Below, one piece after another: positions 1 to 64,000 of a stretch of 64,000 bases of DNA. Position numbers and translations under genes: made by a program. The notes below the pieces were generated by a model. The model searched no databases and was not told the DNA's origin. It was given only the letters and a program-made list of their open reading frames with translations. Where the stretch lies: contig OZ240617.1 of NCBI GenBank assembly GCA_965198365.1, positions 2,507,429-2,571,428 of the forward strand. The letters are read 5' to 3'. This DNA is from Candidatus Aldehydirespiratoraceae bacterium. GTDB taxonomy: Bacteria > Actinomycetota > Acidimicrobiia > Acidimicrobiales > Aldehydirespiratoraceae. Within the stretch, counting starts at the first letter, position 1; every line of letters begins with the position of its first letter.

Positions 1-595
1 CCAACTCCTCCACAACATCCTCAAGGGTGACCACACCAGCGGTTCCGCCGTACTCGTCAACAGCAACAGCAAGGTGATAGTGGCCCGCCTGCATCTCTCG
101 CAAGAGATCACCTGCGTGCTTCGTTTCTGGGACGAACCGGGCGCGCCGCATCAGTGTTCGCACCTCCTGCTCGCCGCGTCCGGCACGTTCGGCGCGAGTC
201 AGGTCTTTCATCAGGCATACACCTACGATGTCGTCGATGTCCTCGGCGAAAACGGGGAGGCGACTCAGCCCCTTGTCGATGGCGAGATCGACAACCGCAG
301 TGATGCTGATGTCGGATGCGACTGCGACCATGTCAGTACGAGGCACCATCACTTCTCGCACGATCGTGTCGCCCAGAGCGAACACCGACTCAATCAGTTC
401 TCGCTCCTCATCATCGATCACATCGTCAGCAGCCGCTGCTTCGGTGAGCGCGATCAACTCGTCTTCGGAAGCAACAGGTGCTTCAGAGCGCCTCATGGAA
501 AGGCGCTTGGGGATCCGGTCGGCCAAGGTAAGAGCAACGCCGGCGACAAGCCCGGCAATCAACGCTACGGCAACGGTCAGCAGAATCCAGATCAT
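1..595 (-). CDS. CBS-domain CorC/TlyC-family (hemolysin-like) protein; C-terminus runs off the window
   Basis: Manual minus-strand translation from ATG at 595: MIWILLTVAVALIAGLVAGV (TM helix) ... VMVPRTDMVAV ... GLSRLPVF ... HLAVAVDEYGGTAGVVTLEDVVEEL, a CBS-pair signature. ATGA start/stop overlap with ybeY (592-595). Classic phoH-ybeY-corC order. Absent from the ORF track because it is open-ended. Confidence 0.75.
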   Translation of the reverse strand, partial: MIWILLTVAVALIAGLVAGVALTLADRIPKRLSMRRSEAPVASEDELIALTEAAAADDVIDDEERELIESVFALGDTIVREVMVPRTDMVAVASDISITAVVDLAIDKGLSRLPVFAEDIDDIVGVCLMKDLTRAERAGRGEQEVRTLMRRARFVPETKHAGDLLREMQAGHYHLAVAVDEYGGTAGVVTLEDVVEEL

Positions 596-1065
596 GCGCG
601 GTGGTGTTGGCGGAGAAGAGCCTGCTCGCAGGACTGCATGCGGTTTGTCGTGGCGGTGTCGCAATGGTCGTGTCCAAGCACATGCAATACACCGTGAACG
701 ATCAGCAGCGCCAATTCGTCCTCCAAAGAACCGTCGTGGTCGCCTTGGCCCTCGTGGTCGCTTGCTTGCGCCGCAGCCCGGGCGGGACAAACGACCACAT
801 CACCGATCAGAGACTCGCCAATCTCGACATCGTCTGATCCATCAAGGGGAAACGACAGTACATCGGTCGCATAGCCATTCCCCATGTACTGGTGGTTCAG
901 TCGGGTCATCGCTGATTCGGTTACGAAGATCAAATTGAGTTCGCCGTTCACGACACCCGAAGAGGCGAGCGCCAAAGAAGCGAGACGCTGCCAGCGATCA
1001 GTGTCGATTTCGACGCCACTCTGCTCGTCGAGTACTACCACCACTGGGCTGGCCGTGTCGTTCAC
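592..1065 (-). CDS. ybeY: rRNA maturation endoribonuclease YbeY
   Basis: 157 aa. Zinc motif HGVLHVLGHDH. Overlaps the phoH stop and the corC-like start. Confidence 0.9.
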   Translation of the reverse strand: MNDTASPVVVVLDEQSGVEIDTDRWQRLASLALASSGVVNGELNLIFVTESAMTRLNHQYMGNGYATDVLSFPLDGSDDVEIGESLIGDVVVCPARAAAQASDHEGQGDHDGSLEDELALLIVHGVLHVLGHDHCDTATTNRMQSCEQALLRQHHRA

Positions 1066-2033
1066 GTAGATTCACCGGGGGTTTGGCTACTATCAGTCGC
1101 TTTTTCGTAAGCATCGACGATCTCTTGCACGATGCGGTGACGGACGACATCGCGCTTGGAGAGCCACACAAAACCAATACCGTCGATACCGCCCAGAATC
1201 GGCTCCAAACCCGAGAGTCCGCTGCGCCCGGTAGCCACATCGACTTGGGTGATGTCGCCGGTCACAACTGCTTTGGAACCATGACCAATCCTGGTCAAGA
1301 ACATCTTCATTTGTTCCGCCGTGGTGTTCTGAGCTTCGTCGAGGATTATGAACGAGGAATTGAGCGTGCGTCCTCGCATGAAAGCAAGCGGCGCCACCTC
1401 AACCACGCCCCTTTCCATCAACCGTTCAACACCGTCAGTACCCGCCATGTCGTGTAGCGCGTCGTACAGCGGGCGAAGATACGGATCCACTTTGGCCATC
1501 AGGTCACCCGGCAGGAAACCAAGCCGTTCTCCTGCCTCAACCGCCGGTCGGGTGAGAATAATGCGTTCAACCGAGTTGGACTGAAGCGCCGCAACCGCGG
1601 TGGCAACTGCCAACCAGGACTTACCGGTGCCCGCTGGACCGATCCCGAAGGTGACGACGTTGTTTTCTATCGCTTCCACGTATCGTTTTTGTCCGCTCGA
1701 CTTGGGGCGGATCACTCTGCCTCGGTCGGCCCGGAGAATCTCGTGCGTCAAGACGCTTGAAGGTCGTTCGTCAGCTCGCACCATGTCGATGGTGGAATCG
1801 AGGGTGGTGAGATCGAGGCGTTGGCCGTTCTCAGCCAGCAACACGAGCTCTTCGAAGGTGGTTCTGGCGGCCCCGGCACCCGGACCCGACAGATGCACCT
1901 CGTTGCCTCGCACAGTCACAGTGGTATCGGGGAATGCGTCTTCTATATGGCGCAGATGCTGATCGTACTCACCGAGCAGCGCCCCCATCAGATGATTGCC
2001 CGGAATGTGGAGGGTGATGGTGTGTTCAGTCAT
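1062..2033 (-). CDS. phoH: PhoH-family ATPase
   Basis: 323 aa. Walker A GPAGTGKSWLAVA, IILDEAQN box, typical PhoH length. 4-nt overlap with ybeY. Confidence 0.9.
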   Translation of the reverse strand: MTEHTITLHIPGNHLMGALLGEYDQHLRHIEDAFPDTTVTVRGNEVHLSGPGAGAARTTFEELVLLAENGQRLDLTTLDSTIDMVRADERPSSVLTHEILRADRGRVIRPKSSGQKRYVEAIENNVVTFGIGPAGTGKSWLAVATAVAALQSNSVERIILTRPAVEAGERLGFLPGDLMAKVDPYLRPLYDALHDMAGTDGVERLMERGVVEVAPLAFMRGRTLNSSFIILDEAQNTTAEQMKMFLTRIGHGSKAVVTGDITQVDVATGRSGLSGLEPILGGIDGIGFVWLSKRDVVRHRIVQEIVDAYEKATDSSQTPGEST

Positions 2034-2069
2034 CGGTCACCTTGATATTAGCGCTACCCTCAGGATTTC

Positions 2070-2645
2070 ATGAACAGAAAGCTCTACAGGCAGCCGATCG
2101 ACACCGACCGTGACGATCCTCTGGCCGGCTTGTCCAGCTGGCTTGCTGATCACCAGGTCGACGAAGCTGCCGCTGCTCGAGCCCGCCAAAGATCACTTGA
2201 ACAACAAGCCGCGCAAGAGTCTTCTATCGCTGGAGTCCTCCTCGATTTAGCCGAGCGAGGTAGGCCGGTCACAATCAAAACGGCTGGTGGACAAGTCTGT
2301 TACGGTCAGATCGTTGCGGTAGGTGCTGACTTTGTGTTCGTGCGCGACGAGAACGAAGGCGAACTGCTCATCCCGACTACGGCGATCGCCACAATAGGAA
2401 CCGCTGCAACGGACCGTCCCGTGACAGGTGCCCGCCCACTGTCATCGGTGGTTCTGGCCGACACACTCGACGAACTGGTCGCTGATCAAGCTCATGTGGC
2501 GGTATCAGTCGGTGATGAATGTGTTAGCGGACTGCTGCAAACGGCTGGATCTGATGTGATCGCGGTTGCTGTCGACGAGGCACGCAGACATCGAATCCAC
2601 ATTGCGACCGCCGCGATCGACCATCTGGCGGTGCTGGCGCGCTAG
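2070..2645 (+). CDS. hypothetical protein (two tandem small beta-barrel-like segments)
   Basis: 191-aa ORF with good coding look. Two similar segments (VTIKTAGGQVCYGQIVAVGADFVFV / VAVSVGDECVSGLLQTAGSDVIAV). No family recognised. Confidence 0.5.
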   Translation: MNRKLYRQPIDTDRDDPLAGLSSWLADHQVDEAAAARARQRSLEQQAAQESSIAGVLLDLAERGRPVTIKTAGGQVCYGQIVAVGADFVFVRDENEGELLIPTTAIATIGTAATDRPVTGARPLSSVVLADTLDELVADQAHVAVSVGDECVSGLLQTAGSDVIAVAVDEARRHRIHIATAAIDHLAVLAR

Positions 2646-4120
2646 GGTCGTCGGCTCCGACGTTGGCGCTCCAGAAATCTATACACGTCGAGCAGATCGA
2701 TTCCCGGAAACGGACTGAACTCGCGATCTGAGGGTGGTAGGGCGGAAAGCACGTGGCTGCGTTCCGCGGCCGATGGCCAAGTCACGTCCTTCCATTCGTT
2801 CACCAGCGTTGGATCCGGTTCGATCTCACGGTCTCGGGCATATTCCTTGCGAAGCGTGTCTGATCCGCGGAAATAGTGCGCATACTCAGACGGTGTGCCC
2901 AGGGTGATGGCGTGGGGCCAGCGGTCTGTTTCTGTCTCGATGTAGGTAGTGCAGAAGTACTCTCCGCCATTGGTGACGGTGAACTGGCTGTGCAACAAGA
3001 AACTCCCAGAAGCATTCCAAGCCTGGCGACTGCCCCATTGACGCGGTACCCGCTGTCCTTCGAGACCTCCATCGGGAGCCGCCGGGAAACGGATCCCATC
3101 GTTCTCGTATGCCTTGTTGATCACGCCTTCTCTGTCGGTTCGCAGGAAGTGACAGGGGATACTCAAGTGATGGGTGGCGAGGTTGGTGAAGCGGTGGGCC
3201 GCCATCTCATATGAGATGTAGAAGATCTCCTTGAGGTCTTCCACCGAGATATCGTCGTCGGCCTGAGCTTCACTTAAGAAGTCGACCGCTGGTCCTTCTG
3301 GAGCGAGAATCGCCGCCGCAAAATAGTTGGACTCAATGCGTTGACGAAGGTACTCAGCGAAGTCTCGAGTGTCGTTGTGCTCAAGCGCGAAATGTCCAAG
3401 CGTCTGCAACACCACGGATCGGGCCTCACGGATCTTGAGGCCTCCTCGGTCGGGTATGAAGATGATCTTGTCGCGGGTATCGGTGATGCTGCGGGCGGTT
3501 GGAGGCATCGCCCGAACCCGTTCAATCGTGAACCCCTGACCAGCGACAAGTTCGGTAAGGACTCTTTCGCTGATCGGTCCGGTTCCTGGGTAGTTGGCGT
3601 CAGACAGCGCTTGCGCGGCGATTGCTTCGATTTCAGGATAGTGATTGGCTCGTTCCCGCATTTCGGCTCGCAACGCGATGTTGGCCGCTCGGGCGATGTC
3701 TGCAAAGCGGACCTCAGTCACGGGGTCTTGCCGTATCTGTTGGTTCTTGCAAACCAACTCATTGGCGAGCGCAACTAGATGTTCCAGAACATCATTTCCC
3801 ACTTTGGCTGACGGCTTCAGGTGTGGCAACCCGAGGGCTTGATAGGCAGAATCCGTTTGGGCGCGTGCCAAAGAGATCTCCAGGTAGGTACGACGGTCCG
3901 GAGGTTCGGACGACAGAAAATCGGCCGTGGTCGTCTCAAACATGTCGGCCAGTTCGTTGAGGAGTCTGAGCTTTGGTTCGACCTTGCCGGTTTCGAGTTG
4001 TGACAGATACGGTGCCGGACGTTTCACAACGTCACTCACTTCGGCAAGCGTCATCTGCGCGCGTCGCCTGGCATGGCGCACTCTGCTGCCCAGTACAAGG
4101 AGGTCAATGTCATCTACCAT
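2642..4120 (-). CDS. XRE-HTH plus ImmA/IrrE-like peptidase-domain regulator; RamB/PrpR-type short-chain acyl-CoA regulator candidate
   Basis: 492 aa. N-terminal HTH (MTLAEVSDVVKRPAPYLSQLETGKVEP) and a long C-terminal domain. Divergent from aceB-aceA, as RamB is from icl in mycobacteria/corynebacteria. Confidence 0.7.
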   Translation of the reverse strand: MVDDIDLLVLGSRVRHARRRAQMTLAEVSDVVKRPAPYLSQLETGKVEPKLRLLNELADMFETTTADFLSSEPPDRRTYLEISLARAQTDSAYQALGLPHLKPSAKVGNDVLEHLVALANELVCKNQQIRQDPVTEVRFADIARAANIALRAEMRERANHYPEIEAIAAQALSDANYPGTGPISERVLTELVAGQGFTIERVRAMPPTARSITDTRDKIIFIPDRGGLKIREARSVVLQTLGHFALEHNDTRDFAEYLRQRIESNYFAAAILAPEGPAVDFLSEAQADDDISVEDLKEIFYISYEMAAHRFTNLATHHLSIPCHFLRTDREGVINKAYENDGIRFPAAPDGGLEGQRVPRQWGSRQAWNASGSFLLHSQFTVTNGGEYFCTTYIETETDRWPHAITLGTPSEYAHYFRGSDTLRKEYARDREIEPDPTLVNEWKDVTWPSAAERSHVLSALPPSDREFSPFPGIDLLDVYRFLERQRRSRRP

Positions 4121-4164
4121 TGCATAAGAATGGCAGAATTTTTGATTAATCCAAACTCACACAC

Positions 4165-4195
4165 GAATATTGGATGAATATATCTGGCAATATTC
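4165..4195. promoter_or_regulatory. perfect 8-bp inverted repeat GAATATTG-N15-CAATATTC in the AT-rich regulator/aceB divergent intergenic region
   Basis: Read directly: GAATATTG at 4165-4172, CAATATTC at 4188-4195. The 100-bp intergenic region is much more AT-rich than its flanks. Confidence 0.3.
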
Positions 4196-4220
4196 AGGTC
4201 TATCCGGCTCATACTAAATT

Positions 4221-5783
4221 GTGGTCAAGACGTTGACTCGCTGCGCTGTAACACCTCACCCGTTGGCCGACGCGATCGTGACCGCGCAAGCAGCCGACTT
4301 CCTCTCAGACCTACACCACAATTTCGAGTCCGAGCGGCAAAGACTGCTCGCAGAGCGAGTGATCCGTCAAAACCGCATCGACGCCGGCGAACTCCCCTCG
4401 TTCAGACCTGAAACAGCGCACATCCGCTCAGGCGAATGGGGCGTCGCTCCTCCCCCGCCAGATCTGCGAGATCGCCGCACCGAGGTCACCGGGCCAGTAA
4501 CCGCCGAGTTCATGATCGAAGCCCTCAATTCGGGTGCCAAAGTCTTCATGGCTGATTTCGAAGACGCGACATCGCCGACCTGGCACAACATTTTGACCGG
4601 CCAAGCCAACGTCAAAGCAGCGTACGCAGGCGAGTTGACATCCCTTGATGATGCGTCAGCCACACTGATGGTTCGTACCCGAGCATGGCATCTCGAAGAG
4701 TCGCATATCACTGTTGACGGCAAACCGGTCTCGGCAGCGCTGGCCGACTTCGGGCTTTGCTTCATCCATAACTTCGACACCGCTATCGAACGCGGCAGCG
4801 GGCCTTACTTCTACCTCCCGAAACTGGAAGGCCAAGCGGACGCCCGCCTCTGGAACCAGGTGTTCGACTACACCGAGGATCGTTTTGGCCTGCAAAGAGG
4901 CACGATCCGGGTGACAGTGCTAGTGGAAACGATCTTGGCGGCCTTCGATATGGACGAAATCCTCTTCGAGTTGAGGGACCACATAACCGGCCTCCACACC
5001 GGCAACTGGGACTATCTCTTCAGCGTGGCCAAGACTTTCCGAAAAAACCCTGATTTTTTGCTTCCCGACCGCGACCAGATCACGGTCAAGACCCCGTTCA
5101 TGCGAGCCTTCACCGAATTGTTGGTATCGACTTGTCATCGTCGCCGCGCTCACGCCATAGGTGGCATGTCCGGGGTCATTCCCGACGTCGAAAATCCGGC
5201 ACGCACAGCGGGAGCCTTGCGCAAAGTTGCTGCCGATAAACGCCGCGAAGCCGGAGACGGTTTCGACGGAACCCGCATCGCGGTGCCCCAGATCGTTCCC
5301 ACCGCTGCCGTCGAGTTCGACAAGGTGCTGGGCAACAGATCAAACCAAGTAGAACGCCAACGAGACGACGTCTATGTCACGGCCGGAGATCTGCTCGCCG
5401 TGTCTTCTACCCGCGGCACGGTTACCGAGGGGGGCGTCCGCACCAACATTCGCATCGTGATTCGCTATCTCGGCGAGTGGCTCGTTGGCAACGCTGCGGT
5501 GCCGATCGACGATCACCTTGAGGACACTGCCATGGCAGAGGTTTGCCGAGCACAACTGTGGCAGTGGTGCCATCACCAAGTGCAACTTTCAAACGGACTA
5601 GTCCTCGACCATGGGCTGCTGGAGCGCCTCATAGCCGAAGAGACCGAGATGCTGTGCACAGAACTCGGTGCGCAGGCGTGGTCCGCTGGACGCTTCGTCG
5701 AGGCTCGCGAACTACTGAGGTCGCTGGCCACAACCGACGACTACCACGAATTCCTCACCACCGAGGCCTACCGACTGTTGTGA
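4221..5783 (+). CDS. aceB: malate synthase A
   Basis: 520 aa. MADFEDATSPTWHNILTGQANV matches the DFEDxxxPTWxNxxxGQxN signature. Length and aceA adjacency fit. Confidence 0.9.
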   Translation: MVKTLTRCAVTPHPLADAIVTAQAADFLSDLHHNFESERQRLLAERVIRQNRIDAGELPSFRPETAHIRSGEWGVAPPPPDLRDRRTEVTGPVTAEFMIEALNSGAKVFMADFEDATSPTWHNILTGQANVKAAYAGELTSLDDASATLMVRTRAWHLEESHITVDGKPVSAALADFGLCFIHNFDTAIERGSGPYFYLPKLEGQADARLWNQVFDYTEDRFGLQRGTIRVTVLVETILAAFDMDEILFELRDHITGLHTGNWDYLFSVAKTFRKNPDFLLPDRDQITVKTPFMRAFTELLVSTCHRRRAHAIGGMSGVIPDVENPARTAGALRKVAADKRREAGDGFDGTRIAVPQIVPTAAVEFDKVLGNRSNQVERQRDDVYVTAGDLLAVSSTRGTVTEGGVRTNIRIVIRYLGEWLVGNAAVPIDDHLEDTAMAEVCRAQLWQWCHHQVQLSNGLVLDHGLLERLIAEETEMLCTELGAQAWSAGRFVEARELLRSLATTDDYHEFLTTEAYRLL

Positions 5784-5828
5784 AATACCAAATCCCTACA
5801 CAAATCGACAACGATCAGGAGAGATCAG

Positions 5829-7139
5829 ATGGCTGACAACCCGACAAAGGCCCAGAACCCCAGCTTCGATGCGCAGGTGAAAGCCCTTTCTGCGGACTGG
5901 GCCGACAACGACCGTTGGACCGGACTCACCCGCGACTACACAGCCGCTGACGTCGTGCGCCTACGCGGATCAGTAACCCCCGAACTGACACTGGCGCGAC
6001 AAGGATCAGCAAAGCTCTGGCAGCAACTCAAGACGATGGACTATGTCCACGCCCTAGGCGCCATGACCGGTGGTCAGGCTATTCAGTACGCCAAAGCTGG
6101 TCTCCCCGCCATCTACTTGTCGGGCTGGCAGGTCGCAGGCGATGCCAACCTCTCCGGCCATGTCTATCCCGACCAGTCGCTGTACCCGTCGAACTCGGTG
6201 CCGGCGGTCGTGGCACGGCTCAACAACGCTCTGCGCCGCGCGGATCAGATCGAATGGTCGGAGACTTCTGGCTCTCCCAAGGTGGACTACCTGCTGCCGA
6301 TCCTCGCCGACGCAGAGGCGGGCTTCGGCGGCCCGCTCAACGCCTTTGAACTCATGAAGTCGATGATTGAGGCAGGTGCTGCTGGGGTTCATTGGGAAGA
6401 CCAATTGAGTTCAGCTAAAAAGTGCGGGCACATGGGTGGCAAAGTGCTGATTCCGACCCAACAGCACATCTCAACTTTGAGTGCGGCTCGCCTAGCTGCC
6501 GATGTGGTCGGTGTTGACACGATCATCGTTGCCCGTACCGACGCACTCGGCGCCAACCTCATCACCAGCGATGTGGATGAGCGGGACCGTGAGTTCCTCA
6601 CCGGTGGGCGCTCGTCGGAAGGTTTCTTCTACACCGAACCGGGTCTGGCAACGCCCATCAAACGCAGCCTCGCCTACGCCCCCTACTGTGACCTGATCTG
6701 GTGCGAGACCTCCACGCCCGACCTGGCTGAGGCACGCCAGTTCGCCGAAGCAGTCCACGCCGAGTTCCCCGACAAGATGTTGGCCTACAACTGCTCCCCG
6801 TCGTTCAACTGGTCCGCAACTCTGGATGACTCGACCATCGCCAAGTTCCAAAAAGAGTTGGGCTCAATGGGCTATGCATTCCAGTTCATCACCCTCGCCG
6901 GGTGGCATGCCCTCAACGCCTCCGCCTTCGAGTTGGCACACGGCTACAACGCTTCAGACATGTCGGCCTACGTCGAATTGCAGCAACGTGAATTCGGCAT
7001 GGAAGGCGAGGGCTATACCGCCACGCGCCACCAACGCGAGGTTGGGGCGGGTTACTTCGACGATGTGGCAACGGTGATCTCCGGTGGCAAAGCGTCAACT
7101 CTGGCGCTCAAGGGCAGCACCGAAGAACAACAGTTCTAA
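5829..7139 (+). CDS. aceA: isocitrate lyase
   Basis: 436 aa. Catalytic KKCGHMGGK motif. [11 protein letters not shown]. Confidence 0.95.
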
Positions 7140-7185
7140 GAGTGCTCGGGTTTGTGAACTTCCTGCGATCCAAGGGCTCAGCAAC

Positions 7186-8349
7186 TCAGCGAACCGGCGT
7201 CCATATAGGTAGCCCACGTTTTGCCCGAGTGAACACGACCTGCCAGAGCTGGATGGCGCGCGCTCGAAAGCCCGCGGCCGAACCCATCAAGTAGTAGTGC
7301 CACATCCGTCGAAAACGTTCGTCGTAGTGCGGGATCTCGTGCCAGCGAGCCGAAATGTTGGCGTGCCAGGCCAACAACGTTCGGGTGTAGTACGGACCGA
7401 AGTTGTGGACATCTTCGATCGTCCAGTGGGATTGCGCAGCTTTGCCGATCTGGCCGAGCGAGGGCAGCACACCCCCTGGAAAGATGTACCGATCAAACCA
7501 GGGATCACCAGCCGTTCGCCAGTCGTTTGAACCGATGGTGTGGTGCAGCATCATCCCATCGGGATCAAGGAGTTCACGGCACTTGTCAAAAAATATCGGC
7601 AAGTTCTTCGGACCCACATGTTCCATCATTCCAATCGAGGTGATGCGGTCATAGGTGCCGTCGAGATCGCGATAATCGCCCTGCACAATTTCTACCGGCA
7701 GACCACGACAGCGTTGTCTCGCTACCGCGATCTGCTCTTCCGCCGGAGAGACTCCCGTCACCTCAACCTGATAGCGCTCCGCCGCGAACTGCGCGAAACC
7801 ACCCCAACCACAGCCAATATCAAGCAGTGTCATACCTGCTTGGAGCCCCAGCTTGCGACAAATGAGCTCCAGCTTGGCTTCCTGAGCCCGATCCAGGGCA
7901 GTGACGTCTGAGTCAGCCCGGTTATCTGAGCTGGGACCGTCGTGTTCGGCTATGTCGAGCCAGTAGGCACACGAGTAGATCATTCGCTGGTCGAGCATTC
8001 GCTCGTACAAATCGTTGCCGATGTTGTAGTGAGCCTGTGCATTGCGGCGGGCCCTTGCCTTCGATTGCCGGTTCATGATCGTGGCCTTGACCCCCAGCAC
8101 CAGTATTTGAGGGCTCGGTGTCACCATTGATCGAAGATCGGCTGTTTGGACCACAGTCAGGAACTCGTCGAGTTGGTTGGCGTCCCACCAACCATCCATG
8201 TACGACTCGCCCAAGCCCAGTTCCCGATCTCTGAGAATGCGCGACCAAAGACGATCATCGTGAATATGAATGTCGCGCGGCGCGTCGCCACCGACAGTTA
8301 TGCCCGCGGCGTCAAGAAGTTTGAGTCCCGTACTCTTCGCGTCTGGCAC
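7186..8349 (-). CDS. cyclopropane-fatty-acyl-phospholipid synthase family SAM-dependent methyltransferase
   Basis: 387 aa. SAM motif LLDIGCGWGGFAQFAAERY. HYNIGNDLYERMLD typical of the CFA/mycolic acid MTase family. Confidence 0.8.
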   Translation of the reverse strand: MPDAKSTGLKLLDAAGITVGGDAPRDIHIHDDRLWSRILRDRELGLGESYMDGWWDANQLDEFLTVVQTADLRSMVTPSPQILVLGVKATIMNRQSKARARRNAQAHYNIGNDLYERMLDQRMIYSCAYWLDIAEHDGPSSDNRADSDVTALDRAQEAKLELICRKLGLQAGMTLLDIGCGWGGFAQFAAERYQVEVTGVSPAEEQIAVARQRCRGLPVEIVQGDYRDLDGTYDRITSIGMMEHVGPKNLPIFFDKCRELLDPDGMMLHHTIGSNDWRTAGDPWFDRYIFPGGVLPSLGQIGKAAQSHWTIEDVHNFGPYYTRTLLAWHANISARWHEIPHYDERFRRMWHYYLMGSAAGFRARAIQLWQVVFTRAKRGLPIWTPVR

Positions 8350-8431
8350 TGATCCCCCGTATCGCTATCCATCGACGAATAGCCGCGGATACTATCGGCG
8401 TTCGCTTGCCTACTCAAAAGGAAAATAGCCC

Positions 8432-8599
8432 ATGACCAACCCAATTCCAGACAACTACCCGAGACTCACTCCAGCGCTCTGCGTTGACGGAGCGAGTGAT
8501 GCCATAGAGTTCTATACGAATGTGCTCAAACAACGAATGGCGAATGAGCCACTGCGACCAACAACACGGCGGAAGCTGAGGATCGGTGGCAGAACTTGA
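8432..8599 (+). pseudogene. truncated remnant of a PhnB/VOC (glyoxalase-fold) gene
   Basis: Manual translation MTNPIPDNYPRLTPALCVDGASDAIEFYTNVLKQRMANEP... The first ~35 aa resemble the N-terminus of PhnB-like VOC proteins (...TPxLxVxxAxxAIEFYxxxF). The ORF stops after 55 codons and the rest of the fold is missing. Confidence 0.35.
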
Positions 8600-8684
8600 A
8601 CTACAGTTACGTCTGCAAATCCGTCAAGGAGACTAGGTCGGCTGCCCCGCCATCATTCAGAAAAGCGGGAGAAGGGAGAAGGCA

Positions 8685-9527
8685 ATGGCAGAGAAGGTGA
8701 ATGCAGCGATCGTCCAAGTGGCTTGGACAGGAGACAAAGAGTCGATGATCGAGGTCCACGAGAAGTACGTGGCGGAAGCCGCCGCCGCCGGCGTACAGGT
8801 CATGTGCTTTCAAGAGTTGTTTTATGGACCCTACTTTTGCCAGGTTCAAGATGCTGAGTTCTACTCGTACGCCGAGGCCATCCCCGATGGCTCCACTACG
8901 AAGCGTTTTCAAGAGCTGGCCGCGCGTCATGAAATGGTGCTCGTGCTCCCGATGTACGAAGAAGAACAGCCCGGATTCTTGTACAACACAGCCGCGGTTA
9001 TCGACGCTGACGGTTCTTACCTCGGTAAGTACCGCAAGACTCATATCCCTCAGATTCAGGGATTCTGGGAGAAGTTTTATTTCCGCCCCGGAAATCTGGG
9101 TTACCCGGTATTCGACACGGCGGTCGGCAAGGTCGGCGTCTACATCTGTTACGACCGGCACTTCCCTGAGGGCTGGCGAGCTCTGGGATTGGGAGGAGCG
9201 CAGATCGTCTTCAACCCCTCGGCCACCAGCCGCGGTCTCTCGGCCTATCTCTGGCAACTTGAACAGAGCGCCGCAGCGGTCGCCAACATGTATTTCGTGG
9301 GTGCCATAAATCGGGTCGGGGTCGAACCCCTAGGTGACAACGACTTCTACGGGACGTCCTACTTTGCGACTCCAAGGGGCCAAATCTTGGACGGAGCCGC
9401 TTCGGATCAAACCGAAGAGTTGGTGCTGCGAGAGTTGGATCTTTCACAAATTGCCGAGGTCCGCAACCAGTGGGCGTTCTACCGGGACCGGCGCCCCGAC
9501 CAGTACGGAGGGCTGACCGCACCCTGA
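8685..9527 (+). CDS. carbon-nitrogen hydrolase (beta-ureidopropionase / N-carbamoyl amidohydrolase-like)
   Basis: 280 aa. CN-hydrolase E-K-C triad contexts (CFQELF, YRKTHIP, VYICYDRHFPE). Immediately upstream of the hydantoinase. Confidence 0.8.
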   Translation: MAEKVNAAIVQVAWTGDKESMIEVHEKYVAEAAAAGVQVMCFQELFYGPYFCQVQDAEFYSYAEAIPDGSTTKRFQELAARHEMVLVLPMYEEEQPGFLYNTAAVIDADGSYLGKYRKTHIPQIQGFWEKFYFRPGNLGYPVFDTAVGKVGVYICYDRHFPEGWRALGLGGAQIVFNPSATSRGLSAYLWQLEQSAAAVANMYFVGAINRVGVEPLGDNDFYGTSYFATPRGQILDGAASDQTEELVLRELDLSQIAEVRNQWAFYRDRRPDQYGGLTAP

Positions 9528-9563
9528 GTTGCTGACCAAAGAAGAATATTGGAGGAGACCGAC

Positions 9564-10973
9564 ATGACGACACTGATCAAGGGAGGCACCGTGGTCGCCT
9601 CCACAGGCGCTGCTCCCGCCGAAGTGCTGATCGACGGGGAACAGGTGGCTGCTGTGCTGCAGCCTGGCAGCGACATCGCCACAGCAGCCGCAATAGGCGC
9701 TCACGTCATCGACGCAACCGGCAAACTAGTGGTGCCCGGTGGCGTGGACGTTCATACCCACATGGAGTTGCCTTTCGGAGGTACCGAAGCCTCCGACGAC
9801 TTCGAATCGGGCACTCGGGCCGCTGCCTGGGGCGGCACCACCACCATCGTCGACTTCGCGGTCCAGCGTTACGGCGAGGCCATCCGCGACAGCCTTGACG
9901 TGTGGATGGCCAAAGCCGAGGGCAACTGCGCGGTGGACTATGGCTTTCACATGATCGTCGGCGATGTCACCAACGACTCGCTCAAGGAGATGGACCTGCT
10001 CGTTGACGAGGGCATCACCAGCTTCAAGCTGTTCATGGCCTACCCCGGCGTGTTCTATTCAGACGACGGCCAGATCCTGCGAGCCATGCAACAGGCGGCA
10101 GGCAATGGCGGCCTCATCATGATGCATGCCGAAAACGGACTGGCCATCGACGTGTTGGCCGAGCAGGCTTTCGAGCGCGGCGACACCAGCCCGGTGAACC
10201 ACGGCTACGTGCGTCGCAAGGAACTGGAGTCTGAGGCCACCCATCGGGCCATTCAACTAGCGAAGGTGGGTGCTGCACCGCTCTACATTGTGCATCTGTC
10301 AGCGCGTGAGGCCCTTGAGCAGGTGGCCGTCGCCCGCGACCGCGACATGAACGTGTTTGCCGAAACTTGCCCCCAATACCTGTACTTCAGCTTGGAAGAA
10401 CACCTCGACCGGCCTGGTTTCGAGGGGGCCGCCTACGTCTGCTCCACACCGCTGCGGTCACACCACGAGCACCATCAACAAGAGCTGTGGAGGGGGCTGC
10501 GCAGCAATGACCTCGCCGTGGTGTCAACCGACCACTGCCCGTTCTGCATGAAGGAGCAGAAAGAACTGGGGCTGGATGACTTTCGCGCCATCCCCAATGG
10601 CATCGGTGGAGTCGAGCACCGCATGGACATGATCTACCAGGGAGTGGTCAGCGGCGAGATCGGTCTGGCCCGCTGGGTGGAACTGTGCGCCACCACACCG
10701 GCCCGCATGATGGGCCTGTATCCCCGTAAAGGCATCATCGCTGCTGGTTCTGACGCCGACATAGTGATCTATGACCCCAATAAGCAGTGGACAATCAGTG
10801 TTGACAACCACCACATGAACATGGATCACTCCGCCTATGAGGGAGTCGAGGTGACCGGCCATGTCGACACAGTGCTGGCGCGGGGCAAGGTGATCGTTGA
10901 CCACGGGCAGTATCTGGGGCGGGCCGGCGATGGTCGCTACCTTCCTCGCAGCCTCTGCCAGTACCTCCAGTAA
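9564..10973 (+). CDS. dihydropyrimidinase / D-hydantoinase
   Basis: MTTLIKGGTVV..., GGVDVHTHMELPFGG metal motif, ~470 aa. GGAGGAG RBS 5 nt before ATG 9564 (the track ORF starts at an upstream TTG, 9549). Confidence 0.9.
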   Translation: MTTLIKGGTVVASTGAAPAEVLIDGEQVAAVLQPGSDIATAAAIGAHVIDATGKLVVPGGVDVHTHMELPFGGTEASDDFESGTRAAAWGGTTTIVDFAVQRYGEAIRDSLDVWMAKAEGNCAVDYGFHMIVGDVTNDSLKEMDLLVDEGITSFKLFMAYPGVFYSDDGQILRAMQQAAGNGGLIMMHAENGLAIDVLAEQAFERGDTSPVNHGYVRRKELESEATHRAIQLAKVGAAPLYIVHLSAREALEQVAVARDRDMNVFAETCPQYLYFSLEEHLDRPGFEGAAYVCSTPLRSHHEHHQQELWRGLRSNDLAVVSTDHCPFCMKEQKELGLDDFRAIPNGIGGVEHRMDMIYQGVVSGEIGLARWVELCATTPARMMGLYPRKGIIAAGSDADIVIYDPNKQWTISVDNHHMNMDHSAYEGVEVTGHVDTVLARGKVIVDHGQYLGRAGDGRYLPRSLCQYLQ

Positions 10974-10995
10974 TCGTTCAAATCTGGGAGCATTC

Positions 10996-11997
10996 ATGGA
11001 CTTCGGTGTTGTTCTTCAAACTGATCCCCCCGCTTGGCGGGTTGTTGACCTAGCGCAGCGGGCTGAAACCTTGGGTTTCAACCACGGTTGGACGTTCGAC
11101 AGCCATGTGTTGTGGCAGGAGCCTTTCGTCATATACAGCCAGATGTTGTCGGCAACCAACAAGATGAAGGTGGGGCCGATGGTGACCAACCCCGGTACTC
11201 GCGACTGGACCGTCACCGCTTCGCTGTTTGCCACACTCAACGACATGTTCGGAAACCGCACGGTTTGCGGCATCGGCCGAGGCGATTCGGCTCTACGGGT
11301 AATCGGCAACAAACCCATCAATCTTGCGACTCTGGGAGAGTCGATGGGGGTGATCAAAGGTCTAGCCGAAGGACGAGAAGTCGAATACAACGGCACCATG
11401 GCGCACTTTCCTTGGTGCCGCGACAGCAAACTCGATGTCTGGATGGCGGCCTATGGACCCAAGGCGCTTCATCTCTGCGGCACTGTGGCCGACGGTTACA
11501 TCCTGCAGTTGGCCGATCCGCAGATCGCGGCTTGGACTATCGGGGCGGTCCGCGGAGCCGCTGCGGAGGCCGGTCGAGATCCCGACGATCTCTATATTTG
11601 CGTGGCTGCACCCGCCTACGTTGGCTCGGATCTGGACCATCAACGAAACCAGTGCCGCTGGTTTGGAGGGATGGTCGGCAACCATGTGGCCGATCTGGTC
11701 GGGCGCTATGGCGATATCAGCGACGCGGTTCCCTCGGCTTTGACCGACTACATCAAAGGCCGAGAGGGCTACGACTACGCAGAGCACGGCCGGTCCGGGG
11801 CAGTTCACACAGAATTTGTTCCCGACGCGGTGATCGACCGATTTTGCATACTCGGAGATGAGGAGAACCACATCAACCGCTTGCGTGAGTTGCGCGACCT
11901 CGGCGTTGATCAATTCGCCATCTATCTGATGCATGATCAACGCGATGAGACGTTGAACGCTTACGGCCAGCGGATCATCCCTGCTGTGAATGGCTGA
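10996..11997 (+). CDS. luciferase-like monooxygenase (LLM) family, F420-dependent-type oxidoreductase
   Basis: MDFGVVLQTDPP... typical LLM N-terminus. ATG 10996 preceded by GGGAG. The track ORF (10897) is an upstream extension overlapping the hydantoinase. Confidence 0.75.
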   Translation: MDFGVVLQTDPPAWRVVDLAQRAETLGFNHGWTFDSHVLWQEPFVIYSQMLSATNKMKVGPMVTNPGTRDWTVTASLFATLNDMFGNRTVCGIGRGDSALRVIGNKPINLATLGESMGVIKGLAEGREVEYNGTMAHFPWCRDSKLDVWMAAYGPKALHLCGTVADGYILQLADPQIAAWTIGAVRGAAAEAGRDPDDLYICVAAPAYVGSDLDHQRNQCRWFGGMVGNHVADLVGRYGDISDAVPSALTDYIKGREGYDYAEHGRSGAVHTEFVPDAVIDRFCILGDEENHINRLRELRDLGVDQFAIYLMHDQRDETLNAYGQRIIPAVNG

Positions 11998-12005
11998 ACG
12001 GCGAC

Positions 12006-12902
12006 ATGGGTTTGAAGCGGCTGCGGGGATCTCTCCGTCAGGTGATCGTGTTCAGCCTCTTTGTCATTCTGCTGATGGCGGGATACTCCGCATACAAAGG
12101 GTTCGGGCAGTCGATCGATGATGCCCAAACCGACTGGCCTGTCATCGGTTCGATCCTGCCTCGCACAGATGACCTGACGATGCCCTCGGTGTTCGAGATA
12201 ATTTCAGGTGTCTTCGCTGAGCCGCGAGGACTCGACGAAACCTTCGGCTCGATCGTGCTGGGTGAGGCAGCCTTCACGCTGCGTGAGGCGGCTGTTGGGT
12301 TTTCTGTCGGCGTGATCGTCGGCTTGTCCATCGCTATCGTCTTGTCATCGTCGCAGTTGCTGGAGCGGGCGCTTGTGCCCCATGTGATCGCCAGTCAAAC
12401 CATCCCCTTGATCGCCATCGCCCCGATTGTGGTGATCTGGGGACGCAAGAACCTGGATTTCTTGCCCTGGGAATGGCACGACTGGATGTCCGTTTCGCTC
12501 ATCGCCACGTATCTCACGTTTTTTCCGGTGGCGATCAATGGTCTTCGAGGGCTCCATTCTCCGTCATCTGAGGCTCTTGAACTCATGGATTCCTACGCGG
12601 CTCGAAGGAGGCAGACGCTTTGGCGCCTGCGGCTCCCGGCGTCGTTGCCTTATCTGTTCTCGGCGTTCAAGATCGCCGCGACAGCCAGCGTCGTGGGTGC
12701 GATCGTCGGGGAAATATCGGCTGGCGTAACCGGCGGTCTGGGCCGCCGGATCCTGCTGGAGGCGCAGCGCTACACGACCGGCCCAGAGCGTCTGTATGTA
12801 GCGGTGCTGGGTGCGGCAGCTCTGGGGATATTCGTCTTCCTGAGCATCTCACTGCTCGAATATTCGCTGGTGCGCCGAAAAGGAACGGAGGCAATTCTGT
12901 GA
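12006..12902 (+). CDS. ABC transporter permease (NitT/TauT-type)
   Basis: 298 aa, multi-TM. EAA-like loop (MDSYAARRRQTLWRLRLPASLPYLFSAFKIA). Confidence 0.85.
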   Translation: MGLKRLRGSLRQVIVFSLFVILLMAGYSAYKGFGQSIDDAQTDWPVIGSILPRTDDLTMPSVFEIISGVFAEPRGLDETFGSIVLGEAAFTLREAAVGFSVGVIVGLSIAIVLSSSQLLERALVPHVIASQTIPLIAIAPIVVIWGRKNLDFLPWEWHDWMSVSLIATYLTFFPVAINGLRGLHSPSSEALELMDSYAARRRQTLWRLRLPASLPYLFSAFKIAATASVVGAIVGEISAGVTGGLGRRILLEAQRYTTGPERLYVAVLGAAALGIFVFLSISLLEYSLVRRKGTEAIL

Positions 12903-13678
12903 CCGCTGAGGTGACACCCGCAGTTGAGATCCGCGGCGCGACCAAGGTTTTCAATCCCGGGGGAACCAACGAAGTGCTGGCCTTGGACAACATCGACCTG
13001 AGCGTTGACGCCGGTGATTTCGTCACTCTCATCGGCCCGTCAGGATGCGGCAAAAGCACTCTGCTGCGCCTTGTCGCCGCTCTTGTCGACAGCACTGCGG
13101 GAACCGTGCTCGTCAATGGCAAAACTGCCGATCAAGCGCGGCTTGACCGGGACTATTCGATGGTTTTTCAAAAAGCGGGCTTGTTCGACTGGCGTGATGT
13201 CTCACGCAATATTGAACTTCCTCTGGAGTTGATGGGGTGGAAGGCGGCGGACCGACGTCGCCGCTCTAAAGAGATGCTGGATTTGGTGAAGCTCGTCGAC
13301 TTCGCCCATCACCACCCTCTAGAGCTTTCAGGAGGAATGGCGCAGCGAGTGGCCATCGCCCGGGCCATGTCGTTTGCGCCCGCGCTGTTGCTGATGGACG
13401 AGCCGTTCGGCGCTCTTGACGAAATGACTCGCGAGCACATGCAAAATGAGTTGTTGCGAATCTGGTCGGAGACCGAAACCACGGTGATATTCGTGACTCA
13501 TTCCATTTCTGAAGCCGTTTTTTTGTCAACCAAAGTAGTGGTGATGTCGCCGAGGCCCGGACGCATCGCCGCAGTGATCGACAACGATCTCGGTGTGCGA
13601 GACGATTCGGCGCGCGACACAGCGGCGTTCTTCGCCAACGTCAGCGCGGTGCGCAGAGTTCTCCGAGCGGGCGAGTAG
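12899..13678 (+). CDS. ABC transporter ATP-binding protein
   Basis: GTGA overlap with the permease stop. Walker A GPSGCGKST, signature LSGGMAQR, Walker B LLLMDEPF. The track ORF start at 12620 is an out-of-gene extension. Confidence 0.9.
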   Translation: MTAEVTPAVEIRGATKVFNPGGTNEVLALDNIDLSVDAGDFVTLIGPSGCGKSTLLRLVAALVDSTAGTVLVNGKTADQARLDRDYSMVFQKAGLFDWRDVSRNIELPLELMGWKAADRRRRSKEMLDLVKLVDFAHHHPLELSGGMAQRVAIARAMSFAPALLLMDEPFGALDEMTREHMQNELLRIWSETETTVIFVTHSISEAVFLSTKVVVMSPRPGRIAAVIDNDLGVRDDSARDTAAFFANVSAVRRVLRAGE

Positions 13679-13680
13679 CA

Positions 13681-14448
13681 ATGAAGCGGTTGCATCAGCT
13701 CTTGCCGCCCATTGTGGCCGCGGTCATCGGATTCGGCGGTTGGGAGTTGCTCTTGAGGCTGACCCAACCCGACGGCTTTGTTCTTCCTGCACCTTCCAAG
13801 ATCGCAGAAGCCATTATCGAGAATTCTGAGGCGATTCAGACGGGAACCAGAGTCACCGGGTTCATTGTCGTCAGCGGTTTGCTGGCTGGTGTGTTTTTCG
13901 GCATCGCCGCGGCTTTGCTGGTAACAGCATTTCGGACCGCCAACGAGACTCTCACTCCCTTGGCCGTCGCTGTGAACGCTGTGCCGATCGTCGCGCTGGC
14001 ACCGATATTCAATGCTTGGTTCGGGCTGTTGTCTCCTCGTTCAAACCAAGCCGTTGTCGTCGCCCTAGTCTTCTTTCCGATCTTCATCAATACATCGCGC
14101 GGACTCGTCGAGGTCGAGTCCAGCCAGATCGAGTTGATGGAATCCTACGGTGCTCCCAAATGGCGGATCATCCGAGAGGTGCGTATCCCCAACGCCATGC
14201 CGTACTTTTTCACGGCGCTGAAGTTGGCCACTTCTTTGGCTGTCATCGCGGCGATCGTCGCCGAGTACTTCGGTGGGCGTCAGGACGCTCTCGGCAATAT
14301 CATCACCAATTCCGCGGGGTTGACCCGCTACGCGGATGCTTGGGCCGCGGTTCTGGCCGGCTCACTAATGGGTATCGGACTCTACGGCCTGGCCGTTTTG
14401 CTGGAACGAATTGCCATGCCGTGGTATTTTCTCGGGCGAAGAACCTAA
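13681..14448 (+). CDS. ABC transporter permease (second subunit)
   Basis: 255 aa, multi-TM. MESYGAPKWRIIREVRIPNAMPYFFTALKLA loop. Confidence 0.85.
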   Translation: MKRLHQLLPPIVAAVIGFGGWELLLRLTQPDGFVLPAPSKIAEAIIENSEAIQTGTRVTGFIVVSGLLAGVFFGIAAALLVTAFRTANETLTPLAVAVNAVPIVALAPIFNAWFGLLSPRSNQAVVVALVFFPIFINTSRGLVEVESSQIELMESYGAPKWRIIREVRIPNAMPYFFTALKLATSLAVIAAIVAEYFGGRQDALGNIITNSAGLTRYADAWAAVLAGSLMGIGLYGLAVLLERIAMPWYFLGRRT

Positions 14449-14527
14449 AGATCCGGGTCACTACCTTCGCGCTGGTCGCGTCTGTCCGATCTGAGTCTTC
14501 AACTAGTACCAAACCTTGGAGGGAATC

Positions 14528-15715
14528 ATGAAGGTACACCACCTATTGACGCGGGTCTTGGTGCCGCTACTGGCACTGAGCCTGCTTGCGGCAGCTTGCG
14601 GCGACGACGACGAAGCTGAACCAGATCCAGAACCTGCGCCTGAAGCTACTGATGGCGATGACGCAGCCGAACCCGAACCAGCCGAACCCGAACCAGCCGA
14701 ACTGACAGAGGTCACGTTGCAGTTGCAGTGGTTCACACAGGCTCAGTTCGCGGGTTATTACGCTGCCCGTGATCTCGGTTTCTACAACGACGTCGGGCTT
14801 GATGTCACGATTCTTGAAGGAGGAGTCGACATCGTTCCCGCCTCAGTGCTGGATTCTGGTGCTGCTGACTTTGCCGTCTCCTGGGTGCCACGAGGTTTGG
14901 TGCCACGCGAAGAAGGCGCCAACATAACCAACATTGCCCAGGTATTCCAGCGAAGTGCCACGTTGCAAGTGTCTTTCGCTGGTTCGGGGATCAACTCGGT
15001 GAGCGACCTGGCAGGAAGGACGGTAGGCAACTGGGGATTCGGCAACGAGTTCGAGTTGCTGGCCGGGCTTCGCAAGAACGGTCTCGATCCACAATCTGAT
15101 GTGACACTCGTTCAACAGAACTTCGACATGCTGGCGCTTATCAGCGGCGACATCGACGCTGCACAAGCCATGATCTACAACGAATACGCCCAGGTGTTGG
15201 AGACGATCAACCCCGACACGGGCGAGCTTTATCAGCCCGAGGACCTGAACATCATCAACTGGAACGATGAAGGTACGGCCATGCTCCAAGACGCCTTGTG
15301 GGCCGACGCCGATCGATTGGAGAGCGATGCCGACTACCGCGACGTGGCGGTGCGGTTCGTGGAGGCTTCAATTCGCGGCTGGGCACATTGCCGAGACAAC
15401 TCCGACGCCTGCGTCGAGGTCGTGCTCAACAACGTGCCCACTCTGGGCGAATCGCATCAGGCGTGGCAGCTCAACGAGATCAGTTCTCTGATTTGGCCTT
15501 CTCCGCTCGGTGCGGGCGTGATGGACCCGGACTTGTGGACCCAAACAGTTGACGTTGCTACCGGCGAGAGCATTCTCTCTGCGGCTCCCGATGATGGCGC
15601 CTATCGCACCGACATCGCCGAAGAGGCGCTAGCGAACCTACGCGATCAAGGCATCGATGTGATCGGCTCCGGCTTCGAACGCGTCGTAGTCGAACTTCGA
15701 GAAGGCGGCGAGTAG
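14528..15715 (+). CDS. ABC transporter substrate-binding lipoprotein (NMT1/THI5-like)
   Basis: GGAGGG RBS then ATG 14528. Signal peptide with lipobox LLAAAC and an acidic PE-rich linker. LQLQWFTQAQFAGYY is typical of NMT1-like SBPs. Confidence 0.8.
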   Translation: MKVHHLLTRVLVPLLALSLLAAACGDDDEAEPDPEPAPEATDGDDAAEPEPAEPEPAELTEVTLQLQWFTQAQFAGYYAARDLGFYNDVGLDVTILEGGVDIVPASVLDSGAADFAVSWVPRGLVPREEGANITNIAQVFQRSATLQVSFAGSGINSVSDLAGRTVGNWGFGNEFELLAGLRKNGLDPQSDVTLVQQNFDMLALISGDIDAAQAMIYNEYAQVLETINPDTGELYQPEDLNIINWNDEGTAMLQDALWADADRLESDADYRDVAVRFVEASIRGWAHCRDNSDACVEVVLNNVPTLGESHQAWQLNEISSLIWPSPLGAGVMDPDLWTQTVDVATGESILSAAPDDGAYRTDIAEEALANLRDQGIDVIGSGFERVVVELREGGE

Positions 15716-15740
15716 CGCAGCCTCGAAACTCTCGGATCTG

Positions 15741-16121
15741 CTACTGAGGATCGGACTGGTAGACGCCCAATATGTTGCCGCTCGGGTCCATGAAGTGGAA
15801 CCGCCGTCCGCCGGGGTAGGGGTAGATGGGCGAGATGATCTCCCCTCCCTCGGCAACAACTTCAGCTTGTTTGGCTTCGACATCTTCGGTGCTGATCAGC
15901 ACGAACGGACCAATCGGGTCTTCTGCTCCCGGCGCATGCGCCGGAGCCGGAGTCCCCGCGCCATTGAGTCCAACCTCTACTGAGCCGCCTTCGTAGGCTG
16001 CGTAAGTGGGACCGTACTCTGTCCAGTCCCAACCGAACACACGGCTGAAAAACCGCTTGGTCTGCTCCATTTCCGGCGCAGGAAGTTCGACATAACTGAT
16101 CTGGAGTCCTTGGTTCACCAT
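15741..16121 (-). CDS. VOC (glyoxalase/bleomycin-resistance fold) family protein
   Basis: 126 aa. FFSRVFGWDW...GRRFHFMDPSGNILGV pattern typical of VOC proteins. Confidence 0.75.
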   Translation of the reverse strand: MVNQGLQISYVELPAPEMEQTKRFFSRVFGWDWTEYGPTYAAYEGGSVEVGLNGAGTPAPAHAPGAEDPIGPFVLISTEDVEAKQAEVVAEGGEIISPIYPYPGGRRFHFMDPSGNILGVYQSDPQ

Positions 16122-16256
16122 CCCCCGACTCTACCGAGGCTCACTCCCAGACAAGCCAGAGGCGCAACTCCGGCAACACCGGGCACACCCCGCAACAACC
16201 CAACACGGCTCGGGCTGCGCCCGGCTACGCCCAGCCGCATCCCGGCAACAACACAA

Positions 16257-16279
16257 CGCGGCTCCGGCTACGCCCGGCG
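16257..16279 (-). repeat. isolated inverted copy (23/23) of the 23-nt core repeat that forms the array at 18491-18728
   Basis: CGCGGCTCCGGCTACGCCCGGCG is the exact reverse complement of CGCCGGGCGTAGCCGGAGCCGCG. A degenerate partial copy (CCGGCTACGCCC) lies at 16221-16232. Confidence 0.8.
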
Positions 16280-16293
16280 AATACACAGCAACG

Positions 16294-16367
16294 CACCTCC
16301 GACAGGACTCGAACCTGCAACCTGCGAGGTAGAAGCTCGCTGCTCTATCCAGTTGAGCTACGGAGGC
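16294..16367 (-). tRNA. tRNA-Arg (anticodon TCT)
   Basis: Hand-folded: GCCTCCG TA GCTC AACTGGATA GAGC A GCGAG CTTCTAC CTCGC AGGTT GCAGG TTCGAGT CCTGT CGGAGGT G. Cloverleaf intact. No encoded CCA. Confidence 0.9.
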
Positions 16368-16452
16368 AGATTAATCGTACGCCGAGTGCCGCAACTCGGT
16401 ACACTCATTGCCTGACCGCGGTCCGGGCTAGCGCCAAGAGCGGGGTCGGCAT

Positions 16453-16527
16453 GGTGGGCGTAGCTCAGTTGGTTAGAGCGCCTGGTTGTGGTCCAGGAGG
16501 TCGGGGGTTCGAGTCCCCTCGTTCACC
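16453..16527 (+). tRNA. tRNA-His (anticodon GTG)
   Basis: G(-1)GTGGGCG TA GCTC AGTTGGTTA GAGC G CCTGG TTGTGGT CCAGG AGGTC GGGGG TTCGAGT CCCCT CGTTCAC C. The extra 5' G is typical of tRNA-His. Confidence 0.9.
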
Positions 16528-16553
16528 CGTAGAATCGCCTTCGGTTGATTCGC

Positions 16554-16630
16554 GCACCTCTAGCTCAATTTGGTAGAGCAACGGACTCTTAATCCGCAGG
16601 TTCTGGGTTCGAGTCCCAGGGGGTGTACCA
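16554..16630 (+). tRNA. tRNA-Lys (anticodon CTT), CCA encoded
   Basis: GCACCTC TA GCTC AATTTGGTA GAGC A ACGGA CTCTTAA TCCGC AGGTT CTGGG TTCGAGT CCCAG GGGGTGT A CCA. Confidence 0.9.
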
Positions 16631-16654
16631 ACATGGGTCAACCAGCAGAGCGCG

Positions 16655-17569
16655 TCAGGTGCCTGCGGTTGGGAGTTGTTGTTGCACCGTGACGGTGTCG
16701 GCGAACAGATCGCCGAACTCCTCGATTCGATCGAGCACCTCAGTTGCTTCGAAGATGAGTGGTTCGCCGGCGGCGCCGTCGGCAACCTCGTCCCAACTCA
16801 ACGGGGTCGACACGGTCGGCCGGTCTCTGCCGCGCAGCGAATACGGGGCAATCGTCGTCTTATGTCGTGAGTTCTGGCTCCAGTCAACAAAGATCTTTCC
16901 GGCACGGCGTTTGCGGTTCATGTTGGACAACACCAACTCCGGAAAGTTCTGTTCAAGTAGCTGCGCTACAGCCAGCGCAAAATCAGAAGCATCGGTATGC
17001 GTGTGCGGCGAATTGAGCGGCACATATAGCTGTAAACCCTTGTTGCCAGACGTCTTGGCACACGATGCCAAACCAACGCTCTCCAACACCGCCTGGATTG
17101 CCAGCGCTACCCGGCAACATTCGATAATCGTCGCCGGATCACCCGGATCGAGATCAAACACAACCATTGAAGGTGAATCGATCTCGCCGCATCGGGCCAT
17201 CGGTGAATGAATCTCAAGCGCGGCAAGGTTCGCTGTCCATGCCAGTGCTGCGACTGAGTCCAACCGGCAATAGTCGATGCCACCTCGACGGTCGCCGGGG
17301 CCTACACAGGTACCTACCCAACCGGGCCGATGAGACGGACAGCGTTTCTCAAAAAAGGACTCTGCAGTGACCCCGTCGGGCCATCGTCGCAGAGTGATCC
17401 CACGATCCTCGATATGCGGCAACATCACCGGAGCGACCCGGACGTAGTAGTCGATCACCTGGGCCTTGGTAAACCCGACCAGCGGATACAGCACCTTTTC
17501 GAGATTGCTGACCGATAGACGGTGGCCGTCAACGGTGACCTGAACACGCTCGGTCTCAGCCATCGGCAA
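16655..17569 (-). CDS. ligD: NHEJ DNA polymerase/primase domain protein (stand-alone LigD PolDom)
   Basis: 304 aa. VTVDGHRLSVSNLEKVLYP...TKAQVIDYY...RWPDGV and FDLDP motifs of the LigD polymerase domain. No ligase or phosphoesterase domain in this ORF. Confidence 0.85.
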   Translation of the reverse strand: MPMAETERVQVTVDGHRLSVSNLEKVLYPLVGFTKAQVIDYYVRVAPVMLPHIEDRGITLRRWPDGVTAESFFEKRCPSHRPGWVGTCVGPGDRRGGIDYCRLDSVAALAWTANLAALEIHSPMARCGEIDSPSMVVFDLDPGDPATIIECCRVALAIQAVLESVGLASCAKTSGNKGLQLYVPLNSPHTHTDASDFALAVAQLLEQNFPELVLSNMNRKRRAGKIFVDWSQNSRHKTTIAPYSLRGRDRPTVSTPLSWDEVADGAAGEPLIFEATEVLDRIEEFGDLFADTVTVQQQLPTAGT

Positions 17570-17572
17570 AGC

Positions 17573-18460
17573 TCACGCCGAACGTTCAGACGGCTCGTCC
17601 TGCTCCGCTTTTCTGCTAGCGGGAGCCTTGGCCCCGGCAGATTTCCCGCTCGCGGACGGGTGGCGCGTGCGAGCTTTCTTGGCCTCCTTCACCGACGCCT
17701 CAAGAGCAGCCATCAGGTCAATGACCTTGTCGGAAGAGGGTGCCGGCGCTCGCATCAAATCGTCGCTGCCCTCCCCTGCCGCTTTTCGCTCAATCAACTC
17801 GAGCACCGCTTCTCGGTACGTGTCGCTGTGGCGAGTCGGATCAAAGGTCGTGTTCAGCGTGGCAATCAAATGCTCAGCCATTGCCTGTTCCCGCTCGTCA
17901 ATCTCAATATCGGCCAGCAGATCAAAGCCGCTGATCTCAGAATGGTCGACGATTTCGTCGTGATAAACCATCGTCGACAGCAACAGCCGACCATCAACAG
18001 GACGCACCGCTCCCAAATACCGCTTAGAACGCATCACGAAATGGCAAATGCCTACCTTTTCGGCCTCTTCCATGGCATTCGCCAAGAGCTTGTAGGGCTT
18101 TGACGCCTGATCACCGGGGACCAAGTAGTAGGCGTTGTCATAAAAAATCGGGTCAATGTCAGCCAGATCGATGAATTCATCTATGTCGATCGTGCGTGCC
18201 ATATCGGGGTCGAGCGCGGCCATCTCTTCTTCAGACACCGTCACATAGTCGCCACCGTCAAGAGCGAACCCTTTCACTATCCGTTCCTTGGGCACCTCTT
18301 CGCCGTCGGCCGAAGAAACCAATTTCTGCTTGAGTCGCGCCCCACTAGCTGAATCGATCTGATTGAACCGGACCGTCTTGCGCCGGACCGCTGCGAACAG
18401 ACGCACCGGAATGTTGACTAGTCCGAAGCTGATGCTTCCGCTCCAAATCGCTCTGGGCAC
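17573..18460 (-). CDS. ku: Ku protein (NHEJ DNA end-binding)
   Basis: MPRAIWSGSISFGLVNIPVRLFAAV canonical Ku N-terminus. 295 aa with a basic C-terminal tail. Confidence 0.95.
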   Translation of the reverse strand: MPRAIWSGSISFGLVNIPVRLFAAVRRKTVRFNQIDSASGARLKQKLVSSADGEEVPKERIVKGFALDGGDYVTVSEEEMAALDPDMARTIDIDEFIDLADIDPIFYDNAYYLVPGDQASKPYKLLANAMEEAEKVGICHFVMRSKRYLGAVRPVDGRLLLSTMVYHDEIVDHSEISGFDLLADIEIDEREQAMAEHLIATLNTTFDPTRHSDTYREAVLELIERKAAGEGSDDLMRAPAPSSDKVIDLMAALEASVKEAKKARTRHPSASGKSAGAKAPASRKAEQDEPSERSA

Positions 18461-18490
18461 GTCAACGAGTGTAGTTGACGGTGTTGCATT

Positions 18491-18728
18491 CGCCGGGCGC
18501 AGCCGGAGCCGCGCTGAGCTATCGCCGGGCGTAGCCGGAGCCGCGGAACTCGGCGCGGTGTTTTTGCCGGGCGTAGCCGGAGCCGCGGAACTCGGCGCGG
18601 TGTTTTTGCCGGGCGTAGCCGGAGCCGCGCTGAGCTATCGCCGGGCGTAGCCGGAGCCGCGCTGAGCTATCGCCGGGCGTAGCCGGAGCCGCGGAACTGG
18701 GTGCGGGGCACTCGCCGGGCACAGGCCG
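18491..18728. repeat. tandem array of 6 full copies plus 1 partial copy of a 23-nt GC-rich core (CGCCGGGCGTAGCCGGAGCCGCG) with two alternating short linkers (CTGAGCTAT or GAACTCGGCGCGGTGTTTTT)
   Basis: Read directly. Cores start at 18491, 18523, 18565/6, 18607/8, 18639 and 18671, with a partial copy at 18713. Lies between the stop of a membrane-protein gene and the ku start. Confidence 0.85.
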
Positions 18729-18730
18729 AA

Positions 18731-19585
18731 TCAGGTGTCTAGCAGGATTCGGGCTACGAGATCTTGGCCGAAGGCCGTGAGGATGGCCAGATACATCAAG
18801 CCGGTGGCGGCCATAACCGCGGAGTAGGCACGTTCGCGCAGGGCTGCTCGAGTCACAACAACCAGTGCGATCGTGGTCACCACACACGCCACCCAGAACC
18901 AGCCGAGCAAACCGTTGTAGGCATCGTCGATGGTGCCGTTGAGCACCGACACCATCCCAGTTGGCCATAGCAACAGGATCGTCTCGGGGACCCAAACAAT
19001 ACCGGTCCACCTAACCAGTTCCAGGATCGGACCTCGAGCTAGTCCCGGTTGCACGAGATACCAGTGGCCAAGCAGCATGGCGTCGGACACGACACCCAAA
19101 AACAACGCACTGACCAGGCCACGAGCAATCGACAAGGCAACCGGGTCACCAGCGTGAATCGAGGCGAACAGCACGGCTGTCAAACCGAGAACACCCGCCG
19201 CCAGATCGAGAACCGGAGGGAACTCCACAGCAGAGTCATCGAAACGCGGTTCATCACGATCAATCCCTGTCATCTCTGCGACCCGTGCGGAGCGTCGCTC
19301 AACGAGTGTTCGCTGGCCCGATACACCCGCAGACTTGCGAGCTACCGACACGACCAATGCAACCCCGCCGACCACCAAGAATCCAAGGGTGGTCAGATCA
19401 CGCGTCCAGACCACATCGGTTGCCAACGACGCAGCCAGCGAACCTGCCGCCAAGAGCAGAAAAACCATTCTCTGCAACCAGCCGTAGCCGAGACCAACCT
19501 CACGACGCCGAGTAGTGACCCATAGAAAGACCCAACCACCCGCCGCCCATTGCACTAGAACCGTGGCGGCATCAATGCGAATCAC
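18731..19585 (-). CDS. integral membrane protein, function unknown
   Basis: 284 aa, about 8 hydrophobic helices. Comparable to the conserved membrane protein found near lipA in mycobacteria (position only). Confidence 0.6.
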   Translation of the reverse strand: MIRIDAATVLVQWAAGGWVFLWVTTRRREVGLGYGWLQRMVFLLLAAGSLAASLATDVVWTRDLTTLGFLVVGGVALVVSVARKSAGVSGQRTLVERRSARVAEMTGIDRDEPRFDDSAVEFPPVLDLAAGVLGLTAVLFASIHAGDPVALSIARGLVSALFLGVVSDAMLLGHWYLVQPGLARGPILELVRWTGIVWVPETILLLWPTGMVSVLNGTIDDAYNGLLGWFWVACVVTTIALVVVTRAALRERAYSAVMAATGLMYLAILTAFGQDLVARILLDT

Positions 19586-19614
19586 CGCGTCAAGCTACCG
19601 CGTGGGCCAACTCG

Positions 19615-20769
19615 TTATGCCTGGACGACGGCGAGATGATGGTCGGTGAGGTTCAACGACTCGGGTCCAGCCTCAGTCGCAACGACAATGTCTTCAAGGC
19701 GCATACCCCAACGGTCCGGCATGTAAATGCCAGGCTCAATCGAGAACGCATTGCCCGCTACCAGTGGGGCCGTGTTGCCCTCCACGATGTACGGATCCTC
19801 ATGCGCCTCAACCCCGATCCCGTGCCCCGTTCGGTGAATGAAGTAACTACCGAATCCGGCCGCAGCGATCCGCTCCCGCGCCTCACGGTCGACATCTTGT
19901 GCGGGAGTCCCGACCGTGGCCGCTGTCACCGCCGCAGCCTGCGCCTCGTGCAGAACCGCATAAGCCTCCAGATACTCACGATCCGGCCGAGAACCCACCC
20001 AGACGCAGCGGGTGATATCGGAGCAGTAGCCGACACCGTCGTCTCCGATCATCGTGCCACCGAAGTCACAGAGGAGCGCCTCACCCTCAGAAATCACCCG
20101 GGAGCCCGCCTCGTGGTGTGGGCTGGCAGCGTTTTCTCCCGTCGCCACGATGGCAAAGTTCACCCGATCATGACCTTCGGCGATGATCTGGCGACCGAGT
20201 TCAGCCGACACCTCGGCCTCAGTCTTGCCGACAAGCGGGATCTCGCCGCTCTGGAGACGCTGCGCGATTGCGTCTACTGCACGGCTCGCGGCGCGCAACC
20301 GATCGATTTCGGCAGCGTCTTTGACCGAACGGATTCCACTGGTGATCGAGCTGGCCCGGCGGAAGTCCGTCTTGGGTCGAGCCGACATCAGATCAACGAG
20401 AAACCCCGACCACATGTGATCACCCACCGCGGCGCTTGACGCAGGTCCCATCAGGGTCGCTATCAACGCGATCGGGTCTTCGGTCTCGGACCACGGTCTC
20501 ACCGCGAACACCTCAGGGCGCGGCGTGACCCGTGAAGCTTCCAAGCCTGGTACAACCAGCGTGGCATCGCCGTCGCGCGGCACCACCAGCATTGTGATCC
20601 GTTCGAGCGGCATCGCCTCGTAGCCGCAGAAGTACGGCAGATCAGCGCCGACCGACAACAGCAGCACATCCACCCCGTCGGTAGTCATCTTTTCTCGGGC
20701 CCGGGCGAGCCGTTGCGTGAACATAGCGCTCAATTCTAGACCCGCCCCGAAATCTGCGCGTTCAACCAC
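19615..20769 (-). CDS. M24-family Xaa-Pro dipeptidase/aminopeptidase
   Basis: 384 aa. HRTGHGIGVEAHEDP and FSIEPGIY metal-ligand motifs. Confidence 0.85.
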   Translation of the reverse strand: MVERADFGAGLELSAMFTQRLARAREKMTTDGVDVLLLSVGADLPYFCGYEAMPLERITMLVVPRDGDATLVVPGLEASRVTPRPEVFAVRPWSETEDPIALIATLMGPASSAAVGDHMWSGFLVDLMSARPKTDFRRASSITSGIRSVKDAAEIDRLRAASRAVDAIAQRLQSGEIPLVGKTEAEVSAELGRQIIAEGHDRVNFAIVATGENAASPHHEAGSRVISEGEALLCDFGGTMIGDDGVGYCSDITRCVWVGSRPDREYLEAYAVLHEAQAAAVTAATVGTPAQDVDREARERIAAAGFGSYFIHRTGHGIGVEAHEDPYIVEGNTAPLVAGNAFSIEPGIYMPDRWGMRLEDIVVATEAGPESLNLTDHHLAVVQA

Positions 20770-20772
20770 AAT

Positions 20773-22572
20773 CTATGTGGCTGAGCGCGCAGATTTCGCA
20801 GAAACAGAGGCCAGTTGGTCTACGGATTGGCGGGCATGATAACTCGAACGGGTCAGCGGGGAAGCCTCCACATGTGCGATTCCCACCGACTCGCCGAAGC
20901 GTTTCCATTCGTCGAACACTTCAGGCTGCCACCACTGGGCTACTGGCAGATGGTGAGATGTCGGGCGCAGGTACTGGCCGATGGTGACAATGTCGACACC
21001 AACCGCGGCCAGGTCTATGAGGGTCTGTCTAATCTCGCTGTCGCGCTCCCCCATCCCCACGATGATCGACGACTTGGTGGTCAAACCAGCGGTTTTGGCG
21101 CGGGCCAGAACTGAGAGACTGCGGGCATAACCGGCCGACGGGCGCACCGCGCGTTGCAACCGCGCCACCGTTTCGATGTTGTGGTTGAACACATCGGGCT
21201 GAGCATCAAACACCTTCTTCAGCGATTCGTTGGATCCTTTGAAGTCCGAAACCAGAGTCTCTACCCGACATTGCGGTGTGCGCTTGCGGATCGCGGCAAC
21301 GACATCGGCGACGGCGCCGGCGCCACCATCTTCAAGGTCGTCACGGGCGACCATTGTGACGACAGCATGACGCAAAGCCATCAACTCGACCGCCTCAGCC
21401 ACACGGGTCGCCTCCTGAGGATCTGGCGCCTCGGGATGCCGCGTGTCGATCAAGCAGAACCCACAAGCTCGAGTGCAGCGATCCCCGAGGATCATGAAAG
21501 TCGCTGTGCCGTCGTTCCAGCACTCGGAAATATTCGGGCAACCCGCTTCTTCGCACACGGTCACGAGTCCGAGTTCACGCATCGTGGACCTGATCCGGCG
21601 ATACTGCGGTCCAGGATCGAACTTCACCCGCATCCACTCAGGCTTGCGCGCGCGCAACCGCACGGGGTCGTGACTGGTGGCCCCCGCTTGAGCAAGGCGT
21701 CCAAGCAACCGCACCGAGGTGCCATCAGCCTGTCTCGCAAATTCCTGCGGTGAGGACGCTTGTCCAGTGATTGCCGGGGTGGGATCCTCAGATTGGTAAC
21801 CGACTCCAGAACGCCCAACCGGTGTGCCTGGGCCTTCTCCACGAGTGAACGGCGCAAAGTCAGCGGGTTTGGTCCTGAACCCAACGCCGGCGCGGTCAAC
21901 TGATCCGTGTTGAGCGAACACAGCCACCGCCCGTTGCGTGAACAGCTCGACCATCTCAGGCATCGAAACGTCAACACCGAGCGCGGCCAGCGAGGTGACG
22001 CCCTTGTCGGGAATGCCACACGGAACGATTCGCTCATACCAGCTCAAATCCGGGTCAACATTGAGCGCCACCCCATGCATGGAGCGTCCCCTGGCTATCC
22101 GCACCCCGATTGCCGCTATCTTCTGGGGCCGTTCTCCGGTGGGATCCACCCAGACGCCGGTACAGCCTTTGATACGCCCCGACTGCACACCAACATCTCC
22201 GAGCGTTTCAATCAAACACTGTTCAAGCGATGACACATACGCGGCGGTGTCGGCCATACCGCCGCCGCGGCGCCCTGGCACATCAACAATGGGATAAGCA
22301 ACAAGTTGACCGGGGCCGTGGTAAGTCACGTCGCCTCCCCGATCCGCTACAAACAACTCCGCACCGAGCGACTCAACGTCGGCAAGCAGATGCTCAGCCG
22401 GCGTACGGCGACTCATGGTCACTACATCGCGATGCTCCAACAACAGCAGATAGTCGTGTTGGCGATTGACGAACAACGACCGTTGCAACGCGAGCGCATC
22501 TGAATAAGCAACCCGTCCCAACCAGCGGACCCGCAGAGTCCGCTCGGCCAAAACCGAACCGTTCAGCACCAA
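20773..22572 (-). CDS. lipB-lipA: single-ORF fusion of lipoyl(octanoyl) transferase LipB (N-terminal) and lipoyl synthase LipA (C-terminal)
   Basis: 599 aa with no in-frame stop. LipB motifs: RGGDVTYHGPGQLV, KIAAIGV, PCG (aa ~10-225). About 55-aa Pro/Gly-rich linker. LipA motifs: CEEAGCPNISEC and radical-SAM CTRACGFC (aa ~283-599). Confidence 0.85.
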   Translation of the reverse strand: MVLNGSVLAERTLRVRWLGRVAYSDALALQRSLFVNRQHDYLLLLEHRDVVTMSRRTPAEHLLADVESLGAELFVADRGGDVTYHGPGQLVAYPIVDVPGRRGGGMADTAAYVSSLEQCLIETLGDVGVQSGRIKGCTGVWVDPTGERPQKIAAIGVRIARGRSMHGVALNVDPDLSWYERIVPCGIPDKGVTSLAALGVDVSMPEMVELFTQRAVAVFAQHGSVDRAGVGFRTKPADFAPFTRGEGPGTPVGRSGVGYQSEDPTPAITGQASSPQEFARQADGTSVRLLGRLAQAGATSHDPVRLRARKPEWMRVKFDPGPQYRRIRSTMRELGLVTVCEEAGCPNISECWNDGTATFMILGDRCTRACGFCLIDTRHPEAPDPQEATRVAEAVELMALRHAVVTMVARDDLEDGGAGAVADVVAAIRKRTPQCRVETLVSDFKGSNESLKKVFDAQPDVFNHNIETVARLQRAVRPSAGYARSLSVLARAKTAGLTTKSSIIVGMGERDSEIRQTLIDLAAVGVDIVTIGQYLRPTSHHLPVAQWWQPEVFDEWKRFGESVGIAHVEASPLTRSSYHARQSVDQLASVSAKSARSAT

Positions 22573-22577
22573 CGCGC

Positions 22578-24077
22578 TCAGTGGACCTCCGCCTCCCAGT
22601 CGCGAGTCTCAATGATCTCTTTGACTCGGTGAAGGAACGCCGCGGCATAGGCGCCATCGAAAGCGCGGTGATCCCAGGCCATCGCCAACACCCCGACCGA
22701 ATGAATGGCGATCGATTCGTTGCCGTAAGAATCAGTGACCACAACCGGTTTTCGTGCCACCCCGTCGGTTGACAAAATCGCCACCTGAGGCTGGTTGATG
22801 ATCGGGAACTGCATCATCGTGCCGTATTGACCGGCGTTAGTCAGCGTGAAAGTGCCACCGGACAGCTCGTCGGGCATCAACTGCCTGGTACGCGCCCGGC
22901 TGGCGACATCCACAATATCTCGAGCGATTTGTCGCAGCCGCTTGCCCTCAGTGCCCTTGATCACCGGTGCCAGCAAGCCGCTGAAATCGATGTCGACAGC
23001 GATGGCAAGGTTGACCTCATCATGGATGACTAGATGGTCACCCCCGAAACTGGCATTGAGATGCGGGTATTCACGCAAGGCATCAACGACGGCGCGCGCA
23101 ATGAACGGCAAGTAGGTGAGGCTGAATCCCTCCTCTGCCTTCCAACCAGATTTGATCGCTTTGCGCACTTTTTCGACACCCTCATAGTCGATTTCCATGG
23201 CCGTGAGCACGTGTGGCGACGCGCTCTTCGACATCACCATGTGTTCTGCAGTGCGCTTGCGAATGTTGTTCAGCACTACGACCTTGTCACGCGTGCCTAC
23301 CTCGGTCGATGGGGTCGCAGTCGTGGCCGCTGGCGTCTTGACCACGGCCGACGGAGGCGGAGGCGTTGCCGGCTCGGATGGCCGCTCGGCGACAGGCGGG
23401 GGCAAAGCCGATTCTGGAGGACTCTGTGGTGGCGCTGCGGACGCGGCAGACGCTCCCGAACGGATCACCGCTTCGGCATCAGCTCGGGTAATGCGGCCAC
23501 CGACGCCTGTGCCGACAATCGTTGAGGGATCGAGTCCGTTGTCGGCTATCAACCGACGCACAACCGGAGACATTAGCGAAATCGGTTTCTCGCGCTCTGA
23601 GGATTCATCGACTGGCGACCCCGTCGGCGTCTCCGCATCGGGAGCAGCCGCGACTCCCGTTGGCGGCGGAGGCGGTGGCGGCAGAGTCGAAGACAGAGGT
23701 GTCTGTGCGCTGGGGGTTTCTCCCTGCTCAGGCTCCGGTTCAGGCTCAGGCTCCGGTTGGGGCTCAGGCTCCGGTTGGGGCTCCGACTCAGGTTCAGGCT
23801 CCGCCAAAACCTCGGGTTCTGCCGGGGCCGGGACGACAGCAGCATCGCCGATCTGGGCAAGAACTTGTCCAACCTCTACCAGGTCTCCCTCGTTGGCGAA
23901 TATCTCGATCAATGTGCCGGCAATGGGCGACGGGACTTCTGAGTCAACCTTGTCAGTGGAAACTTCGAAGAGGATCTCATCCATCTCCACGTGGTCACCG
24001 ACCTGTTTGAACCAGCGGGTGATCGTTCCCTCGGTGACTGTTTCCCCCAACTGGGGCATCGTCACGTCAGCCATCAA
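22578..24077 (-). CDS. dihydrolipoamide acyltransferase (E2) of a 2-oxoacid dehydrogenase complex
   Basis: 499 aa. Lipoyl domain (EVSTDKVDSEVPSP), PE/PQ-rich linkers, E3-binding domain (SPVVRRLIADNGLD), catalytic DHRAFDG. Confidence 0.9.
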   Translation of the reverse strand: MMADVTMPQLGETVTEGTITRWFKQVGDHVEMDEILFEVSTDKVDSEVPSPIAGTLIEIFANEGDLVEVGQVLAQIGDAAVVPAPAEPEVLAEPEPESEPQPEPEPQPEPEPEPEPEQGETPSAQTPLSSTLPPPPPPPTGVAAAPDAETPTGSPVDESSEREKPISLMSPVVRRLIADNGLDPSTIVGTGVGGRITRADAEAVIRSGASAASAAPPQSPPESALPPPVAERPSEPATPPPPSAVVKTPAATTATPSTEVGTRDKVVVLNNIRKRTAEHMVMSKSASPHVLTAMEIDYEGVEKVRKAIKSGWKAEEGFSLTYLPFIARAVVDALREYPHLNASFGGDHLVIHDEVNLAIAVDIDFSGLLAPVIKGTEGKRLRQIARDIVDVASRARTRQLMPDELSGGTFTLTNAGQYGTMMQFPIINQPQVAILSTDGVARKPVVVTDSYGNESIAIHSVGVLAMAWDHRAFDGAYAAAFLHRVKEIIETRDWEAEVH

Positions 24078-24143
24078 GTCCTCTTCTCGTCATCTTCAGA
24101 TTCATCTCATTCGTCTCGTTTCACCTACCGGCAACAGTTTGCA

Positions 24144-25574
24144 TCAACCATGAAGCGAACGCCCGGTCAACGACAACACAGATTCTCCAAAGAGTTCGCT
24201 CATCGTGGGGTGCGGTTGTATGAAAGCAGCCACATCGTCAACGGTCGCCTCCCAATTGACAGCAAGGTACGCCTGACCAAGCTGCTCGGTGACCCAGGGT
24301 CCGACCATGTGAACGCCCAGTATCTGCCCTCCGGTTCCGTCAGCCTGCTTCTCGGCGATGACCTTCACGATGCCGTCGGTATCGCCGACAATCTTGGCTC
24401 GACCGTTGCCGATGAAACGCAGCGACGAAGTCACAACGTCGTGGCCCGCGGCGATCGCTGACTCCTCAGTGTGCCCGGCGAACGCCACCTCAGGATGGCA
24501 ATATATGCACCACGGTGTTCCGTGGTGATCCAGCGGGGCGGGTTCTTCGCCCAACGAATCAGTGACCGCCAACATTCCTTCGGCAAAGGCCACATGGGCC
24601 AGCTGTGGTGTGTCGATCAGGTCACCAACCGCCCAAACACCCGGCTCCGCTGTCCGACAACGACCATCAACCTCAACGAAACCGCGCTCGTCAACGACTA
24701 CCGAAGTACCACTCAGACCCAACAGGTCAGCGTTGGGGCGACGGCCGACCGACACCACCACCAGGTCCACGTCCACAGACTGGCCGTCGCCGAAGGACAC
24801 CGATGTGTGCGAACCAGACGGATCGGGAGAGTGACCATGTACCGGAGCCGAGGTATGCACGGTAATGCCGCGCTTCTTGAAGCTGCGCGCCACAACCTTG
24901 GCAGCGTCGCGATCACATCCGGTAAGGATCTGTCCCAGCGCCTCGATCACGATGACATCAACTCCGAGATCAGCCATCATGGAGGCGAACTCGCAACCGA
25001 TGGCACCGCCGCCGATCACCGCGGCACTCTGCGGAAGTGCTTCAATCGACAACAGTTCGTCAGAGGTCATAACGAATTGTCCGTCGACTTCAAAGCCTGG
25101 AATCGTACGGGGCAATGACCCTGTTGCAAGGATCACCGAGGGGGCAGTGAGCGTTTGTGTCTCTCCCTGTTGCGTAACCGATACCACCCGACCGGCGCCC
25201 AGCGTTCCGATACCGTTGTAAACGGTGACCTTTCGGCCCTTCATCATCGATCCTAGACCTGCAACGAGTTGATCAATGATGCTCTGTTTGCGTTGCATCG
25301 TGACATCCCAGTCGAGCGCTGGTGCCGAGGTGCTCACACCGAAGTCTGCGGCATGGGTAACGGTGCGAAAGACGTGCGCCGTCTCCAACAACTCCTTGGC
25401 GGGAATGCACCCGACATGTAGGCAAGTGCCTCCCAGAGCGCCCTTCTCCACGAGTCCTACGTTCAGCCCAATACCCGCGGCATAAAGAGCGGCTGCATAA
25501 CCGGCAGGGCCACCGCCGACGACGATCACATCGTGTTGTATCTCTATGGGACTTCCTCCCCGTGCGGGCCTCAT
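24144..25574 (-). CDS. lpdA: dihydrolipoyl dehydrogenase (E3)
   Basis: 476 aa. GGGPAGY FAD motif, redox disulfide GGTCLHVGCIPAK, C-terminal HPTMSE. Confidence 0.9.
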   Translation of the reverse strand: MRPARGGSPIEIQHDVIVVGGGPAGYAAALYAAGIGLNVGLVEKGALGGTCLHVGCIPAKELLETAHVFRTVTHAADFGVSTSAPALDWDVTMQRKQSIIDQLVAGLGSMMKGRKVTVYNGIGTLGAGRVVSVTQQGETQTLTAPSVILATGSLPRTIPGFEVDGQFVMTSDELLSIEALPQSAAVIGGGAIGCEFASMMADLGVDVIVIEALGQILTGCDRDAAKVVARSFKKRGITVHTSAPVHGHSPDPSGSHTSVSFGDGQSVDVDLVVVSVGRRPNADLLGLSGTSVVVDERGFVEVDGRCRTAEPGVWAVGDLIDTPQLAHVAFAEGMLAVTDSLGEEPAPLDHHGTPWCIYCHPEVAFAGHTEESAIAAGHDVVTSSLRFIGNGRAKIVGDTDGIVKVIAEKQADGTGGQILGVHMVGPWVTEQLGQAYLAVNWEATVDDVAAFIQPHPTMSELFGESVLSLTGRSLHG

Positions 25575-25594
25575 GTTACCGGGGCCGACTCTCT

Positions 25595-25687
25595 TCAGCC
25601 GACGATCATCAACAACTGCACGGCTCCTGCCACAAGAATCACCAGCCCGACCAAGAGCGAGACTCCGATCAACATTCGGGTACTCAT
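25595..25687 (-). CDS. possible 30-aa hydrophobic micro-protein upstream of lpdA
   Basis: Manual translation MSTRMLIGVSLLVGLVILVAGAVQLLMIVG*. GAAGAGG about 6 nt upstream of the ATG. Too short for the ORF track and not otherwise supported. Confidence 0.25.
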   Translation of the reverse strand: MSTRMLIGVSLLVGLVILVAGAVQLLMIVG

Positions 25688-25794
25688 CGTGACCTCTTCG
25701 TTACTTCTCTCAGCTCAGCCAGGCTATCGCCGGCAGTACTGACAATACGGCTGCAAGGTGCTGGTAAATCCAAAAGGCCCTACGATGGGTAACG

Positions 25795-26376
25795 GTGAAA
25801 CCAAACGTGCTGTCTCCGATCACGGCCGCGTTGTTGGGCGCTGCGCTCTTCGTAAGTGCATGCGGCGACGGAACCGACGACGAAGCCACCCCAGCACAGC
25901 CGGATCCGACGACCACGTCCACGACCGAAGGACCGTCGCCATCAACCGAAGCGGGCGATTCAGTTGCGGTTGCATGGCCCCACGACTGGACCGAGGAACG
26001 CGTCGGTGGAGGCCAATTCGATGCCGGTGACTACGAGGGACAGGATCTCGTGTTGTGGTTTTGGGCGCCATGGTGACCGGCTTGTCAACGCGAAGCCGGT
26101 GCGGTCGCATCGGTTCAGGAACAATTCGCCGGTCAGATCGACATCATCGGCGTCGGTGGCAGCAGCACCTCAGAAGCCGATCTTGAGCGCTTCGTCGGGG
26201 GCTACGGAGTCTTTGACCTCATAAACGTGTCCGACACCGACAATTCGGTATGGGAACGCTACGGCGTCTTCAGCCAGCCGATCTACGCTTTCATCAACGA
26301 CGATGGCACGACCGAGGTGACCAGACTCCCTGTCGCAGAACTCGCCGAACGAATTGAACAGTTGTTGGCCACCTAG
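25795..26376 (+). CDS. TlpA/ResA-like thioredoxin-fold lipoprotein with in-frame TGA (26074-26076) at the first active-site position (W-U-P-A-C); candidate selenoprotein
   Basis: The track ORF 25795-26076 ends ...LVLWFWAPW-TGA. The same frame continues PACQREAGAVASVQEQFAGQIDIIGVGG...SQPIYAFINDDGTTEV... to TAG 26374-26376 (582 nt, in frame). Lipobox LFVSAC. WCxxC redoxin architecture with TGA in place of Cys. Confidence 0.6.
26077..26099 (+). promoter_or_regulatory. hairpin immediately 3' of the in-frame UGA (candidate bacterial SECIS)
   Basis: CCGGCUU-GUCAACGCG-AAGCCGG, a perfect 7-bp stem (8 bp with A26076:U26100) and a 9-nt loop containing G/U. Confidence 0.4.
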
Positions 26377-26401
26377 GCCGCTGACCAGCTAGACCAATCG
26401 G

Positions 26402-26638
26402 TCACCGTCGACGGCGAACAATCCACCCGATAATCTCGCTCAGAATGGCGCCGGCAACAGCGGAGACCACGATAATCAGCCACAACGGCGCACTGCGATC
26501 GATGAAGAACCATTGGACCGGTGTGCTATCGGTGTTCTGCACGACGAAAGCGATCAGAGCCACGGCCACCAGCGCAGCTCCGATGAACTTGCCGATACCG
26601 GTTTTGGCTGTCGGTTGAATGTTCGGATCGTCTGACAT
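26402..26638 (-). CDS. small membrane protein, LapA/DUF1049-like
   Basis: 78 aa. Two TM helices and a C-terminal RRRR. ...VQNTDSTPVQWFF... resembles the LapA-domain family. Confidence 0.55.
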   Translation of the reverse strand: MSDDPNIQPTAKTGIGKFIGAALVAVALIAFVVQNTDSTPVQWFFIDRSAPLWLIIVVSAVAGAILSEIIGWIVRRRR

Positions 26639-26742
26639 CTTCGGTCCTTCAGTTCGTGTGCACTCGATGATTCCAGCCCTCTATGATTCGCAGCATAGGG
26701 CGTGACTCACTCAAGCGCGAGAAGCGAGATCGAAGGACGACT

Positions 26743-27645
26743 ATGCGGGTACTGATCAGCGGCTCCACAGGCTTAATCGGAACATCGCTGGTTTCCGAAC
26801 TCAAAGCCACGACCCACACGCCGATTCGTCTGCTGCGGTCACAGAACCGAGACGACACCGAAAGCATCTTTTGGAACCCGGCGAAGGGCGACTTCGGAAA
26901 AGATGCTCTCAAAGATATTGACGCGGTAGTTCACCTAGCCGGAGCATCAATAGCCGAGCGACGCTGGAGCGACGCCCAGAAAACCCGGATTCTCGACAGC
27001 CGAATCACGACCACCACGCTGTTGGCAAACGCAATCGCCGAGGCCCAGAACCCTCCATCGGTGTTCCTGTCGGGTTCGGCCATCGGTTTCTACGGAGACC
27101 GTGGCGACGAAGAACTCAACGAGATCAGTTCCAGTGGCGATGGCTTTCTCGCCGATGTAGTGCGCGCCTGGGAACACGCTGCCAGCCCAGCACAAACTTG
27201 CACGCGGCTCGCCTATCTGCGCACCGGTGTGGTGCTGGCAGGCAACGGAGGAGCCCTGAAGGCGCAACTCCCGTTTTTTCGGCTCGGAATCGGTGGCCGC
27301 ATCGGCGACGGACGTCAGTGGCTGAGCTGGATATCGATCCAAGACATGGTTCAGGCCATCATCTGGCTGCTCGACAACGACATCGGCGGGCCCGTCAACA
27401 TGACCGCGCCCAATCCCGTCACCAACGCAGAGTTCACCAAGACCCTCGGACAAGTGCTGCACCGACCAACGATTCTGCCCACTCCCAAAGTTGTGATGTG
27501 GGCCAAAGTCGGGCGGGAATTGACCCAACAACTGCTGTACGCCAGCCAAAGGGTCGAGCCTTCGGCGCTATTGGCCAGTGGCTACCATTTCCGCCAACCG
27601 AATCTCGCCCAAGCGCTACGGAGCGTTCTCAACAAGCAGCAGTGA
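26743..27645 (+). CDS. TIGR01777-type SDR/epimerase family protein (YfcH-like, DUF1731 C-terminus)
   Basis: MRVLISGSTGLIGTSL Rossmann start at ATG 26743 (the track ORF begins 60 nt upstream). Same family sits between E2 and lipB in mycobacteria. Confidence 0.85.
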   Translation: MRVLISGSTGLIGTSLVSELKATTHTPIRLLRSQNRDDTESIFWNPAKGDFGKDALKDIDAVVHLAGASIAERRWSDAQKTRILDSRITTTTLLANAIAEAQNPPSVFLSGSAIGFYGDRGDEELNEISSSGDGFLADVVRAWEHAASPAQTCTRLAYLRTGVVLAGNGGALKAQLPFFRLGIGGRIGDGRQWLSWISIQDMVQAIIWLLDNDIGGPVNMTAPNPVTNAEFTKTLGQVLHRPTILPTPKVVMWAKVGRELTQQLLYASQRVEPSALLASGYHFRQPNLAQALRSVLNKQQ

Positions 27646-27653
27646 AAGTCGTT

Positions 27654-28751
27654 CTAGGCGTCAACGACCCACACGTCGTCGGGCATTTCACGTTCGAAAG
27701 CACTCACCACTCTGCCGACCCGGCGATCAGCACCGTCCCACACGATCAACGCTTCGTCGGCGACTTTTCTCAGCCATGCGTTTCTTCGCTTCAGCGCCTC
27801 GCCGGCTCGTTTGGAGGTGTCGGGAACCTTGCGTTGCAAGCACACGACTTGGGCCGCTCCTTCCAACATCTGCGCAAAGTGATTTCTTTTGGCCGACGGC
27901 CACTTGCGTGCAGGGTTGGGATATGGCAGCACTGCTACGTAAGGCACTCCAGCCTCCGCTGCTGCTTCGGCGCCAAGAGTCTCCGCGCCACGGCGCAACC
28001 CCGTCAGCACGACCAGGTCGTCGTCGAGTTCTTTCTTCGCCGCCAAGATCTCCGCGAGCCGCTGCCGCGTCTTATCCACGTTGCTGTCTGAGTGGGGGCT
28101 GTCTGAGTGGGGGCCCTCTGAGTCAAGCTGCAACCCAAGTATCGCCACACAACGGCCCGCTGGTCGCCACGAACTACCGAAGGGGCGGTTGTCTGCGGTT
28201 CCGTCACGTGGTGCTGGCGGCCCAGTCTCATCAGCCTCAGCGAGATCATCGGGCATACCAACACCTGTGCGACCCACTTGCGTACGCGAAGCTTCAGCCG
28301 CCAAGCGATCCGCTACCTCGTTCCATTCGTCGCCAGCGTGCCCTTTCACCCAAGTAAAGGTGATTTCATGTGGCGCTGAGCGATAAAGCTCAATCAGCGG
28401 TTCCCAGATGTCTCGATTGGCGACCGGCTGCTTGTTGGAGTTGCGCCAGTCACGTTTGAGCCAACCTTCCCACCAGCGGTCACGAAAACAGTTGACTACG
28501 TACGTTGAATCCGAGACGACCTCAACGGGACCCTCGATGGCCCGCAGCGCTTCGAGAACAGCGGTGAGTTCCATCCGCTGATTGGTAGTCGCAGCGTCAG
28601 CGCCGTTGGCCCAGCGGCCATCGGGCACAACCCAGCCCCAACCACCAGGCCCAGGATTCCTTAGACAGGCGCCGTCCGTGTAAACGGTTGTTGTACTAGT
28701 TGCACTACTGATGCGCTCATTCTGTGATCTCTGCGAACAACTTCCACCCAT
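27654..28751 (-). CDS. rnhA: RNase HI fused to a C-terminal YpsA/DUF1273-like (SLOG-fold) domain
   Basis: RNase H DEDD contexts: YTDGAC, QRMELTA, VVSDSTY, NEVADRLA. C-terminal ~170 aa (CVAILG...VVLTGLRRGAETLGAEAAAEAGVPYVAVLPYPNPARKWP...RRNAWL...ALIVWDG) resembles DUF1273/SLOG. Start set at the internal ATG 28751 because the 28820 start would overlap aceE. Confidence 0.75.
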   Translation of the reverse strand: MGGSCSQRSQNERISSATSTTTVYTDGACLRNPGPGGWGWVVPDGRWANGADAATTNQRMELTAVLEALRAIEGPVEVVSDSTYVVNCFRDRWWEGWLKRDWRNSNKQPVANRDIWEPLIELYRSAPHEITFTWVKGHAGDEWNEVADRLAAEASRTQVGRTGVGMPDDLAEADETGPPAPRDGTADNRPFGSSWRPAGRCVAILGLQLDSEGPHSDSPHSDSNVDKTRQRLAEILAAKKELDDDLVVLTGLRRGAETLGAEAAAEAGVPYVAVLPYPNPARKWPSAKRNHFAQMLEGAAQVVCLQRKVPDTSKRAGEALKRRNAWLRKVADEALIVWDGADRRVGRVVSAFEREMPDDVWVVDA

Positions 28752-28796
28752 TGCTTGGACCCAAAGTAAAAAAGTGCTGCGAGAATAGGGACACAT

Positions 28797-31514
28797 ATGG
28801 CTGACCATTTCTCCCGCCAACTACCCGACATCGACCCAGCCGAAACCACCGAGTGGATCGATTCCCTTGATGCAGTCCATGCCAGTCAAGGTCAAGCTCG
28901 GGCCCGGTACCTGCTCGCCAAGCTGCTTGAGCGTTCCAACGAACTCCAAATCGGAGTCCCCCCGACTACCAGCACACCCTACATCAACACCATCCCCGCC
29001 GAATCGCAACCTTTCTTTCCCGGCGACGAGAACATAGAGCGACGCATTCGGGCCATCATCCGTTGGAACGCTGCGGCCATGGTGATCCGCGCCAACAAGA
29101 TCGCTGACGGCATCGGCGGCCACCTGTCAACGTTCGCTTCAAGCGCAGCCCTCTACGAAGTCGGCTTCAACCATTTCTTTCGAGGCAAAGAAGACGGACT
29201 CCCCGGTGACCATGTGTACTTCCAGGGACATGCTGCCCCAGGGGTCTACGCACGGGCCTTCCTTGAGGGGCGCCTCAACGAGCAACAACTCGACAATTTC
29301 CGCATGGAAGTCGGCGGGAACGGCCTTTCAAGCTACCCGCACCCTCGCTTGATGCCGGAGTTTTGGGAGTACCCCACCGTCTCCATGGGTCTGGGCCCGA
29401 TCAATTCGATCTACCACGCCCGTTTCAACCGCTACATGCATCAACGCAAAATCGACGACACCTCGCAAAGCAACGTGTGGAGCTTTCTCGGCGACGGCGA
29501 ATGCGACGAACCCGAAACCCTCGGCGCGATCGCCCTGGCAGGTCGATCCGCCCTCGACAATTTGAAATGGATCGTCAACTGCAACCTGCAGCGCCTTGAC
29601 GGACCCGTCAGAGGCAACGGAAAAATAATCCAAGAACTTGAAGGCGTATTCCGTGGCGCCGGCTGGAACGTCATCAAGGTGATCTGGGGTAGTCGCTGGG
29701 ATGAACTGCTGCATCGCGATGTAGATGGTGTGCTCCTCAACAAGATGTCCGAAACAGTCGACGGCGAATACCAGCGTTTCGCCGTCGAAGACGGCGCCTA
29801 CATCCGCGAAAAGTTCTTCGGACCAGACCCGAGACTGCGCAAGCTCGTAGAACACCTGAGCGACGACGACCTCAAAGCGCTCCCCCGCGGGGGCCACGAC
29901 TACCAAAAGGTCTACGCCGCTTTCAAAGCTGCAGCTCAGACCACTGGACTACCAACCGTGATCCTCGCCAAGACCATCAAGGGCTGGACCCTTGGTGAGG
30001 GTTTCGAAGGACGCAACGCCACCCACCAGATCAAGAAGATGACCAAGGCACAACTTCTGGAACTAAGGGCCAGGCTCCGGATGGAAGAGGAAATCTCCGA
30101 GGATTCACTCGAAGACGGCATCCCACCTTATTACCGGCCATCACCAGACGGAGAGGAGCGCGCCTATCTGATGGAGCGACGCCGCGCACTCGACGGGCCC
30201 CTGCCCAGCCGCATCGTACGAGACCGCCGACCACTCAAGTTGCCCAGCGAGGCACCCTTCCTTGATCTCCAGAAAGGCTCCTCAGGGCGCTCGGTATCGA
30301 CCACAATGGCTTTCACTACAGTGTTGCGAGACCTGCTGAGAGACAAGCGATTCGGCGAACGTGTCGTGCCGATCGTCCCCGACGAGGCCCGCACCTTCGG
30401 GATGGACTCGCTGTTTCGAGAGTTCCGCATATACGCGCCGCAAGGCCAACTCTACGAACCAGTCGACCACGACCTGCTGCTCTCCTACGCCGAATCTGAA
30501 GACGGGCAGATCCTTGAAGAGGGCATAACCGAATGTGGTTCGACCGCTGAGTGGATCGCCGCTGGAACCGCCTATGCCAACAGCGGTGTTCCTATGGTCC
30601 CGTTCTACACCTTTTACTCAATGTTCGGGTTTCAGAGGGTCGGTGACTCGCTGTGGGCAGCAGCTGACGCCCGCACGCGGGGTTTTCTCATGGGCGCCAC
30701 CGCAGGCCGCACCACCCTGCTCGGCGAAGGACTACAGCATCAAGACGGTCACAGCATGCTGTTGGCATCAACGGTTCCCTCCTGCGAAGCGTATGACCCC
30801 GCCTTCGCCTACGAACTCGGCACGATCTTGCGCCAGGGTCTGCATCGGATGTACCCCGACGGCCGATCCGCCGATGGCGAAGACGTGTTTTATTACATCA
30901 CGATCTACAACGAGAACTACGAACAACCCCCGCGTCCAGATCATGTTCAGGATCGCGACATCACCGACGGAATCTACAAGTTCGACGATGGCCCCGACGA
31001 GACTGAGCGCCGCGCGACCATCCTCTTTTCGGGCACCTTGAACCTGGCCGCGCGCGAAGCCCAACAGATCCTCGTCGACGACTACGACATCGGCGTCGAA
31101 CTCTGGAGCGTCACCTCCTACAAGCGACTTCGCGCCGACGCTCTGGACGTGGAACGTCGCAACCGATTGTCTCCTGATCGGCCCCCAGAGTTGTCCAACG
31201 TGACACGCAGACTCAGCGACAGCGAGGGACCGATCGTGGCTGTGTCGGATTGGATGACGCTGGTGCCCGATCAGATCGCACGGTGGACGCCTCGTCCGCT
31301 ACATGTCCTCGGGACCGACGGTTTCGGTCGTTCCGACACGAGGGAAGCGTTGCGGCGATTCTTCGAGATCGACGCCGACAATATCGTGGTGGCGGTACTG
31401 TCAGCCATGCTCGAGGAAGGCACCGCTACCCGCGAGGAAGTCAGCCGTGCCATCGCCAAGGCCGGTATCGACCCGTACCGCCCCGACCCAGCCCATCCAG
31501 ATACCGGTGCCTGA
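28797..31514 (+). CDS. aceE: pyruvate dehydrogenase E1 component, homodimeric type
   Basis: 905 aa. GGHLSTFASSAALYEVGFNHFF and GDGECDEPE motifs of AceE. Confidence 0.95.
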   Translation: MADHFSRQLPDIDPAETTEWIDSLDAVHASQGQARARYLLAKLLERSNELQIGVPPTTSTPYINTIPAESQPFFPGDENIERRIRAIIRWNAAAMVIRANKIADGIGGHLSTFASSAALYEVGFNHFFRGKEDGLPGDHVYFQGHAAPGVYARAFLEGRLNEQQLDNFRMEVGGNGLSSYPHPRLMPEFWEYPTVSMGLGPINSIYHARFNRYMHQRKIDDTSQSNVWSFLGDGECDEPETLGAIALAGRSALDNLKWIVNCNLQRLDGPVRGNGKIIQELEGVFRGAGWNVIKVIWGSRWDELLHRDVDGVLLNKMSETVDGEYQRFAVEDGAYIREKFFGPDPRLRKLVEHLSDDDLKALPRGGHDYQKVYAAFKAAAQTTGLPTVILAKTIKGWTLGEGFEGRNATHQIKKMTKAQLLELRARLRMEEEISEDSLEDGIPPYYRPSPDGEERAYLMERRRALDGPLPSRIVRDRRPLKLPSEAPFLDLQKGSSGRSVSTTMAFTTVLRDLLRDKRFGERVVPIVPDEARTFGMDSLFREFRIYAPQGQLYEPVDHDLLLSYAESEDGQILEEGITECGSTAEWIAAGTAYANSGVPMVPFYTFYSMFGFQRVGDSLWAAADARTRGFLMGATAGRTTLLGEGLQHQDGHSMLLASTVPSCEAYDPAFAYELGTILRQGLHRMYPDGRSADGEDVFYYITIYNENYEQPPRPDHVQDRDITDGIYKFDDGPDETERRATILFSGTLNLAAREAQQILVDDYDIGVELWSVTSYKRLRADALDVERRNRLSPDRPPELSNVTRRLSDSEGPIVAVSDWMTLVPDQIARWTPRPLHVLGTDGFGRSDTREALRRFFEIDADNIVVAVLSAMLEEGTATREEVSRAIAKAGIDPYRPDPAHPDTGA

Positions 31515-32103
31515 GGCCCAGCGGCCCGCCCACGGTACGCTCGTCGTCACTGGTGACGCCGAAGCAGACCAGCTACTCAACACCAACCCGCTGGCGCTCA
31601 TGATTGGAATGTTGCTCGACCAGCAGATCCCCATCGAATGGGCCTTCGCCGCACCCCTGCGACTGGCCCAACGGCTCGACGGCACCCTTGATGCCAACCA
31701 GATCGCAGCGATGGATCCAGAAGAACTGGCTGCGGTAGCCGCTCAGAAACCCGCGGTGCACCGCTTCCCGGCCATGATGGGGCGCCGCATCCACAAGCTG
31801 TGCGAGCATCTGGTTGACGAATACGAAGGTGACCCAGCATCGCTGTGGGAAGATGTGGGAGATGCCGAAGTGCTCTACAAGCGACTCTTGGCGTTGCCCG
31901 GCTACGGTCCGGTGAAGGCCCAGATTTTCATGTCCATCCTGGCCAAACGCTTCGATTACCAGCCATCAGGATGGGAGACCATCGCCGGGGTTTTCGCCCA
32001 AGAAGATCTCCGCAGCGTTGCCGACCTCGGTGACCCAGGGGCTCTCGGTCGGCTCCGCGAGAAACGGAAGGTCGAAAAATCCAGAGGCTCAAGCTCTGGT
32101 TGA
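31507..32103 (+). CDS. HhH-GPD family base-excision DNA repair protein
   Basis: LVVTGDAEADQLLNTNPLALMIGMLLDQQIP... and LLALPGYGPVKAQIF (helix-hairpin-helix). GTG 31507 overlaps the aceE end by 8 nt. The track start 31303 lies inside aceE. Confidence 0.7.
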   Translation: MPEAQRPAHGTLVVTGDAEADQLLNTNPLALMIGMLLDQQIPIEWAFAAPLRLAQRLDGTLDANQIAAMDPEELAAVAAQKPAVHRFPAMMGRRIHKLCEHLVDEYEGDPASLWEDVGDAEVLYKRLLALPGYGPVKAQIFMSILAKRFDYQPSGWETIAGVFAQEDLRSVADLGDPGALGRLREKRKVEKSRGSSSG

Positions 32104-32106
32104 TCC

Positions 32107-32877
32107 TCAGGCAACCTCAGAAAGCAGCCGGTTGCGCTGCCGGTCGAGCCAGCCGAGCACCACCGCGATAGCGCGGGGATCATGACGCAGGTGATGGCTG
32201 GCTCCATCAATGATCCGCAAATCTGCCGTGCCGTGCGAGTCCGCGACCGCTCGTGCGTCGAGCACCGGCACCACATCATCGTCGCTGCCATGAATCAGCA
32301 GCAACTCCCGCGGCGACAAGCGAGCCGCGGCCTTGCTGGCATCGACCGAGCGCAGTTGCTGCGACCAATCACCAAAGTCTTCTGGAAAGGCACTGTCGCG
32401 GATCGCTCCCATTTCGCGTGCGAGCACCAGCAACTTGCGGGGACTGCGCGCCCAGTCGCTGAAATCCGCTGGCAGCGAAACCGCGCAGACGCCACGGATA
32501 GTTTCATCGGCAGCCCCGGCCTCGATCGCCAGGGCACCACCAGTACCAAACCCTAAAAGCCATATCCCGTCGCAATGCACAGACTCACGCAGATGAGCGA
32601 TCGCACCTTGCAGGTCCCGTAACCAACCCTCAAGGGAGAAGTCACCGCCAGATTGTGCGATCCCCCTGCTTGAAAATGCCAGCGCAGCCCAACCACACTC
32701 AGTAGCCACCCGATCAGCCAGACCCGGAAAGCTCGAAGTTGAGTTGATGCCGCCCCCAGCCTCGGCCGGGAAACCGTGAGCAATCACCAGCCCAGGTTGG
32801 GCCGTGCCACGATTCTGGGAAGGGCGGGCGACATGGGCCTCCAACTCAATGTCGTCGACAAGAAACCGTCTATCCAC
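32107..32877 (-). CDS. alpha/beta-hydrolase fold protein with an atypical nucleophile elbow (GFGTGG)
   Basis: 256 aa. LVIAHGF oxyanion region, LLIHGSDDDVVP (Asp) and DGASHHL (His) are present. The G-x-S-x-G position reads G-F-G-T-G. Confidence 0.65.
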   Translation of the reverse strand: MDRRFLVDDIELEAHVARPSQNRGTAQPGLVIAHGFPAEAGGGINSTSSFPGLADRVATECGWAALAFSSRGIAQSGGDFSLEGWLRDLQGAIAHLRESVHCDGIWLLGFGTGGALAIEAGAADETIRGVCAVSLPADFSDWARSPRKLLVLAREMGAIRDSAFPEDFGDWSQQLRSVDASKAAARLSPRELLLIHGSDDDVVPVLDARAVADSHGTADLRIIDGASHHLRHDPRAIAVVLGWLDRQRNRLLSEVA

Positions 32878-32896
32878 GAAAGCGTCGCCTCGCTAC

Positions 32897-33088
32897 TCAG
32901 GTCGACCGCAGGCGGTAGCCGCGGTTCCGAGCTTCAGCAAGCGTGTCAGGCCCGAACGCTAGAGCATGGGGGCCATCGGCAAGTTCTTCTATGACAGACT
33001 CATCTGTTACGTCATCGAGGTCATAGACCACCTGGACCCGCTTATCACCCAGAAAGCGGCTGTTTTGGTATCGAGCCGGTCGTTCCAT
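32897..33088 (-). CDS. small hypothetical protein (63 aa)
   Basis: ORF follows the terminator/leader region. The C-terminal ...ALAFGPDTLAEARNRGYRL weakly resembles the end of Ada-N/sunset-type small domains but has no Cys ligands. Confidence 0.4.
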   Translation of the reverse strand: MERPARYQNSRFLGDKRVQVVYDLDDVTDESVIEELADGPHALAFGPDTLAEARNRGYRLRST

Positions 33089-33137
33089 GCACGCAACCTA
33101 GCGGCAGCGACGACAAGAATCAGCGATTCATCGGGAT

Positions 33138-33184
33138 CCAAAAGAGAACCGTCCCAGGGCCGCGACAGCCCTAGGACGGTTCTT
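33138..33184 (-). terminator. rho-independent terminator-like hairpin (minus strand)
   Basis: Minus-strand GAACCGUCC-U-AGGGC-UGUCGCG-GCCCU-G-GGACGGUUC followed by UCUUUUGG. 14 bp of stem with one internal mismatch. Confidence 0.55.
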
Positions 33185-33447
33185 GAGTATTGCTTGAAAA
33201 ACAATGATTGCTGGAAACCCAGGGAGTGGTGGCACCTTGCGGTACCGCACCAGGCGTGACATATTCCCGGTCCACCTAGCCCCAGGGGTGGAGCTGGCTT
33301 GGTTTGCGCCAGTGGTCCAGCAGCTGTTCTAGCGGCCAGCCACCTCCAAGGTCACAGATCTTCTACACACTGCGGGACCACCTCCTTTCTTTGGTGCCAA
33401 TAGTGAAGCACAAAAGCAAGTCCCCGTGTGGGATATTTTCGCTCGGT
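33185..33447 (-). other. unassigned structured non-coding region (candidate ncRNA, riboswitch or leader) upstream of the terminator
   Basis: About 260 nt with no credible ORF between two minus-strand genes. Multiple mutually complementary GC segments (GGAGGUGGUCC, GGAGGUGGCUGG, GGACCACUGG, CCAGCUCCACC, GCGGUACCGC palindrome, GGCACC/GGUGCC). Strong AAGGAGG followed by a 13-codon ORF (VCRRSVTLEVAGR). Confidence 0.3.
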
Positions 33448-33891
33448 CTACGAATCAACGACCTCGTCGCCGACCGCGCCGATCGCGGTGAGGTACTTCA
33501 TTTGGAGGTCGAGCACGCAGACCACATCGACTGCTTCTGGGCCGTCGGCAGCTAGCGAGCGGGCCACAATCGCGTCTATCGCCGCTTCGTCTGTGGCAAT
33601 CGCCCCATCAATGCGGACCTGATCAGTTGCCAGTTCCTGACCGTGGCGCGAGGCGACCCCAACTTCTTGAAACCAATCAAGGTGCCACCTCAACAGCAGG
33701 GCGACGTCGTCATAGGAGATCCGCGCGGTCACCTCGTCAGGAAGCCGTTGGGCGATCCACAGCACCGCGTCATTGAGGTCATAGACAGCCGGGTTTCGTT
33801 CGACTTCTAGTTGTCCAACCGCCTGCCCGACGGCCACGAAGGCGATCAGGACAACGACTAAGGCACCGACTAGGAAGAAGATCCATTCCAA
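33448..33891 (-). CDS. hypothetical membrane-anchored protein
   Basis: 147 aa. N-terminal TM helix MEWIFFLVGALVVVLIAFVAV, then an acidic soluble domain. No family recognised. Confidence 0.5.
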   Translation of the reverse strand: MEWIFFLVGALVVVLIAFVAVGQAVGQLEVERNPAVYDLNDAVLWIAQRLPDEVTARISYDDVALLLRWHLDWFQEVGVASRHGQELATDQVRIDGAIATDEAAIDAIVARSLAADGPEAVDVVCVLDLQMKYLTAIGAVGDEVVDS

Positions 33892-33917
33892 GCCGCGTCA
33901 CCTCCACATGCGCGTTG

Positions 33918-35033
33918 TCAGATCCCGATGCGTTGGGCGAGCAGTTCGCGATGATAGGTGGGATCACCGAACAGCAGCTCAGAACTCTTTGCGCGCTTGA
34001 AGTAGAGATGAGCGGGATGCTCCCAAGTGAAGCCGATGCCACCATGGATCTGGATGTTCTCGGCAGCGGCATGAAAGTAAGCCTCGGAGCAGTAGCTCTT
34101 GGCCAATGACGCGACCTGGCCCAGCTCATCGTTCATTTCAGCGGCGCACCAACCCGCGTAGTAGGCAGCAGATTTGGCCGACTCGACCTCCAGGAGCATG
34201 TCGGCACACTTGTGCTTGATCGCCTGAAAGGATCCAATCGGGCGACCGAACTGGACACGGACTTTGGCGTATTCGACCGACATGTCCAGACACATCTGCG
34301 CACCGCCTACTTGTTCAGCCGCGAGCGCCACCGCTGCTAGATCAAGCACTGTCGCCAAGACATCCCAGCCCGCGCCGTCTTGGCCGATCAACTCGGCAGA
34401 CACGCCGGAAAACTCCAACTTGGCTTGCTTGCGCGTCTGATCCATCGTTGACAGCGCAGTGCGAGTGAGGCCATCGGCGTCAGCGGCAACGCTGAACAGC
34501 GACACTCCCGCATCGCTACGGGCCGCCACCAGGATCAGATTGGCGGTGTGACCGTCGAGCACATACATCTTCGTGCCGTCGAGCGTCCAGGAGCCGCCGT
34601 CGGCAGACGCCTGCATGGTGATCCCGCCTTCGTCCCAGCGACCATTCTCCTCGGTGAAGGCAAGGGTTGCTCGGGTCTCTCCCGAGGCGATGCCCGGCAA
34701 ATGGGCGTTCTTTGCGTCCTCATCTCCGCTTTGCATCAAGGTGTTGGCCGCCAGCACGCACGACGAAAAATATGGGGCGCAGAGCAGGGCCCGACCCATT
34801 TCCTCCAGCACCACTATCTGCTCTACAAAACCGAAGCCCTGACCTCCGTATTCTTCGGGAATAGCCAGTGCTTGCAGGCCCATCTGCTCAGCCATCTGGC
34901 TCCAGACTGCGTCGTCATATCCGACCTCTGTATCCATCTGCTCACGCACTGATGTTTCCGACGACTTGTCTTCCAAGAAGCTGCGGACGAACTCACGCAA
35001 CTGCTCCTGCTCTTCTGAGAATGCAAAGTTCAT
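33918..35033 (-). CDS. acyl-CoA dehydrogenase
   Basis: MNFAFSEEQEQLREFVRSF typical ACAD start (ATG 35033; the track ORF starts 36 nt upstream). GGIGFTWEHPAHLYFKRA near the C-terminus. Confidence 0.9.
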   Translation of the reverse strand: MNFAFSEEQEQLREFVRSFLEDKSSETSVREQMDTEVGYDDAVWSQMAEQMGLQALAIPEEYGGQGFGFVEQIVVLEEMGRALLCAPYFSSCVLAANTLMQSGDEDAKNAHLPGIASGETRATLAFTEENGRWDEGGITMQASADGGSWTLDGTKMYVLDGHTANLILVAARSDAGVSLFSVAADADGLTRTALSTMDQTRKQAKLEFSGVSAELIGQDGAGWDVLATVLDLAAVALAAEQVGGAQMCLDMSVEYAKVRVQFGRPIGSFQAIKHKCADMLLEVESAKSAAYYAGWCAAEMNDELGQVASLAKSYCSEAYFHAAAENIQIHGGIGFTWEHPAHLYFKRAKSSELLFGDPTYHRELLAQRIGI

Positions 35034-35168
35034 GCGCTGCACTCTACGACCCCACCACCACAAGTCCAATCGGCCCCGCTCCGGCCCTGCTTATTGGAGT
35101 TACGATAGGTTGCGGCTGACGGTCTACCGAGCGCAAGTGCGCAGCTTTGACCAATATCAGTTACACTG

Positions 35169-35543
35169 ATGTTGGTGTGGGATGTTGAGTACACTGATCA
35201 GTTCGACGACTGGTACCAGAATCTCACCGTGGAGGATCAAGACGCCGTGATCGCGAGGGTTGAACTGCTGGAACGGGCGGGACCGGGTCTCGGCCGTCCG
35301 GTTGTCGACAATGTCCACCAATCACGCCATCCGAACATGAAGGAGTTGCGGGCGGAACGAACGATTCGGGTGCTGTTCGCGTTTGATCCTCGCCGGGTCG
35401 CGATCCTTCTAATCGGTGGTGACAAAAGTCCCGACGATCCTAGGAGCGCAAACTGGAACGATTGGTACGACCACTACACGCCGATCGCCGATGACCTCTA
35501 CGACACACATCTCGACGAGCTTCGGCAGGAAGGACTTACGTGA
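35169..35543 (+). CDS. type II toxin, HigB/RelE-ParE superfamily (Gp49-like)
   Basis: 124 aa. ...DWYQNL..EDQDAVIARVELLERAGPGLGRPVVDNV..SRHPNMKELR....IRVLFAFDPRRVAILLIGGDK pattern of this toxin family. 4-nt overlap with the downstream HTH gene. Confidence 0.8.
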   Translation: MLVWDVEYTDQFDDWYQNLTVEDQDAVIARVELLERAGPGLGRPVVDNVHQSRHPNMKELRAERTIRVLFAFDPRRVAILLIGGDKSPDDPRSANWNDWYDHYTPIADDLYDTHLDELRQEGLT

Positions 35544-35863
35544 TGCCAAGCACCAAGAACTTCAACACACTACGAGACGATGCGCGCCGGGACCCTGAAC
35601 GTGCTCGTCGAATCGACGAGGCCAAGCAACGAGCCATCGGCGAGATCGTGAGCTTCCGCCTCGCTGAGCTTCGCAAAGCGCTCGGTGTGACCCAGGTCGA
35701 GATGGCAGAGATGATCGGTAAGTCGCAGTCAGCCATCTCGCAGATCGAGAACGGTGAGATCGGCCTATCGCTCGAAACACTCCGGTCGATCGTGCATCAA
35801 CTCGGAGGCGAGGTCGAGATCGCTGCCGTGTTCGACGACCGTCGAGTCCTGATCGACACCTGA
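35540..35863 (+). CDS. XRE-family HTH antitoxin (HigA-like)
   Basis: 107 aa. HTH LRKALGVTQVEMAEMIGKSQSAISQIENGE. Toxin-first order typical of higBA. Confidence 0.8.
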   Translation: MMPSTKNFNTLRDDARRDPERARRIDEAKQRAIGEIVSFRLAELRKALGVTQVEMAEMIGKSQSAISQIENGEIGLSLETLRSIVHQLGGEVEIAAVFDDRRVLIDT

Positions 35864-35943
35864 CGTTCACTTCGATGTCCGACGACAGAGAGACGCCCAC
35901 CGTCAAGATCTCCAGTACCGCGAAAGGCGCCACCGTTGACGCG

Positions 35944-35963
35944 GTATAGTGAATTACCTATAC
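35944..35963. promoter_or_regulatory. palindromic box GTATAG-TGAATTAC-CTATAC upstream of the small XRE gene
   Basis: Read directly. 6-bp perfect arms plus a symmetric AATT centre, 24 nt upstream of ATG 35987 and overlapping the likely promoter. Confidence 0.35.
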
Positions 35964-35986
35964 TCGTCGCTAGGAGGAACCCACCG

Positions 35987-36277
35987 ATGTCACATTCATA
36001 CGACGAAGTGGTCGCACCTCGCCGAGCACAACTCAGTCCAGATGCAGTAGCGCAAGGCGAAGTCTTCGCCGACGCGTACAAGATTGCGTTACAGGTTCTG
36101 GACCTGCGCGAGAAGCATGGTCTGACCCAAACCCAACTGGCTCGGCGCTGTGGCATGAGCCAAGCAGACATCAGCCGGATCGAGAGCGGCTCAACCAGTC
36201 CGACGACCCGCACCCTGCAGCGGATCGCCGGCGCTCTCGAAGCCGAAGTGCGTCTCGTAGCCAACACCGCAGCTTGA
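35987..36277 (+). CDS. small XRE-family HTH regulator (controller/C-protein-like or orphan antitoxin)
   Basis: TAGGAGGA RBS then ATG 35987. 96 aa. HTH LREKHGLTQTQLARRCGMSQADISRIESG. Confidence 0.75.
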   Translation: MSHSYDEVVAPRRAQLSPDAVAQGEVFADAYKIALQVLDLREKHGLTQTQLARRCGMSQADISRIESGSTSPTTRTLQRIAGALEAEVRLVANTAA

Positions 36278-36506
36278 GGCGTTCACAGACCCCGTGAGGG
36301 GTTCGCGGGTTGTGGCTACAGGTTGGGTCGGGCGCCTGCGGACGGGTCGCTGTGGCGGATCGGGTCGAAGGTCGCATCGAGCGTTGCAACCCCCAGTGAG
36401 ACCCACGGTCCATCGAAGCTCAACACCCCGGTGTACGATGCCCACGCTCCGATGTCCTGAACCGGGACCCCTCACCGAACCCACTAGCAAGTCCAGAGGT
36501 TTACCA

Positions 36507-38246
36507 ATGGCTCCAGATCCTGACAACACGGGGGTCCGTTCGTCGGACTACGACTTTTCGTGGACTTCGTTCTACTCAGGATTCGCGGACACACTGCTCA
36601 CGTACCGCCATGATCGGCCAGCCCTGCTCGCGGCGGTCTTTGGGCTCCCCGAGAAGCGGGTCAGCTATCTCACCACTGACCGATTCGCCGACGGCTCATC
36701 CGGTCGGGTGCGGGACATCTGCCCCTTCACGACGATGGGCACCTTCAATCGAGGGCTCACATATGACAACCGCCTGGCAGTCGCCAACCAATTGTCAGAA
36801 CTCCTAGGAATGGGAGAGATGGATGGACGACCACTCGAATCTATCGATGGAATACCCATTCTGAACAATTTTAACAGCTGGTTCTTCCCGCGTGAAGAAG
36901 AGCGCGACGATGATCACATTGACGCGCTCTGGCGAGTGTTCGCAGACGCTATCGAGTATGCCGATGACCGAGACGAGGCCAAACGCGCCTCGCTCATCAA
37001 CTCCTTCAACGACGCGGTAGATCGCAAGCAAGTGCGCCGGAAGCTCACGATGGGTCTCTACTGGATCAGGCCATACACTTTCGTGCCCTTGGACGGTAAT
37101 TCAGAATACGTTATCAATGAGGAGTTGGATCTGGATGTTGCCGAATGGTCGGACGGTGAAACGTACTTGGATCTGTGTGACGAACTGCGAGAGATGTTCA
37201 ATGACGAGAACCTGCCAGTCCACTCGTTTCCCGAACTGTCTGCTAAGGCGTGGTGGGGCTCGATATTCGAAGACGAAGAGGACACCGCACCTGAGGACAC
37301 TGAGGACACCGCACCTGAAGGCGGTGAGAGTCCCCCAGCGTCCGAGCCGTCGTATTCGGTGAACGACATCATTGCAGAAGGCTGTTTCCTGGATCGGGCA
37401 AGGCTGGATGCGATCCTGGATAGATGGCGGGTCAAGAAGAACTTGATCCTTCAGGGGCCGCCCGGCACCGGCAAGACCTGGCTGGCTAAGAAGCTCGCGT
37501 TCGCTCTCATCGGAACCCGGTCGCCAACACATGTGCGTCCGTTGCAGTTCCACCCGAACCTGTCCTATGAAGACTTCGTGAGAGGCTGGCGGCCCAGCGG
37601 CGACGGCGACGGCCCGCTCAAGCTGCTGGACGGACCGTTTCTACACGCGGTCGAAGATGCCGCGAACGAGCCGACACGAGACCATGTGGTAGTGATCGAA
37701 GAGATCAACCGGGGGAATCCTGCCCAGATATTCGGGGAGATGCTCACTCTGCTGGAATCCGACAAACGCAGTGAGGACGAGGCGTTGGCACTGAGCTACC
37801 CCCGACGCCGCAACGAACGGGTGCATATTCCAGACAATCTTTATGTCGTCGGCACCATGAATATTGCTGACCGATCGCTAGCCCTAGTCGATCTTGCATT
37901 GCGACGCCGGTTCGCTTTCGTGGACCTGGAACCGACCTTCGGGGATGCTTGGCACCGCTGGGTCAGCGAGCGAAACGGTTTGGACGCGGAGTTCCTGGAT
38001 GACATTGGGCGGCGGCTGACAACGTTGAACCTGAAGATATCCAGCGACGAACTGCTCGGCCCACAGTTCCGGGTCGGCCACAGCGTCGTGACACCCAGCG
38101 CAGATACGACAATCACGAACCCTGTCCAATGGTTCACACAGATAGTGGACACCGAAATCGGACCGCTCTTAGATGAGTACTGGTTCGATGACCCCGACAG
38201 AGTTCGCTCCGCCAAGGAAGATCTGCTCAAGGGACTCGACGGTTGA
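36507..38246 (+). CDS. mcrB: McrB-family AAA+ GTPase (restriction system subunit) with a long unassigned N-terminal domain
   Basis: Walker A LILQGPPGTGKTW, VVVIEEINRGNPAQIFGEMLTLLE, VVGTMNIADRSLALVDLALRRRFAF (McrB signature). ATG 36507 chosen because the track ORF's Arg-rich 71-aa extension looks non-coding. Confidence 0.85.
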   Translation: MAPDPDNTGVRSSDYDFSWTSFYSGFADTLLTYRHDRPALLAAVFGLPEKRVSYLTTDRFADGSSGRVRDICPFTTMGTFNRGLTYDNRLAVANQLSELLGMGEMDGRPLESIDGIPILNNFNSWFFPREEERDDDHIDALWRVFADAIEYADDRDEAKRASLINSFNDAVDRKQVRRKLTMGLYWIRPYTFVPLDGNSEYVINEELDLDVAEWSDGETYLDLCDELREMFNDENLPVHSFPELSAKAWWGSIFEDEEDTAPEDTEDTAPEGGESPPASEPSYSVNDIIAEGCFLDRARLDAILDRWRVKKNLILQGPPGTGKTWLAKKLAFALIGTRSPTHVRPLQFHPNLSYEDFVRGWRPSGDGDGPLKLLDGPFLHAVEDAANEPTRDHVVVIEEINRGNPAQIFGEMLTLLESDKRSEDEALALSYPRRRNERVHIPDNLYVVGTMNIADRSLALVDLALRRRFAFVDLEPTFGDAWHRWVSERNGLDAEFLDDIGRRLTTLNLKISSDELLGPQFRVGHSVVTPSADTTITNPVQWFTQIVDTEIGPLLDEYWFDDPDRVRSAKEDLLKGLDG

Positions 38247-39382
38247 CACCTACACCAGCGCTATCGGGGATGATCGGCAGGATTCCGGTCAGGAACATCT
38301 GGCTGTTGATGTTGTATGCATCGAGGTTATATCGGGAACTCCCGAGCAGGCGAAGGTACGGCGTTGAGGAGAATCCCGACGACCTTCCCGATCTGGTCGC
38401 GGAGATCCTGACCAGGACGGTCAAGCGCCGGATCAGGCGCAACCTGACTCTCGAGTTCCAACGCAGCCGGGCTGACCTGACCCGAGTGCGAGGTCGCATT
38501 GAGGCCCTCCGCACCGAGCGACGCAGCCTGTTGCAGAAGGGCAGAGTCGCCTGCTCCTTCGATGAGTTGACCACAGACACGCCACGGAACCGTCTCGTGA
38601 AGGCAGCCCTCAACAAGCTGCACGGTTCTGTTAGCGGGGAGGAGCTAGGCAGGCAATGCCGCAGTCTCGCCGCGGCTCTCGACCGTGCCGGAGTTGGCGA
38701 TGAGACCTCCGCAGGCATCCGTTCACGAAACCTCCGAAACACCTTCGCCGCACGCAGAGCCAACGCCGAGGACCGCCAGATGCTCGCAGCAGCAGAGTTG
38801 GCCCTCAGGTTGAGTCTGCCCACCGAGGACCCCGGAAATACCCACTTGGTCGCACCCGACAGGGATGAGACCTGGGCCAGAGGTCTGTTCGAGTCCGCAG
38901 TAGGGGGCTTCTACAGCACAGCGCTCGGTCCCCGCGGTTGGTCCGTCGACACCGGTCAGTGGATCAAATGGCCGATCGAGGCGAAGACTCCGAGGATCGA
39001 CGCGATCATGCCACATATGAAGACCGACATTGTCCTAGAGAACCCGCCAGATGAGCACGGTCACAGAAATCGCATCATCATCGACACGAAGTTCACCAGC
39101 ATCCTGAAACCAGGCCATCACCGGACGATGACGCTAAACAGCGACCACATCTTCCAGATGTACGCCTATTTGAGATCTCAAGAGAGCGACTGTGACCCCA
39201 GATCACTTGATTCCTCCGGACTGTTGCTGCATCCTTGCGTCGGCGAGGACATCGAGGAGTCCGCGGTGATTCAAGGCCACAGAATACACTTCGCTACGGT
39301 GGACTTGGCCGCTGACAGCATCGCCATCCGAGCAAGGCTCATCGCCTTGGCCAACGAAGTTGCCGCATCAACTCTACGCTGA
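38243..39382 (+). CDS. mcrC: McrC-family restriction endonuclease subunit
   Basis: IPVRNIWLLMLYASRLY McrC N-terminus. PD-(D/E)xK-like IIIDTKFTSILK ... QMYAYL. TTGA overlap with the mcrB stop (alternative ATG at 38270). Confidence 0.8.
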   Translation: MTPTPALSGMIGRIPVRNIWLLMLYASRLYRELPSRRRYGVEENPDDLPDLVAEILTRTVKRRIRRNLTLEFQRSRADLTRVRGRIEALRTERRSLLQKGRVACSFDELTTDTPRNRLVKAALNKLHGSVSGEELGRQCRSLAAALDRAGVGDETSAGIRSRNLRNTFAARRANAEDRQMLAAAELALRLSLPTEDPGNTHLVAPDRDETWARGLFESAVGGFYSTALGPRGWSVDTGQWIKWPIEAKTPRIDAIMPHMKTDIVLENPPDEHGHRNRIIIDTKFTSILKPGHHRTMTLNSDHIFQMYAYLRSQESDCDPRSLDSSGLLLHPCVGEDIEESAVIQGHRIHFATVDLAADSIAIRARLIALANEVAASTLR

Positions 39383-39416
39383 CGCGCTCGGTGATCCGCG
39401 AAACGACCGGTGGGGC

Positions 39417-40580
39417 TTAGGGTGCTTCGCTTGCTTGATCGATCATGTGGGCAAGGTCACAGACGGTGTGTGCTCCGCTGCTCGCAGTCGCCGCGCTTCG
39501 AGTCACCAAGAATCGCCGGTGAGCTCCGATCAAATCGGCTGTGTCGTTGAGGCGTGCCATGTCGGAGCGGCTTGGATTGCTGGTGAGTTTCACCTCGATG
39601 GCCCAGAGTTCCTGCCGCACGTTGACGACGAGATCAATCTCGCGACCGTCAGCCGTGCGCAGGTGCGAAGCTCTGAAGCGTGTACCTGACTGTTGCAGAG
39701 CGGTCAGCACCTGCTCAATAACATGTCCCTCCCAGCTCCCTCCCACCATCGGATGACTGAGCAGTTCCGAGGCGTTGCCGATTCCCCACAAGCTGTGCAG
39801 CAGGCCACTGTCGCGCCAGTAGACCTTCGGTCGTTTCGTGAGCTGCTTACGAACATTGCCATGAAAGGCGGGAATACGCCTGAGCAGGAACGCGCCTTCC
39901 AGGTAGTCGAAGTAGTCGTTCACCGTGTGATAGGAGAGCCCCAGGGCGCGACCGATCTCGCTGGCGTTCCACTGCTGCCCATGTGATGTCGCCAACATTT
40001 CGAAGAGGCGCAGCGTGGTGGGAGCCGTGGCCGGTAGTCCCCACGTTGGCAGATCGCGCTGCGCAAGCAGGTTCAGATAATCGTGTTGCCAGTCGGGAAA
40101 GCCTCTGCCGTGGAGCACTCCACCGTCGGCAAACCCGCCGCAATGCCAAAGGCGCTCGCGGGCTTGGCCGGTTAATTCCAGCCAGGACAGCGGCGCCAAC
40201 TCCACCACGCTCAAGCGACCGGCGAGCGACTCCGAAACGTTCTTCATCAGAGACGGCGCTATCGAACCCAGTAACAGGAAGCGCCCACAAAGGCCACGTT
40301 GGGCATCGATGGTGCTGCGTAGTCGACCGAAGATCTCCGGGGCTGCTTGGGCTTCGTCGATGACCACAAGACTTCCACCTCCAGCCATCCGGTCCCATTC
40401 GAGATCCAACCTCAAACGGTCGGATTCGAGCTCCATGTCGTAGTAGCGACCCCCGAGTGATCGAGCGAGCGTGGTCTTGCCGCACTGACGCGGACCAACC
40501 AGCGCCACCGCCGGGTAAGAGGCGAGGCGACGTTCCAGCAGCGATTCGTGTTGATCGTTGGCGATCCTCCGTTCAAGCAT
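39417..40580 (-). CDS. AAA-family ATPase with DUF4143-type C-terminal domain
   Basis: 387 aa. Walker A LVGPRQCGKTTLA, VVIDEAQ, then the conserved ...GGSWEGHVIEQ... region typical of the DUF4143 family. Confidence 0.75.
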   Translation of the reverse strand: MLERRIANDQHESLLERRLASYPAVALVGPRQCGKTTLARSLGGRYYDMELESDRLRLDLEWDRMAGGGSLVVIDEAQAAPEIFGRLRSTIDAQRGLCGRFLLLGSIAPSLMKNVSESLAGRLSVVELAPLSWLELTGQARERLWHCGGFADGGVLHGRGFPDWQHDYLNLLAQRDLPTWGLPATAPTTLRLFEMLATSHGQQWNASEIGRALGLSYHTVNDYFDYLEGAFLLRRIPAFHGNVRKQLTKRPKVYWRDSGLLHSLWGIGNASELLSHPMVGGSWEGHVIEQVLTALQQSGTRFRASHLRTADGREIDLVVNVRQELWAIEVKLTSNPSRSDMARLNDTADLIGAHRRFLVTRSAATASSGAHTVCDLAHMIDQASEAP

Positions 40581-40592
40581 CGCTATTTAGAA

Positions 40593-40645
40593 TACCGCTG
40601 ATTTCTATTTTTAGTGGTCTCTTCTTCTATTTTCTTGCCCATCGG
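40593..40645. repeat. three direct copies of TTCTATTTT at an exact 22-bp period in an AT-rich divergent intergenic region
   Basis: Copies at 40593-40601, 40615-40623 and 40637-40645, read directly. Confidence 0.75.
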
Positions 40646-40737
40646 TTTCTATTTTGCTGATCGGACGCATGCCAGCGAAGCGGTAATTTCTCCTATGGCC
40701 GTAGTGCGAAACTGAGAGCGCTCGTAAACTGTAAGGC

Positions 40738-41493
40738 ATGACGACGGTTCCGCTATTTGAAATCGACGGCCTTCGGGCCTGCACCGTCGAAGGTGAGATC
40801 GAAATCCTCAAAGGCATTGATCTGCGGGTCGGCGTCGGCGAAGTTCACGCTCTCATGGGACCAAACGGTTCAGGCAAGAGCACCCTTGCCAACGTGATCC
40901 TCGGTAGCCCCGAGTACCAAGTCACATCCGGTTCAATTCGTTTCCGAGGCGAAGACATCACCGAATGGCCCACCGACGTGCGCGGCAAGGCCGGCATGTT
41001 TCTGGCCTTTCAGTATCCCCAGGAGATCCCCGGGGTCTCGGTTCTCAATTTCTTGCGGCAATCGCTCTCGGCTCGCAAAGGCATCGACATGTCGGTGCTC
41101 GAACTCCGCTTGGCCATCATGGAATGGATGGACCGGCTCAATATGGACGCCTCGTTCGCTGAGCGTTATGTCAACGAAGGTTTCTCAGGCGGCGAGAAGA
41201 AGCGCAACGAAATACTGCAGATGGCCATCCTCGAACCGGAAATGGCAATCCTCGATGAGACCGACTCCGGGCTCGACATCGACGCGCTGCGTGTCGTGGC
41301 CACCGGTGTCCAAGAGGTGCGCTCCGAACGGCCCGAACTCGGCGTGCTCGCCATCACCCACTACCAACGGCTGCTCTCTGAGCTGCACCCCGATCAGGTC
41401 CATGTGATCATCGACGGGCGCATCGTGCAGTCCGGAGGCTCGGAATTGGTGCAGAGACTGGAAACCGAAGGCTACGAGCGGTTCGGAGTCTGA
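40738..41493 (+). CDS. sufC: SufC-type Fe-S assembly ATPase (paralogue 2)
   Basis: 251 aa. Walker A GPNGSGKST, FSGGEKKRNEILQM, ILDETDSGLDIDAL, ITHY. Confidence 0.85.
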   Translation: MTTVPLFEIDGLRACTVEGEIEILKGIDLRVGVGEVHALMGPNGSGKSTLANVILGSPEYQVTSGSIRFRGEDITEWPTDVRGKAGMFLAFQYPQEIPGVSVLNFLRQSLSARKGIDMSVLELRLAIMEWMDRLNMDASFAERYVNEGFSGGEKKRNEILQMAILEPEMAILDETDSGLDIDALRVVATGVQEVRSERPELGVLAITHYQRLLSELHPDQVHVIIDGRIVQSGGSELVQRLETEGYERFGV

Positions 41494-41497
41494 ACCC

Positions 41498-42727
41498 ATG
41501 ACCCTCCCCGCCGCAATCAAATCCGACTTTCCGTTGTTGGACCAGCAGTTTCACGGTCATCAGCTCGTCTACCTCGACTCCGCCAATACCTCCCAAAAAC
41601 CACAGGTCGTCATTGATGCGATGACCGACTATTACCAGAGGACTAATGCCAACGTTCACCGTGGCAGCTACGCGCTCGCGGTAAGGGCCACAGCCGCTCT
41701 TGAAGGAGCGCGAGCCAAAGTCGCCTCGTTCATCAACGCCAATTCTGATTCCGAGGTCGTTTTCACCAAGAACGCCACCGAGTCGATGAACCTATTGGCC
41801 CGCGCTTGGGGTGAGAGCAACCTCAGCGCAGGCGACGCAGTGGTAATCAGCGAGATGGAACATCACGCCAACATCGTTCCCTGGCACATGCTGCGAGCCC
41901 AAACGGGCATAGAACTGCGCTGGATCGGTGTTGACCAATCTGGCTATCTGGATCTCAGCGACCTTGACCGGCTCCTTGACGGAGCCAAACTGCTCTCGGT
42001 GACAGCCATGAGCAACGTGCTGGGTACCCTCAACCCGATCGCTCAGCTTGCCGAGCGGGCTCACAACGCCGGTGCGCTCATGGCTGTGGATGCCAGCCAA
42101 TACGTACCCCATATGCCCACCGACGTACAGGCGCTCGGGGCTGACTTTCTGGTCTTCACAGGTCACAAAATGCTCGCCCCGATGGGAATCGGAGTGCTTT
42201 GGGCCAAAGCCGAACTGCTTGAAGCCATGCCGCCGTTTCTCGGTGGCGGAGAAATGATTCTCAACGTCACCAAAGACGGTTTCACCACCAACGAGATCCC
42301 ATGGAAATTCGAGGCTGGCACACCGATGGTTGCAGAAGCCGTCGGACTCGGCCGCGCCATCGACTACCTCAGCGATCTCGGCATGGACAATGTCCGCCAG
42401 CACGAGGTTGAACTGACCGCCTATGCGCTGCGGACGCTCACCGAACGCCACGGCGACAAGATCACCATTCATGGCCCAAAAGAGCCCGCAGAGCGCGGCG
42501 GTGTCATGTCGTTCATCTACGGCGATGTGCACCCCCACGACGTCGCCCAGGTGCTCGACCAATCCGGGGTTGCGGTGCGAGCAGGCCACCATTGTGCGAA
42601 ACCACTCATGGATGTGCTCGGCACCAATGCCACCTCGCGTGCGTCCCTCTACGTATACAACAACAAATCCGACCTCGATAAGCTCGCCGATGCCCTCAGT
42701 GCAGTCGACGACATCTTCTCGTTCTAG
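41498..42727 (+). CDS. sufS: cysteine desulfurase SufS
   Basis: 409 aa. YLDSANTSQKP, FTGHKMLAPMGIG (PLP Lys), RAGHHCAKP (active-site Cys). Confidence 0.9.
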   Translation: MTLPAAIKSDFPLLDQQFHGHQLVYLDSANTSQKPQVVIDAMTDYYQRTNANVHRGSYALAVRATAALEGARAKVASFINANSDSEVVFTKNATESMNLLARAWGESNLSAGDAVVISEMEHHANIVPWHMLRAQTGIELRWIGVDQSGYLDLSDLDRLLDGAKLLSVTAMSNVLGTLNPIAQLAERAHNAGALMAVDASQYVPHMPTDVQALGADFLVFTGHKMLAPMGIGVLWAKAELLEAMPPFLGGGEMILNVTKDGFTTNEIPWKFEAGTPMVAEAVGLGRAIDYLSDLGMDNVRQHEVELTAYALRTLTERHGDKITIHGPKEPAERGGVMSFIYGDVHPHDVAQVLDQSGVAVRAGHHCAKPLMDVLGTNATSRASLYVYNNKSDLDKLADALSAVDDIFSF

Positions 42728-42738
42728 GAGACCACAAG

Positions 42739-43233
42739 ATGATTGGACTCGAAGACCTGTATCGCGAAATCATCCTCGACCACTACCGAACGCCCCGCAA
42801 TCGTGGTGAACTCGAGACCCCTCCCGCGCGACGTGCCGAGGGCTTCAACCCGCTGTGCGGCGACGAAATCATCGTCTATCTGCAAGTCAACGACGCAGGC
42901 GTTATCGACGACGTTGCAATCGGCGGTCAAGGCTGTTCCATCAGCCAATCATCAGCTTCGATGATGTCGGTGGCGATAAAAGGCAAGACGGTTGAAGATG
43001 CTCGCAGGCTGATCGTGGCCTTCAAGGGACTCATGTCGATCCACGAGACCGACATCGGCGGAGACGGCACCGAAACCGCTCTGGGCATAGAACTCGACGG
43101 TGCATCAGACGACATGAAGCTCGGCGACCTCGAAGCGCTGCGCGGTGTGGTGAAATTCCCGATACGAATCAAATGCGCCACGCTGAGCTGGAACACACTC
43201 GCCCAAGCGCTCGACGAAGCCGCAGCTGCCTGA
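42739..43233 (+). CDS. sufU: SUF-system NifU/IscU-like scaffold SufU
   Basis: 164 aa. LYREIILDHYRTPRN, NPLCGDEI, GQGCSISQSSAS, KCATLSW motifs. Confidence 0.85.
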   Translation: MIGLEDLYREIILDHYRTPRNRGELETPPARRAEGFNPLCGDEIIVYLQVNDAGVIDDVAIGGQGCSISQSSASMMSVAIKGKTVEDARRLIVAFKGLMSIHETDIGGDGTETALGIELDGASDDMKLGDLEALRGVVKFPIRIKCATLSWNTLAQALDEAAAA

Positions 43234-43241
43234 GGGCCGAC

Positions 43242-43285
43242 GCGAGTCAGTGATTCAGCGAGTCAACGATTCAGTGGCTGATTCG
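43242..43285. repeat. short tandem duplication (16-nt unit CGAGTCAnnGATTCAG x2 plus a partial copy) in the convergent sufU/PCD intergenic region
   Basis: CGAGTCAGTGATTCAG CGAGTCAACGATTCAG TGGCTGATTCGG, read directly. Confidence 0.6.
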
Positions 43286-43288
43286 GCC

Positions 43289-43591
43289 TCAGAGTTGCTC
43301 GACGCGCTCCATCCAGGCTCGGTCGTTGTTTGATATGCCGCCTGCGGCGTGGTCAGTGATGGCGATATCAACCCGGTTATAGACATTGCTCCACTCGGGA
43401 TGGTGAAACAACTTCTCCGAAACCACCGCCACTTTGGCCATAAAACCAAAAGCGTCGATGAAATCGGAGAACTCATAGGTGCGACATAGTCGGTCTCCGT
43501 CACGTCGCCACTCACCAAACTCCGCCAGCAGTTCTGCAATCTCATCTTCGGTCAGCAGAGTTCTAGCCATGGCAACAGTCTGCCCCAGCAA
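43289..43591 (-). CDS. 4a-hydroxytetrahydrobiopterin (pterin-4-alpha-carbinolamine) dehydratase family protein
   Basis: 100 aa. FHHPEWSNVYNRVDIAITDH signature. Confidence 0.85.
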   Translation of the reverse strand: MLGQTVAMARTLLTEDEIAELLAEFGEWRRDGDRLCRTYEFSDFIDAFGFMAKVAVVSEKLFHHPEWSNVYNRVDIAITDHAAGGISNNDRAWMERVEQL

Positions 43592-43597
43592 AACGAC

Positions 43598-44392
43598 TCA
43601 GGCGAACGGATCGGCAAAAGGATCTCCGGGGAGCTTCGAAGGCGGAGTGGTCGTTGACGGCGAATCACTCCAACGTTCGTAACCGGTGTCTTCCAACTCT
43701 TGGGCCAACTCCGCGCCACCAGTCTGTTGAATCCGACCGCCAGCAAAGACATGCACGGTGTCGGGCCGGAGTTGCTCAAACAAGCGGCTGTAGTGGGTGA
43801 TAGCAAGGACTCCCACCGCGTCTTCCTCGGTAGCTGCCTCCACCCGCGAGCCCACCAAACGCAACGCATCGAAGTCAAGGCCTGAATCGAGTTCGTCGAG
43901 AATCGCGAAACGAGGGCGCAACACCCCAAGCTGAAGCGCCTCATTGCGTTTCTTCTCACCGCCTGAAAGATCAACGTTGAGCGGTCGCTCCAGGAACTTC
44001 TCGTCAAAACCGATGCGCTTTGCCTCAGCACGCATTGACGATTCAATCTCGTCGACATTGTCGCTGGTACTCACCGAAGCTCGTAGCAGATCACGCAGCG
44101 CTACCCCAGGAACCTCCGTCGGGTACTGCATAGCCAGGAACAAACCGGCCTGGGCTCGCTCCCAAGCTGGTAATTCCAAAAGTTCAACGCCATCAAGACG
44201 TGCCGAACCACCCAGCACTTCGAGACCGGGGCGACCTACCAAGGCATGGGCCAGGGTTGACTTTCCCGAACCGTTAGGTCCCATCACCGCATGGACCTCA
44301 CCCGAAGCCATCGCCAGATCAACACCTTTGAGGATCTCTTGGCCCCCCACACGAGCCCGCAGGCCCTCAATCACCAGTTCACTCATCAGCAC
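43598..44392 (-). CDS. sufC: SufC Fe-S assembly ATPase (paralogue 1, in the sufB-D operon)
   Basis: 264 aa. GPNGSGKST, LSGGEKKRNEALQL, ILDELDSGLDFDAL, ITHY. Pro-rich C-terminal tail. Confidence 0.9.
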   Translation of the reverse strand: MLMSELVIEGLRARVGGQEILKGVDLAMASGEVHAVMGPNGSGKSTLAHALVGRPGLEVLGGSARLDGVELLELPAWERAQAGLFLAMQYPTEVPGVALRDLLRASVSTSDNVDEIESSMRAEAKRIGFDEKFLERPLNVDLSGGEKKRNEALQLGVLRPRFAILDELDSGLDFDALRLVGSRVEAATEEDAVGVLAITHYSRLFEQLRPDTVHVFAGGRIQQTGGAELAQELEDTGYERWSDSPSTTTPPSKLPGDPFADPFA

Positions 44393-44753
44393 GCCTCCGA
44401 GTTACTGAGCCTCGGCCGGGCGCAGGAGGTTCGGACCCCTCCGAAATCAAGATCTGGATCATGCCGTCTACCACCGACACGTCATACACCGGCACAGGGC
44501 GAACCGCGGGAAGGGTTTCGGGCTCACCTGTCTTCAGGTCGAACATCGCCCCGTGGCGCCAACACTCAAGCAGGCGCTCCTCGGCGTCAACGTAGCCCTC
44601 CGACAAAGAGACATCCTCATGACTGCAAATGTCGCCGATGGCATAAACGTCATCTTCGATGCGCACCAGTGAAATCTGGTGCCCCTCCAATTCCACCTTG
44701 CGCGCCGTGCCGTCTTCAAGCTCTTCAAGCGCAAACAACACGTGAAGGCTCAC
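44379..44753 (-). CDS. Rieske [2Fe-2S] ferredoxin-like protein embedded in the suf operon
   Basis: 124 aa. CSHEDVSL ... CWRHGAMF (CxH ... CxxH). Same position (sufD-Rieske-sufC) as in many actinobacterial suf operons. Confidence 0.85.
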   Translation of the reverse strand: MSLHVLFALEELEDGTARKVELEGHQISLVRIEDDVYAIGDICSHEDVSLSEGYVDAEERLLECWRHGAMFDLKTGEPETLPAVRPVPVYDVSVVDGMIQILISEGSEPPAPGRGSVTRRRADE

Positions 44754-46030
44754 GACAAGACTCCTTGGTGTTGCACCTGGAGGCTCAGTTTGGCATCGAT
44801 GGCAGAACGCAGCGTCTTGCGCATGGCGGTCACAGGCAGCGATTCCAGCACCTCATCGAGAAAACCCGCCACGATCAAGCGCTCTGCCTCGCCAGTCGGA
44901 ACACCACGGCTTTCCAAATAAAACTGCTGCTCGGCATCGACGGGGCCAACCGCCGAAGCATGACTACAGCGAACATCATTGTTTTCGATTTCAAGGTTGG
45001 GTACCGATTCAACCCAGGCGTTCTCACCGAGTTTCAGATTGCGGTTGGTCTGGAAGGCATTGGTCCCTCGGGCATCGGGACGCACTCGAATCAAGCCCGT
45101 GTAGATGCTGCGAGACTCGTCACTCACGACACCCTTGTAGAGCAGGTTGGAAGTTGTGTCCGCGGCGACATGGTCCTGATATGTGCGAAAATCGAGTCCT
45201 TGCCGACCGTCGCCGAAATACAACGCCAAAAGATCGCAGTTGGCACCGCGTCCGACTAAGCGAACATCGGATCGAGTACGGGCATAGTCACCACCGAAAG
45301 CCGCTGTGGAAGCAGTAAGCGAGGCGTCGCGGCCAGCCCTCGACAACTGCGACGAAAACTGCCATGTGCCCGAGCCGAGTTGCTGAACGTTGAGGTACCC
45401 CAGCCGACCAGCGGCAGAGACATCGAGTTCCGTCACCGGGCAAACCAGCAATGGGCCACTATCAGAGGTGTGGTGATCGAGAACTTCCGCCTGTGCATTG
45501 GCGCCAATGTCGACAACAAGCCGAGGGAACGCGGCGACCCGCTCGCCGGCGACATGGTGGGTCACCACAATCGGCCGCTTCAACACAACCCCAGATGGCA
45601 CTCGAATCAGAACCGGATCGGCCGCAAAAGCATCATTGAGAACCGTGAAGTAGTCAGAAGCCTCTAAAGACACCGCTCCCAGCAGAGTAGACCCCTCATC
45701 AACACCTGCGAGCGGGCCGACATACACGCCGGCAGCTACAAGTTCATCAGCTACATCGACCGCCACGACCCGCCCGTTGACAGTACGAACCACAGCCGCT
45801 GAGTCGATCTCGAACTCGAGTGCCGGAGCGTCACAAGTTTGCAACGACGGCACGAAATCAGCCAGGTCGAATTCTCCGATAGCGCTATAGCGCCACTCCT
45901 CATCGGCTACATCCGGCGGGACCGCTGAGGCAAAGGCCCGGGCTGCGCAAACCCGGCGGTCGACGAGCCATGCCGGACCAGCCAAAGCCCTCGCGGCATC
46001 GGTTGAGAATTCAGTCATGGCCCTGCCCAA
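44750..46030 (-). CDS. sufD: Fe-S cluster assembly protein SufD
   Basis: 426 aa. C-terminal ...NLEIENNDVRCSHASAVGPVDAEQQFYLESRGVP... SufBD fold signature. Confidence 0.85.
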   Translation of the reverse strand: MGRAMTEFSTDAARALAGPAWLVDRRVCAARAFASAVPPDVADEEWRYSAIGEFDLADFVPSLQTCDAPALEFEIDSAAVVRTVNGRVVAVDVADELVAAGVYVGPLAGVDEGSTLLGAVSLEASDYFTVLNDAFAADPVLIRVPSGVVLKRPIVVTHHVAGERVAAFPRLVVDIGANAQAEVLDHHTSDSGPLLVCPVTELDVSAAGRLGYLNVQQLGSGTWQFSSQLSRAGRDASLTASTAAFGGDYARTRSDVRLVGRGANCDLLALYFGDGRQGLDFRTYQDHVAADTTSNLLYKGVVSDESRSIYTGLIRVRPDARGTNAFQTNRNLKLGENAWVESVPNLEIENNDVRCSHASAVGPVDAEQQFYLESRGVPTGEAERLIVAGFLDEVLESLPVTAMRKTLRSAIDAKLSLQVQHQGVLS

Positions 46031-46129
46031 TAAAGACGGCCCGAGGGCCTGTAAACACCGGCAATGCTACCGGCTACACCGGCTGAACAGCACTCCAACG
46101 GCCCCGGCTAACACCCGCTCAAGCAACCC

Positions 46130-46507
46130 TCAGCGTCGGCGTCGTCGGAGAAAGCGACCCAGGCCTCGGCGCGCCGCTTTCTGCTGCTCCGCTTGGATCT
46201 CCTGTAGCACCTCTGGCGCGGCATCGTTGATGATGTCTTCAGCTGCATCAAGCAACGCGGCGATGCTGTCGTCGCTGCCCAGGCTGGTGGGTTCTTGCGG
46301 AGTGGCCGGGGTGATCAGCGATCCGTGACTCCAATTCACGTCCGCCATACGCCTGGTGTACTTCGGGCAGTCATCGGGGCAGCGCCAAGGGGCTTCGGGG
46401 GCCAGGTCAAGGTCGCACTTGCGCACGGTGTCGCCGTTGGCATACGTGCGGGATTCAAAGTACTTGCAGTCCTGGCGCATCGGCATGGTCTCATTGTCGC
46501 GCAGCAA
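46130..46507 (-). CDS. small 4-Cys hypothetical protein between sufB and sufD
   Basis: 125 aa (TTG start; alternative ATGs at codons 8 and 10). Cys pattern C-x16-C-x11-C-x3-C (CKYF...CDLD...WRCPDDCPKY), then an acidic helix and a poly-Arg tail. Same strand as the flanking suf genes. Confidence 0.5.
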   Translation of the reverse strand: MLRDNETMPMRQDCKYFESRTYANGDTVRKCDLDLAPEAPWRCPDDCPKYTRRMADVNWSHGSLITPATPQEPTSLGSDDSIAALLDAAEDIINDAAPEVLQEIQAEQQKAARRGLGRFLRRRRR

Positions 46508-46542
46508 TCACGCCACGTCACTAACCCAATCAGCAGAACCCC

Positions 46543-47946
46543 TCAGCCGACGCTGCCTTCCATCTGCAATTCGATCAAGCGGCTCCACTCAACCGCGTAT
46601 TCCATCGGCAGAGTACGAGTGACCGGCTCGATAAAGCCGTTGACAATCATGCCCATAGCCTGTTCTTCTGTCAGACCGCGGCTTTGGAGATAGAAAAGCT
46701 GCTCGTCGGCCACCCGGCTCACTGTGGCCTCATGACCGATGATGGCATCACCAGAACCGACCTCCATGTAGGGGTAGGTGTCGGAGACGGAATCCTCATC
46801 AAGGATGAGGGCATCGCACTGCACATGGCTCTTACAGCCGTAAGCATCGTCTTCGACTCGCACCAAACCCCGATACGAGGTGCGACCACCGTCTTTGGAG
46901 ATCGACTTTGAAACAATCTTGGAGCTGGTCTCCGGTGCTGCGTGAGTCATCTTGGCACCAGTGTCTTGATGCTGGTTCGGCCCTGCATAAGCGACGGAGA
47001 GAACCTCGCCCGAAGCTTTGGGACCAGCGAGCACGACCGCCGGGTATTTCATGGTCAGTTTCGAGCCGATGTTGCCGTCGATCCATTCCATGTGACCTTC
47101 AGCTTCCACGTAGGCGCGTTTGGTGACAAGGTTGAAGACGTTGTCTGACCAGTTCTGGATAGTGGTGTATGTGACCCGTGCCGATGGCTTCACCACGATT
47201 TCGACCACTGCTGAATGCAGCGAGTCGGAGGTGTAGGTCGGTGCTGAGCAGCCCTCGATGTAGTGCACCTTGGAACCCTCGTCTGCGATGATCAAGGTGC
47301 GTTCGAACTGGCCCATGTTCTCAGCGTTGATGCGGAAGTAGGCCTGCAACGGCATTTCGACCTCGACACCGGGGGGCACGTAGATGAACGAGCCTCCCGA
47401 CCAAGCGGAGCTGTTGAGCGCAGAGAATTTGTTGTCGTTGGGCGGGATGATCTTGCCGAAGTAGCGCTTGACCATGTCGGGATACTCCCGCAGCGCAGTG
47501 TCCATGTCGCAGAACAGCACGCCCTGTGCTTCGAGATCCTCACGGTTGCGGTGGTATACGACCTCAGATTCGTACTGGGCAGTCACGCCGGCGAGATACT
47601 TGCGCTCAGCCTCGGGGATACCAAGCTTCTCGTAGGTGTTCTTGATGGACTCGGGGACGTCATCCCAGTCGTCGCTGAGTTCTCCGGAGGGTTTGATGTA
47701 GTAGTAGATGTTGTCGAAGTCGATGTCGGACATGTCGCCACCCCAGTGGGGCATCGGGCGATTACCGAATCGCTGGTACGACTTCAGGCGAAAGTCGAGC
47801 ATCCACTGGGGCTCGCTCTTGAGCCAGGAGATCTCGCGAAGAATCTCTTCGTTGAGCCCTTTCTTGGGCTTGAAGACGTAGTCTTCCTCGTCATGCCACC
47901 CCAGTTGGTACTTGCCGAGGTCAACCCCGATATCGGTGGATGTCAT
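46543..47946 (-). CDS. sufB: Fe-S cluster assembly protein SufB
   Basis: 467 aa. ...[31 protein letters not shown]... and [22 protein letters not shown]. Normal length, no intein. Confidence 0.95.
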
Positions 47947-47985
47947 GTTCGATCGCTCCTAGAGGCGCTGCTCTACCTATTTCTC

Positions 47986-47997
47986 CTATCTAGATAG
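47986..47997. promoter_or_regulatory. perfect 12-bp palindrome CTATCTAGATAG in the sufB upstream region
   Basis: Read directly, 40-51 nt upstream of the sufB ATG in a locally AT-rich stretch. Confidence 0.3.
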
Positions 47998-48039
47998 TAA
48001 CAAATATGAGCCAGAACGTCTACGTTTCTCGCCTCACGC

Positions 48040-48558
48040 TCAGTCGAGACGGCGAAGTTGTGCAGAGTAGCGTGCAGCGCGTCGGATGTAGCTCTGCGCG
48101 TTGACGTCATTGGCGCCGGTTTGAAGCGCATTCTCACGGATCCGGGCAGGCACCCCGAGGGCCATGGCCAACGTCGGTACAACCATCCTGCCCGGTACCA
48201 GAGCCGCGGCACCAACAAGTGCCTCAGGACCGATCACCGCATCATGCAGCACCACCGATCCCGTGCCGATCAGTGAACGATCAAGGACCCGACAGCCCTC
48301 AAGATGAGCGAGATGGCCGACCGTCACATAGTCGCCAACAATCGTGGAGTGGACCTCGGTGCAGTGCAGAACCGCACCATCTTGAATCGATGAGCCCCGT
48401 CCAATACTGATGACGTTGTCATCGGCGCGGATCACCGCCTGAGCCCATACGGAACTTTCTGCGCCGATGACAACGCTCCCAATGAGCGTGGCATCCGGGT
48501 GAATGTAGGCGTCGGAATGTATTTCGGGAACACGATCACCGAGCGCATAAATTGGCAT
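48040..48558 (-). CDS. gamma-carbonic anhydrase-like / hexapeptide-repeat (LbH) protein
   Basis: 172 aa. MPIYALGDRVPEIHSDAYIHPDATLIGSVVIG... typical YrdA/PaaY family. Confidence 0.85.
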   Translation of the reverse strand: MPIYALGDRVPEIHSDAYIHPDATLIGSVVIGAESSVWAQAVIRADDNVISIGRGSSIQDGAVLHCTEVHSTIVGDYVTVGHLAHLEGCRVLDRSLIGTGSVVLHDAVIGPEALVGAAALVPGRMVVPTLAMALGVPARIRENALQTGANDVNAQSYIRRAARYSAQLRRLD

Positions 48559-49037
48559 CAGATGTCCTCGAAACGGCCATAGCCGCCGCGGAAGAACAGC
48601 AGAGGCCCATTGTCGTTCTCGGTGCAGAGTGCTTTTACGAGTCCCACCACGATGTGGTGGTCACCTCCATCGTGGATGGCGTGGACCTCGCAATCGATCC
48701 AAGCAATAGAACCGCTGATAACGGGCGAACCGGTGATCCTTGTGCTCCATTCGACGCCGGCAAACTTGTCTTCTGACTTGCTCGCGAAAACGTCGCACAC
48801 GTCGGTTTGGTCGTCACCGAGCACGTTGACGCAAAATCTGTCCGTCCCCGACATCTGGGCCCAAGTCGCAGATTCCTTACCTGGACAGAACATGACCAGA
48901 GGTGGATCCAGCGAGACGCTGGCGAAAGATCCGATTGCCATGCCGACGGGACCTTCGCCAGTTGGCGCAGTCACCACTGTCACACCCGTGGGGAAGTGGC
49001 CGAGCACCCGGCGGAACTCACTTGAGTCAATAGACAT
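48558..49037 (-). CDS. flavin reductase family protein (FMN-binding split barrel)
   Basis: FRRVLGHFPTGVTVVT motif. Start set at ATG 49037 (MSIDSSEF...). Confidence 0.8.
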   Translation of the reverse strand: MSIDSSEFRRVLGHFPTGVTVVTAPTGEGPVGMAIGSFASVSLDPPLVMFCPGKESATWAQMSGTDRFCVNVLGDDQTDVCDVFASKSEDKFAGVEWSTRITGSPVISGSIAWIDCEVHAIHDGGDHHIVVGLVKALCTENDNGPLLFFRGGYGRFEDI

Positions 49038-49048
49038 CCGGTTCCCTT

Positions 49049-49954
49049 CTACGGCCGCACGGATTGCTCGCACAGGCCGGAGAAAGGCTCGCTCATGGCG
49101 GAGAAAGTCAGGCTCGTGCCTTCGGTGGCCGCTAGCACAGTGCTTACACCGACTTCCGAACCCCGTTCGCTCAGGCGCGCTCTCATCTCATCGAGAGAGG
49201 CGTCGTCGTGAGAGGGGTCGTGATGGAACAACACCAGCGTTTCAACACCGGCCTGACGGGCGACCTCAAGTGCGTACTCGGGCGTACTGTGACCCCAGGC
49301 CTGCTTCAACAACAATTCATCGGGCCAAAGTTGCCCGTCGTGGATCAGCAGGTCGGCACCATCACACAGTTCAAGAACGGACTCATCGACATGTCTGGGA
49401 TCGTTGATCGGTTCTTGGTGATCGGGAATATAGGCGATTGACAAACCATGAAGATTGAGCCGGTAGCCGTTGGTGGTGCCGACATGGGGTACCGGTCTCG
49501 ACATAATAGAGGCAAGGCCCACTGCAAAGTCGCTGTCGCAGACATCGTGGAATTTGATGGTGGCCGGCAGATCGGTGGTTCGAATCGGGAAGAACGGCGG
49601 GGCAATAAAACGATCAAACGCCTCGGCCAACGACTCTCCGCGTTCAGCGGACCCGTAGATGTTCAAGGTGGTGTCCGGACACAGCAACGGCGCAAAAAAT
49701 GGCAGACCTTGAATGTGGTCCCAGTGAAGATGTGTAACCAACGCATGCAGCGTCAACCCGCTCTGGGGCGACATTGCACAACCCCACGGGCGCAGCCCCG
49801 TACCCAGGTCCAAAACGATCGGGTCGTGATCGGCGGTTTCAACCGAGACGCAACTGGTGTTGCCGCCGTAGCGCTGCACCGTCGGGCAACTACACGGCGT
49901 CGAACCACGAACACCGTGGAACGACACTACAACAGTCTCTTGCGTTTCCCCCAT
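49049..49954 (-). CDS. MBL-fold metallo-hydrolase
   Basis: HLHWDHIQGLPFF (HxHxDH). Start uncertain (49954 or 49993). Confidence 0.7.
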   Translation of the reverse strand: MGETQETVVVSFHGVRGSTPCSCPTVQRYGGNTSCVSVETADHDPIVLDLGTGLRPWGCAMSPQSGLTLHALVTHLHWDHIQGLPFFAPLLCPDTTLNIYGSAERGESLAEAFDRFIAPPFFPIRTTDLPATIKFHDVCDSDFAVGLASIMSRPVPHVGTTNGYRLNLHGLSIAYIPDHQEPINDPRHVDESVLELCDGADLLIHDGQLWPDELLLKQAWGHSTPEYALEVARQAGVETLVLFHHDPSHDDASLDEMRARLSERGSEVGVSTVLAATEGTSLTFSAMSEPFSGLCEQSVRP

Positions 49955-50039
49955 TGCCTTTGCACCGTACGCGAGCCGACCAGCCTCGCACACCGAGTGT
50001 GACAGATGTCGCTTCTGTCAGCGTGACCGCCAACTTCTT

Positions 50040-51506
50040 GTGTGCCACAGTTGGCGAGTGCCCAATACCAAAACCGCTCCGCTCCCCGATGGTCTCGTAG
50101 CCGTTGTCAAAAAGGACTGCCCGACTTGTGTTCTAGTGGCACCAGTCTTAGCCGATCTGGCCGAACGCATTGGAGTCTCAGTCATCACCCAAGACGACCC
50201 CACCTTTCCCCAAAGCGCCGACTGGGTAACCCACGATGCCGACCTCGCCTTGTCATGGCATAACCAAATCGAGACAGTACCCACGCTGCTGCGAGTCGAC
50301 GACGGTTCCGAAGCCGATCGCATAGTCGGTTGGTCTCGCCAGGCTTGGGAAGAGTTCACTGGGCTCAACGGTCTCGGAACCGACCTTCCCGATTGGAGAC
50401 CCGGATGCGGCTCACTGAGTGTCGATCCCAACCTCAGCGATGAACTCGCCGTGCGCTTCTCAGGTTCAATACTAAAAAGTCGGCGAATCGAACTCGCCGA
50501 GTTGGAAGATGACGTAGAAGCCATGTTCGACCGCGGGTTCAGTGATGGAATGCCGGTCGTACCCCCAACCGAGGCGCGTGTGCTGAGAATGCTTGAAGGC
50601 ACAAGTCGCTCAGCGGAGGAGGTGGTGGCCGTCATACCACCCGATCTGGTCGAATGCACCGTCGAGAAAGTGGCTGTCAACGCAGTAATGGCCGGCTGCA
50701 AGCCCGAGTATCTCCCTGTGGTGCTGAGCGCGGTCGAAGCAGCCTGCACCGACGAGTTCAACATGCACGGACTGTTGGCCACCACTATGCCGGTAGGTCC
50801 AATCCTGATCGTCAACGGACCCGTCCGTCACGAAATTCACATGAACAGCGGCCTCAATCTGTTGGGCCAAGGGAACCGCGCCAACAACACCATCGGCCGT
50901 GCTCTCCAGTTGGTTGTTCGCAATGTCGGTGGAGGCAAACCCGGCGGTGTCGACCGCGCCACCCAGGGCAGCCCCTCAAAGATCGGGTTGTGCTTCGCCG
51001 AAGACGAAGAGGGCAGCGCCTTCGACACCTTCGCCGAATCCCGCGGTTTCGACCGCAACGTCTCCACCGTCACCCTGTTCCCCGGGGAAGGCCCCCGACT
51101 GATGTTCGATCAGAAGTCGCGTTCGCCGGAATCGCTCACCAAGCACTTCGCCGAAATGCTGCGCGTCAACGTCAGCCCGAGAATGGTCATGTCGATGGAA
51201 ACCGTGATCGTGATGAGTCCTGAACATATGGCCCGATACCGAGATGCCTCCTGGGACAGGGCCCGCTTTCTGGCAGAACTTGAAGCGCTGCTAATGATCG
51301 ACGGCGACGACATAATTGCCGGCTCCGGCGGAATCGAAGAGGGTATGCCGACAGTCCTCGCAGGCCGTCAGCTACCGAAGTTCCCGCCTGGAGGGATTCA
51401 TGTTGTTCACGGAGGCAGCCGTGCTGGGTTGTTCTCTTCTACCATCGCTGGTTGGGTGACCGGCGCAACCGGTAGCGTGACTGTCACAAAGGAGATCACT
51501 CGATGA
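50040..51506 (+). CDS. thioredoxin-fold (CPTC) N-terminal domain fused to a ~370-aa domain of unknown function
   Basis: 488 aa. VAVVKKDCPTCVLVAPVL...IETVPTLLRV is a Trx-like unit. The remainder is not recognised. ATGA overlap with the next gene. Confidence 0.6.
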   Translation: MCHSWRVPNTKTAPLPDGLVAVVKKDCPTCVLVAPVLADLAERIGVSVITQDDPTFPQSADWVTHDADLALSWHNQIETVPTLLRVDDGSEADRIVGWSRQAWEEFTGLNGLGTDLPDWRPGCGSLSVDPNLSDELAVRFSGSILKSRRIELAELEDDVEAMFDRGFSDGMPVVPPTEARVLRMLEGTSRSAEEVVAVIPPDLVECTVEKVAVNAVMAGCKPEYLPVVLSAVEAACTDEFNMHGLLATTMPVGPILIVNGPVRHEIHMNSGLNLLGQGNRANNTIGRALQLVVRNVGGGKPGGVDRATQGSPSKIGLCFAEDEEGSAFDTFAESRGFDRNVSTVTLFPGEGPRLMFDQKSRSPESLTKHFAEMLRVNVSPRMVMSMETVIVMSPEHMARYRDASWDRARFLAELEALLMIDGDDIIAGSGGIEEGMPTVLAGRQLPKFPPGGIHVVHGGSRAGLFSSTIAGWVTGATGSVTVTKEITR

Positions 51507-52021
51507 CTGTTGTTCTTGATCCCACCGCTGAGTTGCGGCCCAACAAACGTGAGCGTGTCGCTCGACCCGAGTCTCTCAACGGACTAACGGTCGGACTACT
51601 CGACATCTCCAAGCCCCGGGGAGACATTTTTCTCAACCGCGTAGAGCAGAAGCTGACCGGCCTCGGCGTCAACGTGAAGCGCTTCAAAAAGCCGACGTTC
51701 ACCAAGCCGGCGCCGGTCGATCTGCGCCATGAGATTGCCGTGTCCTGCGACGCGGTGATCGAAGCGCTCGCCGATTGAGGTTCCTGCACGACGTGCAGTG
51801 TGCACGACATCAACGATCTGGAACGCCGCGGCATTCCAGGAGTGTTCGTTGCCACCGTTGAGTTCGCCGACGGTGCCGAGCAACAAAGCAAGAGCCTCGG
51901 AGGTGACATAGCCCACGTCTTGACCGAGCACCCCATCCAGGACCGCACCGACTCAGAGATGGTCGCTATCGCCGATCAAGCAATCGACGCCCTGTTGAAT
52001 TCACTCACAGGCCCCGGTTGA
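51503..52021 (+). CDS. small U-G-S-C motif protein with in-frame TGA (51776-51778); candidate selenoprotein
   Basis: Track ORFs 51503-51778 and 51800-52021 share one frame. Read-through gives ...CDAVIEALAD-U-GSCTTCSVHDINDLERRGIPGVFVATVEF... (172 aa). Hairpins lie directly after the TGA. Confidence 0.6.
51784..51806 (+). promoter_or_regulatory. overlapping alternative hairpins 6-30 nt downstream of the in-frame UGA (candidate SECIS)
   Basis: CUGCAC-GAC-GUGCAG (51784-51798) or CGUGCA-GUG-UGCACG (51792-51806). The second has a GUG apical loop about 20 nt from the UGA. Confidence 0.4.
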
Positions 52022-52240
52022 CCCCACCAACCACGCCAGCCAACAGGTCGCGCCGACCCGCCAGTCACGCCGCGAACAAGCCACGCCGACCGCCGAGTCA
52101 CGCCAGCCAACAGGTCGCGCCGACCAGCCAGTCACGCCGCGAACAAGCCACGCCGCGAACAAGCCACGCCAACCAACAAGCCGCGCCGACCGGCCAGCCA
52201 CGCCAGCCAACAAGCCGCGCCGACCCGCCAGCCTCGCCGT
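52022..52240. repeat. GC-rich minisatellite (degenerate ~16-17-nt CACGCC... subunits forming ~50-nt higher-order repeats)
   Basis: CACGCCAGCCAACAGGTCGCGCCGACC(C/A)GCCAGTCACGCCGCGAACAAGC occurs twice (about 52032 and 52100), with further CACGCCGCGAACAAGC / CACGCCAGCCAACAAGCCGCGCCGACC variants. Convergent intergenic region. Confidence 0.8.
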
Positions 52241-52268
52241 AGCAGCGAAGCTAGGTACTGGCCAATAG

Positions 52269-54035
52269 TTACGTGTATTCGGCGTACTTCTTCAGGTGGC
52301 GGACCGGGCGGCTCAAAGCGTCCTTACGGAAGGGATCGCCGAGTTCTTTGGTGGTCATGACTTCGATCACTGTGGTCTGCCGTTTGGTCATCTGATCGTC
52401 GATCGCCCGTTCCAGGGCCGGACCGACATCATCAAGCTGATCAACACGAACACCCTTCGCTCCCATCGCTTGAGCGATTTGCGCGTAGTTCTCGCCCGCT
52501 TCAAGTTCCCCGGCCACAAAACGGCGACCGTAGAAATCAACCTGGTTCTTCTTTTCGGCACCCCATTGGCGATTGTGGAACACCACCGCGGTGACGGGAA
52601 TATCGTGGCGCACCGCGGTCATCACCTCGACCATGCTCATAGCCCAGGCGCCATCGCCGGCGTACGCCACCGCCGGACGATCATCCGCAGCCTTCTTGGC
52701 TCCAATAATGGTCGGCAGCGCATAGCCGCAGTTACCCCAACTCATGGCTGCCAAAAACGACCTGGGCTCTTCGAAGCGCAGGTAGCTGTTGGATACCGAG
52801 TTGATGTTGCCGATGTCGGTGGACACCATTACCCGAGCCGGCATGGCCCGCTCCAGTTCCCGCAACACCTGACGTGGGTGCAGCCAACTGCCTTCTTCGG
52901 CCGCTGCTTCTTTGATCATGTCGATACTGAAGTCGTCGGTTTCTTCGGTCCAATCGTCGAGTTCGTCTTCCCACGCGGTCTTCTCGGAAAGCAGCGTCGA
53001 CTCTCGCTCGGCACGGTTCTGGTCGGCCACCAGCGTGCGTTGAGCCAGCCGCGCGGTCAGCGCGGCAGCAGCTGCACCGGCATCGCCGCAAATCCCGACG
53101 TCAATCTTTTTGACCAAGCCGAGCATCTTCGAATCAGCATCAACCTGGATGATCTTGGCCTCTGTTGGCCAATAGTCGAGGCCATGCTGAGGCAAGGTGC
53201 CAAAGGGCCCCAAACGGGTGCCGAGCGCCAGCACCACGTCAGCCCGTGCGATCAACTTCATCGCCGCTTTTGAGCCTTGGTAGCCGAGCGCTCCACACCA
53301 TTGTGGGTGGCTGGCCGGAAACGAGTCGTTGTGCAGGTAGCTGTTGACCACCGGACAGCCGAGTCTTTCGGCCAAGGCGACCGTTGCGGCCATACCATCT
53401 CCGATCACCACTCCACCACCGCTGATCATGACTGGGAACTGCGCGCTGGCCAAGAGGTCGGCCGCTTCGTTGAGCGTACGCTCACCACCGGGTCCGCGAT
53501 CGAGCCGCATGGGGGTTCCGATCTCCACATTGATGTCGCCATAGAAGCGGTCACGGGGGATGTTGAGCTGCGTTGGACCCATCTCCGACAGCGCCCGGTC
53601 GAAGCAACGAGCCGTGATCTCTGCCATTCGGTGTTCGTTGTTGATGTGCCCCTGATACTTGGTGAACTCCTCAAACATCGGAAGCTGATTGGCTTCCTGG
53701 AAGCCACCGAGTCCCATCCCCATCGTGCCGGCTTCGGGGGTAACGATGACAACGGGACTGTGTGCCCAGAAGGCTGCCGCGATCGCGGTCACACAGTTGG
53801 AAATACCAGGGCCATTCTGCCCGATCACGACTCCGTGGCGGCCACTGACCCGGGCATACCCGTCTGCCATATGGGCTGCCCCTTGCTCGTGTACCACCGG
53901 TACCAACTCGATCCCCGCTGGCTCAAAAATGTCCATGGCGTCCATGAATGCGCTGCCCATGATGCCAAAGACAGTGGTCACTCCGTTGGCCACCATGGTT
54001 TCGACAAACGCTTCGCTGGGAGTCATCCGGGTCAT
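52269..54035 (-). CDS. xsc: thiamine-diphosphate enzyme, sulfoacetaldehyde acetyltransferase (Xsc)-like
   Basis: GGAGGAAAC-ATG at 54035. MTRMTPSEAFVETMVANGVTTVFGIMGSAFMD...GQNGPGISN...GGFQEANQLPMFEEFTKYQ resembles Xsc rather than acetolactate synthase. About 588 aa. pta lies in the same operon. Confidence 0.7.
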   Translation of the reverse strand: MTRMTPSEAFVETMVANGVTTVFGIMGSAFMDAMDIFEPAGIELVPVVHEQGAAHMADGYARVSGRHGVVIGQNGPGISNCVTAIAAAFWAHSPVVIVTPEAGTMGMGLGGFQEANQLPMFEEFTKYQGHINNEHRMAEITARCFDRALSEMGPTQLNIPRDRFYGDINVEIGTPMRLDRGPGGERTLNEAADLLASAQFPVMISGGGVVIGDGMAATVALAERLGCPVVNSYLHNDSFPASHPQWCGALGYQGSKAAMKLIARADVVLALGTRLGPFGTLPQHGLDYWPTEAKIIQVDADSKMLGLVKKIDVGICGDAGAAAAALTARLAQRTLVADQNRAERESTLLSEKTAWEDELDDWTEETDDFSIDMIKEAAAEEGSWLHPRQVLRELERAMPARVMVSTDIGNINSVSNSYLRFEEPRSFLAAMSWGNCGYALPTIIGAKKAADDRPAVAYAGDGAWAMSMVEVMTAVRHDIPVTAVVFHNRQWGAEKKNQVDFYGRRFVAGELEAGENYAQIAQAMGAKGVRVDQLDDVGPALERAIDDQMTKRQTTVIEVMTTKELGDPFRKDALSRPVRHLKKYAEYT

Positions 54036-54102
54036 GTTTCCTCCAATCCGAACCAGTTGTAAGAGCCTATAACCAATCTGCAAGGCTATCTAGCGACGAA
54101 GT

Positions 54103-54684
54103 TCAAGATTCTCGTTCTAGATGGCGAATCCCGGCAATCAACAGTTCCAGAAGGTGATCGAACGTGTCATCAAGGTCGTGTTCGTGCGGATGCCCGTCGC
54201 CAGACTCAAGATGAGAAAATCCGTGGAAAGAACTCCGTAGACCACGCGCCACATGTACACGCTCAGCTTCGTCAATGCTGAAACTCCCCAGAGCTCGCGC
54301 AATGACCGCCACAATCCGCTCGACCGCTTCTTCGAGTTCAACATCTCCCGCGCAGGGGTATCGGTCGGTGGCGGCGTATAAACCGGGATGAGTCCGCACT
54401 ACCTCCCGCCAAGCCCTCCCGATGGCTACGACTGCGTCCTCGCCCGATACACCGATGGCAGCCTCAGTGAGCGAGCTAGCGAGTTTCGCTCGGCCTCTCA
54501 AAGCCAGCAGTTTGACAAGATCGTCGTACCCGTCGACATGTCTATAAAGCGCCGGTTGACGAACACCGAGTTCGTCGGCCACACGAGTGAGGGTGACCGC
54601 GTCAAACCCTTCTCTGTCTGCTATTTCTGAGGCGCATTCAATTACTTGCGCTTGGTCCAGAGTCCGCCGAGATGGTCCGCTCAT
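54103..54684 (-). CDS. TetR-family transcriptional regulator
   Basis: 193 aa. N-terminal HTH FDAVTLTRVADELGVRQPALYRHV. Confidence 0.85.
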   Translation of the reverse strand: MSGPSRRTLDQAQVIECASEIADREGFDAVTLTRVADELGVRQPALYRHVDGYDDLVKLLALRGRAKLASSLTEAAIGVSGEDAVVAIGRAWREVVRTHPGLYAATDRYPCAGDVELEEAVERIVAVIARALGSFSIDEAERVHVARGLRSSFHGFSHLESGDGHPHEHDLDDTFDHLLELLIAGIRHLERES

Positions 54685-54708
54685 GCGTTAGAAGCTATCA
54701 CTATAACG

Positions 54709-55644
54709 TTAGAGCGGACGCAACGCGGAGGCTTGGATTGAAGCGATAACCGCCACGTTGACAATGTCATCTTCTGAACAACCCCGCGAAAGGTCATGCA
54801 ACACGCCATCGAGTCCCTGCAACAACGGCCCGAAAGCAAGCGCTTGACCCAGACGTTCGGTGATCTTGTAGGCGATGTTGCCGGAGTCAAGATCTGGGAA
54901 GACGAACACATTGGCTCTGCCGGCAACTTCGGAGTCAGGAGCCTTGACATCGGCAACGGCGGGAACCCAAGCGGCATCAAACTGCAACTCACCATCAATC
55001 TTGAGATGTGGCGCGGCCTGCTGAGCAATCGCGGTAGCGCTGCGTACCTTTTCGACACGCGGGTGTTGCGCACTCCCCTTAGTTGAAAACGAGAGCATGG
55101 CGACACGAGGCTCCTCACCAGTCAGTAGAGCAAACGTAGCGGCGCTTGAAATCGCTACCGAGGCCAATTGCTGATCGTCGGGGTCGGGTAACACTCCACA
55201 ATCGCCGTAAACCATTGTGCGACCGTCGGGCAGCACAAAAAAGAAGCAGCTACTCAGCGCTTCAACTCCCGGCGCGACCCCGAGCACCCGCAACCCAGCC
55301 CGCACCACCTCCGCGCTGGAGCGGCTTGCTCCACCCACACACCCCGCAGCCCAGCCTGTCTTGACCAGAGCCGCAGAAATCACCAGCGGATCGTCGACAT
55401 CGAGCCGACGACCAGCCCACGGTCCTGTGTTTGCAGCAGCCAGCTCGTCAACGAGGCGCTCCGCGGGGTCATGAGCAACCTCGGCGAGCGAGCCGAAATC
55501 TCGACCCGCAACGAGTGCCTCGGCCAAACCCCCGGCATTGAGCCGATCGGCGGCGGCGATAGCTCGCGGGTCTTGCGCATCGGCCAAAATGATGCGCTGC
55601 GGGTTCGCCCGAGCGCTGCTGTACCAATCGTCGAGAACGCTCAC
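54709..55644 (-). CDS. pta: phosphate acetyltransferase (short PTA_PTB form)
   Basis: 311 aa. ...FVFPDLDSGNIAYKITERL... and SRGCSEDDIVNVAVI motifs. GTGA overlap with the upstream aminotransferase. Confidence 0.8.
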   Translation of the reverse strand: MSVLDDWYSSARANPQRIILADAQDPRAIAAADRLNAGGLAEALVAGRDFGSLAEVAHDPAERLVDELAAANTGPWAGRRLDVDDPLVISAALVKTGWAAGCVGGASRSSAEVVRAGLRVLGVAPGVEALSSCFFFVLPDGRTMVYGDCGVLPDPDDQQLASVAISSAATFALLTGEEPRVAMLSFSTKGSAQHPRVEKVRSATAIAQQAAPHLKIDGELQFDAAWVPAVADVKAPDSEVAGRANVFVFPDLDSGNIAYKITERLGQALAFGPLLQGLDGVLHDLSRGCSEDDIVNVAVIASIQASALRPL

Positions 55645-57059
55645 AACGAGGCGTTCAGCCCTTCCCTCGCCAAGGGATCAGCCTCTTTTCGGCCATGCGC
55701 CTTCAGCCAACCGCCCACGCGGTCGAGCACTTGGTCGACCCGCTTGAGCAGGTCGTCGATCACGGTGGCGTCTGCCACCAACGGCGGTGCCACCGCCAGC
55801 ATGGCGGCACCGCGGGAGTCGGGCCGGACCAGAACGCCCGCCTCACGCACAAATCGTTCTAGCACTCCGCCCGGTAGTAATTCGGCGAACTCGTTGTCAG
55901 TGAGGTCCAAACCGCTGCGGCGGTCACGCATCAGTTCCACGGCATGGAAGTACCCGGCGCCCCGCACGTCTTTGACACAACGATGGGATTCCATCAGCGC
56001 GCGCAAGCCGTTCTTGAGGCGGTCCTCGTTTGCCAGAACGCCGTCGAACACTCTCTCGTCGCGCATGGCGGTCATGTTGGCCACCGCTACCGCTGTGGCC
56101 ACTGGGTGGCCGCCGAACGTGGCCCCGTGGACGAACATCGCAGAGGGTGAGTCCCACACCCGATCCACCAGCGAGTCCCGCACAAGCAAACCTCCCAGAG
56201 GCACGTATGCGCTGGTGACACCCTTGGCGAAGGTGATCATGTCCGGCACGACGCCATAACGCTCGCTGCCGAACCAGTGACCGAGGCGCCCGAACGAGTT
56301 GATCACCTCATCTGCGCAGAGAAGCACGCCGTAGGTGTCGCAGATACGGCGCAGTTCTTGCCAATAGCCGTCGGGCGGGACCAGTGCTCCCCTGCCGTTC
56401 TGTACTGGTTCGGCAATCACCATGGCCACCGTCTCAGGGCCCTCGGTGAGAATCGCCTGCTCGACGGCTGTTACACACGGCAGTTCTGAGGCCGGAACGC
56501 CTTCGGCAGAACAGCCGAGTGTGTTGTCTACATGGCGCACGAACCCAGCGAGCATCGGTTCATAGGGGTCACGGAAATTGGGAATGCCCGTCACCGCCAG
56601 TGCACCGAGCGTGGTGCCGTGGTAGGCCCAACGGCGAGCTATCACCTTTTGGCGACTCGGCGCGCCGTTCGCCAAGTGGTAGCAGCGAGCGAACTTGAGG
56701 GCGGATTCCACCGCTTCTGAGCCAGAGTTCACAAAGAACACTCGGTTGAGATCGGCGGGAGCCACCGACGCGACCAGCGACGATGCCTCGATGGACGAAG
56801 GGTGGGCGCAACTCCAGTTGGGGCTGAAAGCCAGTTTGTCCATCTGCTTGGCGGCAACCGCGGTCAGATCACTGCGCCCGTGGCCGAGGTTGGTGCAGAA
56901 CAACCCGGAGAGCCCGTCCAGGTATTCGTTGCCCTCGGTGTCTGTGACGTAACAGCCTTCACCTCGTTCGATTACGAGCAGGTCGTCGCGTTGCCAAGCA
57001 TCGCCACGCGTAAAATGCGGCACCAAGTGGGCCCGGGCCTTGGCTCTAATCTCGGTCAA
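55641..57059 (-). CDS. class-III (omega) aminotransferase; taurine:pyruvate aminotransferase candidate
   Basis: 472 aa. FFVNSGSEAVESALK, LLCADEVINSFGRLG, FAKGVTSAY (PLP Lys). Operon context with pta and xsc. Confidence 0.8.
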   Translation of the reverse strand: MTEIRAKARAHLVPHFTRGDAWQRDDLLVIERGEGCYVTDTEGNEYLDGLSGLFCTNLGHGRSDLTAVAAKQMDKLAFSPNWSCAHPSSIEASSLVASVAPADLNRVFFVNSGSEAVESALKFARCYHLANGAPSRQKVIARRWAYHGTTLGALAVTGIPNFRDPYEPMLAGFVRHVDNTLGCSAEGVPASELPCVTAVEQAILTEGPETVAMVIAEPVQNGRGALVPPDGYWQELRRICDTYGVLLCADEVINSFGRLGHWFGSERYGVVPDMITFAKGVTSAYVPLGGLLVRDSLVDRVWDSPSAMFVHGATFGGHPVATAVAVANMTAMRDERVFDGVLANEDRLKNGLRALMESHRCVKDVRGAGYFHAVELMRDRRSGLDLTDNEFAELLPGGVLERFVREAGVLVRPDSRGAAMLAVAPPLVADATVIDDLLKRVDQVLDRVGGWLKAHGRKEADPLAREGLNASL

Positions 57060-57161
57060 CTGATTCCCCCCAGCAAATCAGTTACATGTTAGCAAGAATA
57101 CGTTAGGAGATCTAGCGCTATTGCGACGGTGACTAACTGACGGTCCGATTGCTTGATCCCC

Positions 57162-58205
57162 TCAAAGCGCGGTCAACATGTACGTCGCCAATGACGCTGA
57201 TCCGTTCAGCACTCGCGCTCGCCCATCGTTGCATACGACCATCACACATCTCTTGCGGTCTCGATCCAACACCGAAGTAGCCGACCACAGCGTGTTCGAT
57301 CCTTGCATGATGTACGAGCCGAGGGAGCCTCGCGCCTTGATCCATCCCATCGCCATACAGTCGCTGTCCGGCTCGGGAACGCGGAATATCTCTGCCAGCG
57401 ATTCTTCGCTCAAGAACCCGGTCTTCGTGCTCGAAACAAAGATGCTGAGCAGGGTCATCCAGTCTTCGAGCGACACATGCATTGAACCCGCCGACGAGAA
57501 CACTGGAGGATTGTCGCTGTCGGCGGTCGCCGGTTTAGCGGGTGGTCCCTTCAGCACTCCGATGCCCCCCAAGTTTATCTTGGTGCCGTGACCGCATATC
57601 TTCGCAGGCGCGCCAAAACCGACAGACCGGACGCCCAACGGTCCCAAAAGTTGGCTGAGTAGCGCTTTCTCGAAACTGATTTCCGAGACTCGATCAATGG
57701 CCGCGCCCACGATGATGTAGCTCAAGTTCGAGTAGCAATACTCACCAGGGTTCTGGGGGGCGGACCCAAGCGCCTCTGCGGCGAGATCCGTGCGTTGTTC
57801 AGGTAGTGGACGCATATCCTTGCGCGCCGATTCAAAGCGGGTCCAGTCCATGTTGGCGGGAATGCCGGCCCGGCAGTTCAGAAGGTCGCGTATCGTCAGC
57901 TCTCCCCATCTCCCGTCGACGCTGTTGAGATCTCCAAAAATCTCAGGCAATGGCGTGTCCCACTGAGCGCTGCCCGAGTCCACCAACCTCGCCCACAGGA
58001 CCGCCGTCATTGTCTTGGTGCAGGATCCGATATGCCACTTGTCGGACAAGAGAACGTTGTTATCGGATCCACGCGCTCGCAATCCCATAGTGTTCGCCAT
58101 ACGAGTGCCTTCGTCATCCACGAACGCCGCACCCACCGCAGGCACGTCATAACGTCGTCTGAACCTGTGCAATAGAGAATCCATCAACTGAGATTCTTGC
58201 GTCAT
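57162..58205 (-). CDS. serine hydrolase (class C beta-lactamase / DD-peptidase family)
   Basis: 347 aa. SxxK (GSCTKT) and YSN (YCYSNLSY) motifs. Confidence 0.75.
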   Translation of the reverse strand: MTQESQLMDSLLHRFRRRYDVPAVGAAFVDDEGTRMANTMGLRARGSDNNVLLSDKWHIGSCTKTMTAVLWARLVDSGSAQWDTPLPEIFGDLNSVDGRWGELTIRDLLNCRAGIPANMDWTRFESARKDMRPLPEQRTDLAAEALGSAPQNPGEYCYSNLSYIIVGAAIDRVSEISFEKALLSQLLGPLGVRSVGFGAPAKICGHGTKINLGGIGVLKGPPAKPATADSDNPPVFSSAGSMHVSLEDWMTLLSIFVSSTKTGFLSEESLAEIFRVPEPDSDCMAMGWIKARGSLGSYIMQGSNTLWSATSVLDRDRKRCVMVVCNDGRARVLNGSASLATYMLTAL

Positions 58206-58317
58206 GTGGGCTTCCTCCGTGGGCCGGACACTTGGTTTACAAGGCCTGGTTCAGGTCTCGTTGTTGACAAAGTCAGATGCTGTGTCGTTGATTATCGGTG
58301 GTGAGCGCTGGTCTGAA

Positions 58318-60732
58318 CTAACTGCGCAGAGACACGCCGTGGCGTTGGGCCACCGCATCGATGCACGCTTGACGTACATCAGCCACCTCGGTATCGGTCA
58401 AGGTGCGATCGTGAGCCTGGAGCCGCAGACGATACGCCAGACTCCGAGTACCCGTGGGCATACCCTCGCCCCGGTACACGTCGAACAACTCGATGTCGGT
58501 CAGCAACGTTTTCCCCGCCTTGCGTAGCGAGTCCTCAACCTCCGCGGCAGCCACCTCATCTGGGACTTCAAAAGCCAGATCGATATCGCTCGACGGGTAC
58601 TTCGACACAGGGCTGTACTTGCGATTGCTCCGAGGGCCGCTGAGCAATTCACCCAAGTCCAATTCGAGCCACGCCACTCTCCCCGCTACCCCAAAATTAT
58701 TGAGCACAACCGGGTCGACCTCGCCAACCACTCCCCTAGCGCTTCCTGCGACGAGGACCTCAGCGGAGCGGGTGGCATGCAAGCCCGGGGGTGAGGCCGA
58801 GCGTAAGACAACATTCGGCAAGCCCAACTCCCGCTCCAACAAATCAAGCACCGCCACCGCCTGTGGCGCCTCCTCACCAGCCAGCGCAACCGCCAGGTAC
58901 TCGCGTTCGTCAGGGAGTAACTGGTCGGGAGGGGGTGGCAAATAAACGTGATCGATTTCGAACAGGCGCACGTCAGCGCTGCGATGAGACTGGTTGTAGG
59001 CAATCGCTTTGAGCTGACACGGAAGCAGTGAGGTGCGCAGGACAGACTGCTCGGCAACCAGAGGGTTGGACAAAGTCACCCCATTGTCGGCGAGGCCCGC
59101 TTTCAGCAAGTCGCCGGGCGCTAGGAACGGCATGGGGAAGGTTTCGTCACATCCACATCCGACGAGAACCTGCCTGACCAAACGACGACGAACTTGGTAG
59201 TCGCTGAGACCTCCGGGTAGTTCTCCTCTGGGCACCGTTCTGACGATGTTCTCGTAACCGTGCAGGCGTGCCACCTCTTCGGCTACGTCAGTTTCGGTTT
59301 CGGTGTCCCAGCGCCAGGTGGGAATCGTGACGGCCAGATCCTCAGTGCCACTATCAGACACAACAACATCGACGCCAAAACCGATGGAAGACAGATACCC
59401 CGCCATTTCGGACGCACTCAGGTCAGTGCCGAGTAACCCGTTGATCTTGGCGCTGCGAACGTTGAGCGGTGTTCGATCAGGGGTGTTGCCCGACACGTCG
59501 ACATATCCGGGTACCGCGGTCACCCCGAGTTCCGAAGCGAGTTGGATGAAGCGCTGCATTGAGCGATCAACATTCTCGCCCCAATCAGCGCCACGTCGGA
59601 ACCTACTCGAAGCCTCGCTCACAAGATTGAGCCGTTTGACAGTGCGCGAGATCGTCGGCGGATCCCACCACGCCATCTCCAAGAGCACATCGGTCGTCTG
59701 CTCAGAGATCTCGGTGGTTGCGCCACCCATGACTCCAGCCAAGCTGACGATCTCGTCGGACTCGTTGGTGATCACCCCGTCGTTGGCTATGAGCTCACGC
59801 TCCAGACCATCAAGTGTGGTCAACGTCTCACCGGGTACCGCCCGGCGCACCCGCAGGTGGCCATTGGGAATCGTGGCCAGGTCGAAAGTGTGGTTGGGTT
59901 GACCCAACTCGAGCATCACGTAGTTGGAAATATCCACAATCGAGTTGAGCGGCCGCATACCCGCCAATATGAGCCGGTCGGCCAGCCATTGTGGCGATGT
60001 CTGTACGGTGATCCCACGCAACACAGCCGCCACGAACCGGCCGCACAACGTCGGATCAAGAATCTCGACTGTCAAGAGCTCATCAACACTGTCTCTATTA
60101 GCAGAGCCACCCGCGGAGTAACTGCCGGTGTCCACGCTGTAGTCAGGGAACGAGAAGTCGACCCCCAGAGCGGCAGCTAGATCGCGAGCCACTCCCGCTA
60201 CCGACATGGCGTCGGGACGGTTGGCGTTCACCTCGAGGTCCCACAACACATCGGGTTCCAAGCCGATAGCAGCCCCCACAGCCGTTCCCAACTCAGCTTC
60301 GGGATCTACCCGGTCGTTGAGCACGAGGATCCCCTCGTGGTCATTGCTGAGACCCAACTCAGCCCCCGAACAACACATACCGGCCGACACTTCGCCGCGC
60401 ATCTTTCGCTGTTGAATCTCCAAGCCGTTGGCCATGATGGTCCCCGGAGTGGCGAAAGGAATCAGATCACCGACAGCCATGTTGAAGGCCCCGCAACACA
60501 CCTGCAGCGCCTCTCCGTCGCCGGCATCCACATCGACGAGTTGGATTTTGTCGGCTGCAGGATGGGGCCTGAGATCGAGCACCTTTGCCAGTACCACCCC
60601 ATCGACGATGTCGCCGATAAGGGTCATGTCTTCCACGGTCAAGCCGAGCGCGCTCAAGGTCTCGCTCAAGTCGACCGGATCACCGTCGATACCAGGCGCG
60701 AACTCGCGAAGCCAAGACAGTGTCACCTTCAT
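58318..60732 (-). CDS. pheT: phenylalanine--tRNA ligase beta subunit
   Basis: 804 aa. MKVTLSWLREFAP canonical start. tRNA-binding, B3/4, B5 and FDX-ACB layout by length. Confidence 0.95.
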   Translation of the reverse strand: MKVTLSWLREFAPGIDGDPVDLSETLSALGLTVEDMTLIGDIVDGVVLAKVLDLRPHPAADKIQLVDVDAGDGEALQVCCGAFNMAVGDLIPFATPGTIMANGLEIQQRKMRGEVSAGMCCSGAELGLSNDHEGILVLNDRVDPEAELGTAVGAAIGLEPDVLWDLEVNANRPDAMSVAGVARDLAAALGVDFSFPDYSVDTGSYSAGGSANRDSVDELLTVEILDPTLCGRFVAAVLRGITVQTSPQWLADRLILAGMRPLNSIVDISNYVMLELGQPNHTFDLATIPNGHLRVRRAVPGETLTTLDGLERELIANDGVITNESDEIVSLAGVMGGATTEISEQTTDVLLEMAWWDPPTISRTVKRLNLVSEASSRFRRGADWGENVDRSMQRFIQLASELGVTAVPGYVDVSGNTPDRTPLNVRSAKINGLLGTDLSASEMAGYLSSIGFGVDVVVSDSGTEDLAVTIPTWRWDTETETDVAEEVARLHGYENIVRTVPRGELPGGLSDYQVRRRLVRQVLVGCGCDETFPMPFLAPGDLLKAGLADNGVTLSNPLVAEQSVLRTSLLPCQLKAIAYNQSHRSADVRLFEIDHVYLPPPPDQLLPDEREYLAVALAGEEAPQAVAVLDLLERELGLPNVVLRSASPPGLHATRSAEVLVAGSARGVVGEVDPVVLNNFGVAGRVAWLELDLGELLSGPRSNRKYSPVSKYPSSDIDLAFEVPDEVAAAEVEDSLRKAGKTLLTDIELFDVYRGEGMPTGTRSLAYRLRLQAHDRTLTDTEVADVRQACIDAVAQRHGVSLRS

Positions 60733-60745
60733 TGGGTCACCTTCA

Positions 60746-61747
60746 TCAGAACTGCCTCAGAAACCGAACATCGTTGTTGACCAGTTCACGAATGTCGTCG
60801 AGTTCGTGGCGCATCACCGCTAAGCGATCGATGCCGAAACCGAATGCGAAACCTTGCCACTCATCGGGATCGATGCCGCAGTTGCGCAAAACGTTGGGAT
60901 GCACCATGCCACAACCCCCCAGTTCCAGCCACGTTCCATCGGCGCGGGAAATATCGAACTCGGCGCTTGGTTCAGTGAACGGAAAATATGAAGGGCGTAG
61001 TCGGCTCTTCACGTCGCCACCAAAAAAGGTGTGTACGAACTCGTCGATAGTCCCCGCAAGGTCACCCATGGTTATCCCCCTATCAACTACCAGACCCTCA
61101 ATCTGGTTGAAGGCGGGGAGGTGAGTCGCGTCGGCAGTGTCGGTTCTGAAGGTCCTGCCCGGCGCGACGACATAGACAGGTGGCTTTTGATTCTCCATCG
61201 TGCGGATCTGAACCGGCGAGGTGTGCGAGCGCAGCATTACCTCTTCGGGCTCACCTAAATCCACGAAGATCGTGTCGAAACTGCCTCGAGCTGGATGCCA
61301 TTCAGGAATGTTGAGAGCCTCGAAGTTGTACCAAGCCGATTCAACTTCGGGGCCTTCGGCAACCGTGAAACCCATGCCTACGAAGACATCTTCGAGTCTG
61401 TCGCGGGATTGGGTGACAAGATGAAGCGAGCCGCGCCGTGCCTTTTGGCGGAATTCCGTGAGATCGAGCCGTTCAGCCTCAAGTTGGCGAGTTCGAGCGG
61501 CCTGGGCTAGGCGCTCGCGGGCAAACCCAACCGCCGCTTCAATCTCAGTTCGGATCTCGTTGACGGCTTGTCCGGTGGTTCTGCGTTGTTCTGGGGCTAG
61601 CGACCCGAGTTGCCGTTTGGCCGAAGTCACCGCCGATTTCTTCCCCAAGAACTCAACATCAAGCTCTGCCAACGCGTCGAGGTCTTCGACTTCGGCCAGT
61701 CGAGCCTGCGCTTCAATAGCGGTCTGGCGGAGCGTCTCTATCATCAA
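60746..61747 (-). CDS. pheS: phenylalanine--tRNA ligase alpha subunit
   Basis: 333 aa. HPARGSFDT, class II motifs FRTDTADATHLPAFNQIEG and GFAFGFGIDRLAM. Confidence 0.95.
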   Translation of the reverse strand: MMIETLRQTAIEAQARLAEVEDLDALAELDVEFLGKKSAVTSAKRQLGSLAPEQRRTTGQAVNEIRTEIEAAVGFARERLAQAARTRQLEAERLDLTEFRQKARRGSLHLVTQSRDRLEDVFVGMGFTVAEGPEVESAWYNFEALNIPEWHPARGSFDTIFVDLGEPEEVMLRSHTSPVQIRTMENQKPPVYVVAPGRTFRTDTADATHLPAFNQIEGLVVDRGITMGDLAGTIDEFVHTFFGGDVKSRLRPSYFPFTEPSAEFDISRADGTWLELGGCGMVHPNVLRNCGIDPDEWQGFAFGFGIDRLAVMRHELDDIRELVNNDVRFLRQF

Positions 61748-61807
61748 ACGAACAGGTTACGAGGTCCACCCGCGCGTTGGCTCCAAATTTCTGGGAGACT
61801 TTGTGGC

Positions 61808-62080
61808 GTGGTTCGGGACAATCCAGCACGCCAGCGCTATGAATTGATCGTCGACGACCGCATTGTGTCGATCGCTGACTACCAACTCGACGGCACCACC
61901 GTGGTGGTCCCGCATGTCGAAACAGACCCGTCGATGCGAGGTAAGGGTTTGGCCGACCAGCTAATGCGAGCCATGCTTGATGACTTGCGGGCGAACAACA
62001 AAACCATCCTGCCGCTGTGTGGATTCGCCGCCGCTTTCATCCGTGATCACCCCGAAGACGCAGACCTGCTGGCCTCGTAG
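61808..62080 (+). CDS. small GNAT-like N-acetyltransferase domain protein (YjdJ/Acetyltransf_CG type)
   Basis: ...RYELIVDDRIVSIADYQLDGTTVVVPHVETDPSMRGKGLADQLM...ILPLCGFAAAFIRDHPE. GTG 61808 chosen because the track start 61610 lies inside pheS. Confidence 0.6.
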   Translation: MVRDNPARQRYELIVDDRIVSIADYQLDGTTVVVPHVETDPSMRGKGLADQLMRAMLDDLRANNKTILPLCGFAAAFIRDHPEDADLLAS

Positions 62081-62862
62081 GCCAGCAGAGTTCCGGCCAT
62101 TGCGACGTTGAGCGATTCTGTGTTGCCGACCATGTCGATCCGGACCCAATCATCAACAAGAGAACCAATGGAACGGTCAAGACCGTGGGACTCGGAGCCG
62201 AGCACAATCGCCAGTGGACCGTGGAGCACGCCACTGTCGTGAGGAACCCCCTCACGCACGTCGGTCGCCACTATTCTGGCTCCGGCTGCGCGCAACTGGC
62301 GCAAAGTTGTTTGTGCATCAACTCCGCTCACGACCGGCACTCGCAACACCGAACCGGCCGAGGAGCGAACAGCCTTAGGACGCCACGGGTCTGCACCCCC
62401 GGCGGCTACGACAACACAGGCCGCACCGGTCGCATCGGCAACCCGGATGAGCGTGCCGACATTGCCCGGATCAGCAACCCCAAGCAGCACCAAGGCGAAG
62501 TCACTGACGTCGAAGATGGTCGGGATCGAGACCTGTGGACGTGCAACCACAGCCAACATCGGCTGGGGTGTCACCGATGGCGCCAAACGCTCAAACACTC
62601 TGTCTCTGACCACCAAGATCTCAACGGTGTCGTCAAAGCGCGCGCCAAGCGTTGAACTCCGAAGCGATGAGCCAGTGAGACTGTTTGCTGTGCTCTCCGG
62701 GACAATGACCGTGATCAGCCGCAGCCCTGCATCAAGTGCCTCGCCGACGGTGCGCTCCCCCTCCAGCACGATCTCCGCTGAATTCGCGCCGACTCGGTCG
62801 ATGAGTCGCCGTAACTCGACGACTCGACGACTATTGGGGCCCTTGACGTCGATTCGGTCCAT
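62047..62862 (-). CDS. TrmH/SpoU-family RNA 2'-O-methyltransferase
   Basis: 271 aa. DPGNVGTLIRVADATGA, IVLGSESHGL, ESLNVAMAGTLLAYE motifs. Confidence 0.8.
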   Translation of the reverse strand: MDRIDVKGPNSRRVVELRRLIDRVGANSAEIVLEGERTVGEALDAGLRLITVIVPESTANSLTGSSLRSSTLGARFDDTVEILVVRDRVFERLAPSVTPQPMLAVVARPQVSIPTIFDVSDFALVLLGVADPGNVGTLIRVADATGAACVVVAAGGADPWRPKAVRSSAGSVLRVPVVSGVDAQTTLRQLRAAGARIVATDVREGVPHDSGVLHGPLAIVLGSESHGLDRSIGSLVDDWVRIDMVGNTESLNVAMAGTLLAYEASRSASSG

Positions 62863-62897
62863 TAAAGCGGGCGCAACTCAGCCGATCCGTACAACAC

Positions 62898-63260
62898 TCA
62901 GGCGTCGGCTAGTGCCCCGTTGGCTGTCTCGACCAGAACCGTGAACGTAGCAGGATCGTGAATCGCGGTTTCGGACAACATCTTGCGGTCAACCTCTATC
63001 TCTGCTGCCTTCAAACCCGCAATAAAGCGGCTATAGGAGGTGCCATTTTCGCGACACGCCGCGTTTATTCGCTGAATCCACAGCTTGCGGAACTGACCTT
63101 TGCGAGCCCGCCTGTCACGGAACGCATAGTTGCCGGCGTGCATAACGGACTCGTTCGCTGATTTGAAACTGCGAGAACGATTGCCGTAGTGCCCCTTGGC
63201 TCGCTCAAGGACGACCCGGCGATGTTTCTTGGAATGTACGGCGCGTTTAGCTCTTGCCAT
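62898..63260 (-). CDS. rplT: 50S ribosomal protein L20
   Basis: MARAKRAVHSKKHRRVVLERAKGHYG..., 120 aa. Confidence 0.95.
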   Translation of the reverse strand: MARAKRAVHSKKHRRVVLERAKGHYGNRSRSFKSANESVMHAGNYAFRDRRARKGQFRKLWIQRINAACRENGTSYSRFIAGLKAAEIEVDRKMLSETAIHDPATFTVLVETANGALADA

Positions 63261-63304
63261 CGTTGACTCCCTTTCTTAGTGGATGCGGCTTCAGTAGATG
63301 CGGT

Positions 63305-63496
63305 TCAGATGCCGAGGTCGCGGATGCGCGGCTCGTCAGCCGGGGACACCGAAGCCGGTCTCCGAAGCTGGCGTTTGCGCTTCGGAGACTTCTTTTCGAG
63401 CATGTGGTTCTTGTTTTGACTGCGCCGCCTCAGCTTGCCTGAGCCGGTGCGTTTGAATCGGGCCTGCGCGCCCTTGTGCGTCTTCATCTTGGGCAT
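63305..63496 (-). CDS. rpmI: 50S ribosomal protein L35
   Basis: [24 protein letters not shown]..., 63 aa. Confidence 0.95.
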
Positions 63497-63553
63497 ATCG
63501 ATTCTCGGTTCTCTTGATTTGGAGGATCTCTGAGCGGCGTTACCGCAAAAAGG

Positions 63554-64000
63554 TCACTCGGTTGTGGTTTGCTGAGCGGTTTCTGACTCGGCCCCGACGA
63601 CCGTAGCTTCCGCTTCTTTGCGCATTTGTTTTTCGTGACGAGCTTGCGCTCGCTTGTCTGGGGCCAACACCATCACCATGTTGCGACCATCTTGGCGGGG
63701 ATGAAACTCAACCTTGCCGACATGGGCCACGGTCTCAGACACCCGATCTAGGATCTGGCGGCCAAGCTCGGGGTGTTGCATCTCGCGACCTCGGAACATG
63801 ATCGTGACTTTGACCTTGTGGCCTCCGCCGAGAAACTCAACCACCTTGCGGGTCTTGGTGTCGAAGTCACCGGGCCCGATTTTGGGACGGTACTTCATCT
63901 CCTTGACCGTGAGGTTGGAAGACTTCTTTTTGGATTCTTTAGCCCGCTGGTCGGCCTCGTATCGCCACTTGCCGTAATCCATGATCCGACAGACCGGTGG
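63554..64000 (-). CDS. infC: translation initiation factor IF-3; N-terminus beyond the window edge
   Basis: The frame continues upstream of the listed Met (PPVCRIMDYGKWRYE...KVKVTIMFRGREMQHPELG). Classic infC-rpmI-rplT operon. Confidence 0.9.
   Translation of the reverse strand, partial: PPVCRIMDYGKWRYEADQRAKESKKKSSNLTVKEMKYRPKIGPGDFDTKTRKVVEFLGGGHKVKVTIMFRGREMQHPELGRQILDRVSETVAHVGKVEFHPRQDGRNMVMVLAPDKRAQARHEKQMRKEAEATVVGAESETAQQTTTE

Follow-up and report, generated by a model that had tools for sequence, protein, structure and literature searches.

The question raised by this locus is whether the TGA at positions 26074 to 26076 ends a short lipoprotein gene or is read as selenocysteine (Sec) within a longer one. 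The window, meaning the whole 64-kb stretch of DNA that was analyzed, has an open reading frame list in which the frame from GTG 25795 ends at this TGA (...LVLWFWAPW). As the preliminary description had pointed out, the same frame then continues for 99 further codons (PACQREAG...LLAT) up to TAG 26374-26376. It contains no other in-frame TGA, and this one takes the place of the first Cys in a W-C-P-x-C site of the thioredoxin-fold type. The comparisons described here make it very probable that positions 25795 to 26376 encode a single 193-residue exported thioredoxin-fold lipoprotein with the motif U-P-A-C and Sec at codon 94. The gene and its parts are as follows.

25795 to 26376, plus strand: putative complete selenoprotein gene, with a GTG start, 193 codons with Sec at codon 94, and a TAG stop.
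25795 to 25863, plus strand: predicted lipoprotein signal peptide, VKPNVLSPITAALLGAALF-VSAC.
25864 to 25968, plus strand: Thr/Pro/Ser/Asp-rich linker that joins the lipid anchor to the catalytic domain, variable in length and sequence among orthologues.
25984 to 26310, plus strand: thioredoxin-fold redoxin domain (residues 64 to 172), with Pfam and PDB matches and the Sec codon inside it.
26074 to 26085, plus strand: redox motif U-P-A-C (TGA CCG GCT TGT), in which TGA 26074-26076 is the putative Sec codon.

The N-terminal lipoprotein signal that had been proposed is present. Reading of the sequence placed a lipobox, V-S-A-C, at 25852-25863 and the predicted lipidated residue, Cys23, at 25861-25863, and Cys23 is invariant across an alignment of six orthologues. 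A lipobox of the form [LVI][ASTVI][GAS]C with a conserved Cys is the pattern expected of a bacterial lipoprotein, and the predicted product has both. The six-orthologue alignment takes up 226 columns for the 193-residue query, and its gaps fall in the linker. Matches to the Pfam families AhpC-TSA (PF00578; 45.9 bits, residues 64 to 172, gathering score 26) and Redoxin (PF08534; 39.1 bits, residues 70 to 171, gathering score 26.6) both cross the TGA at codon 94. The match to Mycobacterium tuberculosis DsbF in the PDB is likewise continuous across the UGA, and the thioredoxin fold of the product is fixed by this PDB sequence match. DsbF (Rv1677, PDB 3IOS) was the best solved structure (E = 1.2e-22, 39% identity over 119 residues). 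DsbE/MPT53 (Rv2878c, PDB 1LU4) matched at E = 4.4e-19, and ResA structures matched at E ~1e-10.

The codons found in homologues at the position of the TGA are consistent with Sec. All seven of the closest database proteins (48 to 83% identity) stop at ...LVLWFWAPW, and the codon at that point in their contigs is TGA. Every homologue contig that was long enough has an intact 99-codon frame ending ...LLAT after the TGA, without frameshifts. A scan of the genome collection found TGA at the Sec column in 7 species-representative genomes, and TGC or TGT was present there in 75 more distant actinobacterial loci. The preliminary description had placed the UGA on the first Cys of the redoxin CxxC site and had suggested examining the homologue codon at this column. 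In DsbF the column does fall on the leading Cys of the CPTC site, with TGA in all of the close orthologues and Cys codons in the distant ones. Scanning metagenomes for WFWAPW-TGA-CC yielded at least 120 stretches. When the genome loci were pooled with the metagenome matches listed, there were at least 93 unique U-x-x-C genes, nearly all of which have about 100 open codons past the TGA where the contig allows.

An open frame after the TGA is weak evidence when taken alone because 7.5% of all stop codons in the window are followed by an open frame of at least 99 codons. What decides against chance is that the Pfam matches run across the TGA, that the TGA column is kept in many diverged homologues, and that TGA is the usual terminator of long frames in the window. 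Selection on the downstream half had also been proposed as a check. The median dN/dS over the 99 codons downstream of the TGA was 0.18, with a maximum of 0.455 (47 pairs), and there was no decay or frameshift. The half of the gene after the UGA is under purifying selection. The alignments show two properties expected of a selenoprotein gene, an in-frame UGA aligned with a conserved redox Cys of homologues and a UGA that is kept among orthologues with a downstream region that is still coding.

Elsewhere in the window TGA is an ordinary stop, as had been claimed. It ends 35 of the 55 long open reading frames, including the 905-codon pyruvate dehydrogenase E1 gene, which makes it the commonest stop, and it is also the ordinary stop in many family members and in the second selenoprotein gene described below. 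These observations support local recoding of UGA 26074-26076 within the standard genetic code rather than a variant code.

Two other readings of the TGA were weighed against Sec insertion. A nonsense change of TGC or TGT to TGA that killed a Cys-type redoxin, or a sequencing error with the same appearance, would account for gene callers stopping at the TGA, and the open stretch that follows could reflect chance or gene adjacency, as it may for the other window stops that precede 99 or more open codons. However, a pseudogene or an error would not be expected to recur as the same TGA in independent assemblies that have diverged to 46 to 83% protein identity and in the full set of unique U-x-x-C sequences from genomes and metagenomes, nor to be followed by codons with a dN/dS of about 0.18 and intact frame, nor to be accompanied by a co-conserved hairpin that is confined to the UGA forms. 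We regard this explanation as extremely improbable. Termination at the UGA might instead be intended, in which case a short lipoprotein of 93 residues would be made and the downstream part would be separate or unexpressed. Public annotations do give two separate genes, and every public record examined splits the gene into a "hypothetical" protein of 93 to 224 residues and an orphan C-terminal open reading frame of 60 to 87 residues. Yet a product of 93 residues would break off midway through the thioredoxin fold, directly ahead of the catalytic motif; no start codon is conserved at the beginning of the downstream part, which is always in frame, with no gap; and the Pfam domain is continuous over the junction. 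There is hardly any likelihood that termination is the intended outcome. An exact look-up of the window's 93-residue fragment in the contig index returned no record.

Insertion of Sec at a UGA would be expected to involve a SECIS element, and two overlapping hairpins lie downstream of the codon.

26095 to 26114, plus strand: SECIS-like hairpin, with an 8-bp stem (26095-26102/26107-26114) and the apical loop GGUC at 26103-26106.
26077 to 26099, plus strand: hairpin CCGGCUU/AAGCCGG, present in this lineage but without conservation.

The first of these sits within the coding sequence, in codons for A-G-A-V-A-S-V, and a possible additional A26094-U26115 pair extends its stem. It folds at -12.7 kcal/mol (z = -3.9), with none of 200 shuffles as good. 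The stem starts 18 nt and the loop 26 nt after the UGA. Published criteria for bacterial SECIS elements (bSECIS) are a loop of 3 to 9 nt, a stem of 4 to 16 bp, G in the first two loop positions, a UGA-to-loop distance of 16 to 37 nt, and a minimum free energy of -7.5 kcal/mol or lower (PMC13188914). The hairpin at 26095-26114 satisfies all of these, and its loop order is G, G, U. The fold of the whole region is only mildly better than shuffles (z = -1.65). An Rfam scan of positions 26000 to 26200 returned no SECIS model and gave noise only (E > 3); bacterial SECIS elements are poorly covered in Rfam.

Comparison of 93 sequences further points to the hairpin at 26095-26114. Its positions were paired in 78.2% of cells, versus 70.8% after shuffling (0 of 500 shuffles as high), and covariation was 0.238 versus 0.132 (again 0 of 500), values to be read with the caveat that the shuffles ignore shared ancestry. 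Slid registers of the same hairpin paired at just 32 to 49%. The pairs at alignment columns 24-39 and 27-36 link third codon positions, and both sides change in 6 and 12 sequences, respectively. At least 7 of the 8 pairs were retained in 61 of the 93 Sec forms versus none of the 75 Cys forms, and the GGUC loop was present in 84 of the 93 Sec forms versus 8 of the 75 Cys forms. The form most often seen in metagenomes contains an internal C/A mismatch. It is possible that the conservation of this hairpin is owed in part to the conserved peptide A-[GP]-A-V-A-x-V.

The hairpin at 26077-26099 is the one that the preliminary description had offered as the SECIS. It exists, but that role for it does not hold up, and the hairpin at 26095-26114 appears to be the better candidate. 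In favor of the original proposal, the 7-bp stem is perfect and folds at -10.7 kcal/mol (z = -2.9; 1 of 200 shuffles was as good), and it is perfect in five of the closest relatives if the window is counted among them (loci L001, L002, L010, and L011 and the window itself), with a single mismatch in 5 more close relatives. However, it is broken in four other relatives (L003, L005, L015, and L016), and among the 93 UGA-bearing homologues it showed neither excess pairing (49.0% versus 49.1% when shuffled) nor excess covariation (0.068 versus 0.072). Its UGA-to-loop distance is 7 nt, short of the published 16 to 37 nt (PMC13188914), and its 5' arm would probably be inside the ribosome when the UGA is in the A site. 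It was rejected as a SECIS because its conservation is no better than that of shuffled columns and because of the 7-nt spacing, and we consider it very improbable that it functions as one. It could have arisen simply from the codons that specify P-A-C and E-A-G.

The preliminary description had also noted a second in-frame TGA at 51776, and this case was borne out. A scan of the window for in-frame TGA codons that considered codon usage and Cys, Ser, or Thr nearby found only those at 26074 and 51776 convincing. The second gene is the following.

51503 to 52021, plus strand: UGSC family selenoprotein gene, with ATG 51503, NCBIfam and Pfam matches, and an ordinary TGA stop at 52019-52021.

Its Sec codon, TGA 51776-51778, lies in the motif U-G-S-C within this open reading frame, about 25 kb from the gene at 25795-26376, and an AAGGAG ribosome-binding site is present at 51489-51494. 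The predicted product matches NCBIfam NF041046 ("UGSC family (seleno)protein") with 151.5 bits, above the cut-off of 125, and Pfam PF24696 with 135.6 bits, which places it by sequence match in the UGSC family. A candidate SECIS at 51792-51806 has a 6-bp stem, a GUG loop at 51798-51800, a folding energy of -7.4 kcal/mol, and a UGA-to-loop distance of 19 nt.

ARAGORN, Rfam, and motif searches aimed at the N-terminus of SelD and the G1 motif of the SelB GTPase found no selA, selB, selC, or selD in the 64-kb window, and no Sec-decoding genes were found with ARAGORN and the SelD N-terminus and SelB G1 motif scans in 302 fetched loci (2.2 Mb). This result, for the stretches covered, counts toward a rival reading in which tRNA(Cys) or tRNA(Trp) as a near-cognate, or else some suppressor, reads the UGA and the hairpin does no more than stimulate read-through in general. 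Several observations argue against such non-Sec read-through. The UGA is always on the redox Cys column, a pattern typical of Sec; the hairpin at 26095-26114 matches the consensus for SelB-type SECIS elements, down to the G-then-U motif in the loop; and a member of a curated selenoprotein family with its own UGA is encoded in the same window. Furthermore, selA, selB, selC, and selD have been documented in related Acidimicrobiia, namely, in the Actinomarinales of the same class (bioRxiv 10.64898/2026.04.03.716425). Read-through without Sec is thus very unlikely, and we infer that the host organism has the Sec-decoding trait.

With Sec as the preferred reading, the product is closest to DsbF and DsbE of M. 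tuberculosis. It has similarity over the full domain and the same active-site context, VLWFWAPWCPxCQxEA, as is characteristic of the actinobacterial DsbE/DsbF group, and it is predicted to share their extracytoplasmic location. DsbF and DsbE use Cys-Pro-x-Cys, whereas Sec would occupy the first position here. The mycobacterial DsbF and DsbE are reported to act as oxidases. The product resembles the wider TlpA/ResA/DsbE(CcmG) group in its superfamily fold, in the W-C-x-x-C context, and in its predicted anchoring to the outer side of the membrane. However, the scores were far below the NCBIfam cut-offs for ResA (NF002854; 44.9 versus 170), TlpA (NF047696; 23.4 versus 230), and DsbE-CcmG (TIGR00385; 20.2 versus 123). 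The product therefore belongs to the superfamily only and not to those curated families. No cytochrome c maturation genes were found near 25795-26376. The ResA-like WAxxUGC or UGC-containing TlpA family selenoproteins (NCBIfam NF041054) are also selenoproteins of the TlpA superfamily; membership in this family was rejected on the motif (UGC versus UPAC) and the score (16.5 bits versus a cut-off of 300).

The product also fits known selenoprotein families of the Prx-like/Redoxin UxxC type, as judged by domain and motif only (family exemplars WP_010940744.1 and HEU0032618.1). The Prx-like thiol:disulfide oxidoreductases (PF00578; UxxC or UxxU) and Redoxin family proteins (PF08534; UxxC) are selenoproteins that were predicted in genome sequences as well as in the Sargasso Sea and GOS metagenomes (PMC1088965, PMC2398784, PMC13188914). 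The same Pfam domains score above their gathering thresholds here, with Sec first in a thioredoxin-like UxxC, and further common features are a bacterial SECIS in the coding sequence shortly past the UGA, a wealth of Cys homologues, and occurrence in marine settings. U-P-A-C is a thioredoxin-like UxxC motif and not the TxxU of true peroxiredoxins, and UxxU variants occur among the metagenome relatives. In contrast to these families, the clade described here consists of an Acidimicrobiales DsbE/DsbF-type lipoprotein fixed next to lpdA. A known bacterial comparison for the hairpin is Escherichia coli fdhF, whose SECIS hairpin is formed by coding sequence shortly past the UGA and exposes a G-U in its small apical loop (PMC8659212). 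The hairpin at 26095-26114 is likewise in coding sequence and has G-U in a small loop, GGUC. The two differ in that 11 nt separate the UGA from the upper stem-loop of fdhF, which carries a bulged U17, whereas the stem here begins 18 nt after the UGA and, in this lineage, has no bulge.

These features suggest how the gene might be translated and what its product might do. The ribosome footprint holds the mRNA immediately past the A-site codon. With the UGA in the A site, the ribosome would enclose the next stretch of mRNA, and the hairpin at 26077-26099 would be melted. The hairpin at 26095-26114, with its 8 to 9 bp, could then form at the mRNA entrance and act as the bacterial SECIS, a role suggested by its conservation, its covariation, and its fit to the published bSECIS model. 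It would recruit SelB-GTP-Sec-tRNA(Sec), which would outcompete release factor 2. The full-length protein, judging by its sequence, would be exported via the signal peptide and receive its lipid on Cys23, and the Thr/Pro-rich linker would tether it on the outer side of the membrane. The 39% identity to DsbF and the exact alignment of the motif suggest that a Sec94-Cys97 selenenylsulfide would exchange disulfides with substrate proteins in the manner of the CPxC pair of DsbF/DsbE. In general selenoprotein chemistry, Sec in the attacking position is expected to react faster than Cys, and Sec as the attacking residue may therefore give faster exchange here.

The two hairpins are mutually exclusive because both use AGCCGG at 26094-26099. 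It is conceivable that in the Aldehydirespiratoraceae they form a small switch in which the first hides the 5' arm of the SECIS until the ribosome melts it. If so, only mRNAs under translation would recruit SelB, and Sec insertion would be tuned in its timing or efficiency. The perfect or one-mismatch form of the hairpin at 26077-26099 among close relatives is in favor of a switch, its absence from the wider family is against it, and we consider a switch very unlikely.

The position beside lpdA is kept in all seven of the UGA-bearing species-representative genomes. None of the 73 loci with Cys forms adjoins lpdA, and an in-place Cys-to-Sec switch could not be traced for this reason. The host belongs to the Acidimicrobiales, and the window is about 97% identical at the DNA level to two Candidatus Aldehydirespiratoraceae metagenome-assembled genomes.

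Catalogues have included Prx-like/Redoxin UxxC selenoproteins with a thioredoxin fold since 2004 to 2008, and the gene therefore adds no new kind of biology. The finding is of practical use for annotation, as the splitting of this gene affects a large clade represented by at least 120 metagenome stretches. For the organisms themselves, the finding means that a sponge-associated or marine family of Acidimicrobiales is probably a selenocysteine user. The gene and its homologues also offer a clean series, found in nature, in which a DsbE/DsbF-type oxidoreductase predicted to be exported occurs with Sec or with Cys, with a well-defined GGUC-loop SECIS and UxxU variants, which would be useful for learning why Sec is chosen in redox chemistry outside the cytoplasm.

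It is very probable that selenocysteine (Sec) is inserted at position 26074, within a predicted redoxin lipoprotein gene. Sec had been proposed in the preliminary description at the first Cys of the CxxC site, and this core reading is supported by conservation of the TGA, by selection on the downstream codons, and by a SECIS-like hairpin, H2. The gene and its elements, all on the forward strand, are as follows.

25795-26376: predicted Sec redoxin lipoprotein gene, 193 codons, starting with GTG
25852-25863: V-S-A-C lipobox, which closes the signal
26074-26076: in-frame TGA, codon 94
26077-26099: hairpin H1, stem CCGGCUU/AAGCCGG
26095-26114: hairpin H2, GCCGGUGC-GGUC-GCAUCGGU
26374-26376: TAG, end of the gene

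The mechanical ORF list stops at the TGA after ...LVLWFWAPW, and another 99 codons follow in that frame (PACQREAGAVASVQEQFAGQ...ERIEQLLAT), as previously described. The open frame alone is little proof because frames of at least 99 codons follow 7.5% of all stop codons in the window. It is the predicted continuity of the domain across the stop, rather than the open frame, that is telling. When the stop was replaced by Cys, the joined sequence matched two Pfam domains across codon 94, AhpC-TSA at 45.9 bits (residues 64-172) and Redoxin at 39.1 bits. The N-terminus carries a typical lipoprotein signal, as had been noted; the lipobox Cys is invariant in an alignment of six orthologues, and a variable linker rich in Thr and Pro comes after it. 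Ordinary stops in the window are most often TGA, which closes 35 of 55 long ORFs, among them the pyruvate dehydrogenase E1 gene (905 codons, 28797-31514). Therefore, the genetic code is standard and any decoding of UGA 26074 is local, in agreement with the earlier suggestion of local recoding without a variant code.

A search with the joined protein sequence returned 125 matches. The seven closest proteins (48 to 83% identity, 29 to 48% coverage) all end exactly at ...LVLWFWAPW and are recorded without a redoxin or thioredoxin Pfam domain; farther matches (Amycolatopsis, Mycolicibacter, Lentzea, and others) have WFWAPWCPxC instead. On the contigs behind the seven, the last codon is TGA in every case and, wherever the contig is long enough, the 99-codon continuation stops at the same place (...LLAT*). 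Public gene calls (loci L001 to L009 and the public protein collection) all stop at the Sec codon, giving products of 107 to 224 aa ending WFWAPW, and make the C-terminal half an independent gene of 60 to 87 aa without a Pfam match. A scan limited to a single genome per species gave 80 loci, seven of them with TGA at the column: four metagenome-assembled genomes (MAGs) labelled Candidatus Aldehydirespiratoraceae, an Acidimicrobiaceae sponge MAG, an Acidimicrobiales MAG, and a MAG labelled Gammaproteobacteria. The remaining loci included 75 sites with TGC or TGT there. The window shares ca. 97% DNA identity with two Aldehydirespiratoraceae MAGs. The exact pattern W-F-W-A-P-W-TGA-CC was found in at least 120 stretches of metagenome contigs; those listed, together with the genome loci, gave at least 93 unique U-x-x-C sequences, and nearly all with a long enough contig had about 100 open codons past the TGA.

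Among 11 close orthologues (47 pairs), the median dN/dS of the 99 codons past the TGA was 0.18 (maximum, 0.455), and that of the 33 codons upstream was 0.05. The downstream half is thus under purifying selection, and the homologues divide into Cys and UGA forms. A pseudogene or a sequencing error at the TGA is excluded by the conserved TGA and the downstream dN/dS. The locus labelled 'uncultured Gammaproteobacteria bacterium' (L015, CAXMSE010000093.1) has the Sec redoxin gene adjoining lpdA, and its lpdA and aceE products are 74% and 82% identical to those of the window. Judged from these sequences, the contig most likely comes from Acidimicrobiales and was wrongly binned.

The preliminary description had taken H1 as the SECIS. 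That stem-loop exists and folds better than shuffled sequences (-10.7 kcal/mol, z = -2.9), but it is not conserved, and its loop begins 7 nt past the UGA, whereas the published bacterial model places the loop at 16 to 37 nt (PMC13188914). The model further calls for a loop of 3 to 9 nt, a stem of 4 to 16 bp, a G in the first two loop positions, and a minimum free energy of at most -7.5 kcal/mol (PMC13188914). H2 (-12.7 kcal/mol, z = -3.9) agrees with it throughout, with a spacing of 26 nt, and its GGUC loop resembles the apical loop of the Escherichia coli fdhF element, which contains G23 and U24 (PMC8659212). The two hairpins overlap and are mutually exclusive, AGCCGG at 26094-26099 being common to both (26077-26115). 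Judging from the known footprint, a ribosome with the UGA at its A site would enclose the 5' arm of H1, which would leave AGCCGG free for H2.

H1 is broken in the close orthologues L003, L005, L015, and L016. H2 is kept in close orthologues. L003 and L005 have C-G in place of a G-U pair; the core CCGGUGC-GGUC-GCAUCGG is unchanged at every nucleotide in L015 and L016, whose proteins are just 46 to 50% identical to the window's.

Pairing in H2 and H1 in the gap-free alignment A2 (93 UGA forms among the matches listed and the genome loci)
Measure: H2; H1
Cells paired: 78.2%; 49.0%
Cells paired after column shuffling: 70.8% (observed value reached in 0/500 shuffles); 49.1%
Covariation score, observed vs shuffled: 0.238 vs 0.132 (0/500); 0.068 vs 0.072
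Cells paired in slid registers: 32-49%; 27-44%

Two H2 pairs link third codon positions: columns 24-39 (C-G 61, U-G 10, G-C 3, U-A 2, A-U 1) and columns 27-36 (U-A 70, C-G 11, U-G 2, G-C 1). These exchanges fall at largely synonymous sites and therefore indicate constraint on the RNA. Of 93 Sec forms, 61 had at least seven of the eight H2 pairs and 84 had the GGUC loop; among the 75 Cys forms that served as the control, the numbers were 0 and 8. These results support H2, rather than H1, as the SECIS. H1, which is perfect or nearly so only in the Aldehydirespiratoraceae-like lineage, may be a codon coincidence or a lineage-specific modulator.

Most of the 25 Sec forms without H2 in the standard register have another G-loop hairpin a few nucleotides up- or downstream, and in 4 of them the GC-GGUC-GC motif is displaced by two codons. 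Comparison of these sequences indicates that the SECIS position has drifted within one protein family. Substitute hairpins occur in some sub-families of the Sec redoxin, namely in loci L120, L121, L132, L143, L157, L170, L181, L183, and L203; L133, L142, L166, and L188; and L094, L195, L102, L105, and L168. Their forms are CGCGC-AGUUG-GCGCG about 6 nt farther downstream, the shifted GC-GGUC-GC, and GAGGCC-AGUUC-GGUCUC further upstream.

A second case had been pointed out at 51776. It lies in a gene that scores 151.5 bits on the NCBIfam 'UGSC family (seleno)protein' model (cut-off, 125), which bears out the earlier observation.

51489-51494: AAGGAG ribosome-binding site
51503-52021: UGSC-family selenoprotein gene
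51776-51778: Sec TGA, motif U-G-S-C
51792-51806: candidate SECIS, 6 bp, GUG loop 19 nt past the UGA, -7.4 kcal/mol
52019-52021: ordinary stop TGA
52023-52238: imperfect tandem repeat immediately 3' of the stop (TRF periods of 17, 34, and 67 nt; 34-nt unit CCCGCCAGCCACGCCAGCCAACAAGCCGCGCCGA, 6.4 copies, 78% matches)

No tRNA-Sec, selA, selB, or selD was found within the 64-kb window or in 2.2 Mb of retrieved loci. Another group of the class Acidimicrobiia, the Actinomarinales, is reported to carry selA, selB, selC, and selD, with about five selenoproteins in each genome (2026 preprint, bioRxiv 10.64898/2026.04.03.716425). Thus, a Sec-decoding trait is plausible in the window's organism.

The Sec redoxin gene lies beside lpdA, in divergent orientation. 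All seven species-representative genomes with the UGA have it at lpdA, and this placement occurs in no Cys-form locus. On the far side of lpdA come the E2 gene and a gene that fuses lipoate ligase with lipoyl synthase; the opposite flank holds genes for a LapA-domain protein, an epimerase, and an RNase H, as well as aceE. Neither cytochrome c maturation genes nor a CcdA-like gene adjoins the redoxin gene. The fusion, also seen in related contigs, is as follows.

20776-22608, reverse strand: 611-residue ORF combining a lipoate-protein ligase A/B catalytic domain with lipoyl synthase (LIAS_N and Radical_SAM)

The best match of solved structure was Mycobacterium tuberculosis DsbF (3IOS; E = 1.2e-22, 39% identity over 119 residues), followed by DsbE/MPT53 (1LU4; E = 4.4e-19) and ResA (E of ca. 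1e-10). WFWAPW-C-PTCQGEA of DsbF aligns with WFWAPW-U-PACQREA of the window protein. The curated NCBIfam ResA, TlpA, and DsbE models scored far under their cut-offs, so the earlier term 'TlpA-like' holds at the superfamily level only.

Among predicted selenoproteins, thioredoxin-like UxxC proteins that carry an AhpC/TSA or Redoxin domain form established families (PMC1088965, PMC2398784, PMC13188914). These families include the 'Prx-like protein' of the Sargasso Sea data (22 sequences; PMC1088965), 'Prx-like 1' and 'Prx-like 3' of GOS (225 and 68 sequences; PMC2398784), and the review entries 'Prx-like thiol:disulfide oxidoreductase, PF00578, UxxC/UxxU' and 'Redoxin family protein, PF08534, UxxC' (2026; PMC13188914). 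The window gene fits these by domain and motif, and its metagenome relatives even include a UxxU form, as mentioned in the literature for the Prx-like family (PMC2398784, PMC13188914). In this subclade (L097:2264, L108, L112, L137, L144, L150, L182, and L192), both active-site Cys codons are TGA (W-U-P-[FVH]-U), with about 95 open codons past the second and one GGUC-loop hairpin (CCUAC/CCCAC-GGUC-GUAG/GUGG), which would need to work for both UGA codons, spaced 9 nt apart. The protein kind is already known, and the clade is a predicted DsbE/DsbF-type Sec lipoprotein from Acidimicrobiales, one that current annotation systematically cuts short.
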